Of a DNA stretch of 64,000 nucleotides, positions 1 to 64,000 are shown piece after piece. The stretch spans positions 62,001-126,000 of the forward strand of contig BAAIJX010000030.1 of assembly GCA_054600435.1 (NCBI GenBank). Direction: 5' to 3'. This DNA is from Neophaeotheca triangularis. Taxonomy: Eukaryota. Position numbers and translations under genes: made by a program. The notes beneath the pieces were generated by a model. It saw nothing but the letters and a program-made list of their open reading frames with translations. It did no database searches and was not told the origin of the DNA. How positions within the stretch are numbered: position 1 is the first letter of the stretch; each line of letters starts with the position of its first letter.

Positions 1-27
1 TCGGAATTACGGGGGTTTGCGTCTTAC

Positions 28-123
28 CTCGCCGCCTCCGATGACTAGGACTTTTTTGTTGCGGACTTGCCAGGCTAGGATGAGCGATCCTCCGCCTTGG
101 ACTTGGGGAAAGGTCTCGCCCAT
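28..123 (-). CDS. MET8: Siroheme synthase (Met8-type precorrin-2 dehydrogenase/ferrochelatase), exon 1; gene runs off the left edge
   Basis: ATG at 123. MGETFPQVQGGGSLILAWQVRNKKVLVIGGGE matches the Met8 N-terminal Rossmann start (SL.LAW...VL.IGGG). GTAAGA donor at 27. Confidence 0.85.
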
Positions 124-857
124 GGTGACAACGGGTGGAGGGCCAAGGGGTTCGTGGAGATGTGGAGTGGAGAGTAGCAGAGGTGTAAGAGGCGAAAAGT
201 ATGAGATGGTGAGACGTCGAGGGACGAGAAGTGGTGAAGTTAGTTGATCTGTTAGAAAAGGAATCGTCACATGTCTGACGGAGATGGCTACGCTACCTCA
301 GGAAGTATTTAGAAAGGGACTGCGGATAGATATCATCGAAAGATGGCGGTGATAGCGCAAGCGGCGGGCCGGCGGGCAAGCTAGTCTCGAAAGAAGGGAA
401 AAGTTAAGTCAAGGACGGCGATAATCCCGTTATTATTAAAACGATACAGAATCCGGGCTACTAGGGAGTACCTAGGTTAGGTACATGCGGAGGTGAAGAG
501 TTCGCACGCCATGCGGTATCAAGTATCTACTGTATCATCATCATCAAGTGGACGAGCTCTCCCGCGGGACAGAAAGAAAGAAAAAGAGTTGCGCGTACTA
601 GTACTTTATTAGTAGGGACCGTAATTGTAAGTCACTGTAGGTATTGTGTATATCCATACTAAACAGAACTACTACCTTATGTACTCTATGCCTAGTCGAG
701 ACGAGACCGGAAGCTAAGGATTACCCAAGACGGCATGCCTAAACGGTCGAGGAGTAGTACTGATACAACACGGAAAATTGGTCTCGATCGTTGCGAAGAA
801 GATCGGGGAGGCAAAAGGTGACTCGTAGGGAGGGAGTCGGAGAGGCCGGGTAAGGAA

Positions 858-940
858 CTACTACTAATGACTTTTACTACTAGATACTACTACTAGGTAC
901 TACTACTAGGTACTACTACTACTACTACTACTACTACTAA
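858..940. repeat. (TAC)n/(CTA)n microsatellite, imperfect
   Basis: Run tactactactact... of about 9 perfect units at 911-938, plus degenerate copies upstream. Confidence 0.9.
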
Positions 941-1634
941 TAGTGCTAGTTGCTACCTCCTGAGCCACGCGCAAAGTGCATGAAGATCAAGATCCCTGCC
1001 CGAGGATGCAGAATGGACGATTAAATGCGAGGAATAGGGATGCAATTTGCTTCGTATACTGGCCATCTTCCATACTTTTACTCCACAATCTATCAATACC
1101 TAGGTCTACTCTGCGTACCATTATAAGATTATTATTCCTACTTCCCCCCTCCTTTCCCCCCCACAGATTAGACGGGCATGTTCCATGCACACGAAACGGC
1201 CCGCTACTGATGAGGGAGCCCTTGGGGTTTCGGTTTCAGGTGCCAGTCCTTGTTGAATATTATCATCAAAGCTTCAACGCCGCCAAACTGCTTTCCCTCC
1301 CCCCTCCCCCCTCCTCCCTCCCCTCCATTCCATTGCTACTGCACCGCCGTATCTTATAATCCCCCGAAGATTTTTTTTGTCGATCATTGCCCTCGAGTCA
1401 ACCGAGACAACCAACGCCATGTCTTGAAGCTCAAGCATCCGCTCTAGCCCTTACCGATTGCCATACCTCGACTGTTGCGATTCAAGCATCCACCAAGCTT
1501 GACCCATCGCCCTCTCGCCGAGACTACTCGATACCGTCCCTCTCTGAGATACAGTATCGCCTGGGGAAGATCGTACTTGAAGAATCAAGAGCAGGGAACT
1601 GCGCATTGCGCTCGACATATCGTACACTCCTTCG

Positions 1635-3716
1635 ATGGCAGCTGTTGGGGAACCGTTGAGGAGGAGCCCTTTTATGAACGAGCACCATAGACCACACAAC
1701 CCTGGCGCATACAAATCGCTGCCTATACTCCCTTCTTCTGCTGCTCAGTATCGGGACCAAGGCGACAGAATGGACATGACACAGTCCGGCCAGCAGCAGC
1801 AGCAACAGTCGCATCACTCGCAACTCAATGCGCAGACGAACATGGGGCCCCCACCAAGTAGTCCGAACGGGGACAGGACGAGCGAGCATCATACATCGGG
1901 AGGACAGTACAGCGACCAGTCCAATGGAAACTTCAACCAGCCTGTTGGCGCCGCAGCAGCAGCCCAACAGCCCAAGGTCGTTCAGACCGCTTTTATACAC
2001 AAGTTATACAAGTGAGCAGTCATCTCGAACAGCCCCCTCTACCAAATGCTGACTTGTCTCGTAGCATGCTGGAGGACCAGAGTATACAACACCTCATCTC
2101 GTGGTCCCAGTCGAATGAAAGCTTCGTCATGTCGCCCTCGACCGAGTTCTCAAAAGTTTTAGCGTAAGTCATACCAACCTAGGACTCCTTGCGGTCTAAG
2201 CTGATCCTGTGTTAGACAATATTTCAAACATACTAACATCTCTTCTTTCGTGCGACAATTAAACATGTATGGGTTTCACAAAGGTAAGACTTGGAGTTGA
2301 ACAAACCCCCTAGCTTGTTCGTCGCTGACTCTCCTGGCAGTCAGTGACGTTTTCCATACGGGTTCGCCAGACTCGCCATTATGGGAGTTCAAGCATGGCG
2401 CCGGGAACTTCAAGCGAGGTGACCTGGTGGGCTTGCGAGAGATCAAGCGTCGGGCTTCGCGCCATGCACTCATCCATCGCGATTCTTTCTCGAGCGCACC
2501 AAAGATGCAGCAGCTGGGTCCACCGCCCCAACCTCAGGGCGCGCCAATGGAGCCGATGCCGGATCCGGTGGAGGCACGCTTGAACGCGCTCGAATGGAAC
2601 CAGCAGGATCTTTTCAATAAACTTGGGCGGGCAGAGGAAGCTCACGCTGTAGCGACGGCAAGGTGCCAAACCCTGCTCGATGGACTAACACGATGCCATC
2701 AGTGGAATGGTGAACTTTCGTCGCACATATTACAGCTTGTGCCGGACCCTGAGAATCCCCTTCACCGAGATGTGTACTCTTTACAGCATGAAATCACAAG
2801 AGCAGTCGATCAGTTGCGGCACAATTATGAGGAATCACACGATACCATATTTTCACGCAAGCAGTCCTTTTTCGGAAACAACGGAATGCCCAATGATCCA
2901 GCGCCGCCCATGTCTCCCCGAGCAGGACCACAGGACGAATCTCGCCGACCGTCACTCCAAGCAACGAGCCGACCTAATTCCTTCAAAGCACCCGTTCCAG
3001 CCCACTTACAGGTATCTCCTCGCCGCTACGGTTCGATAGGTACAGGGAGCGGCACATACTCTCCTTCGGCGTTACGGCCACCGCCTCCACCTCCCCCACC
3101 ACCGCCACAGCAACCACAACCTCAACACCCGCTAGCCAACGCGACGTCGCCACCTTCCAGTCTCCCCCGTCGCCACACCTCAGCCGACATCCGACAACAG
3201 GGTTGGAACGCCAACCAACTCCCACCCGCGAATACCCAATACAACAGCTCCCCCTATGCCTCTGGCCAGTCCTCCACCGCCTGGCCCTCCTCTCCACGCG
3301 CCCACGCCCAACATCTACATCCCTCCGCCCCTCCACCCTCCAACCCCCACCAACCTCCCGGGGGGCAAAGCGACCAACACCTCCGCGACGTCCTCGCTTC
3401 CTACGAGCTCCCGCGCGCCTCCAACACCTCCCGCCACCCTTCACCACCACCACCTCCTCCCCATGAAACCTCCAACGCCCCGACCCCAACTTACCCCACT
3501 AGCTTCGGCAGCTCGTACGCCAATAGCAATGACGCTGGCTGGCAGCTACCCGGTCCGAGGTTCCCATTTACTAAAGGTATTGAGACGAGTTTGCCGCCGA
3601 CAAGGCGAAGTAGTATGGCTAGTAATGTGCATAGTTTGCTGAATCCGGCGGATACGGCGGAGAGGGAGGGGGAGGAGGACACGGGTGAGGAGAGGAAAAG
3701 GAAGAGGATTGGGTGA
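1635..3716 (+). CDS. HSF-type DNA-binding transcription factor, Sfl1-like
   Basis: Exons 1635-2011, 2065-2163, 2216-2283, 2341-3716. Spliced HSF domain [13 protein letters not shown]...SWS..NESFV...[23 protein letters not shown]...WEFKH..FKRGD...LREIKRR, then a coiled coil and a Pro/Ser-rich tail ending VHSLLNP. Confidence 0.92.
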
Positions 3717-4023
3717 TTGGGAAGAGGGTAGGCAGATGTGAAGGTTTTCGGGGGCGCTTTGAGAGGTGGAGTAGAAAAGAAATGGGGAGGGTTTGATGTT
3801 TGGGTCTTTTTACAATCAAGCCAGAAGTTGATTGGGAGAGCTTGGGGGGTTTCACTTCTTGCTTATACTTTTTTTTGGGCGGTTTGCGGAAGACTAGGTA
3901 CCTAGAGATGTAGGCAATTGTCGATAGGATGATTGTATGCGCCACTGAAACCTTGAAGTTTGATCCAGTGGTCGGAAGGAAAGCAGTCGACGAGGCTGAT
4001 GAGACGTGAAGTCGAGATGCCCA

Positions 4024-4042
4024 ATATATATATATATATATA
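4024..4042. repeat. (AT)n microsatellite
   Basis: aatatatatatatatatat. Confidence 0.85.
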
Positions 4043-5104
4043 TGGGAATTGTAACAAGTACGTTACCCTCGCCGCTCAAAGTATGTACAAACAGACTGAC
4101 TTCTTCCAACCCGCACATGTCTCTCTCTACAAGAAATTTGAATCCCTCCCTCCCTCCCTCCCTCACTTCCTCCCTACTCTTAAGAATGTAGCTCCGACAT
4201 TAGCAAATCAATCTCACCCGCGCAACCAGCCGAGAACAAGGACAAGTAGCATGAAAAAAAAAAAACGTGGTCACCACGCATTGTAGTGTTAATCACTCGC
4301 TTCAATGCTCTACTCGAATATCAACAAAAGAGGTTACTACCTGAACCATCTATGTCTGCTTGGCTAATGCATTAACCCGGAATCCAAGTTGATGCGATCG
4401 ATCATGAGTAAGTCAAGCGATGGAATGTTTATTATAGGTACTGATCGTGTATGGACTGAGGTGCCGTGGGATCGTGAATGATTAAAGCGTGGCTCGCGTT
4501 TGCACTACTTGGGCGTGATTTTACTACGTGTTCTGGCTTTTAAAGATGTGTTGTGGTAGTCTCAAGCAAGGAGCTGTGGTGACGTGATATATCCTCGAGC
4601 ACGAACGAAGACTCCACTGCCTAACGTTAGGTACTACCGTACCAGATAACTACTCGTAGCTCGCGAAGACGGCGAACTTCGTAAGGTCACCAGACACTTC
4701 CCTTCCCCGGCCAAGCATGGCTACAATAAGCAAAACTTTATGTCAGCCGTGAGCTTTCTCCGCGACAAGGAGCGGGGGAAAAAGCATCCCCTTCGACTTC
4801 ACACGACGAGTGGTCGCCAATTCTCTCCTACCTCCTAGTCTGAATCCTTCAATGACCCTGTGGCTGTATCAAGTGTCTCGGTACGCGGCACGAGCATGTC
4901 CATGGTGCGGCTGAGAGGTGCAAGTAAACGCAGTTGATCCTTCGTATGTACGGTGGGTGCTTGCTATGCTATTATTATTACAAGTCGACGAGGAGAGCAA
5001 GCAGCCCAGAAGCGATACAACAAAGAAAGGCAAGCCCGTAACAACAGCTCTCACCCGTCGTGCTTCATTCTCAAGCCCAAACATACACTCTATCCACTCC
5101 AAAA

Positions 5105-6045
5105 ATGAAGCTCAATCTTCCACTCATAACCCTAACAACAATCCCCACCGCATCCGCCTGGACCTACCAGCGCTCGCAAGGCTTCGGCACCTCGCCTTCC
5201 ACACTCAACAACGACACGGAATCCGCGCTCTTCCGCTCAGCAGCGCGAACCCCCAACGCCTCCGCGACGACCGACTTCACCCTCGGCGCCATCCCCTTGA
5301 CCCTCGGGGTCAACGTGACGGAATTCACACCCACCGGCGCCGACACCGACGTCCGCAACCCGCGCCTCGTCAACACAGTCTACAGCCTCTCGTGGCGCGG
5401 GAGCGCAAGCCTCGCCGCCACGCTGCGCGATGGCCAGAACCTGGCCCCCGGCGAAGACAACCCCAGGCTCTGCGCGACTATACCGCTCGGACGGCTCTAC
5501 AGCGCCTCGGCGACCAACGGCTACGCGGGCGACGGCGACTGCGCGGGCCCACTGGGGCGGGACTGCGTGGACGCGATTGAAAACCACGGCTACGGCGCCG
5601 ACGTGCCTTGTTCGCCCTTCTCCCTCCCGGACGCTTGTTTGTCTTCGTTTCCACCCGGCGGCATCGGTACTGCTTGTAAGCAAGCTCGGAACTGAAGGTG
5701 TCTTTTCCCCCATGTACCGACTTTGATGCTAATGTTTTTTTTTTTTTTAATATCCATGCAGCGCTCCTCGACAATGCTTCCTCGGTCGCTAATCCCTATG
5801 GCTTCGCGTTTTATTCTTCCGAAATCTACTCGGCTGGTAACGAGAGCGTTTTCGAGCGGGCTGCCGAACGCCTGCACGTCGTGGTCTTCAATGGGCTGAG
5901 GAGTAAGGTTGTCTGTGCCCGCGTTCGCGACAATGAGGTCCAAAATGGTGATCCGGCTGTGTCTGAGTCGCTTGCGACGCGCGTGCTGGAGCTGTCGTGG
6001 TCCCTGTTTGGTGCTTTGAGCGCTGCGGGCTGGCTCTTGTGGTGA
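5105..6045 (+). CDS. Secreted, probably GPI/membrane-anchored Cys-containing hypothetical protein
   Basis: Exons 5105-5675 and 5762-6045 (GTAAGC...GCTAAT...CAG, phase 1 consistent). Signal peptide MKLNLPLITLTTIPTASA; hydrophobic C-terminus WSLFGALSAAGWLLW. Confidence 0.75.
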
Positions 6046-6226
6046 GGAATCAGCGAATGCATCGTCCTTGGTCACTTACGTCTTCACTTACGTCTATCAA
6101 TGCGGAAGCGGGTTCAGATGTACGTTCCATTGCGATCGAAGTCTCTTAAGACCGTGCAGTGGCACCTATTAAACGTAATCCGCAGACGCCGTATCCCTTA
6201 CAAACGCCTCATTTCCCGACAAACCC

Positions 6227-9200
6227 TTATGCCAACACCCTCGCAGCGTAACCAAAGAGAGAATCCATGCTAACCCATCCCCACCCACTCTTACTCAAAT
6301 ACGCACCAACGACGTCCCAGCAAATCCCGAACCTTTCCCTATTCATGCCAGCCAGCACACCACTCTTCTCGTCACCCTCGGCCTTGATGCCACCCTTGTT
6401 CAATCTTTCAACGCTCTTGTCAACATCAAACAGTCCCTGCAGGTACAGCAGCTGGTTGTAGAGTGCCTTCTCAGAGTACTCAAACGCCATGCGACCCGTG
6501 CAGCCGTGCGCAAGGCCCTTGGGACCCAGGCATCGATGACCGTACACGCTCATCTGTCTTGTTCGCATGCCGCATGCTGGATCGTCACAAACCAGCCAGC
6601 TGGAATAGTAGCGGGAGGTATGGCGGCGGATCTGGGCTTCGAGTTGCGTGGAGAGCGTGAGAGTCGTCATGTTCCTCTTGCATTCCGCGCGAGGGCAAGC
6701 TAGGCCGTTGTTGGTGAGCTGGCCGGTGGGTGTGAGCTCTTCCTCGTCTGGCGGCGGCACATGGCTGATGCCCCGGTAGCAGAAGTGGTGCTTGCAGCCC
6801 AGGCAGATGAGGTCGAGGGGCTCGCAGTCCTTGAAACGCACATGGTCTGGGATCTGGCTTTCCAGAGACACGATGTCGGTTCCAGCTTCCGCTGCTTTGG
6901 CCGCGCTGCTGACCTTGTACTTGCTGGTATCAAGCCCCAAGCACTCCGCGAGTAGCGTGACATTGGTACCACTGATAGGCGCGCAGAGACGCTCGACAGG
7001 TGGGAGGATCTGCTTATGCAAATAGTAGTCGGCGTCTGGTACTAGCGCGCTGTCTTTGGCGAGCACTTCGTCCAAAGGATGCGCGTTCTTTGCGGCGTTT
7101 TCAGCGGAGCCTGAGTTGCTCCCGCAAATCACGAAGCTCATCACATCTTTCGCTCTGACTTGCTTACCCTTCGCCATGAGCTTCAGCGCAACCTGGACAG
7201 AAGGCATAGAGTTACCGTTGGGATAGTCTTTGGGATCCTTGCCGAGCTGAGTGTATATCGTATATTCGTACGCCGGTATTGTGTTGGCACGCATCTTGTC
7301 GGAGACGGAACGGAGATATTCGTGAATCTGCGACACGACCTTCTCAGGATCTTCACCTGATAGGAGATAATTGAGAAGCTGCCTGTAGGGTTGTTAGCCT
7401 GGTCCAGAATGTATCAAGGCGGCGCACTTACGTCGAGGTACTCTTGGAGAGCTGGCAGTACTCTCTCCTTTTCATGTCAAGACCTTTCACTTCCATCTTT
7501 TCGCGCCACACTCCATCAAGCTCCACCATGTTGATGGCTGCGTACTTTTTCTTTGCGTGTAGCAGCAGCCGGCGGAAAATGTTGTCAATGTCAATTTCGA
7601 GAAGTTCGTATCGATCGTTGACGCTCTTCTTGAACTCGTTGCCTATCTTGATGGCCTCGAGAATGTTGTCGACGTTGGTATTCACCATGACGGAGTCAGT
7701 GTCACCATAAATGACGCGGAGAGCATGGACCGACTCTGCAAGCTCCTTGGTAGATTGCAGTACTTCACGCCCTTTTGATGTTGTCAAAGCAGCGAGAGGT
7801 CGAGCGTAGAAGCGTGACTTGGTGTAGCCGAGACAACCATACATGGAGTTGGCCGTGAGCTTCAAAGCTTGTTGCTTGACATCCCAGGTGGCGAGTTCGT
7901 CAGTCGTAGCTCCCTTGCCTTTCATCAACTTTTTGACCTCGCGCCGACGATTGACGAGCGTACGAATTAGACGCGGAAGTATGCCCTTTTGCTGGACGTC
8001 TTCGGGCATGTCGGGAACTCGCTCGTCGTCTTCGCCAATACCGCTCCGGTCGACGGTCGTGAAGCAGATGTTGTACTCCTGGATCAAACTTGGGTACAAG
8101 GAGTTGAAGTCCATGACGAGAACGAACTTGTCGTAGAGGCCTTTCTCGGGTTCGAAAACGAGACCACCTTTGAACTTGTCCTTCTTCTTGGCGTCCGCAC
8201 CCTCTTCGCCCTGTTCGGCATCGTCAAGCTTCTTGTTGGATGCTCGTCCGTAGACTTTGTCAGGGCAGATGTATTTGTTGCGGTAGAACTCATGCAGTAA
8301 AATGTACTCGTTGCGTTCTGCACGGGTACCGCTCAACGTTCGGGCCCATGAGTTTCCGGCCAGGTTGGTCAATACCTTGGTCAAAGGCAGCAGCTGCTTC
8401 TTCAATGCAATAGCAGCAATAAAGTACGTGTCGATTTCACACAGCGTGACGACGTTCATCAGGCCGTGTCTCGTTGTCGACATGGCGAGAGCTTTCTCGT
8501 TGTCCACATCTTTCCGCTTATTCTTCTCACCTAGGTAGAGGTTGACCATTTCGTCGAGACTCCAAGATTGGCATGCCGTCATCATGCTCTTGCCCATGTC
8601 GTTGGCAAGATCACACAACAACCGGCCTGCAGCGAGATGACGTTCGGCAAAAAAGCTGCCACCGCCTTTGCCAATGCTCTTCGGCCAGTCGCCTCGCTTC
8701 AAGCGGCCAATGCGGTGCCAGCCTGGAGTTCTGCGGTCTCGCAGCCGGGTGAGTAAGACATTGTAATCAACATCATCCAATCTGTGGCCGATGAAAGCGT
8801 CCGGGTCTTGAGTTTGAATGATGGCCAGCATCTTGCTGAGTAGCTGCGCTTCGTCTTTCTCCATCTTGATATTACCGCGGTGTTTCTCGGCTTCCGTCTT
8901 AAAACCGATCGGGTATTCTCCATTGGGTCGCATGATGGTGAATGTCCTCGAAGGCATCTTCTCGGGGGGTGTGGTATCGGTCAAGGAGACATTCTCGTAG
9001 AAGCGCATGCTAGCCATTAATATTTCGTTCTTGTTGTCCTTTTTGTTCATTGTTGTACGCAGTGCAAGGGACATGAGAGTCAAGGGTGGCGCATCCAGAT
9101 TGTCGGTCTCTCCAAGAATCTTGATATTATCTGGCTTGTCGACTTGAAGCTCCAGCTTGCACCACGATGCGTTCGTGACGGCGTTGAAATTACCATTCTC

Positions 9201-10754
9201 TATCCTCAGCCAGCAAGGACCCATGATGTTCTTCCACATCACAAACTGTTCGAACAAGGCAGTGTTGGTTCCAAAGACATGGGAAAACGTCTCTCCTTGG
9301 AGGTCCATTGGCAGAGCGGGCTTGTCGTAGGGGTACAGGAGCTTCAAGTAATCCGCCTCCTTGGGTATATCAGGCAGCTCGAACGCATACTTTCGTGAAG
9401 TTGGCTTAATCTTGTGCATGTTGACTTTGTATTTTGACATGAGCTTGTCAACTTCTTCGTAGACATCGCCCATCTCTACGTCTTCCTCAGTAGCTCTGCC
9501 GTGCTTCTGTCGATGTTCCCGTGGTAGAAAAAAGAGCTTGCGCAAGACATTGTCGACTTTTACGAAGCAGGAAACAAAATTGCCATTGCTGCGGTTCTTG
9601 ACTTTGCCAAACAAACAGAGACTCCCGTTGACCTCGGTGTAATCGGTCCAAAAGAAACGTAGGGAACCGTCGTCTTCGATGGCGTCTTTGGCGGCGATTT
9701 TCCCGAGAGCTGCTGCTTGTGGCGGCGGACTACTCAGAATGTTCAGTTTTTCTGTAACATCGTTGACGGCTGTCATGTCGAGATCGTCGGCAGGCGCTCG
9801 GGTTGGAGAAGAGCTGTCTGGTGTAGGGTAGGTGGGCTTCATCTTTGGCACTGCGCGACTACCTTTCATGTTCACGTTTGCTCTTTGTACGTTCGATCGG
9901 CCAGTAACCTCAGCGACTTCCAACAAGTCGTCATCATCTGCCTCATCAGAGGGTTCTACTTTGATAGGCGCGCTCTCTTTTCTCTCTGTAGCTCTGACAG
10001 CGGGGGATGATGGCAGAGGGTCGCTCATGGGGATGTCGTCATCTTCGTTTGGCGGGAAGTACCCTTCGTCATCGTCCGCAGCCGCCTGCACTGGGTTCAA
10101 GGGTGGTGTATCCATCATTGGCTCGGGTGCTTGCTGCGGAACCACTGTTCGTGGGCGCTCCCTGTTTTCCACCGGTGGGGAGAGTACTCTCGTCTTGCGT
10201 CGATCGTTGCTCTTGACTGACTTTCCGTGCGAAGGAGCTCGAGACGGGACATTGCTGTCTACTTCGCCCAAGAGGCCGGCTAGGAAGTCATCGTCTTCGG
10301 CGGTACGGACCGGTCTTGCCTTGGGTGCAGCAGCGGTGCCTTTTTGGTTGAAGTACTTGCTAATACCCTTGTTCTGTCGCTCTTGTCTCTCTGCATCTTC
10401 TTCGCGTTTCCGTTTGGCTATGGGTAAGTTAGCTCAGTTGTGTCACAAGGGCCTTGCGTTCAACATACCGGCTTTGCTCTGCTTTGGTAAGTCACCATCG
10501 CTTTCGCTGTCATCGTAGTCTGCATGTCTCTCGTCTTGCCAATCTTCTCTCCCGTCGTCGGCGTAACCCTCGCCATTGTCGTCCACAACGAAGTCGTCCT
10601 CGTCCAGGCGTTTCCGCACTAGCTTCTTGTAGCCATCGTCGTCGACGGTATCGTAAATATCGGCTTCATCTGCAACCTCGTACGAATCGAATCCAGTCTT
10701 TCCAGAGGCACGCAGCGCGCGGATCTGCTTGAGACGATCCGCTTTTGAGACCAT
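6227..10754 (-). CDS. POL1: DNA polymerase alpha catalytic subunit
   Basis: Exons 10754-10469, 10417-7432, 7382-6227. N-terminal DDFVVDDNGEGYADDGRE; B-family motifs MDFNSLYPS, KLTANSMYGCLG and YGDTDS; C-terminal Cys4 zinc fingers. Confidence 0.97.
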
Positions 10755-10843
10755 TGTAAAAGCAGCCGAGGGTAGAGAGGAGCTGGGTAGTGGTACTTCG
10801 TAACGTAATCGACACTGATATGACAAAGGAGCGTGGTAGTGGA

Positions 10844-10949
10844 ACGCGAACAGCAGAGAGGAGTGTGTAGCTGGGTAGTTGGAGGCTGGAAAGCAATGGG
10901 ACGTTCAACGAGTAAAGTGGTCGACGCGAGTCGACGCGACAGAAACGCG
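10844..10949. promoter_or_regulatory. Cluster of MCB-like (ACGCG) cell-cycle elements upstream of POL1
   Basis: ACGCG at 10844, 10924, 10934 and 10945, including the tandem GTCGACGCGA repeat. MBF/MCB control of replication genes is established in ascomycetes. Confidence 0.65.
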
Positions 10950-11116
10950 CTAAGGCTGGCCCGAGGTGCAGCCGGAAAGCGAGGCTAGCGGCGGAGAATC
11001 CTTTCGCCGAATTTTCGCGCTAGCGTCCAGAATTGCTTCAACCTGTGGCTTCATCTTTCACTGCAACTTCGACGAATACTGCGACAAAGTACAGCTGCGT
11101 GCGAATCACCGCCAAA

Positions 11117-12054
11117 ATGGTATGCGCCGCCTTGAGAAGACAGTCGACTGTGAGATAGGCATGAGACTAACAACCACCCACAGACGATCAAGCACAACCA
11201 GCAGATCCAACACAACCGTACGCCTCACCATTACTAGGCCCACCACTTCAACTTCCCCCAAAGGCAACATGTGCTGACATTTTTTTCAGACTTCCGCAAG
11301 GACTGGCAACGCCGTGTCCGCGTGCACTTCGACCAGGTAATTCCCCTCTCACACCCGCCGTGCTGAGAGCGTTGGCGCCTGTAGTGCAAAGAAGAACCAT
11401 GTTCTGACCCAGACTCTCTCAACAGCCCGGCAAGAAGAAGTCGCGCAGAGATGCGCGCGCCGAAAAGGCTGCCAAGCTCGCTCCCCGTCCCGTCGACAAG
11501 CTGAGGCCTGTCGTGCGCTGCCCCACCATCAAGTACAACCGCCGTGTGCGCGCTGGCCGTGGCTTCTCTTTCCCCGAGTTGAAGGTAAGAAGAGCGAAAG
11601 CAAACACACCCTAACGAAGGGAGGCTCACACTGCTATTCTTAGGCTGCTGGTATCTCCCGCAAGCTGGCACCCACCATCGGTATCTCGGTTGACCCCCGT
11701 CGCCAAAACCTCTCTGAGGAGTCCCTCAAGGCCAACGTTGAGCGCCTCCAGGCCTACAAGCAGCGCCTGATCCTCTTCCCCCGCAAGACCAAGTCCCCCA
11801 AGCAGGGCGATGCCGACGCCAAGACTGCCAACGAGGCCCGCCAGGCCGGCCACGATGGCAAGGTCAAGCTCGCAAACGAGTTCTTCCCGATCGACAACAA
11901 GGTCACCGTCCAGGAGGGCAAGGTCTCGGACTACCCGAGCGAGGAGGGTGCGTACAAGAAGTTGAGGCAGGCCCGTTCCGACGCTCGCCTGATCGGCAAG
12001 CGCGAGAAGAGGGCGAAGGCCAAGGAGGAGGAGGCCGATGCCAAGAAGAAATAG
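11117..12054 (+). CDS. RPL13: 60S ribosomal protein L13 (eL13)
   Basis: Exons 11117-11119 (ATG only), 11184-11217, 11290-11336, 11426-11584, 11644-12054. [32 protein letters not shown]...[23 protein letters not shown]; strong codon bias. Confidence 0.97.
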
Positions 12055-12684
12055 AGGTCATGACCTCGCAAAGGCATGATGCGAAGAGGTTGCGCACTTC
12101 GCTGCCCGATCCATCAATGCGCATTTTTTTTGGCCGGTGGACACGAGTGCCGTTCCATAGCTTATGCAACAACGATATTCAATGTGTCCTGGTCAAGATC
12201 CCACTCGCTTCCTACCTCACGCGATGATTTAGTGGCCCTGAAGCCTTGCATGTCGGTATGGTGTTTGCTGCACGCTGTACCCTCGAAATTGGATCACGTG
12301 ACATTGTGGAAGCCCTGTCTTGTCCTGTCACGGGGAGGCCGATCTGAACACTGGGGTTTGATACTGGGGTTTGCTTAGCTGAAACCCGCAACACCATGGT
12401 GTAACCCACACAGAAAAGGGTATCTACCTTACCAGCTTCCTGGCACTATCTGGCCGATTAGCAGAAGCGACACCTTCCGCTTAGGGCTTTTCTCGCTTTG
12501 TACGTGCAGTCACAAGACATCACTCTTGTGCGTGAATCGAGCGTTGAGAGCATTGTCCCGCTACTCTATGTGTACCTAACGAACGACCTCCTGGTGCAGA
12601 TTCCTCATTAGTATGGCATCGCGTTTGGGTACGCGGTCCAAATCACTGGGTCGGTTGGACAAGGGCAAGAGTTTGGGAGGATAA

Positions 12685-12732
12685 TCTTGCCTGCATTGTC
12701 TTGCCTGCATTGTCTTGCCTGCATTGTCTTGC
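12685..12732. repeat. 14-bp tandem repeat (TCTTGCCTGCATTG) x3.4
   Basis: Three perfect units plus a partial fourth. Confidence 0.9.
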
Positions 12733-13132
12733 TGCGAGACCCCTCCAGCAGCAGGTTTCGACCAGACATGTATTGCTTTTGTGTCCCCAGGTTGTAATAG
12801 ATGAGGCATCAACCGTCCCAGCTACAGGTGACACAGACTTGGAAATATGCATAACGCATGTTCACCAGCTCAACGAAGTAAACTTTCGCAATACTCGCAA
12901 TGTTGACGCCACAATTCCTCCAACTGACTCTACTGCCTTGAAGGAAACATTGCGCATTCAGGATACTGCAGCCTGCAGTAACTGGAAAAGAATCTGTCAG
13001 AATGGCCGATAGCAGTTGTACGAGATGCTTCGCACGGGCCTTGCACCCCAAGAAGTTCTTTCGCCGTGGTAAAGTAGCGTTATCTTACATCGCCAACACA
13101 CGCTTTCAAGTCAACTCGCCGTGTCGACCAGC

Positions 13133-14053
13133 ATGAGTGGCATCCACTGCCTCCTTTACCCCACAAAGGCTCCGCTCAAGGGCGCTCGAACATTGCCTCT
13201 GACTCTGAGCCGCATGGCGGCCACCAGCAGCCACAGCTCTCCCTACAAGGCGTCGTTCGCATCGACGAGCCCCACCACCCTCTCGACCTCCCCCTCCCCC
13301 TCTCTCTCCATCGCGGCGGCGGACGAGGACCCCGAAGCAACTGCAGATGAAGCCAGAAAGCTCACCTCGCGCGCGCGATCGCCATGGCGCATGTGCAATC
13401 AAGGCAAAGGGGTAGAGAGACAATTCCGTTTCAAGACCTTCAAGGCTACGTGGGTGAGTCCCGGAAAGCTGTCTCCTTGCTCCTTGCCTACCCCATGATT
13501 CGCGCTTGCATACAGACGGTGTGTGCTATCAGCGCATCTCGCACGGCTTTCAACCCACGTTTGATAGAGAGGTACAGCGGGGCCTCCCCTCGGCTTTAGG
13601 CGCATTTTTAGCGGCGTAGGATGGGCGTCTGTCCAAAATTCCCACTTCGCCATCATAGGAACAAATCACATCATCAGAATCCCATGCCAGAACGGGACTT
13701 TCAACGCTTTACCGAGAGTTTCGCCGAAAAAGCCCCCTACATTGCTACGCGAGAGTCGGCGAGTGTGCTGACTTTTGTTCCGCCTATAGGATTTCATGAA
13801 TGAGGTGGCTGCTGAATGCAAACGACAGCGCCATCATCCGGAATGGACAAACCGATTCAATCAGACGCATATTCGCTGGACAACGCACAAGCCTGAGGGT
13901 CTGAGTTCGAAAGACACGCATATGGCTGCATATTGTGACCGATTTGGCGAGGTGTTTGGGGAAGTGGTCGAGGAGGCCGGTGGAGTCGGTTCCGGCCGTG
14001 ATCAGGGCTGCGGGCTTGTCACCGATAAGGGAAGCCATGGACCGCGCTCGTGA
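13133..14053 (+). CDS. Pterin-4-alpha-carbinolamine dehydratase (PCBD/PHS family), possible mitochondrial presequence
   Basis: Exons 13133-13453 and 13790-14053. ERQFRFKTFKATW|DFMNEVAAECKRQRHHPEWTN...IRWTTHKPEGLSSKDTHMA carries the family HHPEW and TTH..GLS..D motifs. Confidence 0.9.
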
Positions 14054-14397
14054 TGATCGATGAGTAAAGTGTGACGGTATGCTCGCCGATTCGGCTGGGT
14101 ATCATGCATGCTATGTACGATCGAAAATATACTGTACAGGGGGCAGCAAGAACGTGCTAGACAATCAAACGCTATGACGGCGAGCCGATTGAGCGTCGCC
14201 TATTATCAAACCAATTCCTCGTGCTGCAAGTCCCCGATCCGCGTTCAGCCCTTTGGGGGGCGGTGGCCTGCTGGCCGACGGACACGGTCATCTTGCCGTG
14301 CGTGAACGCGACTTGGGCGCTGCTTTACTACCACGACTCAAGCTGTTGGCGAAGATTAGCATTCGAACCTATCGTAGCGTTTTCCGGGCTTTCGTAC

Positions 14398-15297
14398 TCA
14401 CAGTTGTGGATCGACCACTACAGGCTCCTGCATCCCCTGCTTTGATGGATTTGGATAATAGTCCTGCGCCATGCTCCGCGGACCACGAGAACCAGTGCTC
14501 GATCCAGACGTTATCTCGTAGCCATCGCGGGTGAAAGTGACCTTTGCAATCGAGGCTAGTTTCGGCACTGATGCAAGCACTTGTCGGTCGTCTTCGAGTG
14601 CGAGCTCTCGCAAGTCTGGGCATCGTCGATGTATGAGGTCGAGGAAGGAGGTGTATAATCCGCGCAGAAGAGTTGATGGTGCTGTGGGTGGGATGACGGT
14701 GAGGGTTTTGAGGCTTGGTAGTTGCGACAATGCCCGGTCTAATCTCTCCAGATCCTTTTGGTAAAGTGACCATGCCGAGTCGGCGTTGGGATTTCTTTTG
14801 CTGCTCGATGATACCAAGGGCGATAGGTCGATATCGGTAAGTTTCAGAACGATGGTGCTGACTTGACTTGTCTTTGCCGGAGGGTTGTTCCCCAGCCAGT
14901 TGTAGAGTTCATCTTGCGAGGGGAAGGAGAAAGGCCGTCGGTACATCTCAGCCTGTGCTTCCATGTTGATTTGGCGACAACTGCAGAGTAGTGAAGCGGG
15001 GGCTTTGGAGTCTCGAATGGCGTCGGAGTATATTTGTTGGCGAAGCTCTCTGGGAAGTTGAAGCAAAGCTGGTTGATTGTGGCCGTGGAGTTTTGATCGA
15101 CTGATGTTCTGGGAGAGGGCCTGCTGCATATTATATTGACACAGGGCAGGGTCTGGGAGCACTTCGAAACTGCTTGTGCTGGAGGCTGATGATACGTGCG
15201 AGATAGAGTGATGACTCGGCATTTGTTGAACTAGTGCATGCGCGAGCAGTAGTTTCTGCGTGCCGTCTCCTGAAGGGAATGCGTTCGGCCAAGTCAT
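14398..15297 (-). CDS. Hypothetical protein with F-box-like motif and LRR-like region
   Basis: 299-aa ORF with LLQLPRELRQQIY and LLCSCRQINMEA, then LPSLKTLTV and CPDLRELAL. The true start is uncertain. Confidence 0.6.
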   Translation of the reverse strand: MTWPNAFPSGDGTQKLLLAHALVQQMPSHHSISHVSSASSTSSFEVLPDPALCQYNMQQALSQNISRSKLHGHNQPALLQLPRELRQQIYSDAIRDSKAPASLLCSCRQINMEAQAEMYRRPFSFPSQDELYNWLGNNPPAKTSQVSTIVLKLTDIDLSPLVSSSSKRNPNADSAWSLYQKDLERLDRALSQLPSLKTLTVIPPTAPSTLLRGLYTSFLDLIHRRCPDLRELALEDDRQVLASVPKLASIAKVTFTRDGYEITSGSSTGSRGPRSMAQDYYPNPSKQGMQEPVVVDPQL

Positions 15298-18200
15298 GCA
15301 AGAGTTGTAATGCTGTAGCAGGACAAGGGCTGGCCATATACTCTCATGCGCGGGACCATCATTGATTCATCGGGTCATGGGGGAGGAGTAAGTTTTGCCT
15401 TGTGGTACGTGCCCTTGCCAAACACAAAAAAGACGCTTAAAGGTAGAGGGCCACTTGTCGCAGAGTATTTTTGACAACCGCAAAGTAACCTAACTGTCAT
15501 AACCTTTGGCCCAAAGAAATGATCACAGGGCTACCGAGCCATGGTGCTAGTGGAGGCTCGCGGGTAGCGTCTAGGTTGTCGCTACACATCTGCAACGGCA
15601 GTGATCGAATGCAGCTGATACGTGGACGTTGATAGTCGGTGAGGCGCACATCGACGACACGGACAACAAGGCATCCGAGTGAAGGCAACCCAGGGGATCG
15701 AATTGAAGTTAGGTACCCGTGTTGCCGGCGATGCTTCCGCAAACGTCTTTCGGTACCTGTAACTCCATCCGCATGTGCCTCACGTCCTCAGCACCGAGGT
15801 CCACCGTAATACAAGCTTACTCCACCCTCCAGAGGGGCGGCACTTCGGTTGCCGTTGACGCCCAGTGGCAGCGTTTGTGTCCAACCAGTACAGCCAAGTC
15901 GAAGATCTATGCTCTAGCCTGCGCGGCTCTGGAGCCTAAAAGTAATGTGGGGCAGGGCAGAAACGCAAAGATGCCGACTGTAGAACTAGATGGGTAGTGC
16001 AGTACCTGCCAAAACGTTTGCCCGTATTACAACTGAACAACTGTGATGCTAGGGTTCGCCTCTTGATTCATGATGGAACTTTTAGTAAGCGCAACCAACC
16101 TTCGTCGTTAGTGTGACGAATCTTGCCAACACTTTCCCGTGGCATTGAGTCAGCAATCGAGGAGAATCGGCGACGGATTGCTCGCCAGTAGTACGGACGG
16201 GCGGAACCTGACAGTATCCTAATTGCTCCCCCTTTCTCGGAGGCGTTAGATTCAGGCGTATGCAGGTCTCACGTACCATGGCCAGCCCACGTTCTCATGG
16301 GTTGATTTCCAGGGTCCTCCATGGGCTCCAGGCGTTGCGGTCTATCAAGAGTATATTAGAGCGTGAGGCGCAGTAATATGATTCGATCCCAGATCGGCCA
16401 GTACCGTGCAGATAGGCGGAGACACCGGGCCCGTGCCTGTGTCTCCCGCCCATGCCGCCCTACCGCCGGACGGCGTACCGTACGGCTTCCATCGGTCATG
16501 GCTCTCGTGTCTAATAATCGAAGTATGGAACGGTTGGCGCTAGGACACTTGTTGGATGACTTCTGAGGTGGTCACGAGGGCTGTTTCTCGATACTTTGCG
16601 TACTCGCAGGAGAACAGTACAGCCACCATGCGAATATGTCGTAGCGGAACGGCAACCGGTGCCGCTGGGGAATGATATTTATAAAGTCTGCACAGCAGAG
16701 TCGATAATAATGACAGGGAGTGCCTAGAAGGTCTGAACCGCGCCGAACAAATCCGCCGTGGTGTTGAGAGCCAGGTGGAACGGGCCGGCGACCCTGGAGC
16801 ATCAACCATGCAGATGCAGTCGCAGGGAGAACGTCACGTGTACTGACACGGAGGTGCAGTTCTCCTTTTCGTTAAGAACAAGGATCCATGGATGTCTGCG
16901 AGCCGTGCTTGGCGCAAAATCCCTGACGGCACGTGTGGCATGGAGAAACCCCACGCTTCTCATTGGCCACTTCAACGACATCCCTTCTTCGGACATGCTC
17001 GCTGCGCGGCTGGCTCGCAGAACTGATACCTTGCAAACAACAACGCAGCACTCTCTACTACTGACTCCTGAGGTGACCACACCACCTTGGTCACCATGGG
17101 TAAAAGGCCGCATTCGTCGGGAATGCCCGTCGGAGAGTCGCAGGAGATAGCTGCCACTTTAGTCACTCCATTCCTGTCGGGCGCGGGCACACCTGCAGAA
17201 TGGCGCTTTGCACAGACGCCTTTGAAGCATGGCAGGCCTACATGAACGCGACAATTCACGTGGATGGTAGCACGACATGTGATCAGGCGAGACCTGCACA
17301 CGTCACGAAACACTCTTCGATCGTCCCCCTGTACCTCTGTGCATTCAGAGGCATAGTCATACAATCGGGCAAGCTCGCTTGAGAGGGGCATCCAACCGAC
17401 ACATGATCCCAGTAAAACCGGACATTGACAAGGAGCATGGGTACGCTCACGTCACCATGGCTGTTCCTACGCTTGCTGCTGAAAGTGGTCGGCAGTATAG
17501 GACCAGTTCAGAGAGCATACTTCCGCCAGGTATAGGTAGGCTTTTCCACTAACTGAGAACAGCTTCCTTTCGCACCTTAATCTCATGAGCCAATCGGAAA
17601 TTTTAGCTAGTGTCTCTGCGTGAAGAAAAAAATTGCCTTTAGCCATAGCGGTAAAACGTACGCTTGTGGCGCCGCCAAAGCGGTCTTGGGATGTTCGAGC
17701 TCGCGTCAAGAGTGAGCGGCTTCTTTGGTAGCTCTCGGTAGACAGCCGAACCAAGACATCAAATTCTCGGGAAGCAAATTCCAACCCCGGCGTCGATTAT
17801 CACCTTGGATGTCCGACATCTGATACAGTCCGTCTTAACCATGAAAACACGGTGAGCGCACACCGTTGTTCCGAACGGCATTGCGAAATCGAGGATCAAA
17901 CGGAAGTTGTTCGTACGAGCGGATTGCAAGACCGGGTGTGTCTCAGTACCTGTTTCAACGTCAAGAGAGCAGCCTCTTGCAACAAGTTCAGTGCCCGTGG
18001 CCCAAGACTGATTCATTATCCTCTCGCGACGCTCAAGACACGTACACGCAATTGCCGATGTGCCCCACGGCCGAACTGTCCGCAGTAGAGTCTGCGGGAC
18101 CTACCCATAGGCTATAGCACACGACATCTCAGTTTCGTGGACCGTTGCACAACGCCCGCTACTTCCACGAAGCCATGGCTGATGCCGTCCGCGACTCATC

Positions 18201-20248
18201 ACATGAGCACTAGAGAGATGTCAAGTGCCGGTCCTAGTCCGCGCGATTGGCGACGAGGTTCTTTATCCGGGCTTTTAGTCGCATCTACGAGCGACGGGTT
18301 GCTGCGCGCCCAGACATGCTCCCTTACCTAGTTTGTCATCGTGCACCGAAGACGGATGCGTCCTCGGGATTCTCGTGCGATGGAACGCGAGAAGCAGCAA
18401 AACTGTGTCTTCGGTATCAAAATGGCACCGATTCTGGAAATTGCAGGGCACCGGACAACGTTCTGCGGTTCAGCCCTCGCAACATTGAATAGGCGTCCCT
18501 CGGATCCGAGGGGAATAGGAGGTCACACGGGGAGCGGTGGGCCGATGGCGCCCGACAAAGATAAAAACAAACAAACGTGTCCAGCTCCAAGGTTGTTGTG
18601 AAGATGGATCCAAGATCTATGGGTCCCGAAAGATTGGTATAATGGTTCTACTAACGGAGTCTAGGGAGCCACCGGACCCAGGCACACGACTGCCGTACCA
18701 CTCCGCCAGGGACGCATTTATTGTACCTCGGTGAATGTGATCACCCTGCGCACGTATTTGGCATTCAACTGCTGCCAATTCTCAATCCAGAACAATTGCC
18801 CAACGAACCAGTCATCGAGACTCACAATCGCCGTATACGGTAGTCCGGCCTTTCTTCAGGTCGAGACTCAGACGCCGTCGACGTCAAATCATTCGCAAAG
18901 GGTTCCGACTAAATCTGACAAATACACATAAACGTCGGTATCCATCGCTCTTGCTTTTTGAATGCACGGAGTCCGCTGTAAACAATATCGAGCAGTCTCA
19001 CCACTCAACATTCCAAGTAGAAAGTCATCCCGCTATCAACCACGTAGAAGCTGTTTCACTAACCCACTGACGTCGTGCACCTCACGGATCACAACGGACA
19101 TGTCAAGAGACCGCCGTGTCACGATCGACTCATGGGTTCAGGCTGCACCGCAGCGCCCTCCACGCTGCAGCACGCACGTGTTGTGTTTCCAGAAAAAGCA
19201 CCGTCGGAAAGGGCAAAACGTAGAAGCCGGGCATATAGGACCCGTAGTAAAGCAAAGCAATAATAATGGAGCAAGCGACCGACAACCAAATCCGGCGGAT
19301 CAAGAGTCACCAAAAAAAAAAGCGCGGTGTTTCAGCCGCCGTTTCAGCACTGTCCATGACTTGTAATCAAGAAAAGTCGAGCGGCTGAGAAACGCTGCGC
19401 ATGACAAAAAAGTCTCAGACTGATAAACATGGACCCAGCGTTCACGCGAACATGTCCGCACATATCGGCTGTCGTCAGATTTTTCTTTTGTAGTTTCAAA
19501 AAAGGAAAAGAAAAACTTTGAGCCGTCGGCACTGGTGCAGCAGCGGGCTTCGATCAGCGATGATGGCGACGGGCATAAAGGCATGGCTTGAAAGGAAAGG
19601 CGGCGTTTTTTACGATCGCGATGATCGTTTCACGACGCAATGGCCACGCACGCTGTCAGCTTTCGTCGTTGTCGTCACGGCTGCCGGAGACTTCAGCTCA
19701 CTGCTTTTGAACATAGTCCCGAGAGGTCCAAATGCCGCAATGCAGGGGTTTGACTGGGCGCGGTTGAACAAAGTTTCGAGCGGGAAGTAGAAGCGCCATG
19801 TGAAGATATAATCTCGAATGAGCTACACGAAGAGATCAGGGGTAGTGCATTGTGATCGACCCTATACATGACGCGCTGGTTTAGGATGCTAGGCACAAGA
19901 GATTACCCGAGCAGTGAATCGGCTCACATAATAATAAGAATGCAGCATGGTAACATGAACAATCCGCAGTTTAAGCAGTACACACGCGAAAGCCAGGTAT
20001 CGCTCTCGCCAGGCGAGTCCCTTTCCGGCCCTAGAACCCAAGGCGCCCCCTAGACCCTCTGCGGGCCCTAGAGCACAAAAGACCATGCGAAGTCCACGCT
20101 GCGCCTGTAGGAAGGCGACACGGCCCTGTCAGTCGCGTGCAGAACGCAAGCCTTGGTGGTGACTCCGCGTGACAACGCCTTCCCTTCTCCTACGAACTAT
20201 CGACACAATATTCCATTCTCTTTCCCTCTGCCCCTGCGTTCAGCCTCT

Positions 20249-21601
20249 TTACACCCTGAGCAACTTGGCGGCGTAGTTTGCAATCAGATCCTCGGTGGGG
20301 AAGCTCATCTCCTCCAGCTTCTGAGCGTACGGGGTGGGCACCTCGGCACCGGTGACTCTGACCGGGGGTGCATCCAGGTAGTCGAAAGCATACTCGCAAG
20401 TCAGAGCAATCAACTCGGCGCTGACGCCGAAAGAGGGGAAGCCTGACTCGACGGCCATCATGTTACCGGTCTTCTTGACGGACTTGATGATGGTCTCGAC
20501 GTCGAGCGGCTTGATGGAGCGCAGGTTGATGACTTCGGCCTCGACGCCGTACTTGGACTTGAGTTGTTCGGCTGCTACTAGGGATTGGCCGACGCAGCGG
20601 GAGAGGGTAACGATGGTAAGGTCCTTGCCTGGGCGTTCAATCTTGGCCTTGCCGAACTGCAGAGATTGTTAGCTGTTTTCTAGGTATCCCACGCTATATG
20701 TGTTTGTGCAATGCTTACCGGAATAGTGAAGTCGTCCGATTGTGCCTCCTCGCTCATGGGGAAGGTCAGACCGTAGAGCAGCTCGTTCTCCAACACACAA
20801 ACAGGGTTGGGGTCCCTGATGGCAGCCTTCAACAGACCCTTAGCATCTTCCGAGCTGTACGGCGCAACGACCTTCAATCCCGGTATCGACCCGTACCACG
20901 CGCTGTAGTCTTGAGAGTGCTGAGCGCCTACACCGGCGGCGAAGCCGTTGGGACCACGGAATGTGACGTTGCAGGGCTGGATACCGCCGGACATGTAGTG
21001 GGTCTTGGCAGCGCTGTTAATGATCTGGTCGATGGCTTGCATAGCAAAGTTGAAGGTCATGAACTCGCAGACGGGGTTGAGGCCAGCGAGCGCGGCACCG
21101 ACGGTGAGACCGCAGAAACCGGCTTCGGTGATGGGACTGTCGATAACGCGCTTCTCGCCGAAACGGTCAAGCAGGCCCTTTGTGACCTTGTATCTGTTGG
21201 GGGGATATGTTAGCTTTTTGCGCAAATACGTAGCTCGCAATCCAATCTAGCTCCGTGGCTTCCTCTTTCTGCCGTACGACCAACATGATCACAGCATATC
21301 CATTGCCCCTTCCGCTCCTATCCAATGCGCCATGCCGGGGTAGAACTTACGCGCCGTTGTACTGAGCCACTTCCTCACCAATCAGAAAGACCTTTGAGTT
21401 CCTCTCCATTTCCTCAGCCATGGCCTCGTTCAGGGCGTCTCTGACGGCCATCTCCTTGACACCGTTCCCGCTGGCGTAACCCCGCCATCTCTGTGATACC
21501 GCCGGCGCGGAGACCTTTTGAAAGTTACATCTCGGGAGAGCTGTTGAGGGAGAGGATCGGAGGAGCTGGGCAGCGGGGCGGAAGAGTCTGGGGGCCACCA
21601 T
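20249..21601 (-). CDS. PDB1: Pyruvate dehydrogenase E1 beta subunit, mitochondrial
   Basis: Exons 21601-21351, 21193-20719, 20656-20249. [56 protein letters not shown]. Confidence 0.97.
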
Positions 21602-22251
21602 GACGGCGCGGTTCTGGTGTTTTAGCGAGGGGGGTTGGAAGATAGACCGGGCGGTGAGAGGGGCGAGGAGGTACTTGTCGTGGTGGTGAAGAAGGGTGGT
21701 GGTGGTGGTGAAGGTGGTGGTTTGGTGAGCTCCTTCGCCGGCCCAACCAATGCGGATGATTTTCGTTTTCGGCCCGGCAGAGAGTCGAGAAAGCCCGATA
21801 GCTTAGCTTCAGGATGCAGTCCGTGCTGTAAGGGACCAGATGTTATCAGTGGAATAAAAACAGACTTGGACAACAATAATAATGTGGCATACGGTAATTT
21901 ATCTAGAGATGTTACGGCTGGAAGAACGATGTATTCATATCTCGATGTACGGTAGTATCCTAGATTCACACACGTGTATTCGAGGGAGAATACCTTATGT
22001 ATTAATTAGTAAATCTCAACATGTCTGAATCAGGGCCAGGGCGGGCATACCTAAAGCTGAATGCGCTCAAGCTAGCCAATCAGACCCAACTTCAAAACGA
22101 CCACATTGCTACTTCACCCTCCCCCAAGCAACACACCAACCAATCAATCTCACACCTTATAGGCCCTCACACCGCGTAAGACCAGGCAGGAGACCTTCGC
22201 CTGGAATACTGCAACAACTTCAGAGCAACACAACTCCAACCGACGGCCACA

Positions 22252-23240
22252 ATGGCCTCCTACGGCTACCAACCCCCACCCAACCAAAACCCCTCCTACG
22301 CCGCGTCGAACAATCTCAACTTCTACCAATCCTCCTACCCTCAACCAGGAACCGTCAGCGGGCAAAGCACCCCTTTCCAAGCCTATGGAGCCCCCGGCGG
22401 TGCAAGCAATGCCTACGGTGCCGGCGCCGCAAACTACGGCTTTGGAGCCTTTCCCGGCCAGCCAGGCGCCAGCGGGCAGATGGGCACAGGTCAGAGCGGT
22501 CTCACAACAGGATGGATAGCTGCGTTTGGAACGGAGGGTTATGAGGGCGAGCCGCCGTTGTTGGAGGAGCTGGGTGTCAATTTCCAACATATTCAGAGCA
22601 AAACGCTCACCGTCTTGAACCCTATGGCGAGGATCGATCAGCATATCATGGATGATGCGGATTTGGCTGGCCCGGTGCTGTTCTGTGCGTTGTTTGGCAC
22701 GTTCCTGTTGCTAGTGAGTCGCAAATGATCTACATACTGACGATTCGAGAGTCGAGTGCTGACGCTAGTTTGAAGTCTGGCAAGCTTTGGTTCGGTTATG
22801 TCTGTGGTCTAGCAGCACTAGGCGCACTCGCCCTCCACACGATATTCAGCATGATGTCGCCGCCTTTGACCCAAGACGAGATCCAGCAGTCGCAAAACCC
22901 AAATTCAGGCTACCACGCCGGCTCCCACCTCTCCTCGACGCTCACAATCGGACGGTCCAGCTCAGTCTTGGGTTACTGCCTCCTACCATTGGTTTTTGCG
23001 AGCTTACTGGGCGTGTTACTACCCTTGGACTCAGCAATCGGCTACTGCGTCGTAACTCTTGCGATTGCATGGTGCACTTATAGCTCAAGCGGGATGTTTT
23101 GTGTCGTGGGTCGGATGACAGGTATGAGGGGCTTGGTTGCCTATCCATTGGCGCTCTTCTACGTGGGCTTTGGTATTATGGCAATCTTCAGCAGCCGTGG
23201 AACAGGGAGGATGAACGATGCCATGAAAGGGACAAGCTAA
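22252..23240 (+). CDS. YIP1: Yip1-domain ER/Golgi trafficking protein
   Basis: Exons 22252-22713 and 22776-23240. EPPLLEELGVNF, DDADLAGP, SGK..FGY, SVLGYCLLP, LVAYPLALFY. Confidence 0.93.
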
Positions 23241-23352
23241 ACGCTTAGCACGGAGTAGCATAACTTAGAAAATTGAAGCGTTTTGCATAGCATTAGAAGC
23301 AGGCAGCCTAACACCCATAGAATCTGCTGTCACCGAGACAGACTTCCACGCC

Positions 23353-24252
23353 TCACGAGTCCTCCTTCCCCTCCTCCCACTCAGCCTTCTCCACAACCTT
23401 CCAAATAGAATCCCCATACCTAACCTCCCCCTCCTCCTTAACCTTCTGCGCCTCCCTAGCAACAACCGCACACGGCACCCACAACTCCCCAAACCTATAC
23501 TTCCTAACCCACCTCCCCTCCTCGCCTTGCACCTCCCACCGCTCCAACGCAAACTGCTCCCCAACCCTGACAACCCCCTGACAAAAACCCCCAACCCTAA
23601 CCACGACCCCACAAACCCCGTCCCCCTCCTCCCCACCCCCCTCAAAGTGCAAGACCAAACACTGCACCTTCCCCCCTTCCTCCCCCACTACCGCCTTCGG
23701 CCCGAAGTCCCGCCAAACCTCTTCATACTCCGTCATCAGCCCCGTTTCGGGATTGACCATGGCGCCGATCTCCAGAGTGCGGTGCTCCCCCGACGGCGCA
23801 GAGGGGTCGGGGAACATGTTACCGGCGTCCGAGAGGTCCGTCGTGTCCTGTGAGCGGGAGTCCAGCGTGTGGGTCCAGCGCGTGAAGCGGTAGGGCCCGC
23901 CGTTGTTGATGTCGGGGTTGTCCGAGAGTGTTGTCGAGACCGAGGTGCCTGCGAAGGCCCAGTCGAGGTGGTGTGGGGAGAGGCGGTCTGTTGTGGGGAG
24001 TTAGTCTGGGCGGGCTTTCTGTTTGTTCTTTTCCTTTCTTTTTCTTTTTCTTTTTCTTTTTTGGTGAAGGTGCAGGACTCTCGCGGGTGGCTGTGTACCG
24101 TGAGGAGAGGGCACGTATTGTGCGCTTTTGAGAACGCGGGTGTCGACGAAGCGGCCTGACGGCGCGGTGAGGACTAAGGTGTCGGTGGGTTCGTGGGGCT
24201 CCGTCTCTGGCCGCCAGAGGATGTGCTCGCGGCAGGATATGCTGGCTGACAT
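23353..24252 (-). CDS. HRI1: HRI1-family protein
   Basis: Exons 24252-24099 and 23987-23353. EPTDTLVLTAPSGRFVDTR, LDWAFAGTS, TLEIGAMVNPETG...YEEVWRD, VVRVGGFCQG. Confidence 0.82.
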
Positions 24253-24592
24253 AATTTGATTGTATTGAGATGTTTTTTATTTTTCAAGACGTGTCTTGAT
24301 CGGAAGTTGCGTGTTACCATCTAAGAGTTTGGGTTAAAGTGAAGTTGAAGTGTCAAGTGCAAGACGAATCAGGAAGGCACGAGTCACACCTTTAGATAAG
24401 AGCGAATTGGCGTGGGAGGCGCTAAGATTCGACATGCTTCAATGAGAAGTGAGTGGCATCAAGTTATTTTAGGCGTATGTACAGACCATACAGTGTGTAT
24501 ATTGCTCATTATTTACAGGCTGTTGTGCCCTATACCCCTCCCAAACTCCATAACCAACCCCAGACTGGCAAATTACACATTTCAAGACTCCG

Positions 24593-25597
24593 TCATACCG
24601 TCATCGTCGCCATAGCTTTCTGATCCATCGTCATCGCAGGTAGTGAAGTCACTGGTGGCTGTTCCAGGACGCTCGTGTCAAAGGGATCAGCTTGGTCAAT
24701 GTCATGAGCCGGGGTTGGTGGAATCGCCGAGAGTTGGTGATGATTGAAATTCCAACTCGGCATGGAAGTTGGACAACCCGCATTCACGCTGTTACGGACG
24801 TAATTGGGGGTCTTGTAGACAGGTGATGCCGACATCCTGCGCCCGACGTTTGCAGGCAGAGAGGCGACACTTGAAGCACGGCTGTGAGCGGGCGAGCTAC
24901 CGGCAAAGGCATTGGAGAGTCTGCGGAACACAGTGCTGCCGTACGATGATGAGCTTGGAGAGCGTTCTTGGTTGTTTAATTCGCCGGAAACGTCCATTAG
25001 GGAGAAAACGCCTTTGAGCCCAGTGGCAGCTTGAATAGCAGAGGCTTTGACGACATTCCAGCTTTCTTCCATTCGGATCAAGTCGCGAAGCTTCTGGTCA
25101 AGCTGATCGAGCTCGCGAATGGTGACCTCCATGCAGTCTGCCACTATGGTCGCGCCTGAGATCCATACATTGGCGGCCTCATCCTGCACATGCGAGGGCT
25201 GTTGGCTGATGAGCGCAATGGCGGAGGAAGTCATCTTGTCGATCGCCATGTCCGCCATATTCTTCTGCATCGTAATGTCGACATATAGCGCCGATCTTCC
25301 ATCGTTTGTGGACTCCTCTCGCATCGATTCTTTAACTTTGTCGAAGACGTGCTTGAAAGCGTCTTGGTGAATGTAGGCTAATCCCGTGTTCAGGTTATCC
25401 ATTGCAGCAAGAACGGCGTCTGCTTCGTCGCCGAGAGAAGCTGATAATTGAGCGACATGATTTGTACCTTCAAGCATGCCAGAGGCCTGCAAAGTCTTGA
25501 AGAAGGTAAAGTCGCCGCTTCTACTTGCTGTGTGGAGGCTATGCCGTACCAGCGCCACCCTTTGCGACCAATGCAGCTGCCTGTTGAGGGCCGACAT
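24593..25597 (-). CDS. Hypothetical protein (helical N-terminal region, Ser/Pro-rich tail)
   Basis: 334-aa ATG-initiated ORF with protein-like composition; no family recognised. Confidence 0.7.
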   Translation of the reverse strand: MSALNRQLHWSQRVALVRHSLHTASRSGDFTFFKTLQASGMLEGTNHVAQLSASLGDEADAVLAAMDNLNTGLAYIHQDAFKHVFDKVKESMREESTNDGRSALYVDITMQKNMADMAIDKMTSSAIALISQQPSHVQDEAANVWISGATIVADCMEVTIRELDQLDQKLRDLIRMEESWNVVKASAIQAATGLKGVFSLMDVSGELNNQERSPSSSSYGSTVFRRLSNAFAGSSPAHSRASSVASLPANVGRRMSASPVYKTPNYVRNSVNAGCPTSMPSWNFNHHQLSAIPPTPAHDIDQADPFDTSVLEQPPVTSLPAMTMDQKAMATMTV

Positions 25598-27047
25598 GAC
25601 TGCGAACTCGGCCAGCCTGAATGAGACAGTTGCTCTTGAAGTATCTATGGTCGTTTTATGCAAGAGAGCAAATGTAAAAAATGATACAAGCAGAATCAAG
25701 CGCTCCTCCTGGGGCAAAAAGAAGAAGAAGGGGATACGTCAAGGGTGGCCTCGTGGTATATCAGTACCCACCTGCATTGTACGCAGATTGAAGGACTCAG
25801 GAAGGCAACGAAGGCGTTCGTGGCGTACTTTGCAAGGCTCTCTCAAGCCCGGTGTCTTTGTGGCCGGATGGCTGAAGGCCGATAACAAGTGATGTCTCAA
25901 CCCTGCTTCGGGGCAATGCAGGTGAACGATAGACACTTACTGCTGAGGTTTCACCCTAGCAATTCCTGAGGGTGTGAACCGGGTCTGTGGTATCTGAAAT
26001 TCTTTGTTGGACAACTGTTCGCGGACTGCTCGTCTACTGATGCCGTGGAATTGGCGTTGAACAGGATAAAGAAAGGGACACTCCTTTGTCTTGTTGCCAG
26101 AGTCAACTTTTGACGGCATAAGAACACTTGCTCTAGCAAAGACTAGCAGACATATATACGCCATTGGAAGGTCCAGTGTGCGGTCATGGGATTCGAGGCC
26201 AGGGAGAGGTAGGAGAGGTAGGAGGCATGCTTAGAGGGGCGCGAGATCGATGCCCGAAGAAGCACAAGGCTAAGACATCTGCGAATTTGGAGACCATCGT
26301 TACTTTTTCAGCAGTTAGTGCCATAATTGTCGATGTCTCGTACCCGTAGACATACTTGTACCTATCGCTGTTGCTGTGGTGGTGTAGAGGGACAAAGGAA
26401 GTCGGACCTTTTTGACCCGACTGCCGACCTCACCTCGACAACGCTCGACGACGACGATATCTTGGCTGTGACCGACATTATCGGCGAGTCTTGATTCTTT
26501 CGCTTCTTCACACAGACATCTCATCTCTTTTGCGATATGTTACTCTACCATGAGGCAGAAGATGGAAATGGTATCCGTGAAAGAAAGTGGGCCTGCAGAT
26601 CGCATCGTCGGTAGTTGCGTCAACGCGCATGAGCACGAAACGTTTCACCAAAAAGACGAACTTTAGTTATGGACCTCAGCCCGTGCTCGACCGAAAACAC
26701 AGGCTCATCGCCATCTTTATGGAATCACGGCATAAGGAAGTAATTCTGACACCCTACAACCGAAAGGCGTGGTCACGCTTGGGGCCAACATGCCAGGACC
26801 CGTACGGTAGCAAAGTCGCAACTGCTACGTGATAATCATCCCGTATAGCAACCAACTTTAAGACCCTCCTTTACACATGTGGAGTGTTTCGCGTCGCATG
26901 AACGTAACGTGGATCCAAAGGCTACTATAGATATATCTCTACAGCGCCCTTTCACATCCGCGGTCATCCTTCTTTCGTACTTTCAACTAACCAAAGACCG
27001 CCATTACTACTTCTCAATATCTCCCCCAAGACCGACCGACCCCCAAG

Positions 27048-27648
27048 ATGTTCCCAACAACCCTCCTCACGCTCCTCGCCGCCACTGTCCCCTTCTCAAC
27101 AGCCATCCCAACCAACCCCCTCCTGGCCCGCAACCACACCGACCCCTTCCTCCTCGTCACGACCTCCCAACGCGACCCGCTAGCCAACTCCAGCCAACTC
27201 GCCAACGTGAGCGCAACCTCGCTCTTCGGGCCCCCAGGCGCCAGAGACTACTTCGTCCGCCTGATCCCCTCCGGCTACCTCCAGCTCCCCACCTTCAACC
27301 TAACTTCCGGCACCCTGCACACGACCGCCGCCGGCCCGCACAACATCGGTACTTTCCAGTACAATAGCACCTGGGTGGAGGAGAATACGGAATTGACTTT
27401 TGCGCCTACGAACGCGCCGAGGGGGAATTTGGCGTTGAAGAGGGGGTACTTGCTCACTGTGAATGGGACCGAGACTGGTTGGACGATTTGTGATGGGGAC
27501 ATTGGACAGCGTGTGGTGAGTTGAGGTCTTTTGGGCAGATTCCTTTTCGCTGTGAGGGTTGCTAACTGTTGTCTAGGTTGAGTGGCAGGGGAACGAGACG
27601 AGCTGCACGCCTACTTATCTGCAAGCCGTGAAGGATGCTCCGTACTGA
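27048..27648 (+). CDS. Small secreted cell-wall-type protein (about 179 aa)
   Basis: Exons 27048-27515 and 27577-27648 (GTGAGT...GCTAAC...TAG). Signal peptide MFPTTLLTLLAATVPFSTA; C-terminal WTIC...C pair; N-glycosylation sequons. Confidence 0.8.
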
Positions 27649-27779
27649 AGTGTTTTTCAGCATGCTCCGAGTGTTTTCCAGCGTTTGCGAGGGTGATGGG
27701 AGTAGCTTTAATGCCCGAGATGAGTGGAGGGTTGGCAGTATAAAAGAATGAGCGGGGAGCTCCCACCACTGTACTAGTA

Positions 27780-30753
27780 CTATACCGCGACGCCACCGAT
27801 TAATGCAAGCAGTAGCCCCATCACTGTCAGGACCGGTGCTCTCAAGGGCTTTGCTCCACTGTCGCTAACATCGTCAGCGCTGCTTGATGCGCCCGGGGGT
27901 ATTTGCGTGCTGCTCTGCGACCCTTCGCTTACACCAACATCGGAGCTGCTTCCACCATGCGTCGATGTGGCGGTGCTGTCGACTTCCAAAGCACCGAGCG
28001 TGACTGTCTGCTCATTGACGACTACAACCGACGGAAGTGCACGGTCGGTTCTAGACGCTTCCGAGGCCGAAAGCAGAGCCAGCGTCGTTCCATCAAGCAT
28101 AGCAGTAGACCCCGGGATAAGGGTCAGAGTGTTACTCGCATCCGCGACGACGAAACCCGAGCCTTTGGTTGCAGAAGCCAGGGTGAAAGATTGATCGTCT
28201 AATGTCAATACCGGGAGTCTATTCTCGCTCGACTCCGAGGGTGTTGATGATGCCTCACTTCCCAGCGCAAAAGCGACGACTTCGCCCTCGTCAACGGCTA
28301 TACCCTGTTCGTCCGCGGAAATGCGTCCGAGACCCAAGACGTCTGTCGCGCCTTGATCGAGTGCGAGGGTGGTTTGCGGTAGGATCACGTTCCCTGAAGA
28401 GAGCGTGGCGGTGACAACGCGGTTGTTTTGGCCCGTAATTACTGCAACTTGAGCGATGGAGTTATTTGGGCTTTGCGCGAGGTCTTCTCGGCTGTCCGAG
28501 TCGGAGGAAATGTTTTCACTTGCTCCGTCGACTGAGGGTTCGTCGCCAATGTCCACTTGAGCGGCTGCGTGAGCGGCTTGCCCTGAAGAGCCTGTCGCTG
28601 CCGGGAGTCCTTCTATGCTCGCCGTAGATTTGCCAGAGCCTTGGCTTCTTTCCGTCGATTGGATCTTCCCGTCTCCTTTGCTGCCGTTGCAAAGTTGGCC
28701 ACGAGTGCCATCATTAGTGACTAAGGCGTCACTACCCTGTCCTCTTAGGTCGGAGTCGTTCTCACTAAACTGCTCAGATGAGTCAGTGTGGCCGGGATTT
28801 CTAGTTGGTGTCGACCTGGTTTGGCTAACCATTCCAAGGGCACTGGCGATGATATCGCCTATACTCCGGGCTGGTTCCTCAGCCGTTTTCGAATTTCCCT
28901 TTTCAGCGTGGTCTGCAGTGATAGAATTACCAGAACTGCCGCGCTCGGTGGAGCGGCTATCACCTCCACCACCGGAGCCTATGGGTAGATGGCTAGAACT
29001 ACTCACGTCGTTCGACTTTTGTCTACTGGGTCCCCGATTCGAGGAGCCCTGATCGTCACTTCGGAGGGTCGGAGTTGGGATGGCTGAAGTGCCATGCTCG
29101 CCATCGTAACTATCGCCGGTGTCGTTGCTATTCTTCGCATCATCGCCATCCGACCTGGATGCCTCTCTAGTCGGCTCGCCGGCAGCGAGCTTCGTCGGCC
29201 CAGCAAAAGTAGTTGGCTTCGTAGCAGGACTTGCAGGCGTAGTAGCCTCAACAACAACGCCGGGCCTCGTCGGTAAAGCTATCGAAGCAACCTGCTGCAA
29301 GGCCTTTGGTGGGTCAAAAATGACACCGTCTTTCAAATCAGGATTGAAAGAACAGTGTAGCCCGTCGCCATTCAATTGAAGTCCCAGGCCGCTAGTGAAA
29401 TACGAGCTTATAGCTGCAGTGGGGATTTCCAGCGCTGGGTGATAGTTGTCATAGATTGTCGAGCACACATTTTCCGTGACATTGCGATACTCGCCGAACT
29501 GCTCGTTCTCGAGGTGGCCGAAGCACTTGGGTTGACAGCGGTAGGCGGATGCTGGGACTGGTGAATTGAAGTCGGCGTAGTTTACCGACTGTGGTGGGCC
29601 GAAACTGCCGTCTAGTTGCCCACAGATGCTGCTGACAGATGCCGGGGACAAGGGTAGGATTGCCTGATACGAGCTGCCGGTTTGAAAGTTGTCGAGGATC
29701 GAATATGCGCCTTTAAAAACCATGTACACCGTCGGACTCGTGAAAGTGGTATCGTAGCTTTCGGCGGTGTTTGCTGTCCCTTCCAAGGTCTCCTTGGCGG
29801 AGATGGTGCTGTAGTTACCACACAAGCGATTGCCCACCGTCTCTACGGGCCAATAAAGGAGCTGCACGGTGGCTTTGTTGCTTTGGCAGGCTGGGTGTGG
29901 CAGAGTTGCCCAGGGCGCCGGGGCAGGAAGGGCAGTCACTGAGTCGCAATAAACGGGATCAGGTCGCGTGATATTCGCGTCAAGGGTTGCAGTTTGGGAC
30001 TCTAGAGCCACGTCAAAGTACTGCGAACTCCAGCTAGCGAAGACGCTACTTGCGGAGGAGTAAGAGCTGAGCATAAAACTGCATTCTCTCGGCGCTATCG
30101 TGCAAGCAGGTGGACTGACTGAGCTAAACGCCTCGGTGGTCAGATGCTCGGTGGTTGTGGGTATCTCGGTCAGTACAGTCTTCGATTGTCTGTACGTGGT
30201 GCTGATGTCGATCCTAGGAAATCCATCGCACAGGGTATATGGACGTGAGTTGTTGCCAACCAGGATCGACTCGGTAAACCCTGTTTCAATAGTCGACAAA
30301 GACGTCCTAGTAAAGTCCTGGACGTACGTTGTGCTCGAGTCGGCTGGTACTCGACCGAAACCGGCAGACCAGCTAATTTTTGCGCTGTTGCAGGCCGAAG
30401 CTGAGGAGAGTAGAGCGTAGTCATCTAGCACTTGGCCTGATCCAGTCGAGGAAGCCGTCTCGGGCGCCTCGAGAGCCTTAGTTGTGCTAGATGAAGCAGC
30501 CGAGGATGCGAATGGTAACGTCGTGTCCACGGAATTGCTTCCAAGCGTGATTGAGATTGAACCGGATGCGCTCGCCGAGAGGTCAATAGATGCTGCAAAA
30601 GTCAGCCGCTGGGCGAAGCGTAGTGATGTCTCCGGCGAGATGCCTACAGTCTCCATCTCCTATCGCGGACTTCGTTCGTATGGTAACATTTTGTGTGTAG
30701 CTCCCATGGACCAAATAAAGCAGTGCAGTAGTCGATACGACCACAGACCACAT
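27780..30753 (-). CDS. Large Ser/Thr-rich secreted, probably GPI-anchored cell-surface protein
   Basis: Exon 1 30753-30648 gives signal peptide MWSVVVSTTALLYLVHGSYT. Intron 30647-30593 (GTAGGC...GCTGAC...CAG); exon 2 30592-27780. Cys-rich core (VQLLYWP, TFTSPTVY, NYADFN, DPPKAL), S/T/G-rich stalk and hydrophobic tail. Confidence 0.85.
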
Positions 30754-31298
30754 GGTTCGGGCCCTTGTTGAATGCTCTGAATCTGTCGACTAACAACTAG
30801 TACATAGTCGTCCCTCGAGATCCTCAATGTCTAGGGTGAAAGCGGTGATGAAAGCGTAGTGACTTTTGATATGGCTAAGGTAGTCTGGGATGTCAAATTG
30901 TCTACACTGCTCAAGGTACCTAGTCCCACCTCCTTGGGATTAGATACGAGGCATCCATCTGCATGAAGGATCAGTCTAGGATTCGAGCATGACCATACAA
31001 ATGGTAGTAAGGCGTGCTGCTCTTCGCGCTTGCATTCAGCCGCAATCTGGAGTAAGATTGTTTCACATTGAAGCGAGCGAGTCCTTCGCGCGTTTACATG
31101 TTAGCGCTGCGCACGGTTATTTTTGGATTCTCAAAGGTAATACATGAGAGCACAGTTGGACGATCAGTACACCGTAGCCGCTGAAAGCTGGATAGCAGGA
31201 ACAAGCAATTGCGAGTCTTTCGAAACTGAGTGTTGTTGGCTGAAAGAGCCGTCGTTCAACTAGTAAGCGCACGCAGAGGTGTGATTTCTATCACCCTG

Positions 31299-33703
31299 TT
31301 ACGACTCGCGATCGTCCGTTGGGCCAGAATCACCCCCTCCATTCTGTCGCTCTTCCGTCTTCGCACTCTGACGCCTCTCACGCTCTCTTTCTGCAGCCCA
31401 AATATACGGCTTCTCAGGATACCTGGGACAGCCGCTTTGTCGCAAAACGTAGTATCGCCAAGCCCAAGGCATGACCTTGTGATACTGGTAAGCAGCATGA
31501 GCGGAGGTAGTCACTCCAAAGAGGTAGTTCAGTTCCTCGAGGCTCATGAAAGTCATGCTTCCTGAGGTTCCGCTAAGGGTTGCTCCAGCTGTCTCTCGTA
31601 CGAAGAAGAAGACGAGGACAAAAGCGAGGGCGTTGAGACCGGCAAAGACACCCAGGACGCCTGGATGACCAACTTTGTCAGTCAATACAGGGACGAAAAG
31701 TGTCAGAAGTCCGGCGCCGAAGAGGTTGACGAAGACGGCAAACGACATTCCGACCACTCGGTTCTCCAGTGGAAAGACCTCTGCTGACATTGTGAAGGGT
31801 ACAGGGCCAAGACCGACGGAATAGATGGCCCAGAACATGTAGATGAACAGCCCGAAGACCGGCACATGTGCTGAAGTTCCTTCAAGAAAATGGTGGCTCA
31901 GGCTTGCAGCTAGCATTGTCAGAGCGCAGAAAGGAAGCGTAACTAGAAGTAGCCACCGCCTGCCTTTCGTGTCGATCAGATAGTACGCAGGGATTGCAAA
32001 GATGACATTGACTATCCCGAGCCCCCAGCTCAGGAAAAGTGGTGGCAGGTCTGATGCGTCTGCCGTATTTCCAGTGGGGTCTCCCGCCCTGGAGAAAATT
32101 GTTGATGAATAGAACGCCAGAACATTGATTCCGCATAGCTGTCAGCGCGGTCAGTATTGGTCTGATGTTTGACCCTGGTGGACTTGAAGGCATACCTGCT
32201 GTGCAAGCATTGCGATGGAAGCGGAAAGAGTAGCTCTGCTGTTGCGCTTTTCGGAGAATAGCCGTGCTAGTTTACGAAAGTATGGCGTTTCCAATGAGCT
32301 AGTCGAGGACCAGAAGCGGCCAGCTGAGAAGCGTTTGGTACGAGGACGTTGAGAGCTAATGCAATCGTTGTTGTCATCCTGATGAGCCTCGGGATCAGCC
32401 CGCATGCCGGAGAGGAAACGAACTTCAACGTTTCTTTGGCAGTGAATGTAGAAGAGCTCTTTTGCTGCGAGTATTGGATGCTCCCGAAGGCCGATTAATG
32501 CTCTGTATGCGCTCTTGTAGTGTTTTTGCTTGACGAGAAAGCGGGGAGACTCCGGACATACCCAAACTAAAGCCAGCAGCACAATCGCTGGAAGAACGCT
32601 GGATGCAGTTTGCCATCGCCAGGCTGCCTGACCAACTCCAGAGACAAGTAAGTTTGCGGTGAATCCGAAGAAGATACCCAGGGCGACGAACAGCTGCCAA
32701 TTCATCACCAGGGAGCCACGGATGTGGGCTGGTGCCACTTCAGCAGCGAAGACGGGGACGACGGATGCTTTACATCCCATGCCTAGGCCTAGCAATATTC
32801 GACAGACAAGAAGAGTCTCCCAAGACTGTGTGCAGGCGCAGCCAATGATAGAGGCAAGGATCAGAACAGCCGAAATGCACACTGCAGCCCGGCGTCCGAA
32901 GAAGAGTTCATTGATAGGATCGGTGAACCAGCAGCCGACGAGACTGGCCGACAGGTAGGTGGCGGCGTTGACAATAGCAAAAATCCACGCGTCTCGCCCC
33001 TCAGGCGTTCCTCCGTCAAGGGTAAGGCCGAATTCTTCAGGCCAGTTTAGATTAGCAGAGTTGCTGCCCGTTTGATTCCAACCTTGAACAATGGCAGCGA
33101 CGCAGAGGGTGATAATTGTGACTTTGAGGTCTTTCGGCTGCTGCCAAAAGCCCGACACGGACGCCTTCCCGAGGACGGATAACTCTTCATCTGAGAGAAT
33201 CCGCAGACTCTGATAGGCCTCTGGGTCTCGCAATATGCGACCTGCCTAGTGAGATTGTGAGTTGATCCGGACAAGGAATGTTGGAAATTACGAAAGGACA
33301 GGCCCATACTTTGACGAATAGGTCCTTGAGGTGATCGAACTGATGCTCTTGGGCGAATTTCTCGGCAAGTCGGTCAACTTCATCCGGTCTAAGGTGAAGA
33401 AGAGGGTTGTCGATGCTTTGTCACTTGTTACTACTGTTCACCCACCCGTCTTCAGTGGGCAAGAATACCCACAGGCGTTGATCGTTGTTATTGAACAGCG
33501 CATAGTGATCTCGTGTAACTTCCGTAGCCACGGACTCCTTTGTGTTAGTGAAATAGCTATAAGCGACAATGCTTTCTGACGCTCACCGTAACGCTGGAAG
33601 CGCCACTGCCTGGACGTCGCTGTTGCAACTCTACTACATCGCCATTAGCGGCGGAAAGCGTAGATTCTGTTGCAAGTGTCCGTGGATCAAAGCGTTCGGC
33701 CAT
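31299..33703 (-). CDS. MFS sugar/polyol (myo-inositol-like) transporter
   Basis: Exons 33703-33587, ~33537-33473, 33415-33310, 33245-32196, 32138-31299. VQGWNQTGSN, FGRR, AEVAPAHIRG, PESPRFL, QQLCGINV, SAEVFPL. Confidence 0.9.
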
Positions 33704-34662
33704 TTGAATGGTAGTGTTAACGATTACAGTCTGCTCAGACTTTCCACCGGGTCGTGCTGAGCGGTATATGGTCGACCACGCCGTGCTGCGCCCCACGGAG
33801 AGGTCATGGCGGCACAGCTGAAAGAGTGCAGGAGCTGCAATAGGGGAACGAAGGTATGACCGCCAGGTACACATTCACAGCCTCAATCAAGGCAGGCCAA
33901 CAACTTTGGAGGGGCTGTTGGGTGCCACAAGTCGACCATGAGGGTGCGGCTGAAGCGTGTTGTCTTTCAGCCATGCCTCCAAAGGATCAAAAGATCGACG
34001 TCGTACAGATTGGAGGCGGGGGTAGCCTGATTGATAGCTATGATCTGCATCGAGAGCATGTGGACGGATGCTGGAGCCCTGGCAGTGTTGTTCCTTTCCG
34101 CTGCTCATTGTATTAGGTTTCCATGTTCGTTGGAATCTGGGTGATTAGACATTTGAGTTGTGACATCAAGTGAGATGTTGGGTGAAGTATAGGGTGAAGT
34201 ATGAAGGAGATTTCTAGGTACCGCAAAGGTGAAGGTACTAGACTACATAGTATACAGCAAAACTTGCCCGCCCAACTAGCGCCTCGTGTCTGCCTCCTTC
34301 CCCACGGTGCAACAGAGGCGGGAGCGGGGGCTCTCGGGACGGCCAGGCTACCATACCTAACTGGTAACTAGTGACTACCTTACCTACACCTCATACCTAG
34401 CTAGCTATATGGGTACCTCACACATACATGCGTGGCTATGCCAACATCGCTCGCCCCTGAGACCAATTACACCACTGCGCGCTCCCACTCGTAATTGCTG
34501 CACCCTCGTCACTTCGCCTCCTAGGTACGTACCCAGGTAGCGCTATCCGTTGCCTTGATCGTTCATAAGAATGTTCATAATCACCCTCGCCGCGATGCCT
34601 ATCCTCCACAGTGTTGTCAGTCGACGCAGCACCTGGCTTTTCGCTTCAACATTCACCAAACC

Positions 34663-37114
34663 ATGGTCGAGCCATTGCAGACCGCCGACGCGGCCATAGG
34701 CGTTGCCACCCTTGCGGTTGAAGCGGTCAGGTTTCTCAACCGTGTCAAAAATGCCGACAAAACAGCCCTCGAGATCTCCAATCGAGTACAGCAGCTGGCC
34801 GATGTTCTACGCACCGTTAACAATGCAATTCATTCTCGCTATAGCAACAAATGGGCTGAAACGCCCGACGGAGGTAGCGAGGAGGTTGTCCGCCAGGTGC
34901 AATCTTCCATTGAAGCATGCAATTTGATCTTGGTCGACATCAGAAACAAAGTCGGAGGCTATGATGGTAAAAATCCGGAGCAGACACCGTCGCTCATTGA
35001 GAGACTCCGGATTGTATTTCGACACCCTAGCATTGCAAGAGCTCAGGGTGACATAGAAGCTCACATCAGTTTGCTGCAAACTTCCCTCGGGCTGCTGCAA
35101 TTGTAAGGACTAGTTTCTTATCTATCGGTACGTCGGCTAATAGATATAAAGCTACGCAAATGCGGACGCTGAAGACAGCCGCGCGAAAGACCATGCCGAT
35201 CTCGCAGATATCATTCAAAAAGGCTTCGAAAGACTCGGAGCATTGAAGCAAGCACGCAAAGACCAAGCCGAACAGAACGAGGCTGAGGCTGAAGTTGAGT
35301 TGGGGGTAGATCATCGTGACCAAGGGACATCCACCGAGACGCTGGCCTTCCGTCGACTTGAAATGTTCCTCAAGGATGCCGACAGGGTCCGAATCTGTGG
35401 CAGAGATACTACGGCTGTGCCTTCAACTCGTCTAGCGTCGAAGAACCCGCACTGCGACTCGACCAAAAGCTTAGAAAGCTTGGAGTCTCATTCAGAGCAA
35501 CCGACTCCGCCCGAATTGGAAGACGAAGAATTCCCAAGGCCGCTCCCTCTTTACAGCAACGACATCGTAGGGTATTACAAACTCTACCAACAAGAGCTTG
35601 CCAAGGATCATTTCGGCCAGGCCGAGCGAAATCTCAACGAAGCCATCAAAAGTTGTGAGCTTCGTGAGCAGTACCACCATGTGCCTTTTGAACGCAAATT
35701 TGAAATGCGCGAGCAACTAGCCAACATCTCGCTGAAGCTCCAGAAATGGAGTGAAGCCGTCAATCAGATCCGACGACTGATAAGCGATCTCGAGGCTAGA
35801 AAACAGACAGATCCCGAGTACGCATTGCAAGATGCCAATAATCTTGACCAAGCGAGGCTGAACCAGCTACTGGCGAAAGTCTACTATGACCGGCATTTGA
35901 GTAACACAGACAACGAGCTGAGCCCTCTCAAGAAAGACATTGAAATCGCTCAAGAGCGCGCCGAGAGAGCTTTTGCAATTCGTTACAAGGCACTCTTTGA
36001 GACTGGCCGCCAAGCGTCACATGAGGAAAGGGAGGCTTACTCTGACTGTATCCACCACGTGGCACGCATTTTGGACTCACAGGGCAGAACCGTTAACGCA
36101 AGTTCATACCGCGGACTGCTTCCCGGTAGTGGCCACTTGGGCAATCGGGACCCTTTTCGACCCGAATCTCCACAAAGCAGTGATACACAGTCCGAATTCA
36201 TCGTGAGCGATTTCGACCGAATCATCAGGGCCATTAAAAAGGACGATTTGGACAAACTCGAAGCCCTTTTACAAGACCACAGTGTAGACATCAATGGCCA
36301 CTGTAGTGAAGGCAAGACTCCGTTGATGCACGCCGTTCTAAACGACAACACCGGCATCGTGTTAAAGCTACGCGATCCCACTGGGGCCGGCGCGGACATC
36401 GACCATGCAAACGACCGAGGCACCACCGCTCTGCATTTGGCCGCTGCCAATGGAAAATACAAAATGGTCAACTGTCTCCTAGAGTGCTATGCCACCGATT
36501 CCGAAGACAACGACGGTAAGACCGCGTTGATGCTCGCAGTACAAAACGGTTACCCTCTAGTCATTGAGGCTTTCTCACTCAGACATCCCCCGCTGCTACT
36601 GCAAAGAGACAAGAACGAGTGGAGCCTGCTCCATCACGCCATCGACCTCCTCGACACCCGTGTAACAACCAAGCTCCTGGACCTTGCGCCCGACCTCTGC
36701 TCGGAAACCGACCCAAGCGGCATGACTGCTCTCCACATGGCAGTGAAAGACGGCAAGATCTTACAAGTGAAAGCGCTGCTTGAGCACCGACATCACTGCG
36801 ACGTGAATGCACCTGACAACGCCGAGACCACTAACCGTAACCCCCTTTTCTTCGCCGCCGAGAAGACCGCCACCACCAAGGAGCGCCGAGAGATGGTAGA
36901 GCTGCTGGTTCAGCATGGCGCTCAAATCGATCCTCTTAACCCTCCTCGGTGCGCGGCGGACTATGAGGAGCTGAGGGCTGCAGGGGCTGGCCAGCAGCGA
37001 AGAAGTAGTTTGATTCCTTCCAGGAGAGACAGTGCTGCTTCCAGGACCACGAGCAGTAGCACTGGAAGTACTATTTTGAACGCCATCACGAGGAGGATGA
37101 GTCGGGAGAGGTAG
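34663..37114 (+). CDS. Ankyrin-repeat protein with N-terminal HeLo-like helical domain and central TPR-like helices
   Basis: Exons 34663-35102 and 35152-37114. Ankyrin motifs GKTPLMHAV, GTTALHLAA, GKTALMLAV, GMTALHMAV and RNPLFFAA. Confidence 0.85.
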
Positions 37115-37433
37115 GTGGCGGCCGCTGCTGCGACTAACTTAATGCAGGAGATGCCTTATGCATAAGGACAAGAAGCTCTCAAGTTTGACCAAGAGCCAAA
37201 GTGTCTGCAAGGTAGAGGATGAAATTTCGGAGAGCAACATTTAGCGCACTCACCGTGTGCTCCAGTCTGAGCTTGGGAAAGGGCAGCAAAGGGGCCAGAA
37301 CAAAAAGCAGGAAAAAAGCGACAAACATGAAACAACCCATAGAGCCACAAGACTCAACGTTCATCTCCATTAAACATTAAACATTACACACCACCACCAC
37401 CGCCCTCATCTTCACTCTCCGCCTCTAGCACCC

Positions 37434-38156
37434 TCACAACTCAGCCCCCAAAACCACAGCTCCCATCCCAATGACCAGCGCCCCCAAACTCCGCGCCAAC
37501 TCGCCAGCGCCACTATCCGCGGTCCCGTTCCTCGTCACCGGCTCTTCCGGCACCGACGTCGCCATCGTTCCATTACCGCCCACCATCGTCGTCATAGCAG
37601 TAGTAACGGTAGCATTCCCCGTCATCGCCATCGTCGTCGAACCCGCGCTCCCGGTCCAGAACGTCGGCATCCCAGTCGGCTCAGGAGGCACGACAGTGGA
37701 ATAATTCGTCGTTTCCTCAGTCGTTGACTCCGCGCTCCCGGTCCAGAAGGTCGGCATCCCCGTCGGCTCAGGGGGAACGACAGTGGAATAATCCGTCGTC
37801 GCCTCCCCGCTGCTTGTCACCGCAGCCGTAGTCCCAAATTCCGAAGCAAAGGAAGCGAGATTCTCCCTCCCGCAAAACTGCCTGGGGAACTCGCGAACGA
37901 GCTCGATATCCGCGCTTTCGGTGCAGGTGGTCCGGAGAGCTGCTTGCAAGCCTGGGATGAGGCGGGGGTTGGCGCAGAGGCAGGGGGCGTTGTTGGGGGC
38001 GCAGCCGGAGGACAAGATGGCTTGGGCGAGAGCTGGGGCGGCGCAGGAGGGGAGCGGGGGTGGGGGTGGGGGGCCGTTTTGTTGTTGAGGGAGTGGGGTC
38101 GCAAGGATTGCGAGGGGGAGGGAGAGCGCGAAGGTCTGGCAGGACAGACGGACCAT
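37434..38156 (-). CDS. Degenerate CFEM-domain, probably GPI-anchored protein with internal repeat
   Basis: Signal peptide; LPSCA...SGC...CLC...C...FC spacing; Thr-rich stalk; hydrophobic tail LGALVIGMGAVVLG. Confidence 0.8.
   Translation of the reverse strand: MVRLSCQTFALSLPLAILATPLPQQQNGPPPPPPLPSCAAPALAQAILSSGCAPNNAPCLCANPRLIPGLQAALRTTCTESADIELVREFPRQFCGRENLASFASEFGTTAAVTSSGEATTDYSTVVPPEPTGMPTFWTGSAESTTEETTNYSTVVPPEPTGMPTFWTGSAGSTTMAMTGNATVTTAMTTMVGGNGTMATSVPEEPVTRNGTADSGAGELARSLGALVIGMGAVVLGAEL
37633..37799. repeat. 87-bp-period intragenic duplication (29 codons)
   Basis: Two copies encoding TT(D/N)YSTVVPPEPTGMPTFWTGSA(E/G)ST. Confidence 0.9.
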
Positions 38157-38939
38157 TTTTGCTCTGCTGAGTTTGATTAGGTAGGTATTTGGGGGTCCCT
38201 GATTGATCTTCCTGGGAAGAAGCGGCTTCTGGATATGAGGGAGATTGACCAAGTGCTGGAATTTGAGGAGAACAAGAAGTTTGATTCATAGGGTGCTTGC
38301 TCTGTGTTGCGAGCAAGCTACTTAGCCTTTGCTTCTTGGACGTCGCTTTCGTCCAGTTAGTGACATTCCGGAGAGATCCCTGATGAGCACTGCTTTGCTG
38401 CGTTCGTCCCAAAGACAAGACGCATACAAATAGAACGACAAAGGCGTTGTTCTTCTTGTGTTCGCGAGTCTGGACCTGCACTTGTCGTGCCTTCCGCTTT
38501 CAGAAAAAACTTGGCAGAATGAAGTCTTCAGGAATGTAAGCTAGCGATGAACAAAGGCCGCTTCCAACTCCCCCACACAAGACAAGACGATTGTCAAAGG
38601 GCTTTGTCCTCCAATCGTTTCGTCTGTTTGCAGTGCCATCGCTGCCCGGTTACACTCCCAAGGAAAGCCGTCGCGCCATGCTGCCACGGTGGACAAAGAA
38701 ACAGTAACCTTGTCATGCACACCCCGACTTCTGAATGACGGCAATGGCGCGCCGTGCAGGCAAAACTTCCGCAGATCTACCACCGTCGACACCCACAGTG
38801 ACGACTCCAGCCCCGGCTGCAAAAGCCATGCGAAACCCCGTCGCGGCTGACCCCCAAGACTACAAGGAGCGGGAGACAGCAACAGCCTGACGACGCTCTC
38901 CCACGCCTTTCGCGAGACCTTCATCGCGCTGCCATTCAC

Positions 38940-39815
38940 ATGTCTGCTGCAGCAACCCACACGGCCGTTCCGGCAGCCAGCCACTGCCCGGACGAGGACC
39001 CGCCTACCACTCAGCCAGCAGAGCAAGGCGGAAGACCAGCAGCCACTGTCGACGAGGAGATCAAGAACGAAAACCACGGCATCCGCTCGCACCGTGCGCC
39101 TCCTCGCAGACCCGCACGCCGGGACCCCCATGACCACGCGCAAATACACCGTCACCTACCCGACCTCTTCGCAGCCGGACCGTGCTCCCCAGACTCCTCC
39201 GCCGCAACTTCGCCAACTTCACCACCCACAACCGACAACCCCAACACCCAAGCTTTCGACCTAGCCCTCCGCCACCGCACCTACAGCCGCGCCATGCACT
39301 CCCACCACACCTCCACCCACCCTCGCGCCCATCACTCTCGCCAGAACCTCCCAACTCTGCCAGCCTACGCAGCGAGCATGCACGCCTTCACGCTGCACCA
39401 ACTCAACACCGGTGGCGGCGACGGGAACTCGCCGGCACGCAGCTCCAATCCCAACGCCCAAGCCTTCGCGCAAAACCAACACCTGCACTCCGCCAGCTCC
39501 GCACAACAAGTGAATCGAGGCAGTTCCCAAGCCAAAGCCTCGGCAACTCCCAAGCTCTCGCTTCCCTCGCACTCGGAGTCTTCGTCGCCGCATTGGCGAG
39601 CGCAGCGGGCGGCAGACTTGCAAGCGCCATTGGCTGGAAGTAGCAGTCTAGACGTGTTGGGGAGAATGCTTGGCGGGGAGGGACCAAGGGCGCCGTTGAA
39701 CAGTCCGAGTGGTGAGCGGGAGGGTGAGGTGGTATGGGAGGGGAGAAGGCGGAGTTTGACAGAGCCTGGGAGGGGTCTGAAGTCCGAGGTGAGGGATTTT
39801 GCTGTAGGGGTTTAG
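38940..39815 (+). CDS. Hypothetical low-complexity protein
   Basis: 291-aa ATG ORF with two related motifs, YSRAMHSH and YAASMHAFTLHQL; C-rich coding bias like neighbouring genes. Confidence 0.55.
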   Translation: MSAAATHTAVPAASHCPDEDPPTTQPAEQGGRPAATVDEEIKNENHGIRSHRAPPRRPARRDPHDHAQIHRHLPDLFAAGPCSPDSSAATSPTSPPTTDNPNTQAFDLALRHRTYSRAMHSHHTSTHPRAHHSRQNLPTLPAYAASMHAFTLHQLNTGGGDGNSPARSSNPNAQAFAQNQHLHSASSAQQVNRGSSQAKASATPKLSLPSHSESSSPHWRAQRAADLQAPLAGSSSLDVLGRMLGGEGPRAPLNSPSGEREGEVVWEGRRRSLTEPGRGLKSEVRDFAVGV

Positions 39816-40023
39816 GAATGGTAGTGCCTATTGGCGTGGTGGGAAGAGAGATAAGAAGGAAGGGGGCTGTGTTGCACTTGTTGCATTGTTGCGAGATAGC
39901 TGCAAGTTCTACCTTGCGACACGGTTTCAGAACGTCTCGTACGCGCGCGCTATGAATTTGGCGCTCGTCTTCATCCTTCAACACTGTCCGTATCATACAC
40001 CACCAGGCTTCTCCTCCTCCGCT

Positions 40024-41532
40024 CTAAGCGTAGAAGTTGACCGTGTCCTTCTTCTTCGCCTGCACCTCCGTAATAGCATCGACATAGTGTTCGTGGCCAA
40101 TCTTGCTCTGCCCACTTCTCAACGCAATCATACCGGCCTCGACACACACAGCCTTCAACTGCGCACCGCCAAATTCATCGGTACTGCGCGCCAACTCGGG
40201 CCAGTTGACGGCATCATCCACAGTCATCTTGCGGGAGTGGATACGTAGAATTTGCGCGCGAGCCTCCTCGTTCGGCAGCGGGAACTCGATCTTCCTGTCC
40301 AAACGCCCAGATCTCAGAAGTGCAGGGTCGAGAACGTCGACACGGTTGGTGGCAGCGAGGACTTTGACGCGGTCGTCGGAAGCGAAACCGTCGAGTTGGT
40401 TCAGCAATTCCAACATGGTACGCTGTACTTCTCTGTCACCGCTCTTGTCGCTGTCGAATCGCTTGGTGCCTATGGCGTCGAGTTCGTCGATAAAGATGAT
40501 GGAGGGGGCTTTCTCTTTGGCTAGGGCGAAGCAGTCGCGAACGAGCTTGGCGCCGTCACCGATGAACATTTGGACTAATTGTGGACCGGCGAGCTTGAGG
40601 AAAGTGGCTTCCGTTTGCGCTGCACAGGCTCGGGCGAGGAGGGTCTTGCCTGTTCCGGGAGGGCCGTACATCAGAGCACCTGGTGGGCGGTGTTAGCGGG
40701 TAAGAAGAGTTTGTGAGCGTTAGGATGTTTTTACCTTTCGGCGCCTTGATGCCAATCGATTTGAACTTCTCCGCCTCCTTCATCGGCCAAACTACTGCTT
40801 CGACGAGCTCCTCAATCTGCTTGTCTAAACCACCGACGTCTGTGTACTTCTCCGTAGGCTTCTCATCGACCTCCATGGCCTTCACCCGGTTGTCGTATTC
40901 CGCCGGTAGTGTGTCGAGTACGAGATAGCTGTCCTTGTTCACACCGATGAGGTCGCCAGGCTTGAGCTTCTCTTGATCCACGAGACCGATGAGGGGGAGG
41001 AAAATGGTCTGGCGAGTAGATGTCTTGATGACGGCGCTCTTGCCTACGCGAGTAGCGTCAAGGTCGATGTTGGCACCCTCCTCAGCAGCTTCGGCGGTCA
41101 CATCCAGATCGAGCATCTCTACTACGTTACCGACTAGGTAGGGAAGTTGTCTGTTTCAGTTGTAAGCATCCCGCCACTCACAGTAGCATCCTCACACACC
41201 AACTAAACCCACCTGTTGTTGTCAATCTTCTCGACGTTGTCCTTGATCTTCTCGTGCATGGCCTGCTTCTCGTGGCCCAACCGCTGCAGCTCGCTCTTCA
41301 TGATGCGTGTGTCGTTCTCCAGCAGCCTTCTCCGGGAGATGATGTCTCGTGTGCTGGAGTTGAGGATCTCGTCGTCTATCAGGTCTTCCTCCTTCTCCTC
41401 CTTGCCCTCACCATCGGCATCCTTCATTTCGGAGTCGCCCTTGTCGCCACCGTCGGGCTTCTTGTCATTGTTCTGGTCGTCCTCCTTCTTCCCCTCGCGC
41501 TCCATGTCGTCCAGATCTTCGAGAGTAGACAT
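40024..41532 (-). CDS. RPT5: 26S proteasome regulatory ATPase subunit 6A
   Basis: Exons 41532-41213, 41150-40735, 40679-40024. [67 protein letters not shown]. Confidence 0.97.
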
Positions 41533-41910
41533 GATGAGCTAGTGTGATGTAGGTGGATGTGGGGGATATTCGTGTCGCTTCGTTGCCGGCGATGGGCGTG
41601 GCAGTTAACGTTGAGTGTTTGCGAGGTGAGGTAGGGTGTTTGGATGATGTCTCTCTCTTGGTGCAAGGTAGATGAGCTCCAGGCGCGGACGAGGATGGCG
41701 AGTTACGAAACGTCGGCAGGTCGGGGGAGCTACACCGACATGCGGCTCTGCGGATAGTAAAGCTTGGCATGTGAAGGTGTGGCGCAAGCTTGCTGTGTTC
41801 TGTGGCTGAAGACGCCGAGCTGTCAGGCCTGGGGTTGTTATCAAAGTCCAGACTTCCGAGACTTGCCTATGTATGTACCTGTACCCGTAGCTGTAGTAAA
41901 CCACACTTCA

Positions 41911-43596
41911 ATGGCTTCACCACCCCCTTCTGGTGACGATGTAAGCTTCTAATACTATATCGATCACTGTTTCTATACTGATAGTCGTCATCCAGGTCTT
42001 TGCGCACCTCCGACAACCCACTGACCCGGCGCTGATTGAGAGAAGAGAGAGAGAGTTTGAAGAGCGGAGTCGGGTTCAATATGGCAAGGCACAGCAAAGG
42101 CAGGCCGAGTTGGTATGGTGAATATCGGGAAGCGTGGTATCAAGGTCGCCGACTAAAGGAAGTCTACCTAGCTCCTCGGCAACTCCACCAAACCCGTGAC
42201 CGTCTCCTCTGTCCGCATCGTTGGCGCATCCCACACCCGTCGCCCCTTCCTCGAGGGCATTGTCGATCCTCTCCTCTCGCAGAACCGACAGGAAGCATAC
42301 ACACTACAAACGCTCCTTCGTGAGGTGGGCACCGCTGTCGACAAGCTCAACCGTCTCGACATCTTCCAGCAGCCAATCTCCACCTACATCGACAACCCCG
42401 ACAAGTCCGACCCTTCAACGACCCCCACCGACCATGCCATCTTCATCAACCTCAAAGAGCGCGGTCGCTACACAATCAAGACGGGCACCGAAGCCGGTAG
42501 CAGCGAGGGTAGCGCCTACCTGAACGTTGTCCTGCGGAACCTCCTCGGCGGGGCGGAAAAGGTCAATGCCTCGGCCAGCTTGGGCACGCGCACGCGAACA
42601 GCCTACAGTGCCATCTTCGACACCCCCATCCTCTCCAACCCCGACTTACGCTGGGAATTGGGAGGCCTCGCAAGCAGCACTCTCAAACCCTGGGCCTCGC
42701 ACGAAGAAGTGCTACGAGGCGGCAATACACGTCTACTGTGGCACCCCTCCCCCACCCAACGCCACGAGTTCGCCTACACAGCCTTCTGGCGCCAAATTAC
42801 CTCGCTCGCAGAAAAAGCCTCCCCAACCGTCCGCGCGGACGCAGGCGACAGCTTCAAATCCTCTCTTACCCACAGCTGGACAAACGACACGCGCGATGTG
42901 CCCATCCTCCCCTCCCGCGGCTACCTCCTAAAAACCATTACCGAACTCGCCGGCCTCGGTCCGCTCCGCGGCGACGCAGCCTTTGCCAAATTCGAACTCG
43001 ACTCGCAAGCCTCCCTTCCAGTTCCCATCCCAGGTCTCCTCTCTTCCAGTGAAACCGGCATTTCCCTTACCACCTCATTCCGCGGCGGTCTTCTCTGCCC
43101 CCTTACCCTCTCAGGCCACACGGCACCCAGCCAATCCCGTCTCAACGACCGCTTCACCCTCGGCGGCCCCACCGACGTTCGCGGTTTCCGACTAGCAGGT
43201 CTCGGGCCCCGTGACGGCAACGACGCAGTCGGCGGCGACGCGTATTACGCCGGAGGCGTCTCGCTACTCGCCCCGCTCCCCCGCGTGGGCAAAGAAACCC
43301 CGCTCCGCTTACAAGCTTTCATCAACGGCGGCCGCCTTCTCGCCATCAAGGACCCGCGCTCCCCTACCGACGGCAGCAGAGACAGACCCATGAGTGGCAG
43401 CGAGAGCGTGGCGGGTTTACGCCAGACGATGGAGGATCTGCGCACCGGGTTGCCGAGTTGTGCCGCCGGCGTGGGTTTGGTGTATGCGCACCCCGCGGCG
43501 AGGTTTGAAGTTAATTTCTCATTGCCATTGGTGGTTAGGAGAGGGGAGGAGGGTAGGAAAGGGTTGAGTTTTGGGGTCGGGTTGAGCTTTTTATAG
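41911..43596 (+). CDS. SAM50: Mitochondrial outer-membrane SAM complex Omp85 subunit
   Basis: Exons 41911-41940, 41996-42112, 42172-43596. RNLLGGAE, DRFTLGGPTDVRGF...GLGPRD..DAVGGD, ARFEVNFSLPL, C-terminal GVGLSFL. Confidence 0.93.
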
Positions 43597-44169
43597 GTGT
43601 GAGGGGTGGTGGTGTGATGGATGGTGTAGATAGAGGAGTTGCAGTGTGGCCGTGTCTTCGCTCAATGCTACTTTTAATCATCAATTCGCACGTTTTCTGC
43701 TGTTGTGGCGATACCCTCTCTGCGATGGCTCTACGATGGGTAGGTACGACAGACAAAGGGCCGCGGACATGGAAAACAGTACTCAGTATCGAGTTCTGGC
43801 TGCATCCAATGTTGGCGAGAGTAACTACCTCTATAACTTCGGTTCAGGAACCAGGTAACACCAGAGGTGAGTTTGCGCAACTGGAAAGCGATCTAGAAGA
43901 AATTTCCAGGCGTAGATTATATAGCCTCCTCGAAGTGTATGGACCCCCTTTTCTCGAAAGAATACATCGAACATCCTAGCATCTTCATCAGTGAAAGCAT
44001 TTCGAATCCTCATGCCCAGCACCTCGGAAAGCAACACATCACGCCTTAGACGCCTCGCTAAATCGACCCAAAACCCGCAAGCTTTACTTGCCATGCCATG
44101 CCATGCCACAGTCCTACTAGTCTTACACACACAATAGGAAAAGGGAGGAAAAGAGAGAAGACCCCCAGC

Positions 44170-45519
44170 TCAATACTCCCTACTCTCCCCGATCTCGCAC
44201 GTCTCAAATACGCCCTCGGCCTCCAAACCCTTCCACTTCATCGCCTCCTTGAGCACTCTCGGGGGCTCGAGAACCTCCTCCTCGGTCAAAACCCACGTGC
44301 CCCAGTGAATCCCCAGCGCCCGCTCACACCGCGTGTCGGCGAAAATGTTCACGCTATCGTACGGATTGGCGTGCATAGGAGACATAATGTAGCGGGGGTC
44401 GTAAGCGCCTATGGGTATTAGACCGAGATCGAACGGGCCGCGGAGTTGGCCGATCTGCTTGAAAGCCGGGCAGTGCGGGAGATGCGAGTATTTTTCGGCG
44501 TAGTCAAATTCGGTTTCCGGGAGTTCTGGGACCGTGCGGTAGCCCGTGTCACCGCCGAACCAGATTTTCTTGTTTCCTGAGCTCACTGACCAGCTGGCCC
44601 AGAGGGTATGGGCTTTGTCGAAACCGGAGCGCGCTGTGGTGTGTTGGCAGGGTAAACAGGAGATTAGGGCTGTGATGTCTGGGGTTGTGGTTGAGGGGGT
44701 GCTGTCGATGCTGCCGCTCGGGGAGGTTTTGTGGGTTGCGAAAGGGTTGTCGGCGGTGGTTGTCGAGGGTTGCGAGGAGAGGGTGAGTTCGCGCTCTTGC
44801 CACCAGTCTAGCTCGGTGACGTTGGTGATGCCGCAATTGTGGAACCAGGATTCGTTGCCGAGGGGGACGAAGAAGTGGACGTTTGGGTGATTGGCGGCAA
44901 TTTTGAGGATGGTCGGGTGGGAAAGGTGATCGTAATGGTTGTGAGAGATTACTACTGCGTCGATCAGGGGTATGTCGTCGATGTCGCAAGGCATTGGCGT
45001 GTATCGTTTAGGTCCCATGAAGGATACGGGGCTGCATCGCTGGGTAAAGACGGGGTCGAAGAGGACCCTGAAGCCAGAGGGGAACTCGACGAGGTAGCAG
45101 GCATGGCCTAACCAGGTTGCGCGCAAAGAATCGGTCTTGCGATCCGGCAGGAAGGAGGGTTCCCGGACGGGGACTGTTGGAGGAGTGGTGTCTGGAGTCT
45201 TGCTTTTGCCCTGAAACCACCTCTTGCCCATCATACCGAGCAGTTGCCATGCACTGCGTTCAAGGTACGAATCCCACGGGTTGATAAAGCCCTTCCCATT
45301 GCGATTGTGATGTCTCAACTCTTTGATTTCCGAGGGCGTTGCGCTGGCCGTCGCGGGGGAAGAAACGGCGGCGTGAAGGATGGAGGAAGTCAGAGCCGAG
45401 TCCATTATGGGGGAGGCGTGCAGTTGTCTCGATCTTGGGTTGAAAAGATGCGTACGAGGCCGAGTCTGGGTCAAACAATGTCTAAGGACGGAAGGAGATG
45501 GCAGCGGCAGCGATCGCAT
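44170..45519 (-). CDS. NAPE-hydrolysing phospholipase D (metallo-beta-lactamase fold; Fmp30-like), mitochondrial presequence
   Basis: TWLGHA, FDPVF, ISHNHYDHL, ELDWW, FGGDTGY, IPIGAY, IHWGTW. Confidence 0.92.
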   Translation of the reverse strand: MRSLPLPSPSVLRHCLTQTRPRTHLFNPRSRQLHASPIMDSALTSSILHAAVSSPATASATPSEIKELRHHNRNGKGFINPWDSYLERSAWQLLGMMGKRWFQGKSKTPDTTPPTVPVREPSFLPDRKTDSLRATWLGHACYLVEFPSGFRVLFDPVFTQRCSPVSFMGPKRYTPMPCDIDDIPLIDAVVISHNHYDHLSHPTILKIAANHPNVHFFVPLGNESWFHNCGITNVTELDWWQERELTLSSQPSTTTADNPFATHKTSPSGSIDSTPSTTTPDITALISCLPCQHTTARSGFDKAHTLWASWSVSSGNKKIWFGGDTGYRTVPELPETEFDYAEKYSHLPHCPAFKQIGQLRGPFDLGLIPIGAYDPRYIMSPMHANPYDSVNIFADTRCERALGIHWGTWVLTEEEVLEPPRVLKEAMKWKGLEAEGVFETCEIGESREY

Positions 45520-45925
45520 TATGAGTACAAAAAGAGTGACGAAGCAGACCGAGGCTTTTGTAAATGAATGTGGCTGCTTACGCGCTGCGCAGGCTGCAGC
45601 GATCGTTGTTCTCCCAACGGCCGTACGAAAAGTCACAATCTCCGGGTAGGTACCTTACCTTATATATCGTTCATGGCCGTCATGTCATGTGCGAGTCCGA
45701 CGGAGGTAAAGGTACTGTATGGATTCTTGGAACTTTTTATGGACAAACCGAACTTGAAGTCACCGACCTCCGTTCGTTGCCGCCGTTAACTCCGTCCGCT
45801 CCTACATACGTCCGTCTGTGCGACATGGAGAATACCTAGGTAATCTTGACCTCCTATTACTAGACAACTAATGGTAAATGCTGCAAGCTATCATGCAAAA
45901 TGGTATCGTATTTCGTTTGTACATC

Positions 45926-47941
45926 CTACCCCTCCGACATGGGCACCTCTTTGTACATCGGCCCGGCAGTGGCAGCATGTTTCCCCCGTAACCGCCACAG
46001 CCTCCGAACAACCATCTGCCCAATCGCCCAAGCACCAGCCAGACCAAGCAACAGCACGACAAGCAACAAGATCGGATGCGACGACAAGCCATCAGACACG
46101 ACCTTCTCGTAACGATGCAATGAAGCCGAGTTCGGAACCATTTCCCCAATCACTTCCACCTCCGCCTTCTCGGAGCGGCCCAAACTATTGCCATCCTTGT
46201 CCAAAGCCTCCGCCCAAATCGGCCCAGTGCCGTTGGTGACAAACACGGTCTCGAAACCCGTCTTCTCAGCCGTTCCCAGCTGCCCGGCTTTGGAGTGGAA
46301 ACTCCAGCTACGGTACTCGGTCGCGCCGTTCCACGACACGTAAATCGCCACGGCATCCAAACCCTGAGCGCCGTACCCCAAAACCTTGATGTCCGGCTTC
46401 GTGTTGGGCCTGCCCACCCAGTGCTGCTTGTAAGCACGGTAGGTGTCGAAACGTCCGCGCTTTAGCCATCTCGCTTCCATGATCACTTCGTCGTCTTTGG
46501 TGTGCTCTGAGAGGTAGCCGGCGTCCGTCCAGGCCATGAAGACATTTTCGTTGGGCAAAATTTGTAGTGAGCCGCGTCTATCGGCGTATTTTCCGTCCGG
46601 TCGGTTGTAGGATTTGAGCTTCCTAGCCTTGAACTCCTCGCCTTCTTTGTGGTCGAGTTCCATGATTAGGCCGCGTGAAAAGTCGTGTGTGGGTGGTTGG
46701 TACTCTTCGCCGATTCCACCGACGGCATTGTCCATGATGCTTACCACGGATCGGTCTTTGGAGTGCTCGAGGTAACGTACTTGATGCTGACGAGAGAACT
46801 TGAGACCGTCCTCCATGGTGAAGTTGTTGCGTCTGCCGCCTAGACGCCAGATGATGTGGCCGTCTTTTCCTGATACTAAAATGAGAGCATCCAAGTGGCG
46901 GACGGATGTAAGATAATCTCCATCCGAGTTCTTCGTTACTGCGTTAGAGTGGCTAGCCAATGCACGTTAGTCGCTGGCTTTCACGCACAAGTAGTGGCAG
47001 ACTTACAATCCGTCCCAAGCGTGGGACTGGGAGTAGTCTTCCGGGTGAGGGTGAGTAGTATGTCTTAGTCCATAGTACGAGCTCTCGTTCAAGTTGACAT
47101 GGTCCTGTACTCTCCAATCGAAAACAGTCTCGCCGGTTTGCGTATGTATCTCCCGAAATCCGTCAGTACGGGTCCAGATATGTCCTTCAAGACCAAAGTC
47201 CGCGGCGCTGAGCTTCTCGGTGTCGTGCGTGATGATCAGCGTCCTGTTGCCGTCTGCTTCAATGTTGAACTCATGCTGATTGAGGTACTGTTCGTCCTTT
47301 TCGATCAATATCGAGTGCTCCATTTCATAAGAGCTGTCTAGAAAGAAGCCAGCGCCAACATTACGCTCGGGAAACTCTGCATGTCTGTACGGCCGAAACG
47401 GTTAGCAAACCGAAACAGGTTGAAATGGTCACTCGGCCGCTGCTTTGAGGTTGACTTGCTTCACGATGCCCTTGAGGACCGGGTGACCTTCATATTCGAC
47501 AACACCAAAGTCGAACACGACGCGGTTGTTGATGAGACAGGCGCCAGACCACACTAGCTCCTACAGCCAGGTTAGCGACCTGATGACCCATCTAGGGCGA
47601 CAACCCGCTTACTCCATCATTATCGTATATCGTTGGACCAACTTCGCAAGGGATCCATTTGACGTCGTCCAGGTTGTTCCCCGCGAACCTGTAAGGGGCG
47701 ACGAACCAGTAGCCCGGCGCCACTTTATCCTTTTGATGTTTGGTGACTTTCCATTTCGGCGGCATCAAATCCGGCCGCTGGATAGAACAGTCAGCAAATT
47801 GTGAGAAAGTCGAAGAGGATGATGATTGGCCTGGCCTACAGTCACGAATCTGTGTAAATCATCAGCGGCATGGAGTCCGGTATCCGCCACAGCAGACGCG
47901 AGGGAGAGGGAAAAAGCAACGAGAAAGGTCCAAAAGAACAT
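45926..47941 (-). CDS. Arylsulfotransferase (ASST-like beta-propeller) with signal peptide and C-terminal TM helix
   Basis: Exons 47941-47840, 47777-47613, 47560-47433, 47384-47007, 46952-45926. FVTRPDL, PGYWFVAPY, GPTIYDNDGELVW, HEFNI, FHSNAV..DGDYLTSVRH, SRQH, YVSWNGATE, KTGFET. Confidence 0.88.
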
Positions 47942-49175
47942 GATCCAATGGCCGAATCAGACGAGCGATCACAAGCAGTAATAAGTTGGCCCTTTTTGCT
48001 CACCAGTCGCGCTCTAAAATGAACGATAGGACCTAAGTTATTAGATGGCGTGCGTGCTCGAGTAGGATGGAAACACACAAACAACCTACTACTGCCTCGA
48101 GGACAAACACAGCCCGAGGGTGATGATGGTGTCTCTTTCGTAAGCCTCCGCCGCCGCCCTCGTGCGCCCCAACGCAGGTTCCCACCTCTGTGGGTTAAGG
48201 TTATGCATATCCTTTCCTTTGGAGGGGGTGCTGCGGGAAGAAGTGACATGGGCGAGCGCCGAGCGGGCGGTTTGTTAGTCGATTAGTGTCTTGTTCGGAC
48301 TTGAGGGGAGCTCGTCGGCTCGGTAAGGGAGGAAAAGACTAATATTGAGTTCAGTTAGACGGTTACACAGCCGCCACCTCGAGCGTCGAAGGTCGAACAC
48401 ACGATCGGCACTTGATTTACTAGGTACAACCTAGTATGTGATTATCGTGGTAAAAAGTCCAACGCGACTTGTTCCAAACTCCATGTCATGATCATATCGA
48501 CCATAACAAGTCTATTCTGGTACTACTAAGAGGTAGTAGGAGGTAGTAGGAGGTACCGAGGTCGTGTTAAAACAGTACTTTAAGGTATGTACCTCAGCTT
48601 GTAGCCTGAAGCCTGTCGGTGCCCTGCGTTTCTCTGTTTCTCATCATCATCATCATCCTGATCCCCGAAAGCTCCAGGCGACCTTGGGAGCGTAGAGCTT
48701 CTCTGTTGGCACGTGTCCCGATGTTGCCCTTCTCAATTTGACATGATGTCTTGATGTTTTTCTCTAGATGTCCGGGTAGGTAAGGTAGAGAAGCCTTTAC
48801 CCATCACGCAGGGAAGAACCTGGAAGTTAGCAGGTGGTCAAGAGTCGACACCTCAGGCTTCTGTGATTCGGGTCGGTCACAGCCGCTTCTCGGCCTATTG
48901 TCGGCATGCCGCTCGGCAGGGAGAACATCTGAGAAATGTTCCAAGTGACAGACACTTGCAGACAATACCTCCTAAAATACTGTAATACCAGTATTGACTT
49001 GCCATGTTCTAATGATTTTCATGGTTAGCCATTCTGTTGACTGTTGACAAGAACAAAAAATATCTCCTGCCTTTACCAGCAGGTGCCTCTCATCACTCAA
49101 CCCACATGCAGCTTGTGGCGTGGTAAAATCTTCCATGATTGCCCCCTGACTTCTGCCCAGCCATACTTGTGCTCA

Positions 49176-52100
49176 ATGGCAATGTCGAGGCTTCCTCTAG
49201 CCCTCCGGTACATTGCACTGAGCAAAGCTACAGTCGGGAGAACACCATCGCGTCTGCTGCAATCCCCCGGAAGAACATCTACTCTTCGAGACCATCTACG
49301 ACATCGCGGCGGAAGATGTTCTTACGCCACTGTCGATACGTCTGACACTGATTCGCTGTGGAATAAAACCGGTATTGATGCAACTCCCCAATTCGCGCCA
49401 AACGCCAGAGGTGACGAGGAAAGTGGCGTGCAAGTGTCCCGCTCGGAAAGCACTACAGCGAACCCTGCCAAACTGGACAATAGCAGGCAACAGCTCCTTA
49501 CCTACGTTCATTCTTTCTCCAGAGGCAGCAAAACCAACAAACCGAGAAATCGGAAAAGATGGCAGTTGATCAAGTCCAAGTTGAATGCCGTCAGAAAGTT
49601 ACCTACGTCGGAAGCTGATCAACAATTAAAGCATCTCGCGAGCATTCTTCACGCTGGAAAGTTCTTCGAAACATTTGCGTCCGAATTCAAGCAGGCGGGA
49701 GAAAAGCGACGAGCAACTGAAGCAAGGCGTCTCGGCAACGCTGCATCAGGTGGACAGGCAGAGCCGGATGCACAGTCGGCACCCGAGGCGCAGTCGCAGG
49801 GAAACGCAGCAAAAGAACCTTCACCTGCAATGACTCTCGAGCAAATGCAGTGGACATTGCCCCTGCCGAGCCCGGAAGCCTACCCTGGGGCCGACGCCCA
49901 TTTGTTCGAACCCAAACAGCTTTACGGTGCGTTAAGTAACAAATGTAGGGAGTTAAAGCTGGGCATGCAGGTCGATTTGGACTTCTCTCAGCGTTTCCTG
50001 GGCGCAACTCGTAAAGCAAACTCGAACCGCAAATACCAGCCGCAATGTGCATTCGTCTGCGCCGCGACACTGGAGATTCCAGAAATATGCAGCGAGATCG
50101 GTCGGGGAGAAGGGCAGAACAAGCAGCTTGCGAAGAGTGCTGCTTGGATGCACTTGGTGTCGAAACTTCACGTCAGCGGAGCCTTGAAGCAGCTGTTTCC
50201 GGGGCCGGAGCAGCCAGCTTCGGGAGAAGGAAAGGACAAGGCTGTGGAAGCAACTTCTCTGGACAAGGAGACGATGTCCGCCGAGAAGGACGCAAAAGTC
50301 GACGTGTACAACTACGCAGCAGGCTTTGGGTTGGTTCCCGTTTTTGAGACGCGGACGGTTCCAGCTAGACCAGGGCGCCGAAGGCGGCCTGGCGCTCCTG
50401 CGAAACTGCAGCAAACGACTATCAAATTAACAGAGCGCGGGATTGAAGTATCCGCCGCGTCGCAAGATCTAAAGACCTCTGGTGTTGCGGCAGCGCTTGC
50501 TTTCAAGCAGGAGGCGGAGCAAAGGCATGCGGCGGGAGATACGGCGCCTTCCAGCGCGCTGACCGTGGACACCGCGATACCTTTCTTCGACTTTCTGCGA
50601 TCCAGAGTGCAGAATCTGAGCATAGAGGTGGAGCACGAGTCGAAAAAGGGCAACTTCAATACAGCGCACCTTGTCATCAACGGGGAGCCGGCCCATCAAG
50701 GCGTGACCATGCAAACCAAGAAGCAGGCCGAGGCTGTTGCATATCTCGTCGCTGCAATCAAGATTACCAACGATGATCCGGATCTTCTGAAAGATTTTGA
50801 GCAACTCCTGACAAAGGGCAAAGGCAAGATTCTACGAGATCTCATGCCCATGGATCTGGATGCCGAATACGAAATGCTTATCACCATGAGGCAGGCGCTT
50901 GTTGTGGCCAGGGAGGCTGGTCTACCTGATCAGAGGTTGGTACTGGAGGCGGAAGATGCGCAGCAAAGCAGTAGGCCACGGAAGAGCGCACGCGCCATTT
51001 CCGCCGCCGACATTGCGGTTGCCGACCAGAGACTCCTCGAAAGACAACGCGCATTCATGTCAGATAGGAACCTCGCAAGCCTCCGGGAAACCAAATCTAA
51101 GTTGCCGATGAACGAGCATCGTGACGCTGTGTTGGAGATGATCTCCGGCAGTCAGTACAGCATCGTCCAGGGTTTGACGGGTAGTGGCAAGACGACACAG
51201 GTCCCTCAGATCATCTTGGAGGACGCGATCTGGTCGAAAAGTGGAGGGAGCTGCAACATCATTTGCACTCAGCCAAGACGTATCGCGGCGACTTCGGTAG
51301 CCCAACGAGTCGCTGAGGAGCGCAACGAGCCACTTCGGGAGACTGTCGGGTACCACGTCCGCAATGATGCGAAATTACCGCTCCCAGGCGGCAGCATCAA
51401 CTACTGTACCACGGGCATTCTACTGGAGCAGCTCAAACATGACTCGGATGGAGTCTTTGACTCTACTTCGCACATCATCATTGACGAAGTCCATGAGAGA
51501 GACATGAACATCGATTTTCTCATGGTGGTGCTGAGGAAAGCTATCGCGGGGAGACTGGAGACTGGCAAAGCCGTGCCCAAGGTAGTCTTGATGAGTGCGA
51601 CGCTTGACTCTGAGCTTTTCGCCCAATATTTCGCAAACGATAGCAATGCCGGTCAAAGCACGCTTTGCCCTTCGATAGCCGTCCCTGGTCGGACCTTTCC
51701 GGTAACGGAAAAACACCTTGGCGGCATCATGCAAGATCTCCTTCACTCGGGCAAGAATGAAATAAATGGACTGATAGACCTCGACAAGAGATGCAGAGAT
51801 TACCTGAGTTCGGAAACGGCCTTCAGCGCAAGTCAAGGCCAGTCCACATCGGGCTCATCGTCCGACCTTGTGATCGACTGGAAGAGGCAACGACAGCCCG
51901 AGATTGAGGGCGAGCCTAGCGCAGCGCAGGAGAAAGAAGAAGCTTTGGTACCCGTACCACTCCTTGCAGCGACACTGGCACATATTTGTAACACCACTGA
52001 GGACGGTGCGATTCTTGCTTTTCTGCCAGGGCTTGACGAAATCGTGAAAACGCGGCGTTTCCTCGAAGAACACAAGATCTTTGGTCTAAATTTCAATAAC

Positions 52101-53684
52101 AAGGCGAAGTTCAAAATCTTGCCTCTGCACTCCACGGTTCCCAAAGAAGAGCAAGCGGATATTTTCAACCCGGCCCCTGAAGGTTGCCGCAAGATCATTC
52201 TCTCCACCAACATTGCCGAGACTTCTGTCACTGTGGCCGACGTAAAGTATGTTGTCGACACTGGAAAGCTGCGTGAGAAGCGTTACGATCAAGTCCGCCG
52301 CATCACGAAGTTGCAGTGCGTTTGGGAGAGCAAGTCAAATGCCAAGCAGCGCGCAGGCCGTGCCGGTCGTGTACAGGACGGCTACTACTACGCCCTGTTC
52401 TCAAAGGAGCGCCACGATTCCCTGCGTACTGTTGGTTTGCCGGAGTTGCTGCGTTCTGACCTCCAAGAGACATGCCTCGAGATCAAGGCGCAGAACTTCA
52501 AAGAGCCTGTCGCAGATTTTCTCGCGCAAGCGATAGAACCTCCGCCCCAGTCTGCCATCGCGGCAGCTGTGGAGAATCTCAAAGGCATGGAGGCTTTCAC
52601 GGAAGAAGAAGAGTTGACTGATCTCGGCCGTTTGCTCTCCAAGCTCCCCGTTCACCCTAGTCTCGGCAAGATGATCGTCTTGGGCGTTATATTCCGTTGC
52701 CTCGATCCCATGTTGGTTTTAGGAGCGGCAGCCGAGGAGCGAAGCATCTTTGTGACCCCAATCGACCGTCGAGACGAAGCAAGACAGGCCCACAGATCCT
52801 ACAGCACGCAGAACAGCGACCACTTGGCTTTCCTATCCGCCTTCAGCGAGCTACACACTCTGCGCGACCAACAAGGCCAGCACGCCATGTTCCAGCGCTC
52901 CATGGAGAAGTTCCTCCACGCCAGCGCTTTCCGCTCAATCGACGGCACAGCCCAACAAATCGTCAAAACTCTAAGCGAAACCGGGCTAATTCCCAAGTCG
53001 ACAACCGCCGAGCGCGGCGCAAGCCTCTACAGCCACAGCAGCCTCAACCGCAATTCCAACAACTCCTCGCTAATCAAATGTCTCTTGATGGCCGGCCACC
53101 ACCCGAACCTTGCGGCCAAATACACCTCCAAAGGCCTCCTCTACCGCACGCCCAGCGAGCAAGCCGTCCTCATGCACCCAGCCTCCCTCAACGCCAAGCC
53201 GACCCGGGGCGAACAGCACCCCTACGGCGCGCTCTTCGCCTACAGCACCCTCGCCCGCAGCAACGACGGCAGCACCCTGTACATGCGCGACTGCACCCAA
53301 GTCTCACCGCTAATGGCGACGCTCTTCGGCGGCAAGCTGCGCATGCACTCGGGCAACCGGCTGGAAATGGACGCCTGGCTGCCGTTTTTTGTCAAAGCCG
53401 ACGGTCGCCAGTTCGCGACAAAGCTCATTTTGGAGTTTAGGAAGGCTCTGGACCGCGTGCTCAATCGCGCTTTCAAGAGCCTGAGTTCGGCCCGTCCCAC
53501 CGATCGCGGCACTTTTGCTGATGATCCTGTGCGCGAGGTCTTCTCTGCCGGCTTGGTGCAGGCGCTGAATCAGGCTTCCGGGCAGCAGCAGCAGCACCAG
53601 CACCAGCACCAGCAGCACCAGCAGCACCAGGGGTGGGGAGCGCTGAAGGGGAAATTGGAGGGCATGCCTAGGGCGAGGATGTAG
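49176..53684 (+). CDS. DEAH/RHA ATP-dependent RNA helicase with dsRBD-like N-terminus (DHX30/DHX9-like), likely mitochondrial
   Basis: Intronless ORF of about 1500 aa. TGSGKTTQ, TQPRRIAA, DEVH, MSAT, STNIAETS, QRAGRAGR, HA2/OB region; Arg/Ser-rich presequence-like N-terminus; C-terminal Q/H run. Confidence 0.93.
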   Translation: MAMSRLPLALRYIALSKATVGRTPSRLLQSPGRTSTLRDHLRHRGGRCSYATVDTSDTDSLWNKTGIDATPQFAPNARGDEESGVQVSRSESTTANPAKLDNSRQQLLTYVHSFSRGSKTNKPRNRKRWQLIKSKLNAVRKLPTSEADQQLKHLASILHAGKFFETFASEFKQAGEKRRATEARRLGNAASGGQAEPDAQSAPEAQSQGNAAKEPSPAMTLEQMQWTLPLPSPEAYPGADAHLFEPKQLYGALSNKCRELKLGMQVDLDFSQRFLGATRKANSNRKYQPQCAFVCAATLEIPEICSEIGRGEGQNKQLAKSAAWMHLVSKLHVSGALKQLFPGPEQPASGEGKDKAVEATSLDKETMSAEKDAKVDVYNYAAGFGLVPVFETRTVPARPGRRRRPGAPAKLQQTTIKLTERGIEVSAASQDLKTSGVAAALAFKQEAEQRHAAGDTAPSSALTVDTAIPFFDFLRSRVQNLSIEVEHESKKGNFNTAHLVINGEPAHQGVTMQTKKQAEAVAYLVAAIKITNDDPDLLKDFEQLLTKGKGKILRDLMPMDLDAEYEMLITMRQALVVAREAGLPDQRLVLEAEDAQQSSRPRKSARAISAADIAVADQRLLERQRAFMSDRNLASLRETKSKLPMNEHRDAVLEMISGSQYSIVQGLTGSGKTTQVPQIILEDAIWSKSGGSCNIICTQPRRIAATSVAQRVAEERNEPLRETVGYHVRNDAKLPLPGGSINYCTTGILLEQLKHDSDGVFDSTSHIIIDEVHERDMNIDFLMVVLRKAIAGRLETGKAVPKVVLMSATLDSELFAQYFANDSNAGQSTLCPSIAVPGRTFPVTEKHLGGIMQDLLHSGKNEINGLIDLDKRCRDYLSSETAFSASQGQSTSGSSSDLVIDWKRQRQPEIEGEPSAAQEKEEALVPVPLLAATLAHICNTTEDGAILAFLPGLDEIVKTRRFLEEHKIFGLNFNNKAKFKILPLHSTVPKEEQADIFNPAPEGCRKIILSTNIAETSVTVADVKYVVDTGKLREKRYDQVRRITKLQCVWESKSNAKQRAGRAGRVQDGYYYALFSKERHDSLRTVGLPELLRSDLQETCLEIKAQNFKEPVADFLAQAIEPPPQSAIAAAVENLKGMEAFTEEEELTDLGRLLSKLPVHPSLGKMIVLGVIFRCLDPMLVLGAAAEERSIFVTPIDRRDEARQAHRSYSTQNSDHLAFLSAFSELHTLRDQQGQHAMFQRSMEKFLHASAFRSIDGTAQQIVKTLSETGLIPKSTTAERGASLYSHSSLNRNSNNSSLIKCLLMAGHHPNLAAKYTSKGLLYRTPSEQAVLMHPASLNAKPTRGEQHPYGALFAYSTLARSNDGSTLYMRDCTQVSPLMATLFGGKLRMHSGNRLEMDAWLPFFVKADGRQFATKLILEFRKALDRVLNRAFKSLSSARPTDRGTFADDPVREVFSAGLVQALNQASGQQQQHQHQHQQHQQHQGWGALKGKLEGMPRARM

Positions 53685-54135
53685 GACATTCGGAGCTTGA
53701 AGGAGAAGGAGAAGATGAACTAGACGAAAGGTGTAAGATAAAGAGCGTTTTGAACGGCGCAATCGCATTCTTTTCGAGAGCAAGACGCTTTGAGAGACGA
53801 AAGTAGAAAGCGAAGATACCCGAATTTTGGTTAGCATTCGATTGGCGGTTTTGCTCATTGCTATTTTGTAACATCACCGCTCTTGTAGATTATTTGGCGA
53901 GGAGTTTGAGCGGGTGTAAATAGATTTCTGTACTCCTATGGACGAGCATGTGCTATCCACTGCATATGAAAAAAAAACCGGGGTATCTATCTTCCTCATT
54001 TCGCCAGGTGCGCCTTGCAACAAACGTCGCTTATTCTGTGGTGTTTGGTGCAGAATGTAACTCTCTGCACGCAATGAGCGCGGAGAGTGATCGTTGCCTT
54101 ATGCGCCAGACCAAAGTGGCCGCTGAAGTCCAAGC

Positions 54136-55622
54136 TCAAGCGGTGCTCTCTATGTCGTCCACAAACCTGAGGCTCACGCCGACATTGTCCTTGCCTCTGC
54201 CGTAAGCGTAGTGACCCGCCGTGTAACCATCCTTGGGAGAAGATGATTGGTCGTCCTCCGAGCCATCCTCAGTTCCGTCGTTCAAATTGAGCATATCAAA
54301 TCGATTGGCCAAGGGCATTTTCCTAGGAGGGGGTGCTCTGACAGAAGATTTGGGGGTGAGCGTGCGAACGGGGAGCGGCGTGTCGCATTCGTCCCTGGAG
54401 AACTCGATCTTGCAGCCTTTGTAAGTGGTACGGCTGAGCATGCACGTGCGAGCGAAGAGGGCATTGTGGACGCTGTTCATCGAGACGAGAGCGGCGCCGT
54501 TGCGGAACGTGATGTCGACGATGACTAGCTGGTGGATATGTTCCATGTCATCGCGGATGCGCTCCTCGGTGAAATCGCGCTCGACAGCAGAGTGAATGAC
54601 GATGTTACGAGTGGCGCCATTAGCAATCTTGTTCTCGATGTGACCGTTGAGGTGAAACTGGCGGTCTGCCCAACGAACGTCGATCTGATAAAGGTCAGCT
54701 ATGTTTCATTCAGGTGCAGCGTCTCGTTTGAGCAAGATTGACATACCCTTTTGTGGCGAAGATAGATGTCGTTGCGTTTGGCCCAGGCCAGAAAATCAGC
54801 CGCTCCATCCACGAAAGATACGGTGGCGCTTCGCTCCGATCGCATTGCGACGTTCAGCAGCTTGCCACCTTTTACCAGCGATACAACTTCCTTGTAGGTA
54901 GTTCCTTCGGGCAGTCCAGCGAAGTAAAGCGTGCGCGGAGGAGTCCCGTAGGCACCACTGGGCTCTGGTTCGGCTTGCTCAGCGTCGTCGATGAAGCTGT
55001 CGACTCCGTCGTATCCATCATCGTATTGCGGAGACACTCGACGGGCGTTTGTACGACGCTGATGGCCTTGAAGGCGAGGTTGGTTCCGATGCTGGAGGCG
55101 TTCATCACCCGTAAACTCGTTGCAGGGGCGATTTGATGGCGTGCGGAGGTATTCTTGGGTCTCGTTGGCACTTGTAGAAACGTCGGCTTCGTTTGCAGCC
55201 TCCGTTTGCCCTGAGCCAGCAATGAGAAGATCGATGGTTTCTGATGTCACGCCACCCTGAAATAATGCAGTCTTCAGACGATCGAGCTGATAAGACGTGC
55301 GAAGCTTGAACATGTCAGAAAAGGAGGAAGAGAATCTTGAGTTGGAATCTCACTTACTAGGCCGTCGTATTCGGTCTTTGCGATGGTGACACTGGCATAA
55401 TCCGGCTGGACGAATTTCTGAGGATCAGCATGCTATGGAAGTGTCAGTGAAGTTTTCGTCAAGCAATACGCCCAGAATAGAGATGCTCACGGAGTTGGCC
55501 CTGTAGAATCGTATCAGTACAGATCTCGTCAGCGTTCTCACGACAAGGCTTAGATAAACTCACCTGCGAAGAAGAGCATCGAAATCGGCACGGCTAACGG
55601 TGACATTGTCGGCGTCAGACAT
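54136..55622 (-). CDS. RRM-domain RNA-binding protein
   Basis: Exons 55622-55564, 55500-55491 (10-nt microexon), 55432-55358, 55304-54747, 54684-54136; all phases are consistent. RTLYFAGLP...VKGGKLL..SATVSF, IDVRWADRQF, GATRN, ALFARTCMLSR..YKGCKIEF..DEC. Confidence 0.85.
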
Positions 55623-55914
55623 GATGGCGACAAAAGGAAAGAGATTTACTCCTACACTGGAAGCAGAAGAACATGTATAGAAGTGAAAGGAGGAGGTGAG
55701 GTTGAGGTTGCAGAGGTGGAAGGCACAGTAGCAAGAGCAAGACAGGCTTGGCAGCGATAGGCGCTATCGAGGCTATGACTGGCGAATCCCTGCACCCCCA
55801 CACTCTGTCAGCCGTTTCGTTGATCCGAAGCTCTGCCGGCCAGACAAGTCGAACTTTAGCGAGACTTCACTACATGTTTCTCCAAAGCCAAAATTAATCT
55901 GCATCCCAACATAT

Positions 55915-57381
55915 ATGGACAGCAATGCTGCCCCGTCCGCTCCTACGGCGCAGGACGCTGTAGTGAAACATGATCTATCAGCAGCTCCCCCCAATCGGCA
56001 GGACATCGTCAACGAGCTTGCAAAAGTCGGCAAAAACGATGGTTCCATCTATCAGCAGCTGGCGAACAACCCCTTGTTCACCGCGGGCTTTGGTCTCGCT
56101 GGCTTGGGTGCAGCGGTGAGATTTGGCTCTCAGGGACTCAGGCGAGGTGCCGATCTCTTAAGGAAGCGCATGCTTGTAGATCTTGAAATCACAAGACATG
56201 ACGCCTCTTACCCCTGGGTCCTCAACTGGATGACTTCCCATTACCAAAACCAGCTAAACCCCGAGTCCGTACAAAGACCAACTGGGATGATGGAATCTCT
56301 GATACAACGCTTTATGCCCGGGCTACATCATCTCCAGATCAAGACCGACCGCGTCAAGACTCCGAGTGGCTCGGAACAGACTGCCTTTTCTCTCGTCCCC
56401 GGTCACGGCAAACACATCCTCCGCTACAAAAACGCCTTCATCGCCGTCAACCGTGAAAGGGTAGGCAAGAGCTTCGACGCCAACGGACAGCCTTTTGAAA
56501 CCGTAACCTTGACGACTTTGTATTACTACCGAGACGTTTTCGAGGACCTTTTTCGAGAAGCTCACGAAATGGCTTCCCGGAGCACAGAAGGCAAGACTGT
56601 AGTCTACACCAGCCAGATGATGAGCTGGCAGCCCTCCGGTCAACCTAAGAGAAGACGACCTTTCGATTCCGTCGTACTTGAGGAGGGCCTCTCCGAGAAG
56701 ATCCTAGGCGACGTACGAGAATTCCTAGACGCTCGAACCTGGTATCTAGACCGCGGCATTCCCTATCGCCGGGGCTACCTCCTATATGGCCCGCCCGGAA
56801 CTGGCAAGACGTCTTTCGTGCAAGCGCTCGCTGGCCGTCTCGACTTCAACATTGCCATGCTTAGTCTGAGCCAGCGAGGTCTAACCGACGACTTGTTGAA
56901 TCAGCTACTGCTGACTGTCCCACCTCGCACGATAGTGCTACTCGAAGACGCCGATGCGGCTTTCAGCAACCGGAGACAACGTGACGAAGACGGCTTCAGC
57001 GGTGCCACAGTCACTTTCTCCGGTCTCTTGAATGCACTCGACGGCGTGGCGAGTGCGGAAGAGCGGATAATCTTCATGACGACAAACCACATCGACCGCC
57101 TCGACGATGCCCTCATCCGGCCGGGAAGAGTCGATATGACTGTGAACCTGGGATACGCCACAGAATGGCAGATGGGTGAATTGTGGGATCGCTTCTATCC
57201 TACTGTTGGGGAGGGCGGCGATGGTGGCAAGGAGCGCTTCCTTCAGCGTGCTCGCGAGCTTGGCGTGGTGGATAACGTCAGCACGGCGGCATTGCAGGGG
57301 CTGTTTCTGTACAACAAGGATGATGCCGAGGGCGCCATTGCTATGGTCGATCAGTTGAAACCCGTAGCACCCAAGGGATAG
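55915..57381 (+). CDS. BCS1: Mitochondrial AAA chaperone for complex III Rieske protein insertion
   Basis: NPLFTAGFGLAGLG TM segment, [66 protein letters not shown]. Confidence 0.96.
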   Translation: MDSNAAPSAPTAQDAVVKHDLSAAPPNRQDIVNELAKVGKNDGSIYQQLANNPLFTAGFGLAGLGAAVRFGSQGLRRGADLLRKRMLVDLEITRHDASYPWVLNWMTSHYQNQLNPESVQRPTGMMESLIQRFMPGLHHLQIKTDRVKTPSGSEQTAFSLVPGHGKHILRYKNAFIAVNRERVGKSFDANGQPFETVTLTTLYYYRDVFEDLFREAHEMASRSTEGKTVVYTSQMMSWQPSGQPKRRRPFDSVVLEEGLSEKILGDVREFLDARTWYLDRGIPYRRGYLLYGPPGTGKTSFVQALAGRLDFNIAMLSLSQRGLTDDLLNQLLLTVPPRTIVLLEDADAAFSNRRQRDEDGFSGATVTFSGLLNALDGVASAEERIIFMTTNHIDRLDDALIRPGRVDMTVNLGYATEWQMGELWDRFYPTVGEGGDGGKERFLQRARELGVVDNVSTAALQGLFLYNKDDAEGAIAMVDQLKPVAPKG

Positions 57382-57621
57382 TGCACTTGCACCATAAAAC
57401 TAATGTAACAATATTTGACTTGTAAAGAGCTTTCCTTCACAGCACCTTCTCCGCAGAGACTTCTTAGATGACTTTTCCTTTAATAATATCTACCTTTTTT
57501 TATGCACAGAAACGTAGATTTTTGACGAAGCAACGGACAGACATGGAAATTGTGAGACATTCAAGCCTCCATTGGAAGAAAGAATAAACAAAGACCACTC
57601 CAAAGTAGCAAGAGTAAAAGG

Positions 57622-57636
57622 AAAAAACAACAAAAA
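57622..57636 (-). terminator. RNA polymerase III-type oligo(T) terminator downstream of tRNA-Tyr
   Basis: Minus-strand T5 (57636-57632) and T6 (57627-57622), beginning about 15 nt after the discriminator base. Confidence 0.7.
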
Positions 57637-57651
57637 GGAATGTAAGGAATG

Positions 57652-57874
57652 TCTCCCCTCCCGGCTACTATAGTGTTAGATATTGGTCGCCAATGACATC
57701 GATATTGGAGTGTCGCTTACGTTCGAACCAGGGACCTTGAGATAACGCCGTTCTAAAGGCTTTATCGGCTGAACAATTACAGTCTCACGCTCTTCCAACT
57801 GAGCCTAGTTTTCTTGTAAGAAAGTGCTCGAATTGCCGAGTGGGCTTGTTTGAGTCGCGACTTACTAAGGAGAG
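57652..57874 (-). tRNA. tRNA-Tyr(GUA) in four exons: two spliceosomal-type introns plus one canonical tRNA intron
   Basis: Exons 57874-57866 (nt 1-9), 57804-57777 (10-37), 57743-57721 (38-60), 57664-57652 (61-73). Joined: CTCTCCT TA GCTC AGTTGGAA GAGC G TGAGA CTGTAAA TCTCA AGGTC CCTGG TTCGAAC CCGGG AGGGGAG A. All four stems pair; C1-G72 and A73 are the eukaryotic Tyr identity elements. Confidence 0.88.
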
Positions 57875-57903
57875 TGGGTTCCCGACGCGGGTCAGGGATA
57901 TGG

Positions 57904-57910
57904 TTTTATA
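57904..57910 (-). promoter_or_regulatory. TATA box upstream of tRNA-Tyr
   Basis: TATAAAA on the minus strand, 30-36 nt upstream of the mature tRNA 5' end. Confidence 0.6.
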
Positions 57911-60110
57911 TTGGCTTGAACAATAGTGCCGAGGTTGTGACGAAAAGTGGGTCGCTACCGAGCATGGGTGTTTTGGTTGTTGTTTGTCTAAACCGAGAAT
58001 TGAATGGAGCTTTGGCTACTGTTGCTTGGAAGCATATCGCTGTTGAGACTACTGTAGACGTTCCCTCACATCCCTCTTTAACGTTGCTGCCCCATATCCT
58101 CACCCATCTCGCCACGCTCCATCAATGCATCTGGGCGACGACGCAACGCTTGCCATCTCTCTGCTGCAAACACTTTAGCAAGTGCATCGTGGCAAGTCAG
58201 AGACGAAAACAATGTTATACGCTTCTCGGTGAGGCTGTGGTGCGCGGGCTCGCTGCAGTGCGGCGTCTTGCAAGCGGAAATGTCGTATGGGATATACCTA
58301 TCTACGGTCAATTACGTCCATACCCCTCTCTACAAAGTTCGCCGGGAGCGTGTACCAAGTTCGTAATCCGTCAATTGTCTCTTGGTCCCGGCGAGACGAT
58401 GTCCATCAGTGGCGAAGAGATGGCTTTGATGCTCGGAGCGTTCGACTGCGCAATCGTGGGCTGCAACGAGCGGATCATGCCCATGTTTCAAGCTGCTGCG
58501 GCCGGAAAGAGTGGTAGTGGTCTTAAGACAGCGGCCGTCGAGGTCGAGAACGCTGTAGCCGGCTTGGATGTAGCTTGCCGCCTTAGTGGTTGAAACCTTG
58601 GCTTCGCCACCGTGGAGGGCTACGATTACTTCCTCGCTGATGTTGTTCACGGAGACTCTGTGGGTTTTTGACATTTTTGAAATCTCCATCTGTGTTACCG
58701 CAAGCTCTATAGCCTTGTGGTTTGTATTGATGTTGCTCAAGGTCTCCCAGCTGGAGGCTTGAAATAGTTGTTGTCTTCGCTGGGCGGTGGTGAAGTCGCA
58801 TCCTGTAGTGTTTTAAAGGCGTCGTAGAGAACCTACGCATGGCCCGGCGTTCTGAGTCCATGACGTGAATGCGATAGATTTGGCAAGGACAAGTGAATAT
58901 AAAACACTTAGGTCGATGGCAAATCGCTGGGAAGGTTTTGGCAATACAAAAAGACGATGGAAGAAAGAGAAGAAATCCACAGCAAGGGAAGTGGAAAGAT
59001 ATAGACTGTGCATGAGATTGAATACGCAAAGGACCGGACGTGCTGTAAACCAGATCTCAGATATTTATCTACCGTTTTGGCCTCCCTTTGAGCTCTATTT
59101 CATCGTGCATCTATACCTTCAATGCTTTACGGCCGAAGTTTCAGATGTCAAAAAGTCATCGTTGTGCTTCTAGTACCTACAAGTATTGATCTGCCAGCAG
59201 CAGACCGTTCGTTCGGTGTCCGAAGCCATTCGAGTTCCTCGAAGGGAACTGTGTCTCCCGCAGCATTAGAGGCCAGCGCCACAATATGTCGCAGAGCGTT
59301 TGTTGAACATCGTCGTAGAGATGAATAGGCCCTTGTTCGCAGAATAGGGGACACGGAGCCAGACTCGATAGTGTGGCGAAGTCTACAACTACTTTCCAGC
59401 TATGTAGCCCGATTGTGATTTTCCCCCAAAGTCATGATGAATCGAGCCTGGAGGCTATCAATCGAGCTTCTTGTTTATCGATTCATAAAATTCTATCCTG
59501 GAGTGGGAAGTAGCTCAACTCTCGGATGCGCGTTGGAGCTATGTCATGCCATGCTGATAGGAGTCATGGTGCTGTTTTTGGTGTAGGAGAAGGGTTGTTG
59601 CTTGTTGCGTGTGCCCTCTGAGATAGTCACGTGACGCCCAACGCGCTATCGGTATCTTGACCAGCAGACAGTGCAATCAGCCTGATATGAGCACTCCACC
59701 CACGTAGCGCGACTGCAGAGGTACGCCGGCATGAGAGTGAATTGGAAGCGACGAGGTGTCGTTGAAACCTCCAGGCTCCGGCATCCCACACCCCTGATAC
59801 GGGCGGAATGCACAGACCACATCCAGTGACGTCGAGCCTGCCCCACCAAAAACGACAGCAGGGTGCGGCCCAGGTGGGCTTCCATGACATTGTCCCTCCA
59901 TCACCGATTTGCAAACTCGACTACAAAACCAATCGAAACAGCGACAATACCAACAACTCACCCACCCACTACACACCGACCTCCAAAAGTAAGTGCAATT
60001 CACCGAATCCATCATCGAACCCCAGCTCCCTAACACCCAACACCCAGCCAACCAACAAGCCCCAAAACAAACCAAACCCAACCCCACCCCCCAAAACAAC
60101 CACCACCAAA

Positions 60111-60314
60111 ATGTCCGCTCCCCAGCAAGGCCGCCAGTCCCCCGAGCCCGAGCGCCAGACCGGCGCCCAGCAGCAGGCCCCTCCCGCGAAGCCCAACGAC
60201 CAGGGCGCCGGCCCCGGCGAGAAGGCCGCCGACGCCAGCCAGAACCAGCTGAACAACTTGGCCAGCAACCCCAAGGGCCCGCTCGACGACGCCGCGCACG
60301 AGAAGACGAAGTAA
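60111..60314 (+). CDS. Small hydrophilic protein (67 aa) resembling a conserved fungal family; 5'-UTR intron at 59989-60047
   Basis: MSAPQQGRQSPEPERQTGAQ...LASNPKGPLDDAAHEKTK; very strong C/G-ending codon bias; CAAAATG start context; upstream GTAAGT...CTAAC...CAG. Confidence 0.8.
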   Translation: MSAPQQGRQSPEPERQTGAQQQAPPAKPNDQGAGPGEKAADASQNQLNNLASNPKGPLDDAAHEKTK

Positions 60315-60868
60315 GGACCGAATTGACTTGAATTGATCATGACGAACATATGATGGGACTTTTGCGGCAGGGGCTGGAAACGGAAGGGCTTGAGGCATCT
60401 CGGCTTTTGCCAGAGGCAGGCCCCTCGTGGAGTAGGGCTAGCTTAGGCTAGCTTAGCTATCTGCGTATCCGGTCTAGATGCTCGGATACGATGTACACAG
60501 ATGGCGATAACGACCGTTTCCGAGCTCCTTTGCGTTTCTTTTTTTCGTCGGGATGCTCATTGCAAGTCTGCTAGTCATCACGTGGTGTTCGAAGACAGGT
60601 GCACGTTAAGGGAGGGCCTTAAAATGTCAAGTCAAATCGAAATGTGTATATCTTTGGTTTATCCTCTATTCTCAAAAAACCGGAACAAATTGTCGCCGGT
60701 TCACGCCAGCCAAGCAGGGTATATGCCTTTCCGAAACAGTCACGAAACCTCCCTCGTTGCTCTCTCACAGCCTATAGCTAGTGGTCAAGCCAAAGACAGA
60801 ACAACGCCAAAACACCACACCACAAATGTTCAATGTCCAGCAACACTTCAGACTCGTTGAAGACCCCC

Positions 60869-62627
60869 TCAGACGATCGAGCTGTCCTTCTCAAGCGTAG
60901 CAAAGCTTCTCAAAGCATTCTTCGAACTCGACACAGAACTGCTAAGCCTACGCCTCTGATCAGCGAGCCACATGCGCGCCCTCGATCGCTTGGTGTACAT
61001 GACAGCCATGCCCATGCATCCGGCGGAAACGAGCATGCAAGCTCCGCTCCACAGCTGGACGGTAAGGTAGTTCTCGCCGTAATGGCTGATTAGGTGACCC
61101 GCGATGACCGGGCCGGTGAGAGCGAAGAGTGCTGCCGAGGAGTACATCATGCCCACCCATTGGCCGAGTTTGGCTTGTGCGGATGGGTCTGGGCCGAGGA
61201 TGTAGGCGACTGAGGCCGGGGGAAGGCCGATCACCGAGCCGGAGAAGATTCCGAAGAGGACGACGAAGGCGATTGCGGAGTTGAGGGTGTGTGTTAGCGT
61301 CCAGAGAATGAGAACGAGGAGGGAGGCGATCAGGGTGACGGCGGCGTGGACGTTGAGGGCGCCGAAGAGGTCGCAGAAGTAGGCTGAGCCGACGCGTCCG
61401 ACGGTGGATGAGGCGTTCATGATGCTCAAGAGCCAGAATGTGCGGATTGCGTCGTCTGGTACTTCGTCTTCTCCCAAGCCGATGTGAGGATTCGGCTGTT
61501 GGTCTTTGTAGCCAAGGCCTTCCGCTGCTGCCCACTCTTCAAGGTTGAAGAAAACGGCGTAGAAGCCGAAGAACAGGAAACAGATGGAAGCCGTAAACCA
61601 TGCAAATGAGGCGTTTTGGAATGCGTGAGGGTCTATGAAAACTCGTGGGCTCCATTTCTCAGGCTTCCTAATCTGGTGGTCTGGGTTGGGCCTCGCGATC
61701 AAGATGGCCAAGATAGAGGTGGCGGTGATGACCGCTGCGACGTATCGGCATGTGTCATTGAATCCGACCTCTGTAATGAGATATTTGGTCATGACCGGGT
61801 AGCTGGAGATTGTCAACACCCGGAAAAGTTTTCGTATGTCCCCAGCCAAACTTACATCAATCCACTGATGCTGGCGCCCGAGGCAACGATACCAATAGCC
61901 AGTCCCTTCTTCTTTTTGAACCAAGTAGCAACAACTGCTCAAGTGTTAGCAATGATTCGTATTTCATGAACATTGCAATTCGCTTACCTTGAGAAGAGCT
62001 AACAAAAAAGCAAGCCATACCCAGACCAGAAATAAAACCCTGAGTCAACCAGATCAAGCCATAATTGCCGGAGTCGTAACTTCCATCACCACTGGCCAGA
62101 CTCAACATGAAGCTTCCAATGGATAGGAGAACTGTTCCAGTGCATATGAGTGCACGGCTATGGCCAGCGTCTAGAAAACGACCGACGATGGCGGAAAGTG
62201 CCAACACGACGAAAGATTGCGTCGAGCCGACCAGATTGAGAAGTAGAAGGTCCCGTCCCGGGAGTAAATGTTGCATGTAAAACGATTGGTATGTGCCGTA
62301 CGTGTTGACGATACCCCAGCTATTGAACATGAGAAGGAAACCGCCGAACAGGCATGCGTACGGACGCCATCCTTTGGGCCAGGTTGGCTCGTCGTCTGTG
62401 TAGCCAGTCGGTCTCTGTTCGAGATCTGCAGCGATATTCAACGACCGCATGGATGGTAGGGTGTCGGCGGTGTCACGACGCTTCATCGGACCGCGAGGGG
62501 GTTCTGTCATTTCCGAAGGTGATACACTCATGATGCTCGATTGGCTGGATTGATCTGGCGTTGGGTTTGCTGAAGTTTTTCTGGATTCGTCGATGGACCC
62601 GGCCTGCTTGCCTTCGCGAGGAGCCAT
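60869..62627 (-). CDS. MFS monocarboxylate-transporter-like protein (Mch family)
   Basis: Exons 62627-61988, 61934-61856, 61802-60869. LMFNSWGIVNTYGTYQSFY, GRFLDAGH, QGFISGLGMA, ATWFKKKKGLAIGIVASGAS, TGPVIAG. Confidence 0.92.
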
Positions 62628-64000
62628 GGTGGGTGACTGCGTAGCCTCTGGGCGCTCAGGGCTTGGACCTAAGCCTTGGTTGGCTGGTAATCGAAGTAGG
62701 TGCGGTCAATGGAGGCAAGGTGCGATGATGTGTTATTTGTTTTCCGAGAAAGTAAGTCACAACTGAGGCTCGGTGCGAGGGGCCAGGTTAAGATATATCA
62801 GGGAGATATCAGATTCGGTATCGAGATGAGTGGAAAAGTAACGTTTGATCGACATTTAAAGGTTACTTTCTTTGGTATGAGCACAAAGACATGCTGACCA
62901 TAGAGACTCCACCGGAAACACGTATGGAACCGCACCATCCTCGTCTTCCCCACGCATCCATGCGGTAGGGACCGTCTTGTCGACGGGTTTGAAGCAAAGT
63001 TCCCTGTCGGACAGAGCGCGTAATGGTCCCATTTGTGACGCTAGTGTCGGCCGTGAGCTACATGCTTCGCAGCAACACCAATAGATTACAGTGGCATCAG
63101 CGGCTCGGTGAGTGTTGCAGCCGGCCGAGAGGGCGCAGTAAAGGGCGATGGCATTGAAGTGACCATGTCAAAGACCGTGTGGGTCCTTGCCAAGACGTGG
63201 GTTGAGGTTGAGACGTGACAGGACCCCAAAGGCCGCGATGAAAGATACCGGGGAGTCAGCACCGCCATGGTAGAAGACGCAAGATCGACCACGCCAAGGG
63301 GCTGGGCTAGATCAAGTGTTGCTACCCACGTCTTCTTATCTTGGGTCTGTACGAGCAAAGATTCGCCAAGGGACCTTGATGATGCGTTGCCTTGTAGTCA
63401 CGCATTAGGAGATACGGCGCTTTCATGGGCAGTCTGGGCGTGTTCTTGATTATTGTCTGTGATCAAGCCTGGAAACACCTTCGTCGTCGCGTGAGTGTTA
63501 CTGCTTGCTTCCGCTGAGGCAGGCTTGCACGGGAAATCACAGGGGCAGTCTCGCTTTCAGGTTGGTGCCGCCCGTAGTCGATCATTCAAAGCTATCATCA
63601 TCGTCGTCATCGTCGTCGTCGTCGGCGGCGGGACTGCCAGCTAGTGATGGCGGCGAGAGAGGTAGTGACTACAGGTAGCAGACGGTGGGGGAAGAAAGGA
63701 CGGGAGGATTGAGAGTACTAAGGTTGCCCTTCCGTCGAGAGGCTTGCTTGGCTGCAGGCAGCGATTGACGATCTTCCGGACCGAAGCGTCGACGACCCTT
63801 GCACGTTTCCGCTTAAACGGACACGCCACGCCCACCAAAAGGCTTCTGCATCGACCGTCTTTCGACCTCACCCACCTAGTAAGAAGGTACTATGTACCTT
63901 GGGTAAGGTAGCTTTTTTGACTTTCCCGCACGTTATCTTGGGATGCATTAATAATAATTGCGGTCGACAGTACTCACAGGCGTGGTGAGGCGGCAGGCCA

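What the first reader, a model, noticed from the sequence alone, without database searches (positions are those of the whole stretch)
57652..57874. tRNA-Tyr gene apparently interrupted by two spliceosomal (GT-AG) introns in addition to its canonical tRNA intron
Seen in the sequence: a tRNA-Tyr core on the minus strand lacks both adjacent acceptor strands and the 3' T-stem strand. The missing parts lie beyond two inserts. Insert A (57865-57805, 61 nt) is GTAAGT...TTCTTAC-AAGAAAAC-TAG, between nt 9 and 10. Insert B (57720-57665, 56 nt) is GTAAGC...TCTAAC-ACTATAG-TAG, between nt 60 and 61. Cutting exactly at GT/AG, and removing the 33-nt canonical intron at 37/38 (57776-57744), gives a 73-nt cloverleaf with no slack. 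It has a 7-bp acceptor stem, U8-A9, a GCTC/GAGC D stem, a GUA anticodon, a CCTGG/CCGGG T stem, C1-G72 and A73. Both inserts match this window's mRNA introns in length, donor sequence and branch-to-AG spacing. Established knowledge: tRNA introns are removed by the TSEN endonuclease plus ligase; spliceosomal introns are known in fungal U6 snRNA (a Pol III transcript) and in some ascomycete rDNAs. I am not aware of a report in a tRNA. Inference: this tRNA needs both the spliceosome and TSEN to mature, and standard tRNA scanners would miss it or call it a pseudogene.
Basis: partly seen in the sequence, partly recalled or inferred. Interest (0 to 1): 0.96.

Follow-up and report, generated by a model that had tools for sequence, protein, structure and literature searches.

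The report
tRNA-Tyr gene with two spliceosomal-type introns
A fungal tyrosine-tRNA gene is cut into four pieces by the usual small tRNA intron plus two inserts that look exactly like ordinary messenger-RNA introns, an arrangement I could not find described for any tRNA, although whether the gene still makes a working tRNA could not be tested here.

Summary
On the minus strand, four pieces (57874-57866, 57804-57777, 57743-57721, 57664-57652) join into a 73-nt tRNA-Tyr(GUA) that ARAGORN accepts, with or without the 33-nt canonical 37/38 intron. The genomic locus is invisible to ARAGORN and Rfam.

The two extra inserts (61 and 56 nt, at tRNA positions 9/10 and 60/61) start GTAAGT/GTAAGC and end TAG. 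Each has CTTAC/CTAAC 11-12 nt before its end. The chance of these borders at both fixed sites is about 1e-11. The composite intron motif occurs only 8 times in the window, and two of those are these inserts. They have no bulge-helix-bulge and no copies in the window.

The host is a Mycosphaerellales-like Dothideomycete, a clade known for recent intron gain.

No RNA data, whole genome or orthologous locus could be reached. Function is therefore open: I put a live, spliceosome-dependent tRNA gene at about 0.45 and a recently disabled copy at about 0.40. Among 124 metagenomic tRNA-Tyr matches, 120 are contiguous genes and none is split this way. Nine literature searches found no report of a spliceosomal intron in a tRNA gene.

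The parts
57904..57910 (-). TATAAAA box, -36 to -30 relative to tRNA position 1
   Evidence: Read. TATAAAA occurs only 5 times on both strands of the window, and TATAWA falls in a given 15-nt span with P about 0.003. Its role as a promoter element is inferred.
57866..57874 (-). Exon 1: tRNA positions 1-9 (5' acceptor strand, U8, A9)
57805..57865 (-). Insert A, 61 nt, spliceosomal-type intron at tRNA 9/10: GTAAGT donor, CTTAC 12 nt before the end, TAG acceptor
   Evidence: No bulge-helix-bulge. No other copy in the window.
57777..57804 (-). Exon 2: tRNA positions 10-37 (D arm, 5' anticodon stem, anticodon GTA, A37); holds most of the A box
   Evidence: An identical exon 2 occurs in a contiguous metagenomic tRNA-Tyr gene, L010.
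57744..57776 (-). Canonical tRNA intron, 33 nt, at 37/38 (TSEN type)
   Evidence: ARAGORN i(38,33). C32 can pair with the G three nt before the 3' cut.
57721..57743 (-). Exon 3: tRNA positions 38-60 (3' anticodon stem, variable loop, 5' T stem, T loop); holds 9 of 11 B-box positions
57665..57720 (-). Insert B, 56 nt, spliceosomal-type intron at tRNA 60/61: GTAAGC donor, CTAAC 11 nt before the end, tandem TAGTAG acceptor
   Evidence: No bulge-helix-bulge. No other copy in the window.
57652..57664 (-). Exon 4: tRNA positions 61-73 (3' T stem, 3' acceptor strand, discriminator A73)
   Evidence: the only 13-mer of 208 that pairs 5/5 with the T stem.
57622..57636 (-). T5 (57636-57632) and T6 (57627-57622) runs, Pol III terminator-like, starting 16 nt after A73
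   Evidence: A T5+ run within 30 nt downstream occurs at 1.9% of 25,496 sampled positions.

Best explanation
This is a nuclear tRNA-Tyr(GUA) gene of a Mycosphaerellales-like Dothideomycete fungus. Besides the universal tRNA-Tyr intron at 37/38, it has acquired two ordinary spliceosomal (U2-type GT-AG) introns, one between positions 9 and 10 and one between 60 and 61. My committed reading is that the gene is still alive. Inferred steps: (1) Transcription starts a few nt upstream of exon 1, directed by the TATAAAA at -36/-30. Pol III is most likely, as in fission-yeast U6, with TFIIIC still able to bind the largely intact A and B boxes. Transcription ends at the T5/T6 runs 16 nt past A73. Neither insert contains a T4 run. 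(2) The nuclear spliceosome removes inserts A and B. Only then do the acceptor stem, D arm and T arm exist. (3) RNase P and RNase Z, which need that mature domain, trim the ends. The fungal four-subunit TSEN measures from the mature domain and cuts only at 37/38; it removes the 33-nt intron, then ligation and CCA addition follow. Shown here: the anatomy, the splice signals and their non-randomness, the intact tRNA features, and the lack of a BHB. Inferred: transcription, polymerase, splicing and function.
For: The perfect 73-nt cloverleaf with C1-G72, A73, U8, A14, G18G19, U33, the GTTCGA T loop, G15/C48 and the GTA anticodon appears only after cutting exactly at GT/AG. The thermodynamic MFE of the joined exons also gives acceptor, D and anticodon stems. 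The solution is unique and the border probability is about 1e-11. The composite motif GTAAGY...CT[AGT]AC...YAG occurs 8 times in 128,000 strand positions; 2 are these inserts, and at least 3 of the other 6 are ORF-joining mRNA introns. The insert lengths (61, 56) lie within the local range: 10 of 13 hand-picked ORF-joining introns are 46-62 nt, and donors GTAAGT and GTAAGC are both used. The TATA box and the T5 terminator are both rare features (0.3% and 1.9% by chance) and sit correctly relative to exon 1 and exon 4. The canonical intron keeps the C32/G(-3) pairing potential. Two separate introns of unrelated sequence, of ordinary length and unremarkable fold stability (z -0.8, +0.6), look like settled introns, not fresh repeat copies. 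That fits long tolerance of the first insertion. Precedent: fungal U6 genes (Pol III) carry up to four spliceosomal introns, often species-specific, and the S. pombe one is spliced (PMC5855946, section 14 read). The fungal TSEN can only remove 37/38 introns (PMC10485636, passages in section 6).
Against: There is no RNA evidence of any kind and no orthologous or paralogous locus, so conservation is untested. The A box starts 61 bp further from the presumed start than in a normal tRNA gene, so TFIIIC-directed initiation would fall inside insert A and lose exon 1. The last two B-box positions are replaced by the GT of insert B. Insert B ends TAGTAG: the first AG lies 8 nt after the branch A, a distance the local introns appear to use (one predicted intron has 6 nt), and its use would give a tRNA with 3 extra nt. 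The CTTAC branch of insert A is non-consensus. tRNA-Tyr is normally multi-copy, so one copy can die without cost. The clade is known for bursts of intron gain, so the insertions may be too young for decay to show. None of 124 metagenomic tRNA-Tyr matches with the same D-arm and anticodon-arm pattern is split, and exhaustive scans for the AG-prefixed form found 0. The absence of T4 runs is uninformative: 56% of random 223-nt windows lack them, and 12 of 13 local introns have T runs of 3 or fewer.
Confidence: 0.45

Rival explanations
1. Recently disabled tRNA-Tyr copy. The same anatomy holds (a true tRNA-Tyr gene hit by two spliceosomal-type intron insertions), but the gene no longer yields a tRNA. 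It is not transcribed from upstream of exon 1, or is not spliced, or is mis-spliced, and it simply has not had time to decay.
For: The A box is displaced by 61 bp and the B box is truncated at its last two positions. Insert B has the TAGTAG ambiguity and insert A a non-consensus CTTAC branch. The host belongs to the Dothideomycete lineage in which multiplying introner-like elements were described (van der Burgt 2012, seen only as cited in PMC5647799 and PMC11146597). tRNA-Tyr is multi-copy in fungi (recalled). 0 of 124 examined relatives share the split. No tRNA precedent was found in nine literature searches.
Against: Two independent insertions into one 73-bp dead target are very unlikely unless the first was tolerated for a long time. 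Every one of the 73 exon positions, the canonical intron pairing, the TATA box and the terminator is intact. The inserts are neither similar to each other nor repeated in the window, and they lack the strong structure reported for young introner-like elements.
Confidence: 0.4
2. Live gene, but read by Pol II. The tRNA is embedded in a TATA-driven (or read-through) Pol II transcript. Its introns are removed co-transcriptionally like any mRNA intron, and RNase P/Z then release the tRNA. This is a variant of the best explanation that differs only in the polymerase; its probability is part of the 0.45 given there.
For: The TATAAAA lies 30-36 nt upstream. Spliceosomal splicing is normally coupled to Pol II. 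The displaced A box matters less in this case. A weakly coding-like minus-strand ORF ends 456 nt upstream.
Against: The T5/T6 terminator sits exactly where a Pol III gene needs it. The A and B boxes are largely retained. The upstream ORF has no Pfam or Atlas support. Fission-yeast U6 shows that Pol III transcripts can be spliced (PMC5855946, section 14).
Confidence: 0.12
3. Inserts A and B are non-canonical tRNA introns removed by the tRNA splicing endonuclease through bulge-helix-bulge motifs, as in red algae, nucleomorphs and archaea.
For: Non-canonical D-arm and T-arm tRNA introns exist in Cyanidioschyzon merolae and nucleomorphs (PMC4090602, passages).
Against: At most 2 of 4 central-helix pairs can form at either insert under any of 9 offsets tried. 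The fungal four-subunit TSEN removes only 37/38 introns (PMC10485636, section 6 passages). A TSEN substrate does not need the GTAAGY/branch/YAG signals, which have a chance probability of about 1e-11.
Confidence: 0.02
4. Chance resemblance or assembly artefact: unrelated fragments that happen to complete a tRNA core.
For: Only one locus was seen, with no independent sequence.
Against: The solution is unique and the border statistics are extreme. The window has no N. The TATA box and terminator sit in the right places.
Confidence: 0.02

Closest known systems
mRNA-type (spliceosomal) introns in fungal U6 snRNA genes (S. pombe; many other fungi, up to four per gene)
   Same: A small, highly structured RNA gene with Pol III hallmarks (upstream TATA, T-run terminator) is interrupted by introns. 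These carry canonical 5' splice site, branch and 3' splice site signals but are otherwise unconserved, and they are often species-specific. The S. pombe intron is removed by the spliceosome (PMC5855946, section 14 read in full).
   Different: The host RNA is a tRNA, which is not part of the spliceosome, so the 'reverse splicing at the active site' origin argued for U6 does not obviously apply. This locus also keeps a TSEN-type intron, so two splicing systems would have to act on one RNA. The internal A and B box promoter is itself split by the inserts.
Spliceosomal introns in rDNA of ascomycetes, and in U1, U2, U5 snRNA and U3 snoRNA genes of fungi
   Same: These are spliceosomal introns in non-coding, non-mRNA genes of fungi. 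Two papers list the RNA classes known to carry them, and tRNA is not on either list (PMC5855946 section 14; PMC5832005 introduction and section 3.2 passages, which also report U3 introns in Dothideomycetes).
   Different: Different polymerases (Pol I, Pol II) and RNA classes. None is a tRNA, and none combines with a protein-only splicing step.
Non-canonical-position tRNA introns of Cyanidioschyzon merolae, cryptophyte and chlorarachniophyte nucleomorphs, and Crenarchaeota
   Same: Several introns in one tRNA gene, including D-arm and T-arm positions. The genes are invisible to standard scanners (PMC4090602 passages; PMC10485636 section 6 passages).
   Different: Those introns are short or BHB-bounded and are cut by the tRNA endonuclease. 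Here there is no BHB, there are full GT-AG/branch signals, and the host is a fungus whose TSEN is restricted to 37/38.
Introner-like elements and recent intron gain in Dothideomycetes (Zymoseptoria, Cladosporium/Fulvia, Dothistroma)
   Same: Same fungal lineage by BCS1 similarity. These are short, non-coding introns that insert at new sites, and they give a plausible source of inserts A and B (van der Burgt 2012 and Collemare 2015, seen only as citations in PMC5647799 and PMC11146597).
   Different: Those were described in protein-coding genes. A and B have no copy in the 64-kb window, do not resemble each other, are of ordinary length and are not unusually structured. Genome-wide copy number could not be tested.

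Membership tests
Eukaryotic cytosolic tRNA-Tyr(GUA) | Cloverleaf with 7-bp acceptor, D, anticodon and T arms, and GTA anticodon | tested here: met
   ARAGORN on the script-joined exons gives tRNA-Tyr(gta), 73 nt. The MFE fold gives acceptor, D and anticodon stems.
Eukaryotic cytosolic tRNA-Tyr(GUA) | Identity and invariant nucleotides: C1-G72, A73, U8, A14, G18G19, U33, G53-T54-T55-C56, A58, C61, G15/C48 | tested here: met
   Read directly from the ARAGORN drawing and sequence. The list of identity elements is recalled knowledge.
Eukaryotic cytosolic tRNA-Tyr(GUA) | Canonical intron at 37/38 | tested here: met
   ARAGORN i(38,33). Most of the metagenomic tRNA-Tyr genes listed also carry an intron at this place (not counted).
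Eukaryotic cytosolic tRNA-Tyr(GUA) | Contiguous gene apart from the 37/38 intron; recognised by tRNA scanners | tested here: not met
   ARAGORN finds 0 genes in the window with or without intron mode. Rfam finds 0 at gathering threshold and 0 at E<=10 on 57550-57980. 120 of 124 metagenomic relatives are contiguous.
Eukaryotic cytosolic tRNA-Tyr(GUA) | Expressed, processed and aminoacylated | not testable with these tools
   No RNA run was listed.
U2-type GT-AG spliceosomal introns | 5' splice site GTRAGY at the exact border | tested here: met
   GTAAGT (A) and GTAAGC (B). Both hexamers also start ORF-joining introns in the window.
U2-type GT-AG spliceosomal introns | Branch motif CTRAY shortly upstream of the 3' end | tested here: inconclusive
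   B has the consensus CTAAC, with the branch A 11 nt from the end. A has only CTTAC, 12 nt from the end.
U2-type GT-AG spliceosomal introns | 3' splice site YAG at the exact border, unambiguous | tested here: inconclusive
   Both inserts end in TAG. B ends TAGTAG, so the proximal AG competes and only the distal one restores the tRNA.
U2-type GT-AG spliceosomal introns | Length within the organism's intron distribution | tested here: met
   61 and 56 nt. 10 of 13 hand-picked ORF-joining introns are 46-62 nt, and the 6 other composite-motif hits are 52-68 nt. The mRNA introns are predictions, not verified by RNA.
U2-type GT-AG spliceosomal introns | Removal as a lariat by the spliceosome | not testable with these tools
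   No RNA data.
TSEN/BHB non-canonical tRNA introns | Bulge-helix-bulge: two 3-nt bulges holding the cut sites, separated by a 4-bp helix | tested here: not met
   The best of 9 offset combinations gives 2 of 4 central pairs for A and for B.
Introner-like elements | Multiple near-identical copies in unrelated genes of the same genome | tested here: inconclusive
   No match longer than 13 nt elsewhere in the 64-kb window, and A and B are unlike each other. The rest of the genome is not held.
Introner-like elements | Longer than regular introns, with unusually stable predicted structure (feature recalled from the literature) | tested here: not met
   Ordinary lengths. Fold z-scores are -0.8 (A) and +0.6 (B) against 300 mononucleotide shuffles.
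Pol III genes carrying spliceosomal introns (U6 type) | Upstream TATA near -30, T-run terminator, no internal T4+ run | tested here: met
   TATAAAA at -36/-30; T5 16 nt after A73; longest internal T run is 3. The last point is weak, because 56% of random windows pass it.
Pol III genes carrying spliceosomal introns (U6 type) | Transcribed by Pol III and spliced in vivo | not testable with these tools
   No RNA or occupancy data.

The most novel reading that the evidence does not exclude
This is a working tRNA-Tyr gene whose precursor must pass through the spliceosome twice before RNase P, RNase Z and the tRNA endonuclease can even recognise it. That would make it the first tRNA known to depend on the spliceosome, and probably a second class of Pol III transcript (after U6) that is spliced like an mRNA. 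It would also imply that intron-gaining fungi such as the Mycosphaerellales may hide further tRNA genes that every standard scanner misses.
Probability: 0.4. Interest if true: 0.93.

Novelty: new variant of a known kind. Interest (0 to 1): 0.8.

Why it matters
Textbook and review accounts keep tRNA introns (protein-only TSEN and ligase) and spliceosomal introns strictly apart. The reviews I read list U6, U1, U2, U5, U3 and rRNA as the non-coding RNAs that carry spliceosomal introns, and tRNA is not among them. A tRNA gene with two such introns would matter in four ways. First, it would show that the spliceosome can serve tRNA biogenesis. Second, it would give a natural test of how Pol III promoter boxes tolerate being split and moved. 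Third, it would bear on how new introns are seeded (reverse splicing into abundant structured RNAs versus DNA-level insertion), in a lineage with ongoing intron gain. Fourth, it would expose a blind spot of tRNAscan-, ARAGORN- and Infernal-based annotation. Even if the copy is dead, it is a rare, cleanly dated snapshot of intron insertion into a non-mRNA gene.

Tried and rejected
- **RNA evidence.** The look-up of sequencing runs (kind rna, window 56800-58300) listed no RNA holder.
- **Whole genome.** None is held. Other tRNA-Tyr copies, other split tRNAs and genome-wide copies of inserts A and B could not be sought.
- **Orthologous locus.** BCS1 relatives at 99% and 94% identity exist only as unnamed proteins from assembled runs (P0001, P0002). 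The tool that would fetch their contigs is closed and was not called.
- **Metagenome scan 1.** Exon-2 pattern preceded by AG: 0 hits.
- **Metagenome scan 2.** Exon-2 pattern alone: 122 loci with 124 matches. 120 are contiguous tRNAs, 3 are cut by contig ends and 1 is a lone 5' half. My first, too strict count (65 of 124) came from ARAGORN's variable start and anticodon assignment and was replaced.
- **Genome-contig scan** of the AG-prefixed pattern: 0 hits. This collection holds prokaryotes, so it was a long shot.
- **Earlier findings of this scan.** Nothing on this genome, this sequence or this idea.
- **TSEN/BHB reading.** Rejected.
- **Introner family reading.** Not supported within the window.
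- **Host gene.** ORFs between 57820 and 59431 have no Pfam family. The one ORF with a mildly coding-like score (58333-58689, minus strand) has no usable Atlas hit.
- **TATA as a general feature.** TATAWA lies at -45 to -22 in 20 of 120 evaluable metagenomic upstream regions, which come from very mixed organisms. This was not informative.
- **Absence of T4 runs in the inserts.** Not informative.
- **Papers.** Canzler et al. 2016 on U6 introns is not held. I know it only through PMC5855946 and PMC5832005.

Full report
**1. What is in the sequence**

The layout is:

| Piece | Coordinates | Length |
|---|---|---|
| Exon 1 | 57874-57866 | 9 nt |
| Insert A | 57865-57805 | 61 nt |
| Exon 2 | 57804-57777 | 28 nt |
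| Canonical intron | 57776-57744 | 33 nt |
| Exon 3 | 57743-57721 | 23 nt |
| Insert B | 57720-57665 | 56 nt |
| Exon 4 | 57664-57652 | 13 nt |

- ARAGORN calls the script-joined exons a 73-nt tRNA-Tyr(gta).
- With the 33-nt piece kept, it calls Tyr(gta) with an intron at 37/38.
- On the unedited genomic stretch it finds nothing.
- On the whole window, ARAGORN with or without intron mode finds 0 genes.
- Rfam finds 0 matches at gathering threshold and 0 even at E<=10 on the locus alone.

**2. Is it more than chance?**

I let only tRNA pairing rules choose the outer pieces.
- Of 208 candidate 13-mers in the 221 nt downstream of exon 3, exactly one pairs 5/5 with the T stem. It begins right after the TAG of insert B.
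- Combined with it, 2 of 198 upstream 9-mers give 7/7 acceptor pairs. The other is a pyrimidine run inside insert A that lacks U8 and has three G-U pairs.

The splice signals were not used in this choice, yet the chosen borders are GTAAGT/TAG and GTAAGC/TAG.
- In this window GTAAG[TC] occupies 3.6e-4 of strand positions and TAG 9.7e-3. All four borders by chance is about 1.2e-11.
- A CT[AGT]AC motif 6-22 nt upstream of an arbitrary point occurs at only 2.5% of sites.
- The composite motif (GTAAGY, 30-70 nt, CT[AGT]AC, 5-12 nt, YAG) occurs 8 times on both strands of the window. Two of these are inserts A and B. The other six are 52-68 nt long, and at least three coincide with introns that join long open reading frames.

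**3. Do the inserts look like this organism's introns?**

A simple ORF-joining search gave 40 candidate rows. From these I hand-picked 13: the shortest alternative per donor. I dropped rows longer than 100 nt and the two spurious rows that overlap the tRNA locus. These are predictions, not RNA-verified introns.
- 10 of the 13 are 46-62 nt long.
- Their donors include GTAAGT and GTAAGC.
- Their branch motifs are mostly CTAAC or CTGAC, 6-15 nt before the acceptor.

Insert B (56 nt, CTAAC, branch A 11 nt from the end) fits fully. Insert A (61 nt) fits in length and donor, but its best branch candidate is the non-consensus CTTAC.

The first AG lies 8 nt after the branch A, a spacing that local introns appear able to use. 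Using it would leave three extra nucleotides in the T loop. Only the distal AG restores the tRNA.

**4. What the inserts are not**

- *Not endonuclease-type introns.* At neither insert can the 4-bp central helix of a bulge-helix-bulge form (best 2 of 4 pairs over 9 offsets). The four-subunit TSEN of fungi recognises the whole tRNA body and removes only 37/38 introns (PMC10485636, passages in section 6).
- *Not recognisable repeats.* Neither insert has a match longer than 13 nt elsewhere in the 64 kb, and the two do not resemble each other. Their predicted structures are unremarkable (z -0.8 and +0.6).
- *Not part of a detectable protein gene.* ORFs between 57820 and 59431 have no Pfam family and mostly negative coding scores. 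The single mildly coding-like ORF (58333-58689, minus strand) has no usable Atlas hit.

**5. Gene surroundings**

- TATAAAA lies at 57910-57904, that is -36 to -30 from tRNA position 1. This heptamer occurs only 5 times in the window.
- T5 and T6 runs start 16 nt after A73. Such a run within 30 nt is found at 1.9% of sampled positions.
- The gene body has no run of four T. This is uninformative, because 56% of random 223-nt windows also lack one and 12 of 13 local introns have T runs of 3 or fewer.
- In the DNA the A box survives from position 10 on, with the last G of the intron standing where R9 would be. It now lies 61 bp further from the presumed start.
- The B box keeps 9 of its 11 positions before the GT of insert B.
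- The canonical intron keeps a G three nucleotides before its 3' end that can pair with C32. I recall this as the anticodon-intron pair needed by eukaryotic TSEN.

**6. Host**

The neighbouring convergent gene is BCS1 (55918-57378, plus strand). Its best named relatives, at 75-79% identity, are from Lecanosticta, Salinomyces, Meristemomyces, Saxophila, Zasmidium and Hortaea. Zymoseptoria, Fulvia and Dothistroma follow further down. The window therefore comes from a Mycosphaerellales-like Dothideomycete. This is the lineage in which multiplying introner-like elements and recent intron gains were described (seen by me only as citations in PMC5647799 and PMC11146597).

**7. Relatives of the gene**

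- No genome is held and no RNA run was listed.
- An exhaustive metagenome scan for exon 2 preceded by AG found nothing, as did the same scan of prokaryote genomes.
- Of those 124 matches, 120 are contiguous tRNA genes, 3 are cut by contig ends and 1 is a lone 5' half. All 123 evaluable matches have TA directly before position 10.
- One locus (L010) has an exon 2 identical to ours in a normal, contiguous gene.

The split architecture is therefore derived and, as far as I could see, unique. I have no test of its conservation.

**8. Literature**

Nine searches found no report of a spliceosomal intron in a tRNA gene.
- The U6 review (PMC5855946, section 14 read in full) lists U6, U2, U5, U1 and rRNA genes as carriers. 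It notes up to four introns per fungal U6 gene, many of them species-specific, and states that only some have been shown to be spliced.
- The tRNA-intron review PMC4090602 contains no word beginning 'spliceosom'.
- The library lacks most subscription journals, so absence in print is not proven.

**9. Reading**

I take two things as established at about 0.9: this is a true tRNA-Tyr gene, and two spliceosomal-type introns have been inserted into it. Whether it is alive is open.

*For a live gene:*
- All 73 exon positions, the canonical intron, the TATA box and the terminator are intact.
- Two unrelated, ordinary-looking introns imply that the first insertion was tolerated long enough for a second.
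- Fungal U6 provides a Pol III precedent.

*For a dead copy:*
- The A box is displaced.
- Insert B ends TAGTAG, and the branch of insert A is weak.
- tRNA-Tyr genes are redundant.
- The clade has high intron-gain activity.
- There is no conservation or RNA evidence at all.

I put the live, spliceosome-dependent reading at 0.45. Pol III is favoured within it, and a Pol II variant accounts for about 0.12 of that. I put the recently disabled copy at 0.40, and TSEN substrates or artefact at about 0.02 each.

In the live reading the order of events is forced. The spliceosome must act first, because RNase P, RNase Z and TSEN all need the acceptor, D and T body that only exists after inserts A and B are removed.

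**10. Verdict**

It is a new variant of a known kind: spliceosomal introns in small non-coding RNA genes. Function rests on one locus and on inference. RT-PCR or tRNA-seq across the two junctions, a genome-wide tRNA census and the orthologous locus next to BCS1 would settle it.

Noticed in passing
window 57665-57670 (minus strand, 3' end of insert B): Tandem acceptor TAGTAG. The proximal AG is 8 nt from the CTAAC branch adenosine and the distal one 11 nt. Only the distal one restores the tRNA, so a 3-nt-longer mis-spliced product is predicted to compete.
   Followed up: partly
window 57824-57816 (minus strand, inside insert A): A pyrimidine 9-mer overlapping the CTTAC motif also pairs 7/7 (three G-U) with the 3' acceptor strand. 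It could compete with exon 1 for pairing in the precursor, or it could be chance.
   Followed up: no
window 58333-58689 (minus strand): A 119-codon ATG-started ORF with a mildly positive codon score (0.107 per codon, GC3 0.60) ends 456 nt upstream of the tRNA. It has no Pfam family and no usable Atlas hit. It may be a small orphan gene or noise.
   Followed up: partly
window 59766-60314 (plus strand), with a predicted intron at 59989-60047: A proline/glutamine-rich, low-complexity ORF has the highest coding score of the neighbourhood (0.265) and a composite-motif intron. It has no Pfam family.
   Followed up: no
window 55918-57378 (plus strand): An intron-less BCS1 (mitochondrial AAA chaperone) gene lies convergent to the tRNA, with its stop 270 nt from the tRNA 3' end. 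Unnamed relatives at 99% and 94% identity exist in assembled public runs (P0001, P0002), so sister genomes are available in principle.
   Followed up: partly
L069 and L114 (metagenome loci): tRNA genes matching the exon-2 pattern carry 215- and 234-nt inserts in the anticodon loop (ARAGORN i(36,215) and i(36,234)). By size and position they are probably group I introns in bacterial-type tRNA-Tyr genes.
   Followed up: no
L115 (metagenome locus), matches at 300 and 810: One contig holds a tRNA-Tyr 5' half that runs into unrelated sequence after A37, and 510 nt downstream a second copy with a degenerate T arm. This is an example of what decaying tRNA-Tyr copies look like, in contrast with the intact exons of the window locus.
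   Followed up: no
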